Source: Pocillopora damicornis
Taxonomy: Eukaryota
NCBI RefSeq assembly: GCF_003704095.1
Contig: NW_020844865.1
Span: forward strand, 62,001-126,000
Direction: 5' to 3'
Length of the DNA stretch: 64,000 nt
The translations under genes were made by a program, and so were the position numbers. The notes under the pieces were generated by a model. That model was not told the DNA's origin, searched no databases, and saw nothing but the letters and a program-made list of their open reading frames with translations. Below, one piece after another: positions 1-64,000 of the stretch (position 1 is its first letter; each line of letters begins with the position of its first letter).

Positions 1-11
1 TAAGTTCTTAC

Positions 12-3000
12 CTCAGAAATAAATTTGACATCGGGTATCTGGAAAAATTTACCACCTGTCTTTAGGGAAATTCCTGTGAAAAAGTCGGTCACTAAGTCAT
101 GTGCTGGGTCTGGAATGTATGCTGGCTCTGGCTGGGAGATCACAATAGTATGAAGAGTGACATAATTCTTTGTAAGCTGATGACAGAGCTTCATTACATC
201 ATGGCCATGTTCACACTGAAAATTTTCAAGAGTTTTTCTTTGATCCAATATGGCTACAATAAAATAGATGAAGACAAAATGCTATTAATCATGATTCGTG
301 AATCTTATAAAATTGCAATAATAATCTAGATATTTCTATGTGAAGCCATAAATGAAAGCAGTATCTTCTCATTCATAGCTTTACCACAATCTCAAGGAAG
401 TAATACCCTGAACTTTGCAGCCACAGAGGTTATTAATATATTTATATTAATATATGTAGCAGGTAATTTAGTGTTAACAACGGAGTTGCAAATGTAAATT
501 GGTCAAGGCAAAGTTCTACAACTGTAAGCATTATCTGAGGCAGTGAGTTCCCATAGCTTTTCTTGTAATTCTTTACAAATGACTTTATTTATACTCACGC
601 AGTAATATGCAGACTTTGATGGCATTTTTGCGACACTTTAAGTTGTTACTATCGCCGCCAACTTCACTGAGTTGGACTGCTAGTGCCAGTCCATCTGCCA
701 GCCCTCTTGTTCCACCTGGCCTCCCAAGGCGACGCAGGCTTTCTATGGTTTCTTTCATAATATCCTTTCTGTCTGTAAATTTCTGTATGAGTGCTGTGTT
801 ATTGATTCGAGGATCACCAGATCGCATTCCAGGGCGTGGATGCCTTTGATGGTTTTGGTAACTGATGAGTGCCAGTCTGAGATGGAAATTGTCAAAAATA
901 TCATTGATCAGGTGCCTCAGTTGAGTCTTCAGACGTCCTAACAGCACTGGATTTGATAAAGCACAGTCAACGACTAGAATCAGGTCCAGGTTGTTTTCAT
1001 TGTGATTGCAATCTGCATGTGTAGCAAAGAAAACAGAAAAAAATTGAAACACATTCACAAAACAGAACAGCATATCAAAATGCATAGAACATTCTTTCCA
1101 ATTTTGTTCACAAGTCTGTATATCAGCTGTAAATAGGAAGAGATGGCAAAGAAAGGAAACATCAAGGAAAAAGTTACTGCTAGATTTTTTTTATAGTCTA
1201 GTTATTTCCTTCTGATTTCTCCTCATAATTTCATTAAATTGTCAAGGTGAGAGGTGATGAGGAAAAACTCATTAAAGCAACAACTAGGCACCTTGACCTG
1301 ACACCAAATTCTTGGGACTAGAACAAGAACAACTGTAAGAACTGTGTGATTGACTAAGCAATTGATAATAGGACCTTGAAAGTGAAATGGGTTAATATCA
1401 AAACGACAAATCTAAATGACTAATTGTACTTGGGCTACAAAAATGTCACCCTATTCAAAAACACATTTTACCGACAGTAATCGACAGGAGAATTTTTGAT
1501 ATCCCTCCATACATCTCTATACCTGTTATGCTGAGAAGAATATTGCTTGGAAAAAATTTAACTCTAACCTTGACTCAAAATGAGTCAATGTTGATTCACA
1601 TCATTTACTAACTTACAGTAAGACTACATATTAAATATCTTATGCAAACATATATTCTTGACTGAAATTTTTTTAATCCTCAAAAGGATTCAAACACCAC
1701 AGCCTGTTCCAATTTTGCAGTTAGATGCTTGAAGTCAAAGCCCAACACTTTGCTTTGATTTATGAACATGAGCATCTATGGTACTTTTCCCTATTATCAT
1801 TACTTCCTCATATCCAAAGTTTATCATCTTTTACTTTCAATTGACATATTAAGTAATTAATTGTGATGACTATTTTGTGGGTTCATTTTTATAAGTTAAC
1901 ATCCACACTGTTACAAGCACTCACCTGGAGTGATTAAAGAGAGTGAGCGTGTAATTGGCTGCAATAGAATTTGAGATTCATTGCCAATTCTCACTGCTTT
2001 GACCCCACAATGGTTAAGCCAAGGAAGTTTGTGAATGGCAGCCCATCGAAGGCTGTCTACCATTTCCTTCCTATTGGGGATTTTAAAATTTAAATTCCAC
2101 CAATTGACTCCCACTTACTCACTTCCTTCCAGGTATATTTCTGAGGGATCAAAACCCAGAAATGCATTCATGCTGTGCACAAGGTTTTGCTGCACATTGA
2201 CATCTGCTTGCATACCAAAAGAGAAGCAGACCAGCTCCACAGCTGCAGAAGTAACAAATAAAATTTATCTTTGGTAGAATGGACTTTTTGTTAGTACATC
2301 AACAACAAATGACTCCTGTCAACCCTCTCTTACCCTCTCCTACTTGCACCTTGAACTGACTAGATCTAATTCAATCATGTTACCCTGAATCTAATATAAT
2401 TGTCATGCATTTCCTGCACTTAGCACACCCTCAGTACCTTGAATCCTTCAAAACTTTTTTTCATTTATTTAAAATATAATAGTGCTAGCTGTCCCCCAAA
2501 ACAATGGGGTCATGTTTCCAGGGGCTGGGATACATTGAACTGCAGTTCACTGATTATCTTCATAGAGTTTAGCTGTTTAACACCTTTTTCTCCAGATTGT
2601 TCCACTTTGACTGAGCTTCTCAACATCACAATAAACTTTGATTTAAATGTGCAATTGGCGTGATCAGAAATACTGGTCGATTAGTGTTAACAACCATAAA
2701 TAAATTTACACTATTTCAAATCTAATGCACAGGTCAACAAAAACCAGCCACTTCATTCCACAGACGGGTATTCAATATCCCTGGGCTCTGAGCTCAGAAT
2801 TAACTAAACCATTGAAGAGCAAGCAACTATCATTACATTAAATTTTAACCAGAGAATTCCCTCTTTTCAGCTTTACGAACTGTTCTGCTTTATTCAGTGA
2901 TGGACTAAGTTTGCACTGTTCATAGTTAACCATAGTTATGATGACGTACCAATGGCAAAATTTCTGGCAATGGCTTTTGAAATTTTATAACTCCACAGTT

Positions 3001-3968
3001 TTCTTATTCTTGCCACCATTTGCTACCCCCCTATTCAAGGTCAGAGCAGTTGGAGGAGTCATTTGAGGTGGACCTAATCTTGCTAGTTTGGGTAACACTC
3101 ACATGTTGCTGAATGGAAAATTTCCCAAAGGAACATGTCTGGATCACAACAGAAGCTCTCAGTCCTATGGTAGTTGTTTTCTAGCCCTTATAAAGAGGTT
3201 TCTGCTCTGCCAGTGGTGCAGTATTCACCGTTAAGAGTTGATCAATTCGAGCTTCAACATCCCCCTCCCCAAGCATCAGGTAATTTGACTGTCATCCTTG
3301 CCCTGGGGTGAAGAATTTTAATCTTGTCTGGATGGGATGGGAAGTGTCAAGTCTTCTCCGCGGAATAAACACGTTCACCATCAAATCTGGCATTTGGGTA
3401 GGGCATTTGAACACAATTTTGGCCCCAGTTTGGGGACGGGAATTTGAACAAACCAATCTGCAAAATTTCAAATGCCCAAGAGGGGGAGGGCGCGTTGACG
3501 CTTCGAATTGATCGACGTATAACACTGGTTTTATCTTGGGGCACTTATATCAATGAATTGAGTCCTTGATCTTATAATATTAAAAAATCAACCATTTGTA
3601 TATCGGCATTATTCTAATTACAAAGAAAAATGAAGAAAATCCAATGCTGTCACATTACCTGGTGATTCACTCTGTCTATAAGCTCTTACACGTTTCACAA
3701 GATCGAGCCTTTTAACGTCCTTTAGAAGTTTCTCAAGGTTGTCTAAGTTGTCCTCTCCCAAGAGACCCTGTTGTAACATTTTTGAAAACAAATCTCTTGG
3801 TTTGCTACACTTCTCCAGATGTCCTGACGGGATGGATCCCTGCAGTATAAATTTCAAGCCTTGTAACTGGTCTTCCTCGATTTCTTGAGACAGTCGCTCC
3901 AAGAATCTTCGAAACTTGTTCAGTATGATTCCTCCGCTCACAACAACCCGAGAATCGCCATGAGCCAT
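12..3968 (-). CDS. DED + TRADD-N-like + von Willebrand A domain protein, 3'-partial (continues off window start); in-frame TAA in exon 2
   Basis: Exons 3968-3659, 2242-1925, 1012-599 and 253-12 all have GT-AG boundaries with consistent phases (1,1,1,0). Exon 1 is DED-like (FRRFLERLSQEI..DQLQGLKFILQGSIP...LE...PRDLF..MLQQGLLGEDNLDNLEKLLKDVKRLDL, RxDL motif). Exons 3-4 are vWA-like (LDLILVVDCALS..RLALISYQNH..FT..KVCILL..C.HGHD..VTLHTI..DFFTGISLKTGGKF). TAA at 2117-2115. Confidence 0.75.
457..506 (-). repeat. Degenerate fragment of the Penelope-type repeat at 24610-24742 (lacks the ribozyme part)
   Basis: tagcaggtaatttagtgttaacaacggagttgcaaatgtaaattggtcaa aligns to 24641-24690 with about 42/50 identities by manual count. 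Confidence 0.7.
1200..1395. mobile_element. Degenerate copy of the TTAA-flanked MITE family (see 53678 and 57401)
   Basis: Internal motifs (tttctcc..ataat, ggtgatgag, caccaaattct) and the end ...gtgaaatgggttaa resemble the copy at 57401-57612. Confidence 0.45.
3231..3522. mobile_element. MITE with ~40-bp imperfect terminal inverted repeats (PIF/Harbinger-like), in intron 1 of the DED gene
   Basis: The left end ttaagagttgatcaattcgagcttcaacatccccctcccc matches the reverse complement of the right end ttatacgtcgatcaattcgaagcgtcaacgcgccctccccct. The ends are TTA/TAA. Confidence 0.75.
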
Positions 3969-4272
3969 GAGTGCGAGCCATCAACCAAGTAAAGTCGTCT
4001 GAATGTTGCCTTCATCCAGTTTTCAGGTTCATATCATGCTGCAAATTCACGAATCAACAGAACTTCCATCGTCTTTGGCGGAAGGAGCTGTTAACCTGTT
4101 TCGCATGACAACGCTAAAGAGTTTATTTGAATGTTGATAACCTTATGTGACGCATATTCCGAACCTCATACCCAGGGTCTTTGTTCAAAGGTCGCCCCGT
4201 CCTAAGGGACCGACAACAGATACATGCCCATCGATGTCCACCGCCCTTTAGCCTTCACATCCACTTCCTTCA

Positions 4273-4372
4273 NNNNNNNNNNNNNNNNNNNNNNNNNNNN
4301 NNNNNNNNNNNNNNNNNNNNNNNNNNNNNNNNNNNNNNNNNNNNNNNNNNNNNNNNNNNNNNNNNNNNNNNN
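4273..4372. other. Assembly gap (100 N, size probably unknown)
   Basis: Run of exactly 100 N. Confidence 0.99.
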
Positions 4373-4422
4373 CCATCCTGTTCATCATCTGATTGTCTTC
4401 TGGAGCCCCCACCAGGAGCCAT
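4373..4422 (-). CDS. First coding exon fragment of an unidentified gene (MAPGGGSRRQSDDEQD...), truncated by the gap
   Basis: Strong acceptor ctcttttttttag followed by attggaggatcATG and an open frame into the gap. A matching upstream donor (CTG|gtgagt) lies at 6361/6360. Confidence 0.5.
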
Positions 4423-6360
4423 GATCCTCCAATCTAAAAAAAGAGAGTGACTTAACATTACATTCTACAAGTTATTATGGACAAGATTCAGCAAGTTATA
4501 ACACACCCCTACAGTCTCCAAAAATGAAAAAAAAAATGCCTTTTCCAGCTAGCAAGAAGAGAGAAAATTTTAAAAATAAATTATGTACAAGTAGTCATTA
4601 TGAAATGTGCTCAATAGCAAAAAAAAAAATGTTATTTTATTACTGACTCAGAGTTAATTTATATCTATGTCAAGCATCTAGAATTCTGCAAGAACACAAA
4701 CCATTCAGAAGAAGGCAAAACAATTTTATGTAGTCAGTTTCCCAAGGCAACCACAGTATCTGATATCTAAGTCAATATTTACAGAAGGTATTCTTTGTGA
4801 CATTTTTTTAAAAGTATTATTATTCTCATAGTACAAGAAAGTATTGGACTTCAAAAGCTGTTGCTTAAAGAAAATCTAAACAAAATTTGTTACCTAAACT
4901 CAAATATGCACCAGAATCAAGCAATCACCATGTGATTGTCACTCGTCACACTAGCAATTTTCATGGAAAATTTCTTCATCATTTACAACATTTATTATTT
5001 CTGTGACTGAATCTACACTACCAAATGAAAGCACTTAAAAATCACTGCTTCTTAAAAAATATTCACATTTGAATTCTTTTAAGTATAAGAAATCAAAAGC
5101 AAAAAAAACAGTCACAATCTTTTACATGGCAAAAAAGAAACAATTAATTCATAGAACAAATACCTCTGTTTGAATCAAGTATTACTTTCAAGTCTATAAA
5201 AGTTTTCAGTTGTACAATGCTTGTTGGTCCGGTATCCCTATACTGTTTATTAAACTGATTAATCTGCCGTTTATTAATCCTTCAAGTCTAATATTAGATT
5301 TGACATTTCTAAAATTAGAACAAGACAATGAAAGCTTTTATTCCACACTATCAATGATACTTGCCCACAATGGATTTTTATGAGTCATATTCTATCATTT
5401 TCAAATAATTAGCTCATCAGATGTGTTTCTTAAAATAACCCCCTCCTCCAGTAACACTTAGTCCAATGCGATACCCATAACTGCCCCACTCTACATGAAT
5501 GGGAATCAACAACAACAGCGATGCCAGTCAACGAATTCAGACTTCCTGGAACAATCTGTTTTGTTTTAGTTTTGAAAGACTATCACATGGAAAACAGCCA
5601 AGTTTTAATTCGCATCTTTAACCTTTCAATTGATAAACAAATAAATAGATTATTTTTAATTTTCATAGTCGAAAATTAAGTGGGCACGGTTCGTATAGTA
5701 TTGTCGACACAACTTAAGCGTCTCGATGAAAAACATAACTTCTGTTTTGAATTTTTTGGCCCAACCGATACTAAAAATTGATATGTACTTTACTACAAGA
5801 AAATATACCAACAGTTTGAGCACCAACACAAGTTATTTGCGAATAAAATGTATGTGAAATGAAACAGACATCAAACCCAGCTAAACTTGGGCTTATTTCT
5901 TACTACAACGAGAGAAAGCATGTTCGATGCTCAAATCTTTCTTACGCAACTTCGACTTGAATTTATCACTATTCGTTAGTATCTTGACACGGTTTGTACC
6001 TCAGACAACTTGATTTTTTTTTTACTTCCACAGGAGTAAGAGACCAAAAAGAGTTTAACGTACTAGACTAAGTCCCTTTCAAACATTCCAGCAAATTTCA
6101 CTAAGGGAGTCGCGTGCCGTTTACAGCCGCAGAAAAATACAAATTCATCTCGGGTTACAGCGTTGTAAAAACATAAAAGAACAACTGTTGGAAAGATTCC
6201 TGTCGAAACCTTGACAGAGGGCTATTCTCAAAAAATTTTCAATCAATTCTTCAACGATCAAAATATCTTGTCACGTTTGGACATAGCGATCAATAAAATA
6301 AGAAAACCTTTCGGGAAGAAAAAGACTTTCCGATAAATTTTATGCGTTCGATCTACTCAC

Positions 6361-6730
6361 CAGTTTAAGGGAGTGGAATTTAAGACTTGGCTCTTGAAAA
6401 TGTTCCTCAGCTATAAGAGATAATATTTTTCACGTCTTCGTACCCGCGAGTCTCAACCCTGCATATTTAAACCGATGTCATGGCGGAAAGAACCTGGCTG
6501 ATCAAGCGTTCGACGTTGATTGGGCACAATATAAAACGGCTTCCGTGATTCGTGGATTTTTCTCAATTTCAGTGATGTCATCGAATGACGCGCGCCAACT
6601 TCAAAGTTTTCCCGCAACTTTTCTAGCTCGTAAAAAATCGCTAAAGTCGTCCCATGCTTATTTTGAACGCGTTTTAGGCAGAGAAATCATATTTTCTAAT
6701 TGCATTGGACTAGAAAGGCGAGGAAACAAA
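6361..6730. promoter_or_regulatory. CpG-enriched promoter-like region with a minus-strand non-coding first exon (donor at 6360); possibly bidirectional with PEX3
   Basis: Local CpG enrichment, ATTGG/CCAAT boxes (~6519, ~6704), a GCCAT/YY1-like motif at 6479-6485 and a GTGAGT donor. The PEX3 coding exon begins with an acceptor, so it needs an upstream exon. Confidence 0.45.
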
Positions 6731-8611
6731 ATTTCGCTTATTCAGCATTATAAAAACGGGAATTAACCAAAATAACAGAAACAAAAAAGCCATCTGCTGG
6801 TGTTTTTGAAATACGTGCCCAGACAGGTTACAAAGCACACAAAGCAATTAAATATTTCAAGCCATTTATTTTGTCATAATGATTAGACGTGTTTTTCACC
6901 GTTTGTTCTCTATTTTAAGACATGACTCATGAAAGATATGTTACTAGTATTCGCCCATCACATGCCATGGGTAAAAAAAATTGAACCACTTCCACTTTAC
7001 TCAGCAGAAAAGAAAGTAGTTGTTTCCCTTTGGAACGGAAATGGAACGGAAGATAAATCGAGCATGTAGTGCACGTGCTCTATTGTAAGGCGCTAGATCG
7101 GCAGCAGAAGGGTATTTCCCATTTTAATTATTTATAAACTAAGCGGCTCGGTCGGTTAGATCTTCGCAAAAGTACAAAAAGATATAATTGTTTGTTCATC
7201 TACCGACAAAAACGAAACACAAAAGTTATGATATTGATGAACAGAAACCCTGTGATACAACTTTGTAAGGGCTTACTCGGGTTAAGTGCAGAAGAGCATC
7301 CCAATTCTAACTAAATGATAAAACTACAAGTTTTTATACCTGTCTACTCAGAAACTATGAACTTATCATAATCTACAAACGCACCTTTTGATGGCTATGG
7401 TAAATGACAGCTAAAATTCAACTCTGCGCGGTCAAACAAAGCAAACCACGAAAAAAAAACCCACGCTTAACACTCTCCAAAATAGTCGATATGATCTCAC
7501 AGTTCTAACTGAAAAGATATGAGACCCGTACTATCTGTAACTCCTTTTTCGTGGAAATTTTACTTTGCGGAAGTTTGATGCGTGGGTGATCAAAATGCAC
7601 ACAAGTATATTAATCTCAAAGTAAAAGTATTTCCATCTCGTTCTACAGAGTCAGGTCCTTTTTCAAGGCAAGGTGACAATGAACTATTGCTTTGATAGAG
7701 TTAAAAAGAATGGAGAGAAAATCTATCAAATTTAAGTATTGGGCTCTGAGTCTTGAGACTATGCATAAACTTTTGTGAATGCCTTTTCATTGGTGTCATT
7801 AATTCGTTGATTAGCAGACCGCAGAACCTCCGGAACCCATATTTTTTGTAAAGAAAAGTAACGAAACGAAATAAATAACCAAAAAGGCCCTAACACTGTT
7901 TGAAAGTTCGTTTCGGATATACAGAGGATTACACTTAAAGAGAATTATGTTTTAATCGTCCTTGACATCCAACTAGAAATAGCTGACTTTAATTACGGCG
8001 AAATTTACTGTAAAAGGTATGCAATTTTATAAAGAGCTATTAAATGGTTTAGTTTTGATCTATTTTTTTTTCCGTTTCTTTATTCTATAAAGAAAAGTAC
8101 AGGTTCCGCAGTCAAGTAACTCCGCTTTTTTATGCCATTTTACACGTCACGGAAGTGATTTTCCCACCAAAGAAACATTTCTCTCGAAGGCCTTGGGAGC
8201 ATTACAAGTGACAGTGGAAAACACAAGAATAAGATAACATAAGATATTTAATATTTTGCATTCATTTGCATCCAAAAGCATACTTTTAAAGGGGAATACG
8301 TGATGTTTACATAACCGACTGAAATGTAAATAGTGGTTCGAGGAGAATGATTTTTCTTGTTCCCTCCCCTCCCCTCCCCTCTCCCATCCTTGACCTTGAA
8401 CTATTAAGAGTGTATATACAAATATTATGATTGTGATGATTTCAATCAATGGTAATCTGAACTTGTCACTTTTATATCGTTGTCAAGGTCAGTCCTACTA
8501 GATAGTTTCCGCTCTACTGGACGATCTAATTTTATTACGAATTCGAAACTGGTGGCAAACAAAAAGGAAAAAATAAACAAAACTTACAAAACAGACTTAA
8601 ATGAGGATCTA

Positions 8612-8810
8612 AAAGGGCTGATGTTTACAGCTGACAGTTAAAATGTGGCCAAATTATGGCTAACGGTTGATATCTTTTCATTGCGGTCACCAGAAAAAGT
8701 TTTTACGATTAATTTTTTTTCGACTAACGATTGAAATACGTCAATTTTTACGCCTAAAAGCTTAATCTTTTGGCTGTTTTACGACGAACAGTTAGCCCCA
8801 TTAAGACCTT
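8612..8810. repeat. Degenerate interspersed repeat (non-autonomous DNA element-like)
   Basis: Internal periodic motifs (tacagctgacagtta / ggctaacggtt / cgactaacga / acgacgaacagttagccccatt) resemble a coral repeat family recalled from memory. Confidence 0.4.
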
Positions 8811-9596
8811 GTTAACAAGAGGAATCGGGAGGAGGGAAGAGGAAGGCTCTTTGTATGATACCAAGAGATCTTTAACATCATGATAATATCTTGGGTACTA
8901 GTATTGCTCAATTTTTGTCCAAATTATTCTCAATATTATATACATTATGTTCGCTTTTGATATTAAAATTATGCTATTTTCTCTCTAAGTACGATTTCCA
9001 GAAGAAAAAAAAACAAAAAAGTTCAAATTATACATTTATTTGCAATAAAGCATGGTGTCTCCTTAAAATAAGTTTAATATTTGCTCTATGAAAACATTAT
9101 TAACTACTGGACTTACTCCAAGACCAAAAGCGGTGACTTAATGTGTCATAATGTACGATATTAGCATCACGTTTCCCTTCCATGTCTATTTGTCGCCTGT
9201 GAATCGACGCAGTCTTTACTTCCGGTGTGCCCAGTCCCTTAGACGACGAACTACACAGAAATACGGTAATCCACTTCACCTTAGACATTGAAAATTTGAA
9301 AATAGACTGAGACATGGACCGAACTTGAAAATAATCAATTTTAGAGACCAAAGAAGTCATGACTCTAGTGATGTTTCTCTCAAAAAAAAATTTTAAAATA
9401 TGCTGATCATGCTTGAAGTGCAACTTTTATAAAAAGGGAACAGATTATGCTCGTTTTTTCAAATTATGCCTAAAACTATGCTAACACAATCTCTAAGGGC
9501 CCATTCTGATAAGTAGTGATATAAAAATGGGAAGTATCACATTAAAAATGTGTTACCGCTGCGATTACGAAAACTCACATTTCCTAAATGTGACGA

Positions 9597-9700
9597 AGAT
9601 GGGGTCTATAACTGGCCACAGAATAGACCATAATGGAATAGGGATTCTGTAGGACCAGGAGCGACAATCGACCCAAGTATTCCCGCACCCTTCCCCCCTT
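9597..9700. repeat. Interspersed repeat fragment
   Basis: ggccacagaatagaccataatggaatagggattctg...gacccaagta...ccc resembles the end of a common coral repeat recalled from memory. Confidence 0.4.
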
Positions 9701-10148
9701 CCTGAGGCTTACCCACCATGAGTTTTAAAATATGTTACAGAAAGGCAGCAGCCTTTCATTGAAACAGTGCTACCTATTTGTACCAGTCCCCTCGAAGACC
9801 TCTCACTGGCTTCGTAAGATCGCAGGCTCATTTGTTCATGCTAACTTACTTGTTTCTCAAGTACAATGTGTCCGTCCATCAAGGAAATAAGTAACCAAAT
9901 GATTGAATGCAGAAGAACAGACTTGATCTGATAAAATACCTAATCCAGTCAGCATAGTTTAAAGTTTACAAGCACCAGATCGAGAGGGGTACCAGGATCT
10001 TCTTTGCAGATAATGTGACACTTCACCATTTACTTCATGAAGTAGAACCTAATTGCTCGGTGTTCTATGCAAACAGAGCACGAGATATAGTCACGACAGT
10101 GAGAGATGAAGTTTGTTCACTTGATGATCAGCTCTTCTCCATAGCAAT

Positions 10149-13100
10149 ATGTGGGAAACTATCAAAGGTTTCCTTCGACGGCACAGAAGGAAATTTTTCA
10201 TCACAGGAGCAGTTGTCGGTGGAGTTTACCTGCTTAGTCGCTACGCAAGATGGCGTCTTGCAGAGTGGCAGCGACAGCAAGAAATGGAATACGTCGAACA
10301 GGCAAGGAAACAACACCATTTTGAGAGCAATCAGAGAACTTGTACCATTACGTTATTCTCCTTAGTGCCAAATTTACGCGATGCGTTGATGGAGAAACTC
10401 AACTGCGAAGCAATAACTGGAAAACTTCGTGAACGGCCTTCTAACAAGTTAGAGCTTTGGGAGCAACTGAAAGTTCTCAGTTTTACCCGTACTATAGCGT
10501 CAGTGTACTCATCATGCATGCTGTTTGTGTTCCTAAGAGTGCAGCTGAACATTATTGGGGGTTACTTGTATCTAGATAGCTTGACGATGACGGGAGAAGC
10601 CTCGAATGGAAAAAATGGAAAGAAGGTACACATTGCTGAGGGACTACAGAAGAGGTACCTTGCCGTGGTTAGATACCTGATGGGTGATGGACTGGATTTT
10701 TTGATAGAAGAGATCAGGAGAACTGTTGAAGGTAAAACTAATGGTTGATGGACTTCCTTTCTTTGAGCTATTTCCAAGCTGCCAAAGAAGATAGCTCAGA
10801 GAAATGGTTGTTTAACACTTACTAATTTGAATAGGGCACCGAAAATATATTTCATTCGACCTAACTCTTTCCCGAGAAAGTTTACATTTACAGAGTCACA
10901 CAGAAGAACTAATCTGTTGCAACCCATTTCCTCAATAGCCAGATTAACAAAAAAAAATACACTTAATCCTTTCATCTCAACATTATATTTTTACCCCTAA
11001 GTACACAATATTAATACATACATTTTCCTTGATTTGCTGATTACCACAAAGCTGTGAATCTAAGTATTAGCAAGCTACTTGTAGAAAATGTTGAAACAAT
11101 TTAGAAATTTGACTCCAATTCTTTCACCCATAGGTGAATTTGTAAACAAAACATGATGTGAGTATGAGAGCAATCTTTGCAGCAATGAACACTACTTAAA
11201 TAAGTATCAGTGAAAATAAGGCCTGAAAAAAATTTCAGCCTGTATGGGATTTGAATCCAAGACCTCTGCAATACCATTGCAGTGCTCTACCAACTGAGCT
11301 AAAAAGCCAATTGGCAGCTGGGCATTATGTTGTTTCCAAATAAACCCTTAAAGTGATGCATGAAACCTGATGTGTCTGTGAAATGCAGAAGAACTAAGCT
11401 ATTTGAATTGCAATAACAGATGAAGAATTAATACAACTTTTTTCAGAAATGTTGGTATAAAACAAAGCTTTGTGATAATTTGCAGCAGTTTAAAGGGGGG
11501 TCTGAAGCCTCAAATTGAACCATTTTAAATTATAAATCAAACACTTTTTTCAGTCTTTGGGCTCAACTTAGTGTTGATATATTAAATAGTTTTATATCGT
11601 ATCTTAACCCAGTAGCATTGCAGCTTAGGAAATTGATATCAGCAGTCGATATTATGTCACTGTTGGAGACACTCTTTGCTTCAAACCTTGCTTTTGGCAG
11701 GCTTATGAATTTTTGTGGCTCTTTATGGGGATTGAATTTGAAAATGGAATAATAATGCACAGTTCTTACAGAAAATTTTAGGCTTCAGGCTGGGCTAGGA
11801 TGGGCTGGGGATGTCATAAATGGATCAGTAAATATGTTTGTGTTGTTTATCTAGTCATTCTTTTAACTTCGCATCAACTATTTTATATGGTCGTCCATGT
11901 TCTATTTCTTTTCCCCAGTAATCACATTTGAAATATTCAATACTTTCATATACTGAATATATTTGAAAACCTTATCAGCTCAGTAGTCTGCAGGATAGAG
12001 ATCTATGGCAAAACTTGACGCATTTGTATACAATCCTGAGCCCAGTTTAGTGAGTCACAATGAGTTGTTACATTAGGTAATGTAGAGAGATGTGTTTGTG
12101 CATATGGTATGCTTAGTAAAAACTTTTTTGCAAACATGGTGTGAACTTCTTCAAGGTTAGTATTAATTTTATTTTGGGAAAGAATTAGTTTTGTTAGGCT
12201 TTCTTTAACTTCACTTGTGTAAACATTCACATTGCTTCCCACAAAAGCGGTAAAGTGATACAGTATTTACTATTTGTCTAATTCAGTTTATAACCATCAG
12301 TAATTTATTCACAGTGTATTGCACAGCATTTGCATGTACCATTGATTAGAGTAAAAGTAAAGTCATTGCAAAACATGGAGTAAGCTACCAAATACCAAAC
12401 TCTTAAAAGAAATTGGCTGGCAAAAAAAGGAAAAAGGGAACTTCAAATTGAATTTTCTGGTAAATAACAAGAAGTGAGTGAAATAAATACTGATTCATTA
12501 TCGTATTCCTCCAAAGCCAACCAGAAATGAATGCCAAAAAAATTACAATTTTAGGTTTCAGTTTTCCTGATTTTGACATGTCCATTGACTCAGCCAAAAA
12601 GAGTTTAAGAAAAAAATTTCATTAAACTTGATTCATGTTATGGTATGCGATAACAATATCATAAACTTAAGGTATTTGAGAAGTTGTGTATTACATTTGA
12701 TAGCTACAATACAAAAAGACTGGTTTGACAGGTTCCTGGTAATCATATGTTGGGGTGATCTCAAATGGTTTAAAACTATATGGCAATAATTTCATTCAAT
12801 TTGTTCATGTTGATATTGTTGTCTAGGTCACTCCTTGTTCAATGTCTTATTTCTCAGGTTCCTTTTGCAATTTGTCAAAAAATACTTTTCAATGGTTGCT
12901 GAAGTTTCCTAGTTGACTAAGGAAAATACCAATGTGAAGCCAATACATGAAAAAATGACCATCATGTTGATAATGTTTTAAAGCTTAATTTTTTATTTTT
13001 CATGATTTCATTTTCACCTTGTCTTTCAGACATTTTAGGTGAGATATCATTGAAAGAAAAGTTCAGCCTTGAGGAACTGACCCGACTCATCAAACACATA

Positions 13101-14346
13101 CGACAGTCAATGGAATTTCCAAACCACAGTGTACCTATCAATGGCAAATTAAAAGATGCTTCAAACCAGCCAACTAAGAATGGTCATCACATGAGACCAC
13201 TCACAAAATTCATGCTGCCCACAGATGTTGAAAGTTTGTGTGACACAGTTGGTAAAGAAGGAGATGATAACTTCAAGAATTTAATAGGGGAAACTCTTGA
13301 TATTCTGGAAAGTGAGGACTGTCTGTTTGTGTTAAAGATGTGTTTAGATGCTGGATTTGCTCATGTCATGCACAATATGATTCCCTTCTTTCAAGCTGAG
13401 GAACTAGGTGAGTTCATAAGCCTCTACTTTTAAATTTTACACATGTGTACATGCTACTAATACAAAGAAATACCTATTGCATGTACAGGGATGTAGAGAA
13501 GAGCTGGCAGCTGGAAAAAATTATCAGCTTTTCCTGAAAAAATTTCCAGCTGATGAATTTTGAAGGATGATATACAACTGCCAAAATAGATAATACATTA
13601 AAATATTGTGATGAACAAAATACACAATTGAAAACATTATGAAATTAAAATATTTATTTTGTTTTTCTTTGTAATACGCTTTGTGTAAATACATGCACAA
13701 TTACATGTATTTGTGTTATTTTAGTCATTGCATGTGACAGCACAGTTTGACAGTTTGTCTGAGATGTGAATTTATCCTACATTTCTGATAATCACCCTGT
13801 TACTTTATGTGTAGTCCAATCAAGAATCAATTTCTATTGGTCTCAAACTCAGAAATCAATTGAGTCATATTCAAAAATGCTTTTAAGATCCTTTCCTTTC
13901 TGTTTCATATTTGTAACATTTGAAATCAGTTTTCGTTTGACCAATCTCCGACAGAGAAGTAAGATTGCATTTTTGTAAGAGAAATAATTATTATGGAAGA
14001 GTTACATATATTCCTGTACTACTCTTACATGTGATTAGCTCGGTGAGCAAATAGGTCATGGTCCTTTCTGATTATTTTAGGTTGAACTCTAGTTAATGGT
14101 TAAAATTTTTCAAACTTATACAACTTATACCTGACATTTTCAACAGAACTTGGTGCTGTTGGAGGCATTGAGCTTGAATCAACCCTTGATCTCCCACTGG
14201 CCAAAATCATTCCTATTATTAATGGACAGATTAACCATGTCTTGTGTGACTCAGATAACAACTACTTCCAAGACTTGTTCAAGGTTGGATCTGCAAGAGA
14301 CTTTGCAGCAAACATTTATGAAGCATTTAGCTTTGAGTTGGATTAG
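10149..14346 (+). CDS. PEX3: Peroxisomal biogenesis factor 3 (386 aa)
   Basis: Exons 10149-10731, 13030-13407 and 14147-14346 are GT-AG, phase 1/1. Hallmark motifs: FLRRHRRKFFITGAVVGG, HFESNQRTC, KLELWEQLKVLSFTR, RVQLNIIGGYLY, LPLAKIIPIINGQI, FAANIYEAFS. Confidence 0.97.
11160..11360 (-). mobile_element. tRNA-derived SINE-like repeat in PEX3 intron 1
   Basis: The minus strand reads ggcttttTAGCTCAGTTGGTAGAGCactgcaatggtattgcagaggtcttGGATTCAAATCCcatacaggctg, giving A/B boxes with an imperfect cloverleaf, embedded in longer repeat-like flanks. Confidence 0.75.
11490..11797. mobile_element. Degenerate MITE with inverted termini
   Basis: The left end ttaaaggggggtctgaagcctcaaatt matches the reverse complement of the right end ...cctgaagcctaaaatt. 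Confidence 0.5.
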
Positions 14347-17089
14347 ATGTCTGCAAATAAGACAACATCACAACTGACCATACAGACGTAGAACAGGCCT
14401 TGAGGGGCCTTGAGACCTCAGACTGTAGATTTCCTCATGTGCTGTAAGGTTTAATGTAAGGCAGTAAAGGATAGATCATATGAAGATGTACAGCGCATGT
14501 GTAGCCTTTTTTATCCATCTTCCAAAATGAGAGCGTAGGCTCCTAAAGGGACTGGAGATATTTGTATCAGCAAGTAATTGAGGTCTCTGTGGACTGTGCT
14601 TTATTCCTAATTCTCATTTTTGGTTTATTAGTGGTAAACTTCTTACTTGCTTCTCAGATAATTGATCCATGCCTCCAATGTAAATACACATATCATAACA
14701 ATGATATACATGATTGTGTAACTACTGGTAATCAATACATACAACAGAAATAGTCATGATTCAATCATAAACCAATTTTCATACCTAAATATACCAAAAT
14801 GTCTTCCATAAGACCAATGCTTCCCTGCAAGTTGCAAGTTGGTATTATGCAATGTCTGTTTTACTTAAATGTAAAATTAGACTTCATGATTCTTGATGAT
14901 GAACCTGCAAAGATTATTTAGTTATTTATAGAGATGTGTTTGGGGGGGGGGGGGGCTCAGAAGACTGTGATTGGTTTAGCTTGTCAGAGTCAAGGTCTTC
15001 TTTATATCTGAAATTATTTCTGATAAAGAGTTTGTTTTGTAAATGTGTTATTTTGATTATGAAAACATGTAGACAGGAAATGATTTAATATATACTTTAC
15101 AATTTTTACCTTGCATTTAGTGTATGTCAAAAACTGTTATCTGACTGACAAAAAACAAAATGATGTGTCAGTAGCTAGACATAAAGTGAGCGATAACATC
15201 CTAAGAATTCAATTCCATTTTTTTAGTGTTACTGTGTTACTTTTTGTGTTTAACATCAATATGGTGATCTTGAGAATTTAGCCATAGTTTTGTTTTTGAT
15301 CAGAAAAATACATGTATGTATTTGCTTGAAGGATTACCAGCCCTCCACCTCTCCCTCTGAACACTAGTCATTTATTTTTTCTGAAACTGTTTATTTCATT
15401 TATGTATAACCTAGAATTCTTTAAGAAACAAGCATAACTGCAAGTTAGCCCTTCTAGAAAAGCATAGAGAGAGGAGAATGAAAAGAGGGAAAGTGAAGAT
15501 TTTTAAATATGATTACCAGTATATGTTTTTGATGTATAAGTGAAGTGTTTTACATTTCATTTGAGTTTTGTTTAAGTTTTGTTGAAGGATTCACTTTATT
15601 CACTCTGCATCTCGTTGTTGTTGTACAGCATTCCTGTTACTTCGTGTTTAATGTGCATTGTGATGACATAGAGTTTGGGGAAATAAAAACTATTGCTTAC
15701 AAAATCAATCTAGATCCTGCGCTAAGAATTAATAGAGAATGATGTGTATTTTATTGTCTTGGCTTCAACACAACATGGAAATGCTTGTCACTAAAATTAC
15801 ACCTCAGCATAAAATGCTCGGGTGTTTTTCCTGTTTCAAAATGGGAAAGAGAGCATATCCTTGTGCACACTAGTGCCATATCAGTTTTGAAGGTCTTTGG
15901 TCATTAATACACTTTGTGACTACATACCAGGCTGTGATTTCATTTTCCATTTTGTGTCAAATGTTATTCAGAGTGGGTCGGGTTAGATATAGACTCGAAG
16001 TTATCACATGACACCAAAATCGCTCAAGCCTGGGCGCCATCCAGGTAGTTGGGCCATGCAGTAGACAGCAGATACCTCAGACCAGTAAGCCGTCAGTGAC
16101 GAATTAGAGAGGTTCACGATAGTCTCTGCGTCTGACTCAGAATTTTCAAGACATCTATGTGCATTTTCAAGGTATGGAAATGTGAAATTTTCTCTGAACT
16201 GCTACGATTAGGAGATTATGCTAGTTGACTATCTTTCAGCGCATTGCGAAGAGCTTATCACACGGCGTATATTAGAACGAACAACCAGCTGTTTATGTTA
16301 TTTTAAACAGTTAGATGCCCAGTTCCTATCTTCAGCTGCAGCAAAACACAGTGATATAAGTAACATCGATGGTATTTAGCTGATTAGTGATTTTCTTGGT
16401 TGTACCTTTTACATTCTTGGCTGTAGCAAATACCTGATAAAACCTAAGAAACTTGATACATTTACACCTAATGCGCTAAATTTATGATGATGATGAGGTT
16501 CTCGAGGAAAGATACTTTATAGCCTTTGTCTGACTGACTTGTTCATGGCGATAGATCGATGAGATACGAATCTTTAAGGATGATATGGGAGTCGAGTGAA
16601 GCTTATTTCGAGCCACATTGAGTGCAATGGAGCAAAAAGCGCCGCATAATCATCTTTTAACCGTGCTGCCCGCGTGGGACAAACGGCACCTCACAAAAAG
16701 ACTGACAACAATGACTTTCAAAGAGCGACTTGTGCTAACTAATCAGGAACTAACACTAAGGTGCGGCATCTCTCACGTATCGTCAATAAATGTGATGAAT
16801 TGTTTGAAATATTCACCTTAATCTAAAAAGTAACTTTTAACAACTCATAAATAACTTCAGAGTAGAGTAAAACAGGACTGAGAAGTGTTTTATCCCTGCC
16901 ACCTTATAATTCCAAAGGCTTCACAGAAGTCGCATCGATGTGAGAACTACAAAATCTCGTTTGCAAAGAAAAATCGAACTCTGTAGTTTCTTATAAAAAT
17001 TAGTGCGTCGTTCCATTTTACGAATCAAAATGAAATGCTAAAAGAAAATGATCTTTGCTTCTTCAAAATTTACAACCGGCTGGCTCTTT

Positions 17090-17340
17090 TTTTGAGCAAA
17101 TACCCGCATCTGATTGGTTGACTGCAGCTCATTTGCTGTGAAGTTGTGTCTACCTGTGTCACTGAGAGTTTCGCGCCAAAGAAGCGCGGCTGCGCCACTG
17201 TCACTAGTGCCTTTCAGCCTGCTTCACTCACCATGGCCATTTTCGTTGACTTCCCTAATAAATCGTCAATAATCAAACTGAAATCGATGGAAATTCACAG
17301 TGTATTCGACAAACGAAACCTGGAACGAGAAAGGAAGGTG
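17090..17340. promoter_or_regulatory. Promoter-like island (CCAAT, double E2F site, YY1-like motif)
   Basis: ATTGG at ~17113, TTTCGCGCCAAA at 17169-17180, GCCATTTT at ~17236 and local CpG enrichment. The target gene is uncertain. Confidence 0.4.
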
Positions 17341-20300
17341 TTCGAGGTCGATGATTTAATAGTCTTCCTATTTCTTTTTGTGGTTAAAAGCTCCCTTGTA
17401 GTTTCTCGTACATTCTGTCTAAACTAAACAAATAATTTGGGATGAATATAAGTAGAACACAATTTTAACTACTAATTAATCTTGCGACATAATCTTGTCC
17501 CATCTGATGGTATTTTGGCCGACATCTACTGCAAACAAATCAAGACATTAGCGCCAAATAAGCTTCTCATTGGCAAACATAATCTTTTATGTGCAACACG
17601 TTGTCAACGAAACAATGCGTCAAATTTTCCCAAAAACAAACGAGAGTCTTAGCGCTTTAATTACAACAAGAAACTAATCACTCAAATTTAGAAATAGTCC
17701 GTCTTCCGACAACAAAATAGTCGTCAAATGATCCCTAAAGTGCCTCAGTCAATTAGAGGAAGAATGGCGAAGTTTGTTCGAACAGACGGTTCTTTTGTTA
17801 GCGACTAGCGTGGAGATGAGTTAGTGAATCGGAATAAGTGGTGACCCACGCGTCTCTGCAGACACAAGTTTGATGAGTTTCTTTGAAAAATGCTTCGTTA
17901 TGGTGAAAAGGCACTTAAGGCTTTCCAAACCGTGACGATATTACAAGCGGCTGTTCACAGGATATTGTGTCAAATAAGTGGCACAAATACAAGGTAAGAA
18001 AGTAAACAAAACCATTTCTCCTTTTGAACAAGTCTTTCTGCGAGAGGCAACCTGTTATATGCTGTTAAATGCAAACTGAAACTTAATGCATTGGGAATAC
18101 AAAAGTTCAAGTTTGGAGCATTCAACTCCCAAGCTACAAAACTTATAAACTTTGCACTGTTCGAGCATACTATGAATTTCTGTCTTTGCTGGATAAACAA
18201 ATTGCAATGATAATTTGGTTTCGTTAGGATTTGAACTGAATGTTAAATTTCGTGTTAAGTCTCATAACACCCATTGGGATATGGAAAACTACTCAATAAG
18301 GTGGTGTGCGTAGTGAAAGTTGTAAATGTGGAGCTTGTTATTGCTCGTCACATTACCAACACGAACAGATCATAAAATTATAAAATCAATTGTGATACAA
18401 GTCAGCTTCCTGATACTTAAAAGAGAAATCGTTTTGATGGTGTAACTTGTGTGTTCAGGCTCCATTATATTAGTATATTGATACACTTTGCCGACAAAGG
18501 ATTAATCTTACCATCCCATAACTTTGTGAAGTTATGAGCGAATTTCACTGAAGCAACAAAGAGGAAACCGAGTGTCAACTTTTTCTAAAAACAGCTGTCG
18601 TAAAGCAACACAAAACAAAACAAATAGCAACAAAAATAACAACAATTTGGTCTTCTCCGCAGAAACTTGACACTAGGTTGAACTCAAATGTAAAATTAAC
18701 ATATAAAGTGCTGAAATAACCGTAAAAATATGCATTTATACACTAAACATATCCTACCTTTCCTGATAAGAATAACAATGAGAGAGCTTAGCATGTAATC
18801 AGATCCTCGTCCACCCATATCTATGAAGTAACGTTTGAATTGTTTAGAGATATTTTGCATGGCAGATGTTTTTTCTCCTTTAAGTTTCTCAGTTTTGCGC
18901 AGAAATTCACCGCGCATCCGGCCGATAGTGGGACAGATTCTATTTTGTTTTCATTTCATTTTTCATATTTCAAGAGGAATAGTACTTGCTGAATGTCGGC
19001 CGAAAGTCTGAAGTTTGAAAATTGTCTTGTGCATCAAACTCTGAGTTTCTTTGAGATCTAAGGGATACTTAAATTATTTTCGAGTGAAACAGAAAACTGA
19101 ACGAATTGATGAAGACATGTTAGAGGCTTAAAAGAAGTTGAGATGAAAGCTTTATGGCTCGTCTAACATTTTATTACGCAAACAAGATAAATCTCCCCGC
19201 ACCCTTTATAGAGAAACAAGTCCATTCTCCTGGTTGGTTTTCGTAGCCATTCCAAAAGTATTCAAAAGCGTTTTATTGGAGTTTCCTTCATTCCCAGTTG
19301 TTACTGATATGTCTTTATTATATCAAGTATGGTAGAAATTCCGGATTGAAATTAATATCTATAATAAGACAAGTTGTTCAAGTTAAACAAAGCAGGAGTA
19401 TGGAAGAAGGATGACGCTGTTTCGCAGCTACGGCCAATTTATTCCATTTGATATAAGCCGTTTAAATCGTACCAAACAGGAACGTCAATCAATTTTCCCT
19501 GTGACTCCGCCTAACGTCAATAAACGGGGATCTGTGAATTTGAAAACTTAAAAAATGTCAATACCAGGCACAAAGGTTATATTTGTGAAAAGCAGAATTT
19601 ATAAGTGCTGTTCGTATTATTTAGTAAGTGCAAATTTTCTTTCTTTCCTACCGCTGATAAAGGGATTTGAAAAAACTCAACTTTGGCTTGGTAACAATGT
19701 GCATAAATTTACTGAGAAAAGAAAGCGACTCACCATTCCTCTGAAATATTTTTTTTCGCATCTTTTGAATTTCAATTACGGAATCCTACATAATACAGTT
19801 TTAAATGCAGTACAGTACCACACCTAAAAACAGAATTTCTGATGAACTTTTCGTTACGGTGAAAAATGCGGAAAAATGAGCGGTCCCCATCTATAAATTC
19901 ATTTGAGCTGCTTCTGTTTTCGACCAAGAATTGATATCGAGCACTCTTATCTACAGGTGTTGATGTTGTATTTTCTTAAGTTTTCTCATTACGTTTATGT
20001 AGTAATATTGTTTGGATAGTAAAATGAGAGATAAGCTTTATTTATCCCCATAAAAGACAATCTGTTTTATCATTGTTATAAGTATTGTAAACAAAGATGC
20101 TCGTAGAAGATATGCTAAATCAAGGACAAAGCAATTATATTTTCTGATTTGCCTAAGAAAGCCAAAGGTTGTTCCAAACTGAGCGTGGGTGGCTGCAGGC
20201 CCAGGTAAGTTCTTTGCTCTTCAAAGTGCGTGGTGTGCGGGATTTGCTCGGCCTTTGGAATTGAAGGCTAAGATTTCTATCCCCTTATAGTGTTTGAAAT

Positions 20301-22899
20301 TTTTTTTTCAGTAGGTGGCTGCTGGAAGCGATCAAATTCCATATGTCTGTCCATATGTTAAGTCGAGGATATCTTTCCTCATACACTCTAAGGTGATTTC
20401 TATCGATGAGGCAAATTTTATCTTTTCGGGTGTTCTGGATTTTAAGTTATAGACCAGATACACATGAGCCACATCGATATTCACGAATTCAAATTGATAA
20501 AGCGATTTCGAGACTAAGTATCTTAACTAGCTTCTACATCAAAGCACCTCGTTCCATTTATTTCAGCTCGAAAGTAAAGTATTAGATTGTGGAACCTTTA
20601 TTTTGCTGAAGGATATCCTAAGATATACTTCGCCCGTGGCAACGGGTTTTATCACTCAATTTTTACTCTGGAATAACCACGAAACTGAAAGAAAGTAGAA
20701 CTAGAAATATTTCAGCTGAAATGAAGAAGCTTTCACAATTATGTTTACGAAAGTAAAATCGTTTTTTGTCAAAAAAAGTGAACGCACGCTTTTAATGTCT
20801 TTGTTACCAATTAAAGTACACAAAACAACAGATATGCGACAAAAATAGTAATCTAAAACCTGTGAATTGCATTTCCTCAATCAAAAACACGTTCTAAAAT
20901 CCATTAAAAAACCTCAATTTACGTTCTGCCTCTTTTGTTTTTCGACTGTCTCTTTCAAACTGAAACAAATTAAAACGATTGGGCCCGCGAAATCTATTAC
21001 CAAATTTACATGTGCTAAAATTTATAAGAAAAGTATAACACTGTCAGGCGAATAAATATTTCTTTAAGAGCTAAATAAGCAACTTCTTGAAATGTCAAAT
21101 CAGAGAGCTTGTTCCTACAGAAAAACCTAAATGGTTTATTAACACATCATATAGTTGTTGACCCATTACGACACCCGAATGATATCATCAAGCTGCGAAA
21201 ATTAATAGAATCCTCGAGTGATGTTTTGGAAACAATAGTGATTAGGCAACCTAATAGTTTTCTAGCAAGTTGTGCAAATGTTCCTCTTCAAGACGTGCCA
21301 ATCTCGAGTCTTAATTTAGATTTTTAATTTCTCTTTGTGTTGGCTAGTTTGTAGTAACAACAAACGATTGTTTTGAGTGAAAAGGAATTGCGCTGACGCT
21401 TTTCGGCTAGGACTAAACAAGTTTTGATGTCTCCCACAGTCATTATTATCATACTATTGGATCTGGTTTTCGTAATGGCTTGAGTTCACAGCTCAGTTAA
21501 GCTTGTGGCATCCTGTTATCGAGGAACAATAGTTAAAACTCTCTTACCGAATTCTCGAAGGTCAACAAGAAGCTGTGTCAAAAGTAAGTTTGAAACATAT
21601 TAAGCACGGTGTTCGGTCAATGACATCTTTGTTTCTGTTTCATAAGTAAATGAAAGGTTTTTGCGCTCACCTAAGATTATTTGCCTCAAAATCCAAACCA
21701 AAAAACATAACGTGTTAAAGTTGTACAAAGGGAAGAACAGTTTCAGTAACACACATTTGATGCGCCTATTTTTTTTGTCCAGTTTCATTCCAGAAGTCCC
21801 TACTACCGAACAGTCTGGAGAAATGCTCCGTCACATTCTCTCGTAACTCACCAACCAGAAAACTGTTCTTGTAGCGTAGTAGAATTTTCCGAAGTGTTCG
21901 TGATATTGATCATTCCCCTTTCACTTACAAAGCGTCAAGAGGTGAACTTTTAAATGATAAGACTAAAACCGCCATACAAACTGTCTATGAGATACAAGTT
22001 GTTGTTGGAATACCACTTCTTAAACATTTACTATCAGAAAAAAAATGGAAACAATTTACGATAAATGTTAAGAGAAATTTGATGTTGTTCGTCGTGATTT
22101 TAAAGATAAACGTGTCATCGTTTGTCTCAGCTGTACTGAAGAGTCAGGCTTAGCTCGAAGATGCAAGCATTTGGGTGTTACTCTGTAAATTCGAAACTAA
22201 ATAAAGTTTATGTATGTCCTTGTATCTATCAATCGTGTGTTGATCGCGACTTTTCGACTGCTACACAACTAGTCTTCGTCAGGTGACGAATGTCTATTTC
22301 TTTGAGAAGCCAAGTTTGCGTTGGATACTTGTTTGATGGAACTCTGACCACAATTGATCTACGTGAACTACTTTGCCCTAGGTAATACGCGTTAGATTGG
22401 GTTCGTTTCCATGTAGTCACTAACTTGTTCGCAGCTGGACACCCTCTTGTAGCCTTGGCATTACAGTTTGATAATCATATTGATAGTAGTAACCGTATGT
22501 ATTCCATCAGTTGACTTCGCTTCTGCTTTCCACGACATGCCAGTGGAACTCACGATACGGTAGTCACACGTGCATTTAGTGCCGTTCAGCCCACAAGGCG
22601 AGAAAGTTATTATTTCTCTAATGCAGTTCTTCAGGGTTGAGTTTGGGCCTTCGGGTACTTTTTTATCGTGATTAGATGACGGATGTCCCGATTCTCCCTA
22701 GGTTCAATTTTTAAAGGGAACGGTTTATGAGATGCTTAGAATGATCAGACTACGTTAACTCATTGTGACTGGTTGATAAGCGTTCAAGTGCCGTAACATA
22801 ATTACATTAGGTAAACTTTCGCAGAAAATAACCTTATTGTTTCACCCATGCATCTTCAGATTGATTGACTGAACTTGAAAGGAGAAAATTGATTCCAAC

Positions 22900-24171
22900 A
22901 TGCCTCATCTGAAAGTGAATGTGAACGGAAAGAAGTACACTATTTCTGGTATCACTCGTACAACATGCAGCAAACAGATCCTCTGCGCCTTGGCTAAAGT
23001 CGACGCAGAATTACGATCAAGACAAACGACTGAGCCAAAAGGCGACCCCCTCATGAATGCATCGGGAGCTTGTGTAGAACAAAACAGGAGGGCTAAGAAA
23101 GTTCGCGAGACGAGAAAAGAATTTAAGAGAGAAGAAAAGTGTACGAGGAGTAGGGAGACCGAGAAGAAGCAAAGAGAAGGAAGAAAACGTTCCAGTGGCA
23201 AAGTGCATATAACAAAACCAATGGAACTAACAAACAATGAAGGAATTCAAACGTCTAGTGGAATGTTCGAAGCAGTAGAGAAAAGCTCCGAGAATCAGCA
23301 AAACTGTTCACCATCGCTAAATGAACGAGAGGGTGTGAAAGAAAAAGTCGTCGAGAGCAGTTTTCGAACGGTGGAAGACTTAGACCGGAATATCAATGGA
23401 CGAGACACAAGCTCTGTGGACAGCAAGGAAAATAATGTTGAGGATAGCGCCAAAGACACTGATCATGACACGGGGATAAGTGAGTTACATTCAGACAGTT
23501 CATTTGAACAAAACCAAATCTTGCACCAAAATTCCGGCGTAAATGGAAGCTCAGCGAGGAGAACTTTAAACAGTACATTACAAATTAAAGTGAAATGCGC
23601 CTCTACGAACACAGATACCATAGAATTTGCTGATTTGGCATATTCGTGCATGCTCGAAAATAGTATATCAAACTTAGAGGACGACGAGTACATCGTTGCT
23701 GAACTGATTGGCAGTGAGACCGACGTTGAAATATTCGACGAATGCACATGTACATACATTGACTCAGAGACTGAAGAACTTCAACAAGAGATCGAAAAGA
23801 TTCGCGATGATTTAAAGTTAACAGAATCAAAGCTTATTGAGCAGGAGAAAACGATTGAAACGCTGAATGTCTTGATAGACGACGACGACGATGATGAATA
23901 TTGCGCCAACTGTGACGTCAACGATGACGTAAATAAGCGAATTGACGAACTTAAACAGTCAATCAAATTAAGTACTCAGTTGTATGATTATCAGAAGGTC
24001 GAGACGCAAGCAAATGCGTTGGAACTAGAGAAAGTTGAATCACAAATAAGGAGAAAACGATGGCACGTAGAGTGTCTGTTGAAAGAGCTCTATATGGCTC
24101 GGAATAGCCCACTTACTGGGAATGGACAAGGGAAATCTGCTCCCTTCCCGAGAGACGGTACCCTGGTCTAA
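22900..24171 (+). CDS. N-terminal RASSF (RASSF7-10; RASSF9/10-like) family protein, 423 aa, single coding exon
   Basis: The N-terminus LKVNVNGKKYTISGITRTTCSKQILCALAK matches the start of the RASSF7-10 RA domain (LKVWVDG..R.VCGVT..TTCQEVV.ALA). It also has a DTGISELHS motif, C-terminal coiled coils and a GTLV* end. A splice acceptor lies 40 nt upstream (22859), with a candidate UTR-exon donor at 20204. Confidence 0.75.
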   Translation: MPHLKVNVNGKKYTISGITRTTCSKQILCALAKVDAELRSRQTTEPKGDPLMNASGACVEQNRRAKKVRETRKEFKREEKCTRSRETEKKQREGRKRSSGKVHITKPMELTNNEGIQTSSGMFEAVEKSSENQQNCSPSLNEREGVKEKVVESSFRTVEDLDRNINGRDTSSVDSKENNVEDSAKDTDHDTGISELHSDSSFEQNQILHQNSGVNGSSARRTLNSTLQIKVKCASTNTDTIEFADLAYSCMLENSISNLEDDEYIVAELIGSETDVEIFDECTCTYIDSETEELQQEIEKIRDDLKLTESKLIEQEKTIETLNVLIDDDDDDEYCANCDVNDDVNKRIDELKQSIKLSTQLYDYQKVETQANALELEKVESQIRRKRWHVECLLKELYMARNSPLTGNGQGKSAPFPRDGTLV

Positions 24172-24609
24172 CAAAATCATTTGACATAAGGTTGTTATTT
24201 TCATATTTACTTCGTTCTATTTGGAAACTTTGTTTTTGACTGGAAATATCGAAGTTTCTCCGTGATTCCCATGTGTTAGTTAGTAATGTATCTATCGGGA
24301 TCCTCATGATTGATAATTTGTCAATTTTTAAATAAAGATGGCTAAATAAAAGTTGAAATTGATTTCTCCCTTTACTGCCTGTATTATTTACTAATCAAAT
24401 GGAACTTAGTTTTCTTCCATTAAAGACAGTAGTGCAAAATCTATTCCGTTGGTTTCCATCCAGCTGTTGTAGTTTGCAAGGATTGGTGGGTCGTGTGAAA
24501 GGAAAGTGGCATGCCTTTTATGAGATGTGGTCATGCTTATGCTCACTTGTTGTTTGATTATCAAAGACCGGCACCACTATTCCTTAGGGTATACAAACTC
24601 GTGATTTTG

Positions 24610-24742
24610 TGCAACATGAATAAAGGGGTTGGGGAGAGTATAGCGGGTAATTTGGTGTTAACAACTGAGTTGAAAACATAAATTGGCCACAGTAAAGGGT
24701 AAAAAAGCTGACGTTTCGAGCGTTAGCCCTTCGTCAGAGCGA
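24610..24742 (-). mobile_element. Penelope-like element terminal repeat / non-autonomous derivative
   Basis: Carries a minimal hammerhead motif of the type associated with Penelope-like elements. A second partial copy lies at 457-506. Confidence 0.6.
24707..24740 (-). ncRNA. Minimal type I hammerhead ribozyme motif
   Basis: The minus strand reads GCU CUGACGA A GGGC UAAC GCUC GAAA C GUC AGC: core CUGANGA and GAAA, stem II GGGC/GCUC, stem I GCU/AGC and a GUC cleavage triplet. Confidence 0.7.
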
Positions 24743-27700
24743 TTGGCCGTTCTTGAGAAATTTTATTTCCGCCTGTGCGTGATTCTAGTGCACATATTCA
24801 GCCTTGACAAATTCAAAATGTTCGTGAAAAATCCGATTTTTCCCAGATTGAATAGAAGATGATTTGTGTATTCTAGTGTCATTTGAAATAAATTTAGAAA
24901 ACGTTGCCCACTGTTACTGTTGTGTTACAAAAAAATTTCATTCCAGCGTTGAATGAATGAGTCTTTTGTGGAGCTTATTCGAATGACAATGTAAGGGATA
25001 AAACTTATTAAAAAACGAGCACGCCTTCAGGAACTTAAACACATCTTTCTCCAGTCAAACGGTTTTAATAGATCCAAGCCCTCGTGAAGGTAAAGATGTT
25101 GTTTAGCTTAAATGGTTGTGTTTTTTTTTTCAAGTGAGTTTTGGTAAACAAAAAAAATGTAATAACTGCAAGGCTAACTGATTATTCTATGGAGCATCTT
25201 CAGTTTACGCTTGAAGCTATCTTCGAGCTACTTACGCCTCTTTTAAAAATGGGTCAGTGTTTTGTTATTTAACAACACAAGCTTCTGGACTTGCTACCGT
25301 AAATGAAGCGGAAAAGGTAATCGTGCCGTAGAATTTGTGTTAAATTGTTTCTACGACCTATTAAAACGATGTTTTTCCTTTTTTCTTCTTCCTTATTTTT
25401 TAAACAGAGAAACGAGCAGCTCAACCAGCTACTAGTGAACTTCTATTCGTGGCAGAAATACAAACAGGTTTGAACAAACTTTTTTCGCTGAGATATTTAT
25501 TAAAATTTTGATTGCATGATAGAGAGAATATGGATACAAAATACAGAAAAAGCTTAGCCCCTTTCTTGAAGATTTTGGTTGATGTGGCTCAAGATTTATT
25601 TTGTCATTGTTAGTACAAAAAATGGGCTAAATTATTTAAGCGTTGAGATGTGTCAGGGTAAAAAGAACGTACTTGAAATTTGAATACTTAACAAAAGATA
25701 CGATGCCTCGTGCTTTGTTGAGACAAATAGTGCAGTTATCGAAAGTTGTTTTAACAAAGACATTCCTTAAAAAATCCTTCGTTTCTCGGAAACTGTGCTC
25801 GCTTATTACAAAGAGCTTTGTTAGCAAAAATCAGCTCTTTGAACAAATATTTATATAATTGCGAAATATATTTTTCTTTGACAGAAAATAGCGAGAACGC
25901 GCGTGACTGAAGATTTCATATTAATACTTGGAATTCAAAAATCTCTCTTAAGTTAGACTTGCTTGGGTTTTGCAAAAGAAAACTGAAAGTCATAAGTCGG
26001 GTGTTTGGTTTTGCGTATGTTTGACTTATTAAAAGCCGGCTGTTCATATCGTGGGCTACAGTTGTTTTCCTTAATTAAAAAGGAAATTCTCAAGAGGTCT
26101 GAGAACTACACGAGTAAATATAGCAAGGCTTCAGAGAATTAATAGTCCATATTAGAAGGCTTGAAGGCTGTTAAAAACGTCTGGTGTGTACCGAAAGTGG
26201 AAACGTCGTGCTTCTTTTAATCTTAGAATTTCGGCGGAGGTGAAAGCTCGAACCACAAGCTGCTTTGATGCGAGACTGAAATATGTGTTGTGTTGCCACT
26301 AAACTCAAGTTCTTTAGTAATGTGCAAAATAAGGGCACTTTTTGATTTCGTCGAAGGAGTTTTCAGTAAACAAATGCATCAACGAGGAGCGACTCTTAAT
26401 GAGTGTCTCAGTAGTTTATTTCACTCTTGCATCATCTTGCCTGTTGCATAAATGTAGAAGCTTTGCGTGCTCTAAAGACTTTGAGCTACAACGATGAATG
26501 TCGCAATTTCAACCTCAAAAATCGTGAATCAACTGATTTGTAACTGTTGATTTTAGAGAAAGAGAATTATAAAACAAAGGATAACGTAGTGGACGGACTA
26601 CCAGAAAAAAGTGTGAGAAAGTAGAACAAGAAGGATGGAGGGTGTTTAGTCTAAAAGCTTTGTCTGCAAAGACAAGCTATGCACAACCTCGACGGTAAAC
26701 TGCAATCATACTTACGAGATAAACAGTAAGATTCTTCGGTTATAATCTCTATGAAATGGGGTACTTGTAGCGTGCTGATAATGATTAGGATTGAGGCAGC
26801 TTTTGCGATTGAAGCATTGCGTTTTTTAAATGTCTTGTATTTTCCAATATTTCAAATGTATGTTTTTTTACCCATTAAGTTAGCATTTACACAGGCCTAA
26901 TTTGAAGGATGAAGATAATATATTCAAGTGCAAGCGGTCATTCCATTTCAGCAAGCTCTAGGTTGTAATTCTTCGTTCCTTCATCGTTTTGGAATAACTG
27001 GATTTTTTTCGTCTGATTGTAGATAATCGTTAACACTTTGCTCACAATCAAGATATATTAATACTACCCTTTTATTGACAATAAAACACATAAAACACAT
27101 TTCGTCGGCTTGAAAGTGTTTTCATCTAGCATTAATGCAGGGTATTAATTACATCACAGATAAGTCCCACGGCACAACATGATTCACTTATTTACAAGCC
27201 TTAATCTACCTTAATTTATCATTTTGCATCGTTAAGTAGATTTTACATCAAACCTACAAATGTTTTATCTATCAGTGATCTTGAATAAAAAAAGAAATGT
27301 TTTTTTTTTCCTCTGGCATGTGATGCAATGAAAAGTCCGGCAGTTAAACATATCACAATATTGAAACTGACATTTATTTTTCTTAACAAAACTCAGTTAA
27401 GCCTGAGATATTTTATCGATGGACGTAATTCGACGCATTTCTGTCGATCGATTAACAAATGTTTGGAGCCAGCGATCTAGAGATTTCATTATTGTATTGG
27501 TAATTTACTCAGCAACAAAGGAGATCTTTTGCTGCTTTTATAGAAAATTTTTAGTAACGAGCAAACAGAAATCTGCATACGCTGGATGGGATTATCCGCT
27601 TAAAGGCTAAACCGAAAAATTATCAGCACACAAAATGTTAAAGTTGCAATAATTCGTTGCAGGTTTCTCGTTCAAAATTTTGGTAGTAAACGTTTTAGTT

Positions 27701-27933
27701 CTAATAATTGGTTAAATACAAGTCGGAACCGACCAATTTTCCTAACTGTCTTAGTGCAAACCAATTTTGATTGCTTTCTTTTATCGACTTTTTTAAGCCA
27801 CACAATTTACGAAAAGGTCACACTCGGATAAGTTTAAGGGGGTTGTGATACTCTTTGAAATTTGTATTCCTTCAAATTTTCACGACCCAACTAAGAGTTC
27901 CATGTTTGTGGCTATTTTCGCATTTTCCTGATC

Positions 27934-29049
27934 TTACCGTGTTTGCTCCGCACGAAGGCTGTAAGAAAAACTTTGGAGTTCAGTCTGATGCACATTTTCA
28001 CACTTGAGTCCTTTCAATATCGCCTCGCGCACGTCTTTCCGTAGCAGTCCATAAAGTAACGGGTTGAACAGGGCAGTTCCGCACGCTGACGCTTCTGCTA
28101 CCTGCAAAGCCAGCGTCAAGCCGCTTGTTTTTTTCTCGTCAGCTGTGTGAAGCTCATATATCGACAAACAAAAGTAGGGCAACCAAGTCACCATGAACGT
28201 ACCGACAAGTAGAGCAATGATTTTAACTGTCTTGAGCTTTTTTATGAACGATCGGTTCGAGCTTCTTGTGCCGCTTTGCCCGTTTGGGTTCGATGCATTG
28301 ATTTGTCTCGCATGCTGCCGTGCTACGTAGTAAATTTTTATGTTTACCAGCAAGATACACAAACATGGTAGACCGAACACCAGGGCGAATCGCAGGACTT
28401 CGTAAAGTTTTGGAGTTCTACCATTTTCGTCTTTAAAAGCAAAGATGAGGAGGGCCTGGAATATCGATACCAGCCATATGGCAGCAATGATGACTGTGGC
28501 GCGAAAACGATTCAGGAACGCGTCGTACCTAAACGGGTATGAAATGGACATGAAGCGTTCCAGCGTAACGCCGGCCAGGTTGAGAAGTGACGCAGCGCCT
28601 AATAACGGAAACAACGTGTCCTTAGCTGTGGAGGCGTTTTGACCGGGGTAATACTGGCACCAGATATTCAACGGAACAAGGACACTGGCCATGAAGAAGT
28701 CGGCCATAGCCAGAGATAAGACAAATGCGTTTGTAATCGTCCACAGTCTACGAACGCGGCAAATTGTACCAATTACACACAAGTTGACAATCAAACCGAA
28801 TACTGCAACTAGTACAAAGTACGTAATGAGAACAGGTAGATTATATGGCAACACGTTCGTCGTCCTTGCCTTCGGCGGGCTGGTACTTGCCTTATCCAAG
28901 AGGTTTAAACAAAGGGAAAAATTACCCAAAAGACAGGGTAACACTTTATTGGAGTTATTGAGCTCTCTTAGTGCTGTGAAGTTGAATTGAGCATGGATAT
29001 CTGGACATTTTCGAAGCAGTTCTTCGACCGAGTCGATATCAGAAGCCAT
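27934..29049 (-). CDS. Orphan class A (rhodopsin-family) GPCR, 371 aa, single coding exon
   Basis: Seven hydrophobic segments with N1.50 (IVNLCV), SLAMAD, LERF, W4.50, TWLPYF and NPLLY. The ATG at 29049 follows an acceptor, and a UTR-exon donor lies at 29157. Confidence 0.93.
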   Translation of the reverse strand: MASDIDSVEELLRKCPDIHAQFNFTALRELNNSNKVLPCLLGNFSLCLNLLDKASTSPPKARTTNVLPYNLPVLITYFVLVAVFGLIVNLCVIGTICRVRRLWTITNAFVLSLAMADFFMASVLVPLNIWCQYYPGQNASTAKDTLFPLLGAASLLNLAGVTLERFMSISYPFRYDAFLNRFRATVIIAAIWLVSIFQALLIFAFKDENGRTPKLYEVLRFALVFGLPCLCILLVNIKIYYVARQHARQINASNPNGQSGTRSSNRSFIKKLKTVKIIALLVGTFMVTWLPYFCLSIYELHTADEKKTSGLTLALQVAEASACGTALFNPLLYGLLRKDVREAILKGLKCENVHQTELQSFSYSLRAEQTR

Positions 29050-32000
29050 TTTCACCTAATGAGTCAAGAGGAAAGAAAACACAACACCTTTAGGCTGTAA
29101 ATTTTACGCAGACTACATCCAAAATTTGGCAACCAGATTTTTTCACTTTGCCCTTACCTGTTGAGTCATTGTCCAAAAATTAAATTCCGCTTGGGATCAG
29201 AAACTACTTGAAACGAGTGGCTTTGCTCGTACTCGCTCCTTGCTTATTCAAAGCTAAAAATCAACAATTCAAGACTAAAATTAATTCTTCTCGAATACGC
29301 CGCTGAAACCAGGGTAACCGCCAGGCCGTAGGCATAAAGTCTGTTGAATTATTTGCCCACCTAAGTGACATGGAAATAGTGGGCAGGTGTAAGGGGAATC
29401 CTTCATCATTCTATTGGTTCAAAACACAATTGATTGAAATCAAGTTCTTCCAAAGCCAACATCAATCTGTCAGACACGGAAATTTTCTCATTTTTGTGTG
29501 GATATAGTTCTGAAATAGGCCAAAGAATATAATTGCTGATAATTTATCCCTGTTTTCCTGTTTTCGCTTATTTAATTTGTTTTACGAAAATGAGTTGAGC
29601 ATCATGCAATGATTATGTGCGACACACATTCTCTCTCTCTTTCTCTCTCTTTCTCAGTTTTAACGTAGGCTTGACCTCATTCTTTTCTTACTCAACCACT
29701 CAGTGACCAACTGTTTAAAATGGCCAATATGTCCTTTTTTTTTGTTATTTAGATTTTACAGTACAAATGACGATATGGCTTCTTAAGCGACATTAAAGAA
29801 GTACATCACAGTTTTCATCCAACTAACAAAAGATATTAAGAATTTTTCAAAATATCGACACCGTTAAGTCGAGCCAAGTCAAACAAATGAAAACGGCTAT
29901 ACGCTTTGTATTTGGGCCATTAAGTTATGCTAAAAATTAGACCGAGAGAGCAAAAAAAAAATAATAATAAAATTGTGAAAGGTGCCACAAAGTAGGGCGT
30001 TAATTTTTCCCGAGGATATTTTCCACTGCCCACTCATTTCCTAATTGCTTAGTAATCTTAAATAAGCTTTATGATGATGCAAACCCCTACAATAAGGGCT
30101 TAATGGCGTGAAAAATGCTATATTAGTAGAAAATAATCACAAAAATCGTGCGAAGATGTTTGAGGATGAACGAGACACAAATTTCAAATGATGATCTAGA
30201 ACTTTTTAACGCCTAACTCGAGGTGCATCAACCGTCAGCGATATATAACTCCCTATGATGATCAAAAGAATCAAAATTGTTAGTTGTTGTTAACTGAGTT
30301 TCAAGAAACACAAATGTTAAAAATATAGTGAGGTTCTATAGAACTGCATCTTATTAGAGCTCGAAAGCTCTACAGTGTGAGATTAAATTAACTTTAAGTA
30401 CCAGACAGCTGTCCTTGTCTTAACGAATAGATAGGCATTTTTCCGTTGTAAGTATATTGATTTCTTTTTACTCAATTAAAAGACGAGAACTCTTGGTAAA
30501 AAAAAAAAACTCAAAAGGAATACAACAGTTTTCTTAACATTACACTAAAAAAGCCCAGGTTCCGTGAGAGCAGAGCCAGTGTTATGTAGCTCGTGCTGTT
30601 CGAACTCCCTCATTTCTTTTTGCTAAATCATTCTCTTAGACTGGAAATCAGCAAGTATTAGTTAAAATTTGTAGTGGCCCGGACGTTACTCTAAAGATTT
30701 TTTCAGAACTAATGGATCGGCCAAGAAACACGCGCAACAATAATTACGGATTATTCCTGAAAGACTATTTGCATTACTAGGTTTTATTAATATTTGAGCG
30801 TGAAATGAGTTTTTTTCGAGGACCGGACACAGGAAAGTCACAGCACAGTTTACGCTGCCTACCTTCTTCCTTTGTTAGTGCTCCAAATTCCTTGATCCAA
30901 CCGACAAAAAGATCTTCAGGGGAATGAAAAGCCAGGACTGTTGCACATTCAAAGAGATCACATGTGTTATCGGAATAATGTATGATTTCATTAGTTTCTT
31001 TATTTGCAAAGAAAGTCTGATCTTATCATTAAACTGGATTTGGGCAAATTGAGCAATAAGAAAATAAAGACCTGTGGTAAATGTATGTCACGAGTTCGTT
31101 TTGGAATGAAACATTCTGATCGGTAAAACTGTGTCAACTGTCAAGAATAACGTTCCATCTGCGACAATTTCCTATTGATATAATTTTCTTAGGCATGAAC
31201 AGATATTGAAAGTAAGCGAGTGTAATAGTTTTTTTTTCAATGGATAACACAAGTCATTATTGCCTAGGTGAAACAGAAATCAATTAATCCTGATCTCAGT
31301 TACGGAAGCTTTTAACAAAAACTAACTTTGCCGAAATAACACTAATGAGAACCTTGGCGTTGGTAACAGGACAATAATTTAGCTTGCAGGCAATTCAAGA
31401 GTATTGAGTGTTTTTTTTAAAGATCATTTGCATGTGAAAAGGAATAATATTTCGCCTTTTGTAAAAGCCGAGGCTTGTCACCTTTGAGAGTAAATTACAG
31501 GCAAGACGAGGCCAAAGTATGAACAGCGTTATTTAAGATCCTAAAAAAAAATAGCTTGGTCTTTTTCCTCAAGAAAATGAAAAAAGAATGAGAAACTAAC
31601 CAGCTGGAGTGCAATATCAATTCTTTATCTGACTTCCATGCCGAGTTTCAGTCACTGGATGAGGAAATGTAATCCTTTATTAACGGGAATCTGCTATCAA
31701 ATGACTATGTAAAATATTAGCATTAGGAGCGGAAGTTTAATTTAAGAGCCTCTTTCCTTATGAAAAGATCCTTATCAGTGCCTATTAGCAACCCAAATGC
31801 ATTTAAATAAATCAACATTTGACAAACAAGTGTTATTCAAAACTTCGCAAACAAGCTTAGTCGAGCAATTCCTTATTTTTATAATACTTTTTCAATATTA
31901 TGCAGGACTATTACGATGCAAATGAAATTCTCTCAGTTAAATCTTCCCATAGTTTTGATTATCTCACTCTATGATTTGAGAATTTATTATAAAGAACCTA

Positions 32001-35000
32001 GAATAAAGGTCCCTAGATCAAATGATCAAAGTGTGAATGATTTACTTACGAACGTGATATTTATTCATGGCAAATAAAAACTTTCTTGTCCTAACTCCCT
32101 CTATTCCTATCTTTGCGCGGAACAAAGCTCCTAATTCATTGCACATAACATTCGATAAATTACTCGGTGGGTCTTAGTCAATTAATTTTTGGCATCTTTG
32201 ACATTAATATTAGCAAGTTGTTTAAACACCGTTCGCCATGCTTTTGCAAATTATCATAATTATTTCCTCGACTTTGTTTTCATCTTTGTTCAATCATTTA
32301 CCCAGTTCTTTTTGTATAAATGTGGATTAACTAAAATTTTTATCTCTCATTGGTGCAATTAACTGTCTCAATGAGATGATTGATAGCTGGCTGACATCAC
32401 GTACATTGTTTCTAATCAACAGTTATATGCACGTTTGCCGATAGCTTTTCTTCTTCCTAAAATTCTTATTTATTTGACGAAGATCTGCTCAAAAGCCGTC
32501 GATGTACTACGGGTGTAATATGAGTAACACACAAACCATAATAACCGGCTGTAACGTGTATGAAAAAGTACCATTTTTCTTTTTTTTTCTCTGAGTTTTT
32601 TTTAATCAAAATCATTGAAATTTCTATGTATCGACCGAAACTGTGAAACTCATGACGCTGCCAATACTCCAGTTGATATGTGAGGTATACATCACAAATA
32701 GGATAAGGGGTCTCCTTTATTCTGAACGTCATAACTGGAAGTTTTCGCTGACACCTAAAAACCGTACACATACAGTGATGTCATAAGAAGAGAACGGACA
32801 ATCTGCCGATTTGAAAAAGTGGTCAACTGTGAGTGTGAACGAAATATAAGGAACAGATTTTTGAAAAAAGTAAGTTGTGCGTTTCCCGCAGCGTTTAAGA
32901 CTGCCCTCTGTTGCGACAGCAAGACACGGGAAGTTCCCTCAGGAAAGTCCTGAACGTGCAGCGGCGATCTTGATAGGTTTGCTCATTATTTTATTAAGCG
33001 GGAATTCGCAAAAGAAAATTTATCATCAAGCTAGCTTCTCCCAACGCAGACCTGCTTGAGTATGTCTTGAGCGCTTACATAACTTTCACTTGTAACATTG
33101 AGTGCTTACAATACCTTTTACTGGTAACATTACAAATAAAAGAAGGAGTTGAAAGTTAACATCAGTCAGGGCTGCAGTAGAAAAGAACTCAAAATATAAA
33201 GAAGAAGAAACATTGCAGTTACTTATGAAAATTGTGATATACAATACATTCCTCATGAGATGTTTTACTTGAGGAGACTAATCGGTGAAAGACATAACAT
33301 CTTCTCTTGGTTTAAGTCGGCTGTCAGCCAATGAAAATACAAGACAGCATTATCTTTGCATATTTTATGAGTAACGCATTCATTGTTTTTAGCGAATATC
33401 TTATTAACATCAAGACAACGATTTTAAAGAAAAGGTATAACAGAAACACTTTCTTTGTTTTCGAAAAGGAAGAAAAGCAAAACAAGAACCTTAACTGGGA
33501 TTGCATGCAAACTAACAAACTAACAATAACTATTCTCTGCAGGTTACAGAATTGTCCAGACTGCAGAAGACGTTTTAATTTGTTAGTTATGGTTTATTTC
33601 ACGCAAAAAAGACACACTTTTTCGGTTTTCTTGACCTCAGATGTTTTCGTGCTGAAAGTATTAGACAGGTGCCATTGACGTATATGATAGGAATTTTCGT
33701 AGAACATTAAAAAGGAATATAAACGAACGACGATTTCTTCGGAATTCAGAGCATCAATTATATTTAGATATGCGGTATGTTTTTAAATGAACGGTGGTTT
33801 TGTTGAAAATAGCTGAGTGGGGGATTGATTGTTCTCTAACTCAAGCCATAAATTGACGGTTTTAGGGAAAACATCCCTTTACACACTAGGTTTTTGTAAA
33901 CAACGTCCGATGGTTGAAGGAATTTTGTCGTTTTGCTGAGGAAATGCCTTTCTTTCTGATGAGAATGCGGTCTTGAACATTTGCCTAGTTGAGGGGTGCG
34001 ATGGAATCTGTGACCTGAACGGTCTACTGAATTGTTCACAGGTAAAATACGATTTGTTTTTCTTTATTGTCACCTCCATAATATACTTGGTACTTAAATC
34101 ATACTGGATGATAGAATGTAGAACCATTTTATTCAAGGGGACGGCAACTGTTAGGAGAGTTTACCTGTCCACTGAAGCTGAAGCGTTTCTTTATTCAAAT
34201 ATCGCAAGAAAGAATCTAAATGAAAAGAAAAACCAACTTACGAAAACACCGTAATTCCGCATGATTAAGTATAATCTCATCAGACTGTAGCAAATAGAAC
34301 TAAACCATGCTCGCGTAATAAAAATGTAACTGATCCACTTCATTTCTTTTTCTTTACATGAGTATAATTCAATAATATTGAGCCGTCCCTTTAGCAAGTT
34401 CGTTACAGACGAAGTTATGTCGCTGATAAAGATTCAGTCATAACATACCGCAGATAACGTTTCTTGTTTTTGTTTCGCTGATATTCATATGGAGATGTCC
34501 ATGATTTCAGCACCCTGAGACATTTCTCCCTGTTCGACTCTGTGGTCATACATTTAGCATAATCTGAAAGCAGTGGACGAACCCAACATATGTGCGGTTA
34601 AATAATTACAAGTGTTACAAAAATTGATACCTAGATTTTAATTATTTTTCTACATGAATGATTTATTTTTCCACAAATCTTGAACTAAATCTGACTTACT
34701 CTAGACAAATAGCACATGTCATATTTTTGCCGGGTAAAGTTTTTGCTTTCCAGTAACCCAACTTTCCAGGTGAACGTAAATTCTTGATCTCCAAAACCTA
34801 GAAATTTATCGTCTGTTTTGAATTATAGTAGTTACATCAAACCTTTCAATTGTTTTTTTTTTCCTTCCAAATAAGAGGGAGTGGTTAGATTAACTGTTCC
34901 CACTGCCACACAGAGTTTCAACATTATAATGGATTTCTTTCAAAAGCGATAAAAAAGGGAGATAGTGAAAATCAGATATACTAGTAAGAGTCCAGAAGAA

Positions 35001-38000
35001 AAACAAATTTAAAAACTCCCTTAATTGAGGGCTGGTAAGAAGAAACCAATTATTTCTGGTATTTTTAGAAACAATTTCTGTATTTCTAGCAATATAGATA
35101 TCAGTTCCATTTGTATGAAGCCGAGTGTGTTTCTAAAAGTTCTCCGTTCTTACATGTTGCACCAGTACGATGAGTTAATTCGATCTTAGCAACTATAGGT
35201 AGGAGGTATTGTTGTTTTTCATGATTTAACGTATTGTCTACCTATAAAAAGCTCGTCAGCATGAAAAAATGAGGTTAGTAGGATATAAAGTTATCGTTAA
35301 GTGTGATTTTCAAACTAGTGTCGCTCAGCAGAGGGACTTGTCCTCAAATCATGAAACACGGGTTTCGTCGAACGTTTTTCAGTACACAACAGGGATGAGA
35401 ATGCAAACTGTCATCCGCTTAACGTAGGTTGATCTGATTGCATGAAAACATCTCAAGGAAACATGACAAAAGAGAGACAGTGGCCCATGAAATGTTGATA
35501 TGGCTCATCAAGTTCTGATATAAGACACTTCAATCCCAGGATCTTCGCGGAACCAGACAGAATTTATTGGTGGGAGGGGTGGAAAATGACACGTGATGAA
35601 CTTTGTTTTGCCCTGGGAGACCAACAAATTAAGTTGCCAAGCAATCTGTCATGCTATACTGGTGATTCAGGGAAGCTCGTAAAAACGTAGTTTCTATGAA
35701 GATACTTCAGCAATATCTTTTCATCAGACATGCGCGACTTAAAACCTTCTCTAGCAAAATAAAACTCTTATCGCCTGCCTGAGGTGCAAATAGAGAACTG
35801 AGATTCTGATAGCTCGCTTTTCGTAATGTCGAATTGCAATTTGGCGAACGAGTGTCTCTAAAGTAACGCATCGCGTGCATAAACCTCTAAGATATTATAC
35901 TACTGAGTTTTTTTAACAGATGGTAACATTCTTGTCTGTGCGTTTGTGTTTAGAACTTCCTTGAAGACAACGGTTGGCTTTAAGAATCAGATTCATTCAA
36001 AGCAATAGATTTTTTGACGTTCTTGTCATTGTTAGGACATAGCTTTAGACAGTTTCGTGATCTTAAAAACGTATTCAGGGTGTACAGCTCAGTTAATAAG
36101 TTGTGAACCGCAGTTTTTTACTTCCAACTCTGCACAAGCCCATCAGAGTAGAAAACGACTAAAGTTGATTATTCTGTTTTGGTTATAACGCATCAGATTC
36201 TATGATATCCGTCTGGAAAAGGCCTTTGGGTGAGTAGAAAGATGCCAAATGAAATATAGAACTGTTTTGCAATCAATTTTTTCTATTTGGACTCTCGCAA
36301 AATCAGCGTTACGTCAGGTTTGAGCCTCAGCATGAAAAAAATTGTGATTTTGCGCCCAGTTTAAGCTAATGGAGCATAAATTTTCTCTGCACTTTTAAAA
36401 ATCTAAAGCTGGGTTATCATCTCACATGGGCCTGATAAGAGTAATTAGGAAAATAGCACAAACATACAGACATCACGCACTGAGGTAAAAACACAACACT
36501 GAGTTTGATCGGTGCGTCGGCTTCACATGTCAGACAAAGATATTATAATCTTTCGGTATTTCTTAAGACCTGCCGAAATTAGCCCCCCTCCCCCTTCAAT
36601 CATTTTTTTAATTATAATTTTATGAAAGCAACTGGTAATTAGGGGTTTATGGAAAGAAAATATAAATTATTTTCCTTGCACCTGTAGAAAATGATATTAG
36701 CTGTAGCCCTCAAGCGCCGACACGTTTATAGCAACAGAAAACTTGTACTACTTATGGATGAGGTTGTCCGATGAATTATTGACGAATCTCTACTTGCTAA
36801 TTTCAGACAAGAAACTGCATAAAATTGAGACAAATACAACGATGTTTTAAGAACGCTCCTCTCGTATCGTTTTTGATTCATTAAATTCAACAATTGCCTC
36901 TTGTATAAAACACACTACCTTCTGTTTTCATCTGCCATACCTTTCTAAGATGATCTTTCCTTAGCTCTTAACTCGATCCACCAATTTGGTTCATCTACTT
37001 GTTATGTATTCAATGTAAATTTGAATTCTTCGATTCATAAGCCTCAAATGAAGACTGAGCACTTGAAACTGAATCTTTCCTCGTAATTTGGTGGCTGATC
37101 TATCTGAGGCAACTAATGGTTTCACTCAAAAAGAAACGACGTGCTTTCTGCGATGTTTGTTTCCCGCAAACTAGGTCCTGATGAAAAGGGCTTTTTATCA
37201 CTCAGTGTAGGCGTATACCCGTCTCTTGTTTCCATTTGATAATCATAATTAAATGTGACGTAATAGTTATTTTACACGTCAATCAGATTATCAAGTTCTA
37301 AGAGAACCATAAATTCGTCTAGCCTTTTCTTTTAGTCTTTGTTGGGGAATAAAAAACCAATTGACTTTAGGAAAGAACTTTCTCGCTTTTCCATCTTTTT
37401 CTCGATGGAGTTGTTTTCATTTTGGCCTCAGATTGCAAATAGAAAAGAGACATAAGATGGTGGATTGCAAGATTCAATGTCTTTCGTTTGCGTCCTTTAT
37501 CTCCCACGTGTATAGTACTTGAAAGAAGATTTTCTAAGCCGTATTAGGATTTAAAGAGTCGCCACTAACCGGTTAAAATGCAAGCAAACGATATCCTCGA
37601 GCGCAGAGCAGGTGAGATTGTGAGCCGTCTTTGCCTTCAGCTCAGTCACGTTCTTAACACAAGATAAATTAATTATTCAGAAAAAAAATCGATGGCTTTA
37701 AACCACAAGAATAAAATATAATCATTTATATTCCTAATGAAGTATACAGACCAAGTTTCTTATCTAAAAAAGCTATTTTTTTTTAGTTTTAAAAGGTCCT
37801 AGTATAGAGTTACTATGATTTTTTCTTACAAAGTGTTGATAAATGACAACATATCTACAATACACAAGAAAATGAAAATACGTGACAATGTATGCAACGA
37901 TGAATGAAATACTCCAGCACTTTGTTTTGAGCTTAACTATGATCAATTGTGTACAAAGAAAAATATTATATTGAAATTGTCAACTTTATAAGCTTGCAAT

Positions 38001-38287
38001 CTCGCCTTTTTTTGAGTACAGGTGATAAATTGCACTATTGTCATTATTTTAGTTATTGATTAGCTTGACCTTATATAGAATGTAAGTGTCACTGTGGTTG
38101 CAACTGTGTCATAAAACGTCTGGAAATTTCCACCAATGAACCTTAAAAGGATTTTAAGTTATAGACAACCGTTTGTTTTTCTTCCATTAATTCTTGTGTA
38201 AAACGCTGGACACTGTCAATATCAAGCGTTCCCCTGTGGACTTAACGCCGAGTTGAGTTTCCTTATTAGCCTACTGTTGATTCCGCA

Positions 38288-41200
38288 ATGGCTGAGAAAC
38301 GACGTAAAAGGTACTACTTTGCAGGTGTTCCGATTTTACTGTAAGAGCACTGATTCAGTCGTTGCACGTGTGTTAGTGAACACGGCAGATTGTTTACATC
38401 GGTGGTTGAACTCTGGACCAAGTAGTTCGGGTTCGACTTCTGTTGATAGTAACTCTGTTCTTATCCCGTAAAAGACAGTTAACTCTCACAGTGCGGTGTC
38501 TTCCGATTGCTATCAGTGAGGTAGACAGGTGTTTGTAGAAATGTGAAACCACTGGAAATGGGGAATGTATCCTGAAAAAAATTTTGGTAATTAAAGGACA
38601 AATTTGAAGTAATTCTAGTTGTTGCATTGTATACTTTAGGAAGGCGTGAGCTTTGTGAATCAGGACTCAAACGATGTCGAGTGAAATACAGTGCATGACC
38701 ATTGCTTTCATTTGATTGGATTGGTTTTGTATTTCATGTGGACTTAACGGGTTTAAAAGCAATTTTTCATCGAGATAAATCATCCTGATGATAGATGAAA
38801 TTTTTCATTGCAAGTCATTTGGAATAAACAGGCTTCACACGCGAATCGCCGATCATTAAATGAAAATTACCTAGAACATTCTAGAGTTGATGGTTGAGTT
38901 AAAATGACTGCGTTAAACTACTCTATGTTAAAATTACTTTGATGGTTCAAGAACATACGTAAGAATAACATGATATAAATGAATGCCAACTAAAAAACTC
39001 GAAACGAAGATTCGTTGCTGAGCTAAGTAACGAAAGCTTTTTCACAAAGTTATGCAAATTAGACAGAACTGACAACTTTTTAAAACTGACCAGACACAAA
39101 TTGACAAGAATCCTATTAGTTTGTTTGACAGGCCATATGGTAAAAACACAATGCTCGGCTGCATACGCGTGTCATAACTCCTTAATTGCCATCCTTCGCA
39201 AATCAATATCGCGAAGTATTAAATTATGCACATTTTAGTGCGTGCGTTAAGACGACAATTTTTTAGAGGTGTGTTTAATACTTAATATTCTACTTTCGGG
39301 CTTGCTAATGATGATTTGGACGTTTTCGAACGCCTTGGGCTAACATTAGAGAAACTGCTTTATTAAAATTCGTTGGGATTTTCTGTCATTTTGAAAACGA
39401 TTCTTAACGCCATTGTGAGTCGTAAGAGCTTGGTTTGTAGATTCGAACCGGTCTTCACTCCTCGTCCTGCTTTATTGCTTCATAATTCATCGCTCGGCAA
39501 ACAGAGTTCTTAAACAAAACAATGCTGAAACCCATAATGAAGCCAATATACAAGAAACTGGTATTTTGACAGCTTCAATCAATATCTCTGGCAATCCTTT
39601 CCTTTATTTCCTGTTGCATCATAAGATAATAAGATATTGTTTACCTCGGACCTAATGTGCGAGTGCTTCACAAAACCTTTTTGAAAGCCCCAGAGCGCTC
39701 TTTATTAATATATTTGTTCGACCGAATATGAATTTCTTTTTTCGACGTTTCATTGTGTATAGTGGAATAAAGCTCTGAACTTTCTCTCTTCAACTACTAT
39801 TGACTAACAAAAAGGCATAAAATTTGGTAAATTTTGACAGCTGGAACACCTGTTAGGGTGATGAGTATTTTGACGCAAATAATGTGTTCCTAAAAAATAA
39901 TTTATACAGTTACGCTTTTGAAAAAGAAACAAAAAAGTCGATGACATTTCTTACTTTCAACCAGAAGTTCAAGTTGGCCGGTAAGGAAAAGCTATAAAAA
40001 TAATAATTAACAGTGAAACATCCTGTCCCATTTTGTTCAAATCGTTTATTTTACCTTCTATTAACAAATAGTTTTTGCGTAGTAGCACCCCGTGAGGTTA
40101 TACATGTTCCTGAATTTATTTACAAAAAAGGTTAAATTGTCTCATGCTAAGTCGCTCACGCAAGTCCCAAGCGCCAAACAAAGCGCTTTGTTGCTAAGTT
40201 TTGTTGTAACCGAAATGTTTTCCGTTCAAATTATTGGGTTCTGTGAATTAGGAAATAAAAGCGGGTTATAGTAAAAGAATTGTTTGGGTTTTATGAGGTG
40301 AATTTAGCGGACTAACATGACTTACCCGAGTTCAATTATTGATGTTTCTGATTCTGAACTGTGGGATTTCCAAGACGGAATTAACGGTAAATGTGGCCGC
40401 GCAGCTCACACATGTGAAATTATCTTTCATGCAAATATGACAAGAAAGTAGGTTCTTCAACTATATACCCTGAGGCGAATACAGACTTTGTGATTAAGCA
40501 TAGCTTAAGCTGTTTGACTCACATGTTTTCTTTATCTATTTACAGCCGTTTACGCATCAGGCGCCGCTCTACCCGCGTATCAACTCGACGCACGATGATA
40601 CGAAAGGCAATAAATGGGGACAGCAGCTCGGTGTGGTCATTGGACAGCCAGCCACTACGACCACGCAAAAGAATATTGTTAAACGTCGGAGGACGATTAT
40701 TTGAAACGTGGCAAGATAACCTGGACAATTATCCGGACACACTTCTAGGGAGTCCAGAAAAGGAACTATTTTATGATCGCGGTACCAAGATGTATGTATT
40801 TGACAGAGATCCGGAAATGTTTCGGCACATTCTCAATTATTACAGGTATTACTTTCTTTTTTTTTTATATACTATTGTTAATTTATAGAGAATAAAGGTT
40901 TGCAAATGTACCTTGCCCCGCACAATTATATTTCAATCCCAGTAATATTTAGGCTTCATGTGGATAAATTTTTCCTAACCAAAAGTAAGCCACAAGTTTC
41001 ATGCTAATGATTCCATATGGCAAGTCCTCCAGATCAATACAGCTTTATAACGCGAAAAAAATTATATTGGTTTCAGTTTCAATTGTTTTCCATTTTTTAA
41101 CTGAGCACAAGACGCCACAAAAGAAGGCTACCTTCTTTTGTAGCGTCTGCGGTGCTCAGTTTGCCGTCAACTCGAGAGATTCTTTTTTTCTTTTTGAAAA

Positions 41201-44200
41201 GCGCGGATCTATAAGACCACAATTAGCCACAATTTTTAGGGTCTGTGGTTTCAGAAATTTCCTGCGATACTTAACATACAGTGTTAAAAATTTGTATTTG
41301 CATTTAAAAATGGAATTTTAAAGGCTTGAAGCCCATAATTTGTCATCATTTTACGAGTCGGTTTTCCTCAGAAAACGAAAACATTACTTAACAATGGCAC
41401 ACCAGGGAATTTCAACATATATCATCTGATATTCTGACAAAGAATATCATATAGCCTTAATAAGAATCCGAAAAAAAATATTTTTCGCGTTGGAACTGAA
41501 ACAATAAATAAGCTCTGAACTAAGCTTAGTTAAAAATCAATTAGTACCTGGTGGTGATGGGGACGGAAACTAAACTAAAAACAAAAACCGCACGACAACC
41601 ACATTTTCAATTTGCTAGAAGATGTTTTTTATTGTTTACACTAAAATACTTATTATCCCTCTTTTCCTTTCACGATGTTGGTTCAATCACTTTTCTGAAG
41701 AAGATTTTATGGCATCTCTTCGGCTCTTCTTCGGAACTTTACTTGAGTCCGACAGGAACTCTATCAGTAGTTAACTTTCTTACTTCCAGGACTGATCTGA
41801 AAGCGAAATCTCCTAACAGGTGAACGTATTTCTCTCCGTTGGATGTTCGAGAGAATTTGAAAAAGGGCATGACAATATAAAATTAAGTATTAAAATGAAC
41901 TATCAATCGCTCCCAGGAGTTTAAGAATTAAATGAAAACAAAAGGCAATTATAAACCTTTTTGAAACGCACACAAGTAACATGGCGAAACTTTGAATAGA
42001 TGTGAATTTAGATTTCCAAAAGTGCAATGATTCTCGTGTGAATTGTTGCCAGCTTGTTCATTTATTATTCATTTTATCATTACCTCATTTAAATAAATGA
42101 ATGTTAAATCGTTTGTCTCAAGATCCAGAATCACTACCAATTGTCCAGTTAAGCTAGTAATGAGGATTGCAACTTTTCGTCGTAGCCAGGCAATGAGAAT
42201 GAACGATTATGACTTCGCTGCTATTGACTCACCCTTATGGTAGATTTCCACGCTCTTTTATTTTCGAGAGCTTGATGTTGATCCTCTTAGGCCGATCTAT
42301 TGCTGACTCTAAATCGTGAGATAAACGATTTGAATATATATATTAATTATCTAAAAAACGATGTACAAACATGATTTTACAACTTACGCAGGCTTTAAGC
42401 TTTTAAAAGCCAAATTATCTCGAGATACCCATCCCAATCACCGACACAGCTTTACAGTTTCTTAAGAAACTAACCCTCTTTACTAATCAGAAACAAGTGC
42501 AATTGACAGTAATCCTCCTCATCCTCATTTTGTCGGTTCGCAGGAAACTTACGATAACAATCGTTTCTCTCCAGACTCGGTAGGTTACACTATTCAAGTG
42601 ACTACTGTGCAGACGAGTTTCGTGATGAGCTTTCTTTCTTTCGTATCTCTATAAACGCCGTATCTAATTGTTGTTGGGACGATTACAGGCAGCCAAGAAA
42701 AATACGAATCGACAAAGTGTTTAAGTTAGAGGATCCACACGAAAAACTAGAAGTTGAGAGAGGATGTAAACTGAAAAAAAAGGTCTGGAACATTTGTGAC
42801 AATCCACACGAGTCGGTTCTTGGTAGATCGTGGTACTATTTCTCTGGACTGCTGATTGCTTTAAGTATTGTTTGTACTGTTGCTGAGACTATACCACCTC
42901 CTTGTGACGAGAAATATCTTTGTCAGAACTACACTTGTGGGAAGGAAAATTGGAATTTGTCAGCCATAAAGTATGGAAATGTTAAGTCCTGTGAAAAAAT
43001 CGATAATTACTTGAAGGAAAGAGAATTATTGTATTTTTCATTGGAAAGTGTGTGTGTAGCAGTGTTTTCTTTTGAGTATTTGACGCGGTTTATTACAGCA
43101 CCAAACCGCTGGCAATACGTAAAGGAGTTTATGAGTGTGATAGACTTGCTTTCAATATTACCATATTACGTTGGGCTGATATTGGATTACGCGCTGGAAA
43201 CATCAGTGGACAGTCTTAGCGCCTTGGTTTTGCTGCGAGTGCTTCGTGTCTTCCGTGTTCTGAAATTCACTCGACACTCCAGCCGACTACGAAGTTTGTT
43301 ATTTGCAATCAGACGCTCTGCTTCTGAATTGGGTTTCATCCTATTCAGCTTCTCTCTCGGAGTAACTCTGTTTTCCAGTGTCTTATTTTACGCGGAAAAG
43401 CTCGCGGACCTCAAACCGAACAGAACAAATCTGTTTGACAGCATTCCAGCCTCTATGTGGTATTCGGTCGTCACCATGACAACAACTGGGTAGGTTATGT
43501 AAAAGGGTGCTGCCCTATCATCAAATCCAGCTATTTCTTTAGGTAGAGAAATTTGTTGAAGTATGCAGTTTGAAAATCAAAGATAGCAATTCGTAGAAAG
43601 GTATTTGTATAGGTAACAAGATGATTTCGAGTACAATTTGGTGATAGTAAGCACGAGTAAATTTTTCATAGCCAAAATTTGTGGTCTTTGAAAAATTTAC
43701 AAGTTGATTTAATGATTCACTTTAAAAAAGCATAAGAGAAAGTCAAGACAGACGAAACTTTGAAAGCGCGTGTACTCGTGATACAACTCTGCACTTGTGT
43801 TACAACTTTGCATTCATGTCACATGAATAATGCACTCGTTTTCAGCCAATCAGACGTGCATAATTTTTTCATGTATATTGCAGGGCCAATAACAAAATGA
43901 CAGGAATCCCTCAGGAAGGTTCTTCCTTTTGCAATGCAATGTATTTCTTTGTTAAAACTCCTAGATATCGTAAACCAATCACTAACGATGATAATTAGTT
44001 AAGGTAGCCGTTTCAAGGTTACATGTAATTCATACTAATATCACTCTCTAAAACCAAGACGGGCAAATTAAAAGTATTTCTCCACAACAGATAAAGTTAT
44101 ATAGTTTTCGGCAAACACCTTGTTACGACTTATTTAACCAATTATATACCATTCATACGTTTCAGCTATGGGGACCTTGTTCCGAGAACAATCATTGGAC

Positions 44201-45200
44201 AACTGATTGGAAGTGTTGGCTGTATTGTTGGCGTGTTAATGATCGCTTTACCTGTTCCAATTATTCAGAAGAAGGTGAGCCATTTAATAAATGTTCATTA
44301 TCAGTATTGCTACGTTCTCTGCCATGTCTCAGTTTTTGTTTGACTGTGTTCCTTTTTTACTTTCATCACCTTTTTTGCCTCAGTTTTAATCATAGACTTT
44401 ATCGTTTTCAAATTTGTCTCGCTCTCTCCCGATGTATTGCTGCAATGGACATGTTGTCAATCCCGTTTTTTTGTGATTCAGGATAAATGTAATTTCTGAC
44501 ATTTGAGAGACATGGGAACGAATTAGTCAGAAACTAATATTCTTAGGGCACGTTGAAGAGCCTCGCATGGCATCATGGAAGTTTCGGATTATTTAAGCGT
44601 TTCGCGTGAAAATTAAGTCATTCTAGGTTGGTCACTCTTATGTTTGACCACTCTCTTTTTCTCGTATTGATGTAATTTTCGTTTTTCAAATCCCTGTAAA
44701 AAATATCACTACATTCATTGATTTTTCTTTGTGATAAGCAGTGTAACCAGGTTAGTTTACCCTTTCCTCGGGGTATTGTGCTGCTACATTAGATGAGGAA
44801 TACGTTTCCACATATTTTTTGGTCACTTCTAAAGAGTGGTCTTTTAGTGGTTTTTCGCATCTGGCGTAGCACAGGTTCTTTTGTAGAACCCTTAGTTTTC
44901 AGTATACACATGTTAGGATCAAATTAGGATGCATATACTACAAGACTCGCCGACTCATCCTAAATAAACTTTTCACATTAAATAACTCGTCTGAGTGTAG
45001 TCAGAATTTTGTTACCTTGATGACATATGGACGTGCCCAATTGTTAACTCTGATGTCACAAAAGCTGAGAGCGAGAAGTATTTGAAAAATCGACAAGAAA
45101 AACATAAAAAAGTAATGTTATAAATCTCTGCTTTTCACAGGCAAATTTACAACTTGGACTTTTGGATGAAGTAGACGAGGCTATGGAAGCAGAGCTCTGA
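38288..45200 (+). CDS. Shal/Kv4-family voltage-gated K+ channel subunit, probable regulatory (ShalR-type) subunit, ~468 aa
   Basis: Exons 38288-38310 (tentative, phase-compatible), 40546-40845, 42575-43489, 44166-44274 and 45141-45200. Motifs: T1 ([24 protein letters not shown]), HX5CX20CC zinc site, S4 [22 protein letters not shown], pore TMTTTGYGD and S6 [10 protein letters not shown]. Confidence 0.88.
38400..38560 (+). mobile_element. Degenerate tRNA-derived SINE
   Basis: B-box GGTTCGACT followed by aagacagttaactctcacagtgc...caggtgt, matching a widespread cnidarian SINE body recalled from memory. Confidence 0.5.
43608..43879. repeat. Interspersed repeat in Kv intron
   Basis: Internal inverted motifs (gtaaatttttca / tgaaaaatttac) and gcactcgttttcagccaatcagacgtgcataattttttcatgtatatt resemble a common coral repeat recalled from memory. 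Confidence 0.55.
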
Positions 45201-45588
45201 TTGAACGTTGATCATTGGCAGCTGGATCATTCGGTAATCACGTGCTGGATGCATAATGAATATTAAGAGAAGCACAGAGCCTGTGACTGTGGTCTGTGAA
45301 TCCCTTCAATCTACAGTTTGGTATCTCTAGTCAGTTCGTAGGGTTTCTTGGAGAAAAAAATAATTGCCATCCATGTATATTTTGGAAATGACAAGTGTTT
45401 CCAAGCGGTAACGTGAGAAAAAAAATTAAAAATACAATTCTGATCTAAAAGATCAGCTTTTTAGAGAACACTTAATGGATAATTGAATTTAGACTGAGAG
45501 TCAAACGTTAATAGCCACTTCTTTCAGGTTATCATTTATCAGTGTGATTATCATCGGCTTTGATACTGATCATCGCATTTCTACAGAC

Positions 45589-46109
45589 TTAAAGGAGAAA
45601 TATGATCCAGAAATCATATTTTCTCATTTTCTTCATTAAAACTTATGTATAAGAATTGAACCAAGCCACGTTTATAGCTTCAAGAGGGTAACGCACAGTT
45701 TTGAAAACTGTATTCAAATGTGCTGATCATGAGAGAACGACTACAACCTCTGCTCATGAAACTTGCGGAGCAATCTGGACGCTAACCTTTGACTCGGGAG
45801 AGTCTCGCTCCTCTATCTACCATGCTCTGCAATCCGTTGGAACCACTATCAAGAGGTGCAAAAATAGGTATTCTTAACTCAAACAGTGACTATCTTTATT
45901 TTTTGTTAGTGTCCGATATTCGTCGTGGCTTTGCGCATGTGACCAATTTACTAGGTTGCTTTTAAAATGGCGGCGTCCATTTCAAAACAACTTTTGAAAA
46001 AATCTCGGTAACCCATTGTAATCTTTTACAGTGCTGCAAAGAAAATTTTAATCTACACCAATGAATAGAGGAGATGTAACTGATTATATCTTGTCTACTT
46101 TTCCTTTAA
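45589..46109. mobile_element. Non-autonomous DNA element with TTAA flanks and short TIRs (Kolobok/piggyBac-like), between the convergent Kv 3' ends
   Basis: The left end TTAAAGGAGAAATA matches the reverse complement of the right end TTAAAGGAAAAGTA. Confidence 0.5.
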
Positions 46110-46418
46110 TAATAACCATTAATATGTGTGTGACATTATTTAACATATGTTCTAGAAAAATAAACCAATTAAGACAAACGTCTGTTAATTCAATATTTTC
46201 CGTACCAAGGAAGAATTGCAATAAAAATCAGTTTAGTACTATTGTACAATATGAAACAGTTGTCTGGTATTGTTGTCTGTGGTAAGCAGGATACCATTGT
46301 TTCTTGTCACTTCCTGAACCTTTAAGAGACCTTGAAACTTGTATTCATGTATTCAGACAGATCACTTGCTCTTATCCATGCGTTGTCATTAAATATGATG
46401 GTGACAGTCGTTAACACT

Positions 46419-49400
46419 TCACTGCAAGAAAAAGCAACATGCGACGTGACATGTTTTATTAGTGTGGCCTATAGCTCAGTTAGTTACAGAACAGTCTACA
46501 AATCTGGGGCCATAAAGTTTTGGCATCGTGCCGAAGGGAAAGGTGAAAGTTCCGTAACCCAAATTAATAGATTCTAGAAAAAAAAATTCTTTCTCACAGC
46601 TTGAGGATCTTATCGAACTCCCAGAGCCTGTTTATGAAACAGTGCCACTTGGGTGGCATATTACTGAATATTATAAGCATTGCTGACCAAAAGGCCTGCC
46701 TGAAAAATTCAAAGCGCCTCGTTCAACAATTACCTTACCTTGAACTGCAGAATGGGTACAGGTAAAGCAATGACAAGCACTCCAAACAGACAACAGGCGC
46801 TTCCCACCAGCCGACCAGCTAGTGTCACGGGTATGATATCACCATAACTTGAATAAGAAAAAGTAACAATCCTAGGTTATGTTGCGGGCATAGCTGAAAA
46901 AAACTCATGTGCAGAGCAACCTTGCAAAAAAACGCATGTAAACGTTATTATAGATATAAATGATATTTTTATTAAATAGCTTTAAGGGGAAACTTTACTG
47001 ATGAACCAAATTTTTCAGTGTATCACCGAGGGTCCAATACAAGCCGTCACCGACAGGTGACCTGGCCACAACCTCGCAAACGTTTCGACTGAAGAAGCTG
47101 ACTCAAGGCCGGCGACACACATGGCGACGGATACCCTTTTTCGCGGCGAAATTTGTTGCGACGACGAGGCACTTCAATTAAAAACCAAAAACCTCCGTTC
47201 CCGGCGTGATAAACTGATAGACGTACTCGCAGCGATGATAAAATCACGGAAACAGAAGCAGCCGGCGTATAGCGATATTGAAATGAAATTAAAGCTTGGC
47301 GTGTCGACAATATTGAACACCTATCGCGGTAATCAGTGGACACCGCCATCGCTGCACAAGGTAAACTTAGCGATGATTTCCGCTGATAGCCGGGATCAAA
47401 GAATGAAATCACATGGTATGTCACCGGCGTAATCTGTTAAAAAGCTTTCAACTGGAAATACGATAAAGTTATGCGATTTTTGGAACTTATTTTTCAACTT
47501 ATCCTTATCTTTACATACCCTGCTGTAGTTGATGTGATCACTGCGTACCACATGGCTTCGGGAATGCTGGAAAACTGTGTGTCCTCGGAATATTCGGCGA
47601 AATAGATGATACTCGAAACTAAAATAACCATGACCATATACAGGAATCCTATCAGGCCTAACTCAGTGGCAGAATCCTTCATGCTTTGGATCAACTGTTT
47701 TAATCTCTTAGAATGGCGCAGTAGTTTGAAGATGCGAAGTATCCTTAAAACTCGTAACACCACTAGAGCATTCATGCCGAGTTGGGCGTCAAACGACAGA
47801 GCGTTTAAGATCAAGTCAATGTAATACGGCAGAATTGCGAGCAGATCCACGATACTCATGAGGTTGATGATAAATTTAAGACGGCTTGGACAAGTTAACA
47901 ACCGCGAGACAAACTCGAACGTAAAGAAACCTACACAGACTGTATCAATATAGAAATAAGTGTTCTCGTTTTCCTCTTTGCAAATTCGTATCGTTCCTTT
48001 ACACGCGATTGTTTCAGTCGTGTTTGCCACCACGCTGATCACAATTGCGGTGACACTTATCAGATAAAAAATCTTCGCATATAAAGAAACAGACGGTTCT
48101 TTAAGTGTAAGCCAAACCTTTTCTCTAAAGGAGGCGTTTGGATCAATGCTATGGACAGCCTTTGCGGCCTCTTTATCCTTAGCTTCTTGTTCCTCTCGTC
48201 TCTTATTTAATCTTTCGTAAGCTGCTTCAAACGTCTCGAACCAGCAGCACTCACAAAGCATACTAATGTCCAACCCGAAAAACGCCACTTCGTCTAAGAA
48301 AGATTGGACGCAATCATCTCGCGGACAATGGAGCTGTCCAGAGTGATAAAAGTTCCAAATGTAGCGAAAGGTGTCTGGATCGCGGTCAAAAAAGAATTCG
48401 TTCTTGATCTTATCATAAAAAATATTTCTTGCTTTACTTCCCAGCAATGTGTTTGGATAGATGGAAAGAAAATAATCTCGAATTTGGAAACGTCTGCCAC
48501 TCACATTCAGAACAACAATTTTGTCGTCGTCGGGGAAATCAATTTCTGGTCGTTTACGACGAGATGAATGCGAATTCGTACTGCGGATGCTATGTTTTGA
48601 GGAGCTGTGGAACTTGGAGAGAAATTTCGACGGAGATATTAGCGACAAAAAACTTTTCATTATGGACGTTTCGCTTCTACCTGAAGATTCCGCAAATGCT
48701 GAAGATGTAGAACTGTTGATGCTACACGATGCATGCGTAAATTTCTGAACTGAATATTTTTTCCTTTTAAGATAGGAAACTTCGGAAGGACGATCTTGCA
48801 ATAGAGATTTTGAACTTCCCTCTGAAGAATGGTTTGAGTCGGAAAAATGGGCCATGTCTGGATGAAGAAACGATGACTTTTTCTTCAACCTGGCGCTCGA
48901 GAGGTTTTTTAATCTTTCGCCTGACTGTTCAACTTTCAACCTATCCCCCACTGAAGCAACAGACTTTGCGCTTGATCTCCATTCTCGAGGCACTGGAACT
49001 GCAAGGGGATTGCTGTAGAGCCTTAAATTAGGGGTCGATAATTGTTTACAAGTAGATCCACTCATTGGAATTGGGACGTTTTGTGGTGTAGTGTAGCTTT
49101 GTGTACCCACGCTCGAGGATCTCTTCGGTTTGGTTGTCGAAAGACGATTCAAGTCATTTTCCGATTCGTTTCTGTTTATGAATGTGTCGCACACCACTGG
49201 AGAGACGATTTCGTCAGCCAGAGTGTCTTTGTCTGTGACTTCCTCGTTGAGAATTTGGTTTGAAAATTCGAAAGATAAACCTTCTGAACTTGGTGTTGAC
49301 ATAGGTGTGTAATTTGTGGCTATTAAACAACAAAGTTGTTTGGACGGATGCCCGCAACAGGTTGATTTGTTCCGATGTAAGTTCGGTGTGGAACGGGCAA

Positions 49401-49977
49401 CAGGTAAACAAACACCGCCTTCGTTCAGCTTAGTCAAAATTTCTCCCGATCTGTTCAAAGAAGCTGAAGAATCTCGCGCTAATTTCACGGAAATGTCTTG
49501 AACGCTACAAGAGCAGGCGAGAGGTACTTCGTCAGCACTTTTACAAGACAGTCGGCTGTTTGAATCAGCATGATGAATACTCTCGTTTTTCGGCGTATGG
49601 TCTTGGCAGACACTTGCGTCGTTGTCAAGTGAAAACTCAGAAGTTGATGGAGATGAAGGAACAGAGAGCGATAATTTCCTAGGCCTAAATGAAGTCATAG
49701 AGACATTTTGTAATGATGGCGGAGCGAGAAACTCTTTCGAATTTCTTCTTATCAAACTTTGTTCAGACATGCTTGTTCGCGCACAAGGTGACAATAAAAC
49801 AGCTGGCACTTCAAGATTATTTTTGTTTGAAAATTCAGCGGCTTTGTTACGTTCTTCGTCGTCTTCTGAAACTTGAATTATGGGCGAGAATAGTGTACGC
49901 GGTATTTCTTTAGAGGCTTCTAATGAAGAATCGTTGAAGAAATGATTGTCTTCTTCCATATCATGATACTCACTCAT
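46419..49977 (-). CDS. Shal/Kv4-family voltage-gated K+ channel subunit with a ~480-aa N-terminal extension, probable regulatory subunit, ~856 aa
   Basis: Exons 49977-47519 and 46847-46739, then a probable terminal acceptor followed directly by TGA (46421-46419); the unspliced form would end FKVR*. Motifs: T1 (LNVSGRRF..YPNTLLGS..FFDRDP), HX5CX20CC, S4 LRVLRILRIFKLLRHS, pore TSTTAGYGD and S6 ALPVPILQFK. Confidence 0.9.
47106..47430. mobile_element. MITE (Harbinger-like TIRs) in intron 1 of the minus-strand Kv gene
   Basis: The left end aggccggcgacacacatg matches the reverse complement of the right end acgccggtgacataccatg. The interior is CpG-rich with repeated atcgc/gcgat motifs. Confidence 0.65.
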
Positions 49978-52900
49978 GTTTGAAATAGTGTTTGATCCCT
50001 GTTGGGGATGCGATTGTAGTCGTTAAATTCTGGTGCTAAAAAAACTCGTAAATAAAACTTTAATAAACCGCATTTTCCAGTTTACTAAATCTTCTTGGCT
50101 CCAGTTTTTTAATCTCTAACGAGAAACGCTCTCCTCTCTCCGCCGTTAAGTTCAAAGTTTGTACCAAATCCAGTAAAGGTTCCAAGACCAGCATTGATGA
50201 GAGCTGTTTCAGTAACTATTCTTTCCCTGTTTCAACTTCCTTTAGGCAAGCGGAGATTTCTGTGTTTGACAAACACAAATCAAATATTGTCTTTAAATTT
50301 CCGCACCTTTGTCAAAATCAACAGATATTTCGTCTGCGTGGAAATTTTTAACACAATTGATGTTTCCAATAACGCTTGTCTCGCATCACATCACTTCCTT
50401 CTTTGCAGAATCCCACGCAACGAAAGAAATGATTCTCGGGCGAACATCGAGAAATACTGCCGATTTATTAAATCACGAGTTTGAAGTCATTAAATAAACA
50501 TCAGTTTGCGCACCTCCAAAGAAAAGAAAACTGCAAAATAACGTAAAAGGAGGCTCTCGGATTCGATGAGTTCGGTAATTTTTTGAAGAATTTGGCTTTC
50601 GATCGATCAATAAGAAAAATTAGCATCCTTTCACAAAACAAAGTGGGTAGACACACTTCCCAGCGGGTCTTTGAAGTAAAGTAATAACAATTTTGAACTC
50701 ACGGAGACACCAACCCAACAAAAACAGAGATAAGCAGTTACAAGTGAGAAGCGATTCTTTAAACTTTAATAAGCCTGGCTTCTATCGTGGAATCTATTCG
50801 GAGCCAGGGTGAGTTTCATAACAATCAACTTCTTTTTAGACAGCAAAAATTCCTGAAATAAAAAACTTAAAATACTCCATTTACAAATGTTTTATGAGCA
50901 GGGATTCTGGTACAAATTTCAATCAAAAACATCTTAATTAACGCACCAATTTTCAGAAGTGAAATTAACCGTAAATAAAACAATGTAAATGGCTTTGAGT
51001 GATGTACGTAAGCAGTAGAAAAAGATCGATGAGTTGATAAGATGGTACCCAACTCAGTGGATGTAAAATTCTTAGACAATAAATTACGGTTAGATAGTTT
51101 TGACATAAATATTCTCTTGGGGTCTATGCGATTTGTCAGAAAAGATCGTTCCATTTGCGCATAGCTAGATACTTGTTCACGGGCAAAAGTTTTCATGTTC
51201 GAAGACAAAACTAAAATGTCTAGATCGTTCGTCCTTAATTTCTTTACGTCCGAGTTTTATTTACAGGTTTTTATTAGGTTTGTGATAAGGAAATAAATTT
51301 TTTTCAGAGTATAACACCTTTTGTAATTAATTTTTGTGGAGATTAGCTCAAGAATATATCATTTCTATCCCTTCTCAACCAAACGAAACATCTAAGACTT
51401 AACAAGTTGAAAAACAAATACGTACTGTTACAAATGGACTATTCAAACATAAATTTCTCCTTAATTTACGAGCCGATAAGAATCGCACTTTCATAAACAA
51501 AGCTCGATATTGTCGCGTTGTCTAAAACGTCTTCCCTGCAATGAGGGGAAACAAGGGCGCTTGGTAATAAATAGGATTCATTGTAGTGTTCGTCATAACG
51601 TGGCTTAAGTTTATCGCATCCAGGCTTGAGTTAATGAAATAATTTTGTCTAGACATTGTTTGGCTACTTTTTGAAACTGTGATTATGCCATTTGCCTTAT
51701 TTAATAAAAGCAATCTTCTCTTCCACGAGAGGACAAATGTTTCTATTAAAGGAAAGCTGTCAAATAAGATATAAGACGAAGTGATCTCAGATTAAACTCG
51801 AATGTCTTTGGATGGTTTCAAAATGTTCAATAAAACGTTCCCTGTGGTTGAAGGTCAAGGAAATCATCCTAAAATAAATTCACTGACGTCATTCTAGTTA
51901 TCTACCGCTAACCGTCTCGATTTTAAGGCCTTTGACTTGGTTTTTGACAGAAACTTTGACAATGTTTACTTCAAGCGTCACTTCGAAAGAAAAGGCTTTA
52001 ATATAACTCTCTAGCTTTTCAGAAAAAATGCTCGAGAAAGAAAATTCCTCACTAGTGAGGGTGGAGACTAATTTTAATTCCAAAAAATTTAAATGATAAC
52101 GATGTTGTCGATTTTCTCTGGTTTAGGCGGCGACATCATATAGCACCCTAGCACAACGTTGGGTTCTTTACTTACGCCCTCGCATCATTCTTCAAATCAA
52201 AACTTTCTTCTATGAAATACAGGCAAGCTTCCGATATATACTTTTCACTTGTACTGTGATAACGCCGACCACTGCGCTCTGATTGATTGCCAAGAGTTTA
52301 TTTGTGGCCTCAAGTCACTGCGTAAACACTAGCGTGCGATCTTGCTATGAACCTCGCCAAAATGGTATGTAGTTAGAAATGACCCTTGAAGATAACACTC
52401 CTTTAAATAAACAAAGAAAATATAAGGCTCGTACAATCTATTTGGAATTTATTCATGAAAATACTTTGTTTGCATTATTCGTTCTCTCATAAAATTTACA
52501 TCTATACTTCTTTTATTAAGCGTTAGCCATATATAAGACAGTTATTTACCAACGACTTATTTATCAACAAGGATACTTGTGTCACCTCACAGAAATTGAT
52601 AATTCAACACAACGAAAGACGTCGTGGGTAGAAAAAGTTACATATACAATAGTCACTGCTTCCCTTTTCCTTCTCATCAATTCAAAGTTTGCTACAATGT
52701 ACTGAGAGTTAAATTTGGAACTGGAAATGAAAGCAAGATAGTGCAGAGTGACAAACTCATGTCCAAACAAGGAACCATAGTCATCTCAAAATGTATGAAA
52801 ATTCAATGTCATTACTTTTGTTGGGTAAATACTTAGTTTTCAATTGTTTTTGTAAGGCATTAACCAATTTTTCCGAGAAATTATCTAACCTTAATTATCA

Positions 52901-53016
52901 AGGTGTGCGAGGAACAATGACAAGTCCCCTAAAAAACCTCATAATGCCGCATTCAACTCCTAATCTCTCAGCAACCGAAAAACTAAGTCACCCTGTAGAA
53001 GACAGCCCAGCGACTA

Positions 53017-56000
53017 TCAGCAGATAGTATTCCCTCCATATGTTCTTTGATCGTCACTGTTAATCAAAATTGGCGTTGTCTCCTCACTCATATTTTTACT
53101 GATAAAATACTTTCTGATTCTCTTCTGTTCAATAAAACCACTTTTTGGAAATTGTCTGTTTCTACACATGACGTACTGAACGAAGCAACCGAGAAATGAC
53201 AAGAAGACCCAGGCTGCAGACAAGATGTAATCTAGGAAGAACAACAATAGGTATACCATTACATTTTATGCAATGAAATTTTCACATTCGAAGCTTAGGG
53301 CGCAGACCATTCCACAACGGTTCTTTAGGCGAGGCAAGATTACTCACCATTTCGCTGGAAAGGCCTCGTAACATTTATATGATCGCGCCGATACTGTGGC
53401 TTGGTAGCATGAAGAATGACATCGATCACTATAAAGGAAATACTTGTGTGGATGAAGAAATCAATACCTAGAAAAACCAAGTCATTCAAAGAATTAGTAA
53501 CAAGATATCATTTGTCTATTGATAACTGTTGATTATGCACAACACGATGGTCAATTGAAACAGCAATCGTAAAACTTAGACTATCCAACTGGAGATCCCC
53601 AAGCCTAAATATCTGAAATTTTGAGATTGGAGTCATTCAAATTCCATCAATACCATGTTCCCGGAGGAAAGAGGAGTTTAACCCTTTAACTCCCAAGATT
53701 TAATAAGTAATTCTCCTTACTGTCTGCCATACAATTTATGTTATGTTAGTTTGGAGAAATTGGAATTGGATCAACTAATAATCCCCTTTCTGTATTCTCA
53801 TTACTTGTCTGCTTGATATCATACTGATAATGTAAGGAGAAATTCTGTTTAGGTCACTAGTGGAACTTAAAGGGTTAAGCACTTCACCATAATCACCACA
53901 CTGTTTTGGAAAATGAATAAATTAACTCAGCCATGATTTCCATTTTCCACACATTGTTAACTTTTGTTACATCCACTAATACTTTCTCCATCCCATTCAC
54001 CAACTGAGGTACTTAGGAAAAGGTTATCATTGCTTTTGTGTGATAGATTTTTAAATGAATGTGTAATTAAATCATGCTAACCACAGATACTCATACTGGA
54101 TATGTGACACATGGTAAGGGCATTGAAACAAGTAATATGCATACTTACCTACAATAAAAGCATACGCAGACACAATGGAAGTGTAAAGAACACAGAGCTG
54201 GGGAGTAAAATTCAACATCTATCAGCTTCAGTTTAGGAATTCTATTAAAAGCCTTGAGTGTAAAATTGCAGAAAAAATGACTCCACCCTGGCATTAATGG
54301 TAAACACTGTAACACTGAACATTAAGATTACACAAACATTTGTAGGCTTGTTCTGACACCAATTACTATAGAGTGAGCAAGGTTATTTGATGAGTTGTTT
54401 CTACACAAAAAGTTATGCTATATCAACAAGAAAAGGGAATACTTATGACAAAAGAACAAAATCACTGGTTACAGTGCCACTAGAAAAGTGCTGACATTTG
54501 AAGTGTAAGTTCTTCAAACAAAGAGAAAAAAACTTAATGATGGATGATTGACCTCAAAATTGGTTAACACCTGCCTCATAAAACTATGGACATCAAGTAG
54601 GATGATACCCCACATGAAGACAATCAAATATTACAGACTTCTTTACTTAGCAGTAATAATTGAGCAGAAAATTTCTTGACAAAGATTTTACATACAAATA
54701 AAAAATGTGCTCCATTCCCAACATGTACATTCCTTTCTCAAATAACTTCAAACTGCCCTTCTATAAGCTTTCCGCTAAATAACACACCATGTCATTACAG
54801 TACTAAGAGTGCTGTCCTTACCAGAAAAGGCCAAAGTAACAAAATCACTGGAAATACTAGAGTACATGCACAGACGATGGCCCCATAGTCAAAGTCACTG
54901 CCTTTAACAAAGTCCAGGTCCCCTGAAATTGCAAAATAGACTGGCTTTAATAGTTATTCAGAATCAAAATAATAAGTCAATAAGAATTTTTGCTGAGCAC
55001 TTGTATTGTGATACTCCAATGTATAGGCACATGAGTGATTACATTTAAGTTGTTAAGTTTAGGCATGACACAGTAGCTAATGTACAAATAGCTCATTTTT
55101 CCACTACCTTTTGGATCAGGAGGAGAATATTTTAAAAGCAGTAAATGCAATTATTTTCAGTAGAGACCTGATGACAAAAAGCTCAGCTTCTGTCACTCAG
55201 CATTTGTTCTCTGTGCTTGAACTTTCTACAGATTAACACATAAAAAAACCAACTTAACCTCTCTACTCACCAAATGGTGTGAACAGTAGTGTTGCTCCAA
55301 TCAAGAAACCAAGGAGCAATGAATTGAACAGGAGACAAATCTTTGTCCACTCTGTAAACCACCACAAAGCAAACAACAACAAACCAAAAACTACACCTAA
55401 CCCAGCACTTGTCAGCATTGTACCTGATAAATTAATTGAAAAAAAAAAAAAAAGGTACATGTTAAAAAGGAAAATAATTATGAACAAAATTTTTTGGCTC
55501 ATGAATTGTTTCATGACCCGTGAATAAGTGATTGTCAGCATTTCACAAGTATTTAATTAAACAGGAAAAAAATCTATGAACAGACACAGAACTCATGTTA
55601 AGTAAGGATGAAACATATTCAGGTATTTTTAGGTAAGGTAAAGCCTCCTATCAACTTAGACCAATATTTAAACTCAGGGCACCCTACATACCAAGATGAC
55701 TTAAGTTACTGTTGGCATCGATGATGATGAAGAATATGATGGAAAAATTTGCAAGTCCTCCAAAAAATAAGGCTGAAAAAAAAAAAATGAGATGCTGGTG
55801 AATAGGAACTTTTGATTTTTGTTAGTGGTAAGAATTCCAGTGTGTGCTTCAAAACAGTTATGAAAAATACCTAAATGAGAGCTGTACACTACCATGCAAA
55901 CAGGGCTGTAAAAAAGCCAAACGGCTCTGTGAACAGTCCTGCAGGAAGCAAAATGTGAGAAGCAAGGAGGAAAGAAAAAGGGCTGTTGTCATATCATGAT

Positions 56001-59000
56001 AAAATGCTCCCTGCCAGAGTTAGGTCAGTCGCCTAATGGAAGATATTTGACTCTTAGTCATGACCTTGAGCCAAACATTTAGCCATTTGTCCTTCCCACT
56101 CTTCCAATAAGTTAATGCAATTATTATTACAATTGTAGTTAAAGAATAACTGTTTGAATGAAAAGCACCCAAGGATAGAAAAACCTAGCTATCTTTGGGG
56201 GCTAAGTCCCATATAAAATAATATGGGAAGGAAGGAGCCTTGCAATTGAGATGAGGTGTACAGTAAGTTTTCAGTCTATTACTTGAGGGACACAAATGTA
56301 AACCCTTTCTACTATTTTTCTTCTTTCAGGCTGTTTCATTTTTTTCACTTAAGTTCCTGGATAGCACAAAAACAAAACATATTATAATTGGAAATATCTC
56401 ACAATTATAATTTGTCAAATGACACTGATAATGGAGCAAATTAGTCAGACTAAAAATTTCAACAAAAAATTTCAATAAAGTGAGTTGCACTGAGTGGAAA
56501 TCTGCTACAAAAACATACAAAAAAACTAAACTTTACATGGAGTCCAAGTAATCACTAACTTGTATTTTTATAGTGCTTAATTTTAAGCAGATCAATATCA
56601 GTTTCAGCCATTTCTTTGAGAAAACTTTGTCTAAAAAACAGCTTAAAATAGTGTCTTAGCTTTGGTGAGAATGGTGCATAAAACTTTTCACCAAAAGCAG
56701 AGTTATTTGATACACAAGAAACATTATTGTTACTCACTGAATTTGAAGAGCCGAAACCCAAAGAAACAAAAGATTAACCCAATCAAACTTCCTGTGACAG
56801 CAAATACAGCATCAACAACACCAACTGTAAAACAAACAGTCAACACACTACTTTTCACCCTTTTTTAACATAAATGTAGTTTTATGTATTTAACTCTGAT
56901 ATTTTAGGAATAAAAAGACATCAGTAACGATTTTATGAAGACAAATCATAATCACAAAGAAAATCTAAGTTCCTTGTAAAGATTTGAACCTCTGCCGGTT
57001 CCAGTGTTGAGGGTAAGAACCTGTGAAGACCTGATGTTGAGCAAATGTATTGAAAGCTACCCGTAACAAAAGATTTCCAAATTTTAATGTCAAAACATGA
57101 TGTGACTAAGGACTGAAACCAATGCATTGTAAATGTGCACTAAACGAGAAGTACATGCTTCAGAAACCATATAACTTGAATCTCACATTTAGAAAAATAT
57201 GTATGAAATAGTGACACTGACTAAGATTTGAGAGTCCAGAGTAACCACCCAAAACAGCCTTACATATACAGCTACAGCACTATTTTTTGTTTTGAAAATA
57301 ATGGTGTCCATACACAAGTCTTGAGCTCATTTGAAGATAAATTTTAAATGGTTGGAGTACTCTTTCCAATCTCAAAAGTGTACTTTTCATAGTGGAGATA
57401 TTAACCCTTCAACTCCCAGAGGTGATTAACGTAAAACTTCTCCCTACAATATCCATACATTCTTCAGCAAACAGGTAATGAGAATATTCAAACTTATCAG
57501 GTAGAAGCTGCTATCTTGATCTAGCACCAAGTTCTCATAACTAATTTACAAGAAAATGTGTAGCAGCCAAAGGGGAGAATTTACAATCAGATCTTGGGAG
57601 TTAAAGGGTTAAGTATTATTAGTTCCTGTAGCATGATTCTCCTTTAGTTGTGACTTACGCCTGAGATAATTAGGAGCGTAGATTACTGCTGGTGAGTATG
57701 CAGCCTCCATGTTGGTAACTGGATCATACACTATAACATTGTACACAACACCTTGGCCAACTTGGTGAGTATCAAATTTTGCCACAGGAAGTGTTGGTGC
57801 TTTCAGAGAGGCCATCTGCAAGGGAGGTAACAACAATATTTCATGCCCGATGTTTTTACTAATTGCTTCTTTGGCCTTAAACATTTGGTCCTAGTGATGC
57901 TTTTGCTCCTTTGAAGAAGTTGTAAATAAGGAAATGACTACACTTCTCATTGGTTTAGAGCTAACAGTATGGCTGGAATTATGAGGTGAGTGCATGGCGT
58001 AGTTCTGATGAAAATCAGCTTTCAAATGAGGAGTTTGAATATAATTGGTTAATCACCAGAGGTCAAGAATACCAAATCCTTTTGTAAAACAGTTTTGTTA
58101 CAGTCACCTTTATTTGAAAGACTTCTAGATGTATGCAACTTGCTGATAAACAATACTATTCAAGCTGCAAAAAGGTGATACTACACAGTCATACAATTCA
58201 AACTCAAATTCTGTGCAGAAAAGTAAAGGCGGCAAACATTGGTAAATGAACATTGTACCAATTTCATCTAGTTTGCAATGAGCCAGCTGGAAACTTTGAA
58301 GTCAATATATTTTACATAAATTATAAATAAAAGAATCTGACCTTTTTTCCATTGGTTTTGATAACAGCTGGATAAGCCATTTTTTGCAATCCCTTAAAGA
58401 AAGTGTCCTCTGATGTATCCCCTTCTTCAAGAAACATAAGATAGATATCATACTCCAGACGATAATGTTCTGGTGACTTCTCTGGATGAATTTTATTCCC
58501 ATCACATGGTACAGAACTAGAATTCTCAGACCTGTGGAAAAAGAAACACAGGGAAAAAAGAAAGAAATAATTCATCAATTCAGAGTGTGTATTGATCTGA
58601 CTCAAACTTAAGAGGTATTAGTCACAATGTTAGTCACATATATTATACAAAGTTGCAGGGTAGTGAAATAATGTGACTGACCAAAGATGAAAAGAAAAAA
58701 AATCCCTTTGTTCCATTACAGATTTGATATCTTGTTATCAGTTGAAAGTAACCAGTGATTCTTCCTAAACCCACCAAAAATATTACTTGAGGGTATACAA
58801 ATAAAAAGCCATGTCAGGTTTCTACACCATGTATTGCCAAATGTATGCTCTTATAAGTAATCTAACCTACCTTTTATAGTACACATTAGCATATGCAAAG
58901 GTTACATTAGTTTCCACTCTATCATAGGATATGACCAGATTTGGATCAAATTCCATGTTACAAGTGAGGCAGCAACCACCAGGGAATGGAGCTGGAATTA

Positions 59001-61474
59001 AGATAAGACATACATATAGCAAAAGATCTTTTGTTAATATCAACAATAAAAACAAAATTATGGTATACTTCTTAAAATGTAAATAAAGTGGACAGATTCT
59101 CTACTTAAATGGAAACAAGGCTCCAGAAAAAGATACCTTAGCTGAAATTTCATCATGATGCTATTGATAAAATAGATTCCATTTGTTTCAATGTTTTTTC
59201 TCATTAAAGAGAGAGCATCACAAACTACTTGTAGCTATAAGAAACATCTTTTTCCACTGCCAAGCTGACATCTTGAATTTGTGACTTGATAGTGAAGCCC
59301 TCATATCGTCTTAGACTACAGCTTATTTTTAATGGTTTTAAGAGGAGGGGGACTGGAGAGGTCTGTAGTTGTAACAGTTAATGTTACAGTTAAAAAAAAA
59401 GTACCATGAATGGAATTTTGAATACATAGTACAGTTAAAGAAATCATACTGCCGTTTAAAAAGATCTACCTTCAAAGGAATGAGAGGGGATAACTTGGCA
59501 AGCTGTCAATAACCTAAATCTGTTTAATTATTTTTTCCAGTGTTTTTCATTCATTTGTTTTGATGTATAGGATATTGCTATCCTCCTGCAACCACATTTT
59601 CTATACCTTTCACCTTCAAGATCTGAATACCAGAGTGATTCTCCAAACTATTTGTCATTCATCACCTATATTTTTAGACCTAAAAATTTGGTGATAATTC
59701 AAACAATATCCCCCAGTTCATGTTCATTTTTTTTCACTTCACATCACCTTCCTACTTGAAAATGTAAGTAAATTGTGAGGATAAATTCATGCTTGATTAC
59801 TTATTGGAGTGAATGGGTTAACAAAACCCTAATTAGGGGGTTCGCTTCTGTACTGGGATACATTCCTGATTTAGTTATCCAGTTGCTGTGTTGTTTCATG
59901 GTAAAATTAATACAATAAAATAAAGCTTTACTACAACGTTATCCCTGCAATCTAAACAGCACTACATAAAAACAACTCACCTCCATAGACATATGGAACT
60001 GAGATGATGTCAACATTAAAGGAGTCATCATTACTCTCTGACTTCAAATAAAAGTGATAATCTGTAAATAACCTTTTTATTGGACACAGAACTGCAACAC
60101 CTTGTCCTGTATCTGTTTCATCGTATTTAAAAATAGGATTGAGAGACAATGTCACGTTGTTTTGCTGCGCATGTACTTGGATAATTGCATATCTCCAGGA
60201 TCTCTCAACTTTATTATGTTGGAGTTCCATGTCCCATGTTACATGTGGTCTAAGTCGCAATCTTTTTCCTCTGTTTGGTTGAAGATGAAACGCAGTATTG
60301 CCTGCAGGGACTAACAAAAGTCATGATTCTTAGTTTCTCTTTTCTATGTAAACTGTGAATTGTTAATAAAGCATGACCTGTAAAAGTATTTGCATACAAT
60401 CTTGTATACATCATGTAATCAGAACACTGACTAAAAGACAATGTGATTAAATCTCCAGAGTCGACAAAGGGGGGGAATATTGGGGTCTATTAGAAACCAC
60501 AAAACTGTAGGAAAATCATCTAAAACCGCAAAACTGCAAAAAAATATCAAAACCAAAAACCACATTAAATTCTCCTTGTCTTTCCCCTCTTCATAAAAAA
60601 AACTCAACACAACCCACAATTGCTTCTGGAGGTTCTTGAGTTTCTTCCACTGCTGGTGAGTCAGGTATGTTGGAAGCCATGGGTTGCAAACTGATTGACC
60701 TAAGTGCTCCAAATTGCAATGCCAAAGTCTCAGGCATTATTCAAGATGTGCGACCCCTTAAGGATCCCTGCAACATTTAACCTATTTGAAGTTATTTTAG
60801 TGACATTTGGTTTGTCACACATTCCTCTAAATAAGATTTACATTTTGCAGCTATAACATTGTAAACTTATGGGAAACTGCTCAAAAGAACACAGAATTAA
60901 ACGAAGTTCTGACTAGAATCATAATGAAACAGTTTATTAAATCAGATGACAAGCACACACATCAGATGACAACCACACATGCAATTCCATAAATAGAAAC
61001 AAACCGAATAGAAAGCTGTTTGATTCGGTGAACAAATAATTAAGACTCCACAAATGCCTATTGTTTGTTACATCAGATCCGTTGATCCTACCCCTTTTTA
61101 TACAAATGCAGATAAAGCTGTCTGCTATAGTAAATTGAAATTATGTTATCTTATGTTATCTTCTTATGTCATCATTTTCTTAAGTTTCAATCTCGACGAC
61201 ATTCTGTACGTAATTTTCGGTGAGAAGACAAAACGTTCTGTATACAAGCCCAAATTAGGTACTTCATGAATAAAAATCTGACCATAAAAGTGAAACAAGG
61301 TAGTGTGGCATAGTGGTTAGGCTTGACAGGGAATATTTTCTTAATAAATTAAAGTTTGCGCGTCGAAACTCCACAAGTACAAAATCACGCAGATCTCTTA
61401 CCTGCAAATTCGTGTGAAAGGATGCATACTACAGGGAGGATAAATAATAAAATAGCTTTCTTTTCTTGTGACAT
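53017..61474 (-). CDS. TM7SF3: Transmembrane 7 superfamily member 3 (555 aa)
   Basis: Twelve phase-consistent exons: 61474-61402, 60301-59981, 58991-58871, 58531-58342, 57815-57659, 56824-56738, 55772-55692, 55423-55271, 54922-54822, 54197-54149, 53467-53348 and 53231-53017. Features: signal peptide, QVHAQ..NVTLS, PGGC....DPN, RLEYDIY, GQGVVYNVIVYDP, CFFGFR, seven TM segments and C-terminal EETTPIL. Confidence 0.92.
53678..53878. mobile_element. TTAA-flanked MITE (piggyBac-like CCCT termini)
   Basis: Ends ttaaccctttaactcc ... ggaacttaaagggttaa form inverted termini. Related copies occur elsewhere in the window. Confidence 0.85.
56000..56110. repeat. Degenerate interspersed repeat fragment
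   Basis: gaagatatttgactcttagtcatgaccttgagccaaacattt...cccactc..caataag is an imperfect palindrome resembling a common coral repeat recalled from memory. Confidence 0.4.
57401..57612. mobile_element. TTAA-flanked MITE, same family as 53678, opposite orientation
   Basis: Ends ttaacccttcaactccca ... tgggagttaaagggttaa form near-perfect 18-bp inverted termini including TTAA. Confidence 0.88.
59603..59822. mobile_element. Degenerate copy of the TTAA MITE family
   Basis: acctttcaccttcaagatct...gattctcc...aaattcatgcttgattacttattggagtgaatgggttaa parallels the copy at 53678. Confidence 0.6.
60941..60980. repeat. 20-bp tandem duplication
   Basis: atcagatgacaagcacacac followed by atcagatgacaaccacacat. 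Confidence 0.8.
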
Positions 61475-61787
61475 CGACAAAACCTTAAAGGATCTTCAAA
61501 GATGATAATTCCAAGACTTATCACACAAGAAACATAGAACACAACATCACGCTCTGTTCGACATTTGTTTTCTGTTTTCACTTACCGCACGGAATGCTGG
61601 GATAGTATCATGCTGCATGTGAAAGAGGCTGGTATACCCAACTGTGATTGGCTGGAGATCAACGGAAAACAAGTTTTTCAAACTGTTCAGCATTCACGAT
61701 CAAGAGCACGTTGGTTCGAACCCCCTTTTGAAAATCAGTGGTTCTCTTGCGATCTGCGGCAGATGCACTGAGATCTACGGTTGAATA
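61475..61787. promoter_or_regulatory. Bidirectional promoter TM7SF3/FoxM with CCAAT and CHR-like elements
   Basis: Only 314 bp separate the divergent ATGs. ATTGG at 61647-61651, TTCAAA at 61677-61682, TTCGAA at 61715-61720 and TTTGAA at 61727-61732. Confidence 0.65.
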
Positions 61788-64000
61788 ATGTCTTCAAGAG
61801 AACGTAAGTTACCTATTTCTTATCCCAAATTATTATATTTCCACTATTTTGTCTGAAACTTACTCCGATCGCAGAATGTACTTTCACACGAAATCTTCAC
61901 TATTTATTTACAGTAGCATGCATGGCGATATCGACAAGCTAGTCCGATTGCAAAGTTAGAGCTTGGCATTAGAAAGCATTGTAATTATTTCTATATTTTT
62001 GGATAACGGCAACATTTGCTCCTATTTAGCGTTTTTTTCTTCTGAAACTCAAATTGCTCTCTGTTTTGTTAAGTAGCCCGTTTACACCGTTACCCAATGC
62101 ATGAACATTTCTGCTCCCCTGACTTTTTGCATGAGAAATGGCTCGAGATCTCTTGTATTTTACCTTCTTTATGAGGTTTTTTACTGTGTTGTCTAATAGT
62201 GAATGCATGTAATTCAAATACTCTACTCGGACTTTGTTATTCGAATTTCTGTTTAATGAATATCACGTTACTATTCATTGTTAGTATTTCTCGAATAACT
62301 CTTTCAATGTAACAAACAAAGGCTCTTTACTCTTGTTGTGCATTAGTAAGTCAGTTTATTACAGAAAAAAGAATACTTTTATCCGGACAGAATAATACGT
62401 TAACATACGATCTTAGGTGGCATCGGCCAAGAACAAATTAAAAATCAATCTTTAATTTAGCTTTTTAAACCAGTGAAAATTGCATTTTGATTGAAATGAT
62501 CTATTTGATTTTACAGATACCACCTCTTCTCTTGATGACAGCCTGACAAACATACAGTGGCTTTGTAAACTGGAATCCAATCCACTGTTGGAAACAGAAC
62601 AGAAGAACGGCACTGGGGAGCCAACATGTATGAATCCTTACCCAAAGCCTCCATTCTCTTACGCTACCCTCATATTACTGGCTATTAACAGTACCTCAGA
62701 AAAGCGCATGACACTGCAGGACATATACAAATGGATAGAGGACAATTTCCCTTATTACAAAAACTGCAAAAAAGCATGGAAGGTAATAACTGTTCTGTTG
62801 TTTGATAAATTGATGCAAATTTATTGCTTATCGTGAATGGATGATAATGTTTGTAAGCCTTTGTTTAACGTGTATACTTGGCAGGACAATCAAGTACAAC
62901 AGTGCTTTTGATGCTTTCTAATTCTCCATAAGAATATTCAATCCCAGTCTTGCAACAACACAACAAACAGGAGCATTTGACTACTGAAATCTCCATGCAA
63001 TAGCCATCTGTTCTGCCCTAGAAGGGTTCCCACCATGTGCTAGTTTTGATGGACAATTCCCAGTAAAACTGATACATGTTCATAATCCCTGTGAAATTTT
63101 GTTCTTGCAGAATTCCATCCGTCATAACTTATCACTTCACAGCTATTTCCTCAAGGCCCAAAGGCCATCTAATCTTCCTGGAAAAGGAAGTTACTGGTCC
63201 ATATCACCAGAAGGGAAAGAGAACATCATGAAAGAAGTCATGAAGCATCAGCAGCCACTTATCAACCAAGATATGACCTTAGAGCAATCAAACACAAGGG
63301 GACTGCGACCAATACTGCCCAAACCATCAGAGGATCAACTCGTTGCTAGCACTTTATTGAACAAGGGTGGTGTTCAAATTTTAACAGATGGAAGTGTTAA
63401 TGGATTACCTGGTAGTATTCCAGTTGTGATTTTACCAACCCAGCTTTACATGAATATGTTTAGCAAAATTGCTTCTCAAGCTGCTACAGGAAGTACCACA
63501 GCAGTTGGAGTAAGTCCTACTCTCGTGCCCATGACAACAGAAACTCAAAGTACTGTAAACCCTGGGTTTGCCCAGCTAGTTCCTGAATCTGAAGAACTTG
63601 GACAAGATAGTGAAACAATCCTCTCAGAAATAGCCATTACAGAGGAGGAGATAGGATCAGGATGTTCAACATCAGTGACTCAGATATCACAAGAAAACTG
63701 TGAAAACAATTCTGCAACTATGACAGTGGAACAAGCCCTATGTAAGATTGAAAAGAGGGAAAATGAAAATTCTTCTGAAAGGTTTATAAATAGTGCACCA
63801 ATCATCAGTAGGGAGACCTGTGAGAGCCCTAATATAGTTGATATTAAAACTGAGAAAAATGAAATTTTAGCCCTACACATCAAGAAGACTAAAACAGACA
63901 AACGTAAAAGCAAACCTTACAGTAAGAATCAAACATCTTCATGTGTGCAAAGAAAGCAAGATTTAAAACAACCCAAGCGCTCACCACTTCGGCCCTGCCC
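61788..64000 (+). CDS. FOXM1: Forkhead box M (FoxM1-like) transcription factor, 3'-partial
   Basis: Exons 61788-61803, 62517-62782 and 63111->64000 (phases 1,0). Motifs LDDSLTNIQWL, forkhead KPPFSYATLILLAINSTSEKRMTLQDIYKWIEDNFPYY..WKNSIRHNLSLH..GKGSYW and LRPILPK best match FOXM1 (SLTNIQWL, AINSTERKRMTLKDIYTWIEDHFPY, KPLLPR). Confidence 0.82.

What the first reader, a model, noticed from the sequence alone, without database searches (positions are those of the whole stretch)
12..3968. Unusual death-effector-domain + TRADD-N-like + pseudo-MIDAS vWA protein: a candidate new immune/apoptosis adaptor
Seen in sequence: phase-1 introns separate an N-terminal DED exon, a ~105-aa alpha/beta module exon (..IYLEGSE*VGVNWWNLNFKIP...LRWAAIHKLPWL..CGVKAVRIG..) and the vWA exons, which is an exon-shuffling signature. 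Established: characterised DED proteins (FADD, caspase-8/10, cFLIP, PEA15, DEDD) do not carry vWA domains. Death-like, TRADD-N and vWA domains co-occur in prokaryotic ternary conflict systems, and death-fold proteins are expanded in corals. Inference: the middle module is TRADD-N-like, and the protein couples a vWA sensor or scaffold to DED-mediated caspase-8/FADD recruitment.
Basis: partly seen in the sequence, partly recalled or inferred. Interest (0 to 1): 0.78.

Follow-up and report, generated by a model that had tools for sequence, protein, structure and literature searches.

The report
Coral DED–TRADD-N–vWA gene, already described
This is a real coral (Pocillopora damicornis) gene for a protein with a death-effector domain, a TRADD-N-like domain and a metal-site-less vWA domain. 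That architecture was already catalogued in cnidarians in 2021, and the copy in this window carries a premature stop codon and sits in a patchy part of the assembly.

Summary
The exon structure is real. The minus strand holds E1 3968-3659 (DED, Pfam 1.4e-22), E2 2242-1925 (a 106-codon alpha/beta module), E3 1012-599 and E4 253-12 (vWA). A fifth exon lies about 8 kb outside the window. Introns 1-3 are phase 1. An assembled transcript from a public run joins all five exons at exactly these borders, at 97-99.6% identity.

AlphaFold2 and Foldseek confirm a vWA fold, and the MIDAS metal site is degenerate. The middle module folds as beta-alpha-beta-beta-alpha-beta. It matches the coral's own NCOA6 TRADD-N segment in hhalign (score 38.5; 200 shuffles reach at most 18.8).

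The architecture is not new. Kaur et al. [quoted passage not shown] One of them is the Stylophora protein XP_022785642.1, which belongs to this family (its 90%-identity cluster representative is 81% identical to the P. verrucosa orthologue). No functional study was found.

The window copy has an in-frame TAA at 2117-2115, where all relatives have CAA. It lies in a gap-bounded scaffold block that interrupts the neighbouring Bcl-2 gene, so it is probably a divergent haplotig rather than a tandem duplicate. The GenBank model pdam_00019537 fuses both copies with Bcl-2.

Verdict: domain calls supported, novelty claim not, function still inferred.

The parts
3659..3968 (-). Exon 1: start codon and death effector domain (codons 1-103 plus 1 base). 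RxDL motif at R87-L88-D89-L90; F40-I41 at the position of the FADD/caspase-8 hydrophobic patch.
   Evidence: Pfam PF01335 E 1.4e-22. The family profile hits caspase-8 DEDs at 1.7e-19 and FADD at 1.7e-11 in PDB sequences. Transcript L023 1-336 aligns to window 3994-3659.
3969..3994 (-). 5' untranslated bases covered by the related transcript contig.
   Evidence: blastn of L023 against the contig.
1925..2242 (-). Exon 2 (phase 1-1, 318 nt): TRADD-N-like (NCOA6-clade) alpha/beta module, beta-alpha-beta-beta-alpha-beta.
   Evidence: AF2 of the intact sister copy: pLDDT 84.6, pTM 0.76. hhalign against the coral NCOA6 PF13820 segment: prob 78%, score 38.5, against a shuffle maximum of 18.8. The orthologue XP_022785642.1 is listed as DED+TRADDN-NCOA6+vWA.
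2115..2117 (-). In-frame TAA in beta-strand 2 of the module (codon 145). Every relative has CAA (Gln) here. The same C-to-T difference creates a GTAAGT donor, which the GenBank model uses to skip 48 nt.
599..1012 (-). Exon 3 (phase 1-1, 414 nt): first part of the vWA domain, with the degenerate MIDAS loop D-C-A-L-S after strand beta1.
   Evidence: Alignment A1; AF2 and Foldseek; weak Pfam VWA hit for the sister copy, E 0.048.
12..253 (-). Exon 4 (phase 1-0, 242 nt): second part of the vWA domain. It begins with the near-invariant Pro that replaces the MIDAS Asp after strand beta4.
4273..4372 (.). 100-N assembly gap that forms the upstream edge of the block carrying this gene copy.
4373..4421 (-). 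First ~16 codons of the neighbouring Bcl-2-family gene, cut off by the gap. The complete exon is found again 14 kb away at C1500:52543-52034.

Best explanation
The window holds exons 1-4 of a five-exon, 578-codon Pocillopora damicornis gene. It is part of GenBank model pdam_00019537 (RMX60113.1). The gene belongs to the cnidarian DED + TRADD-N (NCOA6 clade) + vWA + conserved C-terminal helical region family. Shown here: the domain order, the splice structure, transcription of an intact near-identical allele or orthologue, purifying selection, and loss of the vWA metal site. Inferred: the protein is a cytosolic adaptor or scaffold. In this model, the FADD-like DED (RxDL motif and hydrophobic patch kept) would dock it onto DED assemblies such as FADD/caspase-8. 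The MIDAS-less vWA and the C-terminal helices would bind a partner or signal in a metal-independent way. The TRADD-N module at the junction would act as the interaction or switch surface, as Kaur et al. propose for this class. The copy in this window carries a premature TAA in the TRADD-N exon. As assembled, it is therefore a null allele or young pseudogene, or else a base error. It is most likely a divergent haplotype that was scaffolded as a second tandem copy.
For: DED: Pfam E 1.4e-22; PDB profile hits to caspase-8, FADD, PEA-15 and cFLIP. Gene model. Family: about 23 scleractinian proteins with the same layout, from Acropora, Montipora, Pocillopora, Stylophora, Oculina and Porites, plus a second five-exon locus in this genome at C2478:221330-225547. 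vWA fold: 225 Foldseek PDB hits at E<=1e-3, and all those listed in the top 50 are vWA-superfamily domains. TRADD-N: beta-alpha-beta-beta-alpha-beta model; ACT and ferredoxin-like structural neighbours; hhalign against the NCOA6 segment that itself passes PF13820's cut-off, with z = 13 against 200 shuffles; PF13820 hits at E 0.01 and 0.09 in two relatives, the one located (P0060) at the right place. Literature: PMC8195603 section 10 and supplement 18 part 77, with XP_022785642.1 in the family cluster. Constraint: dN/dS 0.14-0.41 between the two copies. Stop codon: every relative has Gln at that site. Haplotig reading: the block C1500:53626-66272 is bounded by N gaps and splits Bcl-2 exon 1; P. 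verrucosa and P. meandrina assemblies have one gene between Bcl-2 and the next gene; the A-type transcript's 3' UTR continues into the sequence downstream of copy B.
Against: No Pfam TRADD-N model reaches its threshold on this gene. TRADD-N itself is not among the 50 entries listed in either structure search. The hhalign match covers only the C-terminal half of the module (45 columns). No experiment on any family member was found, so the adaptor mechanism is inference. P. verrucosa RefSeq lists two consecutively numbered loci, LOC131769083 (B-type) and LOC131769084 (A-type), which would fit a real tandem duplication. Read-level evidence could not be obtained.
Confidence: 0.75

Rival explanations
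1. The TAA is a sequencing or assembly base error, and the window copy is an intact, expressed gene.
For: A transcript contig 98.8% identical in exon 2 reads CAA at that site. The rest of the copy shows purifying selection and no other lesion. The region is a patchwork of short contigs in a short-read assembly.
Against: The base stands in the deposited assembly, and the annotators had to work around it. No reads could be examined.
Confidence: 0.35
2. Copies A (window) and B (18 kb away) are true tandem paralogues, not haplotypes.
For: They are about 90% identical in DNA, with dS 0.08-0.20 against about 1% flank divergence between Pocillopora species. Both types occur in P. verrucosa under consecutive locus numbers. 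Oculina has two adjacent family genes.
Against: Block A is bounded by gaps and sits inside Bcl-2 exon 1. Only one exon 5 and one 3' UTR are assembled. Two other Pocillopora assemblies show a single gene at this locus, one A-type and one mosaic.
Confidence: 0.3
3. The protein is a decoy inhibitor of DED signalling, like cFLIP or PEA-15, rather than a recruiting adaptor. It would cap or sequester FADD/caspase-8 DED filaments.
For: It has one DED and no enzymatic effector domain. It sits next to a Bcl-2-family gene in three Pocillopora genomes.
Against: Nothing tested here separates activation from inhibition. The conserved TRADD-N, vWA and C-terminal regions suggest further partners beyond simple capping.
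Confidence: 0.3
4. The middle module is merely a generic ferredoxin/ACT-like domain that is unrelated by descent to TRADD-N.
Against: The hhalign score against a bona fide NCOA6 TRADD-N segment is 13 sd above shuffles. Two independent weak PF13820 hits were found, the one located (P0060) at the right place. Iterative profile searches were published for the orthologue.
Confidence: 0.12

Closest known systems
[quoted passage not shown] 2021 (e.g. Stylophora XP_022785642.1 and XP_022799237.1, Orbicella XP_020605636.1, Nematostella XP_001635271.1, Exaiptasia XP_020914592.1)
   Same: Same domain order, same length class (about 580-600 aa) and same conserved C-terminal region. XP_022785642.1 lies in a 90% cluster whose representative is 81% identical to the P. 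verrucosa orthologue.
   Different: This copy has a premature TAA. Its GenBank model is a three-gene fusion, and it was not found in the stored (truncated) part of the paper's table. The family has only been described computationally.
Vertebrate TRADD (TRADD-N + death domain)
   Same: An RRM-like alpha/beta adaptor domain sits next to a death-fold domain in an apoptosis/immunity adaptor.
   Different: The order is reversed and the death-fold member is different (DED, not DD). There is an added vWA. No PF09034 match was found. TRAF2-MATH binding was not tested. The conserved turn Ser is only questionably present.
FADD, caspase-8, cFLIP and PEA-15 DEDs
   Same: The DED matches at E 1e-19 to 1e-9. 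The RxDL motif and the helix-2 hydrophobic pair are kept.
   Different: There is a single DED followed by TRADD-N and vWA, with no DD, caspase or pseudo-caspase domain.
NCOA6 N-terminal TRADD-N domain (PF13820) and DEDD2/FLAME-3
   Same: The module aligns to the coral NCOA6 beta3-alpha2-beta4 segment at 36% identity over 45 columns. According to Kaur et al., DEDD2 also pairs a DED with a TRADD-N.
   Different: NCOA6 is a large nuclear coactivator without a DED or vWA. The match here is below Pfam's threshold.
Bacterial vWA-MoxR ternary conflict systems with death-like/TRADD-N adaptor domains
   Same: Death-like, TRADD-N and vWA modules co-occur (PMC8195603).
   Different: Here all three are on one eukaryotic polypeptide. 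No MoxR partner is seen, no PADLOC or NCBIfam model matches, and the MIDAS site is lost.

Membership tests
Death effector domain (PF01335) | Profile match above Pfam's gathering score over the whole six-helix domain | tested here: met
   80.2 bits against a cut-off of 35.9, profile positions 1-81 of 82.
Death effector domain (PF01335) | RxDL motif in helix 6 and a hydrophobic pair on helix 2 (definition from established knowledge of FADD and caspase-8) | tested here: met
   R87-L88-D89-L90 and K39-F40-I41. R87, D89, L90 and K39 are 90% or more conserved in the family. They align with caspase-8 DED2 'FKFLL'.
TRADD-N superfamily, NCOA6 clade (PF13820) | Two-layer RRM-like beta-alpha-beta-beta-alpha-beta fold with a four-stranded sheet | tested here: met
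   AF2 model: E2-9, H15-29, E37-45, E48-55, H59-70, E81-86, pLDDT 84.6. Neighbours are ACT, S6 and ferredoxin-like domains.
TRADD-N superfamily, NCOA6 clade (PF13820) | Pfam profile match above the gathering score | tested here: not met
   No hit for this gene or its sister copy. Two relatives reach only E 0.01 and E 0.09 (13 bits for the latter, against a cut-off of 22.5). PF09034 finds nothing in the genome.
TRADD-N superfamily, NCOA6 clade (PF13820) | Profile-level similarity to a bona fide member | tested here: met
   hhalign of the family profile against the coral NCOA6 segment that passes PF13820: prob 78%, E 1.8e-5, 45 columns. 200 shuffles give mean 12.6, sd 2.0, max 18.8, against 38.5 for the real segment. 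Only the C-terminal half of the module is covered.
TRADD-N superfamily, NCOA6 clade (PF13820) | Conserved 'uS' (tiny residue then Ser, sometimes Cys) in the beta2-beta3 turn (Kaur et al. 2021) | tested here: inconclusive
   G40-S41 is present in Pocillopora, Stylophora and Oculina. The position is Cys in Montipora, Porites and others, and Trp in Acropora. It lies about 5 residues before the turn in the AF2 model.
TRADD-N superfamily, NCOA6 clade (PF13820) | Binding of a partner (e.g. TRAF MATH) through the exposed sheet | not testable with these tools
   Needs binding assays.
von Willebrand factor A domain | Rossmann-like vWA fold | tested here: met
   Foldseek on the full-length orthologue model: integrin beta-I E 1.3e-6, NorD VWA, TFIIH p44 and Cav alpha2delta; 225 hits at E<=1e-3.
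von Willebrand factor A domain | Pfam VWA-type profile above the gathering score | tested here: not met
   Best results are PF00092 at E 0.0019 (18.9 bits, cut-off 23.8) and Med25_VWA at E 0.00067 (19.8 bits, cut-off 21), both in relatives. The sister copy's exon 3 gives E 0.048.
von Willebrand factor A domain | MIDAS metal site: DxSxS after beta1, plus Thr and Asp from later loops | tested here: not met
The loop is D-C-A-x-x, with Ala invariant at the first Ser and the second Ser variable (S, T, R or G). Pro347 follows beta4 where the Asp should be.

The most novel reading that the evidence does not exclude
The A-type and B-type sequences may be two ancient allelic lineages of a single locus. 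They would be kept across Pocillopora species by balancing selection and shuffled by recombination. The supporting observations are: dS about 0.15 against about 1% species divergence; both types in P. damicornis and P. verrucosa; an A-type single gene in P. meandrina; and a mosaic in a second P. verrucosa assembly. The sequenced P. damicornis colony would also carry a null A allele. That would make this DED-TRADD-N-vWA gene a hyper-polymorphic immune or allorecognition-type locus in a reef-building coral.
Probability: 0.2. Interest if true: 0.55.

Novelty: already known. Interest (0 to 1): 0.28.

Why it matters
The family links a caspase-8/FADD-type recruitment domain to a TRADD-N module and a vWA domain, in animals where death-fold signalling is greatly expanded. 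It is a reasonable candidate for coral innate-immune or bleaching-related cell-death signalling, and nobody has tested it. This scan adds no new kind of protein, because the architecture is in the 2021 eLife catalogue. What is useful here is mostly curation. The GenBank model pdam_00019537 is a fusion of two copies with a Bcl-2 gene and skips 16 codons around a stop. The locus is mis-scaffolded. The two copies are deeply divergent yet both constrained, which is worth a population-level look.

Tried and rejected
1. A death-domain-like exon 1.7 kb downstream of exon 4 (L009:8296-8054; Pfam Death E 8e-4) looked like a C-terminus. I rejected it. It lies in a gap-bounded 6-kb contig piece with no counterpart in the P. 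verrucosa locus, and no orthologue or transcript contains it.

3. ESM Atlas on the module gave only sub-0.9 bacterial hypothetical clusters.

4. The PDB sequence-profile search found only DEDs.

5. PADLOC and NCBIfam gave nothing.

6. Word-indexed protein searches did not reach outside Scleractinia. The sea-anemone members cited come from the paper, not from my searches.

7. BLASTP of the module against the NCOA6 segment found nothing. Only the profile comparison did.

Full-length work used database orthologues by id (P0036, P0017 and others) and exon-by-exon references.

Full report
**Where the window comes from.** The window is G000:C1500:62001-126000 of a 234-Mb, 4393-contig assembly. That protein aligns to the window's exons at up to 100% identity. 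The flanks are 99% identical to P. verrucosa GCA_036669915.2. The genome is therefore P. damicornis GCA_003704095.1.

**Gene structure.** On the minus strand I read four exons with canonical splice sites:
- E1 3968-3659
- E2 2242-1925
- E3 1012-599
- E4 253-12

Introns 1-3 are phase 1 and intron 4 is phase 0. The gene runs off the window. Its last exon, 150 codons ending QRRF-stop with acceptor TTTTGATAG|GTT, is at C1500:54184-53732.

Two independent sources reproduce every border. One is tblastn with the P. verrucosa protein XP_066027018.1 (P0036, 580 aa). The other is an intron-less 3778-nt Logan contig from run ERR9592245 (L023). It carries a continuous 581-codon frame and aligns to E1-E5 at 99.4, 98.8, 99.0, 99.6 and 97.3%. 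The DED and vWA exons are therefore in one mRNA.

**Domains.**
- *DED.* E1 is a death effector domain (PF01335, 80 bits, E 1.4e-22). The family profile hits caspase-8, FADD, PEA-15 and cFLIP DEDs in the PDB. R87-x-D89-L90 and the K-F-[IL] pair on helix 2 are conserved.
- *vWA.* I predicted the structure of the full-length P. verrucosa orthologue from a 17-sequence alignment (mean pLDDT 69.8; the vWA core is mostly 80-90). Foldseek against the PDB gave 225 hits at E<=1e-3. Those listed in the top 50 are all vWA-superfamily domains: integrin beta-I 1.3e-6, NorD, TFIIH p44 and Cav alpha2delta. Pfam VWA models stay below threshold.
- *MIDAS site.* The loop after beta1 is D-C-A-x-x, with Ala invariant where the first Ser should be. 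A near-invariant Pro follows beta4 where the Asp should be. The site is degenerate, so "pseudo-MIDAS" is right.
- *C-terminal region.* A conserved, mostly helical region follows the vWA (residues about 422-531). The 2021 paper calls it "C-ter".

**The middle module.** The window copy's exon 2 is broken by a stop, so I worked with the intact sister copy (L010:3634-3951, minus strand).
- Pfam finds nothing.
- A full HMMER scan of 1.84 billion representatives finds only 21 proteins. Nearly all are coral exon fragments; one is a 568-aa DED protein.
- AF2 with 28 sequences gives a confident model (pLDDT 84.6, pTM 0.76) with beta-alpha-beta-beta-alpha-beta topology.

Structure alone therefore says "RRM-like" and no more. 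Sequence evidence is more specific:
- PF13820 (NCOA6_TRADD-N) finds one above-threshold segment in this genome, at C464:716366-716569.
- The module profile aligns to that segment in hhalign with probability 78%, E 1.8e-5 and 36% identity over 45 columns, covering beta3-alpha2-beta4.
- 200 composition-preserving shuffles score 12.6 +/- 2.0 (maximum 18.8), against 38.5 for the real segment.
- Two family members also touch PF13820 at E 0.01 and E 0.09; the latter (P0060) does so within the module.

**Literature.** Kaur, Iyer, Burroughs and Aravind (eLife 2021, PMC8195603) state that cnidarians have up to four NCOA6-clade TRADD-N proteins. [quoted passage not shown] Their Figure 4-source data 1 lists "DED+TRADDN-NCOA6+vWA" and "...+vWA+C-ter" proteins from Stylophora, Orbicella, Nematostella and Exaiptasia. 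One of them, XP_022785642.1, is a member of the cluster of P0039, which is 81% identical to the P. verrucosa orthologue of this gene. The architecture and the TRADD-N assignment are therefore already published, computationally. I found no paper naming these loci and no functional study.

**The stop codon.** The window copy has TAA at 2117-2115. This is codon 145, inside beta2 of the module. The sister copy, three Pocillopora proteins of the same (A) type, the transcript contig, and Stylophora all have CAA (Gln) there. The same C/T difference turns GCAAGT into a consensus GTAAGT donor. The GenBank model uses that donor with a downstream AG to skip 48 nt (16 codons, essentially strand beta3), giving "...EGSE|KEMVD...". 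Such a skip would gut the domain. There is no other lesion. dN/dS between the two copies is 0.14-0.41 per exon, with dS 0.08-0.20. The copy is therefore not an old pseudogene. The stop is either recent or an error.

**Assembly context.** A 90%-identical copy B lies at C1500:41818-47885. Comparison with the P. verrucosa locus (PEX3, Bcl-2, DED gene, TMEM183; one copy) shows the following:
- Block A (C1500:53626-66272) is bounded by 100-N gaps on both sides and contains two more gaps.
- Block A is placed inside exon 1 of the Bcl-2 gene, whose first ~16 codons appear on both sides of it.
- One of its inner pieces (6 kb, carrying a stray death-domain-like exon) has no counterpart in P. verrucosa.
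- Only one exon 5 and one 3' UTR are assembled, and the A-type transcript's 3' UTR continues downstream of copy B.

P. meandrina also has a single gene at this locus, of A type. On the other hand, P. verrucosa RefSeq has consecutive loci of B and A type. I favour divergent haplotypes scaffolded in tandem (about 0.6) over true paralogues (about 0.3). The GenBank model pdam_00019537 (1214 aa) runs copy A, Bcl-2 and copy B together.

**Mechanism.** What is shown: a cytosolic-looking protein (judged by eye; no signal peptide or membrane segment is evident in the sequence) with a FADD-like DED, a TRADD-N-type module, a metal-site-less vWA and a conserved helical tail. It is conserved under purifying selection across complex and robust corals, and it is transcribed. 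What is inferred: the DED docks it to DED assemblies (FADD/caspase-8). The vWA and C-terminal part bind a partner independently of metal. The TRADD-N at the junction serves as a switch or interaction surface, as Kaur et al. propose. A decoy role like cFLIP or PEA-15 is equally compatible with the data. The conserved adjacency to a Bcl-2-family gene is noted but proves nothing.

**Verdict.** The domain interpretation is supported. The novelty claim is not supported. This particular copy is defective or mis-assembled. Interest is low to moderate.

Noticed in passing
window 4373-4458, and G000:C1500:52034-52543 (L009:34-543): A Bcl-2-family gene (PF00452, E 5e-13) lies directly upstream of the DED gene on the same strand, as in P. 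verrucosa and P. meandrina. In this scaffold its first ~16 codons are duplicated on either side of the inserted block.
   Followed up: partly
G000:C1500:60054-60296 (L009:8054-8296, minus strand): An 80-codon death-domain-like exon ending in a stop (Pfam Death E 8e-4, below threshold). It sits in a gap-bounded 6-kb contig piece that has no counterpart in the P. verrucosa locus, so it is probably a misplaced fragment of another gene.
   Followed up: partly
window 457-513: A 57-bp element in intron 3 recurs at 82-94% identity on more than 40 contigs. It often appears as nearby inverted pairs, which looks like the terminal repeat of a MITE.
   Followed up: no
window 3236-3515: Intron 1 holds a pair of inverted repeats (...gatcaattcgagcttcaac... 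/ ...gacgcttcgaattgatcgacg...) about 240 bp apart. The sister copy also has a related element in this intron. It is probably another small transposon.
   Followed up: no
G000:C2478:221330-225547 (+): A second member of the family in this genome, with the same five-exon layout. It is 52-62% identical to Oculina XP_078346074.1.
   Followed up: partly
L018:22332-22643 (P. meandrina): A further DED exon, 75% identical to exon 1, lies 6.5 kb downstream of the P. meandrina gene and just upstream of a Roc-COR gene. This may be a DED-Roc-COR architecture.
   Followed up: no
family alignment A1 (residue numbers of P0036): The vWA domain carries invariant or near-invariant Cys and His residues (C227 in the former MIDAS loop, H265, C343, C360, H364, C370). 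These might form a different metal or disulfide site.
   Followed up: no
GenBank RMX60113.1 (P0062), spanning C1500:42391-65968: The deposited 1214-aa gene model fuses copy A, the Bcl-2 gene and copy B, and skips 16 codons around the stop. It needs re-annotation.
   Followed up: yes
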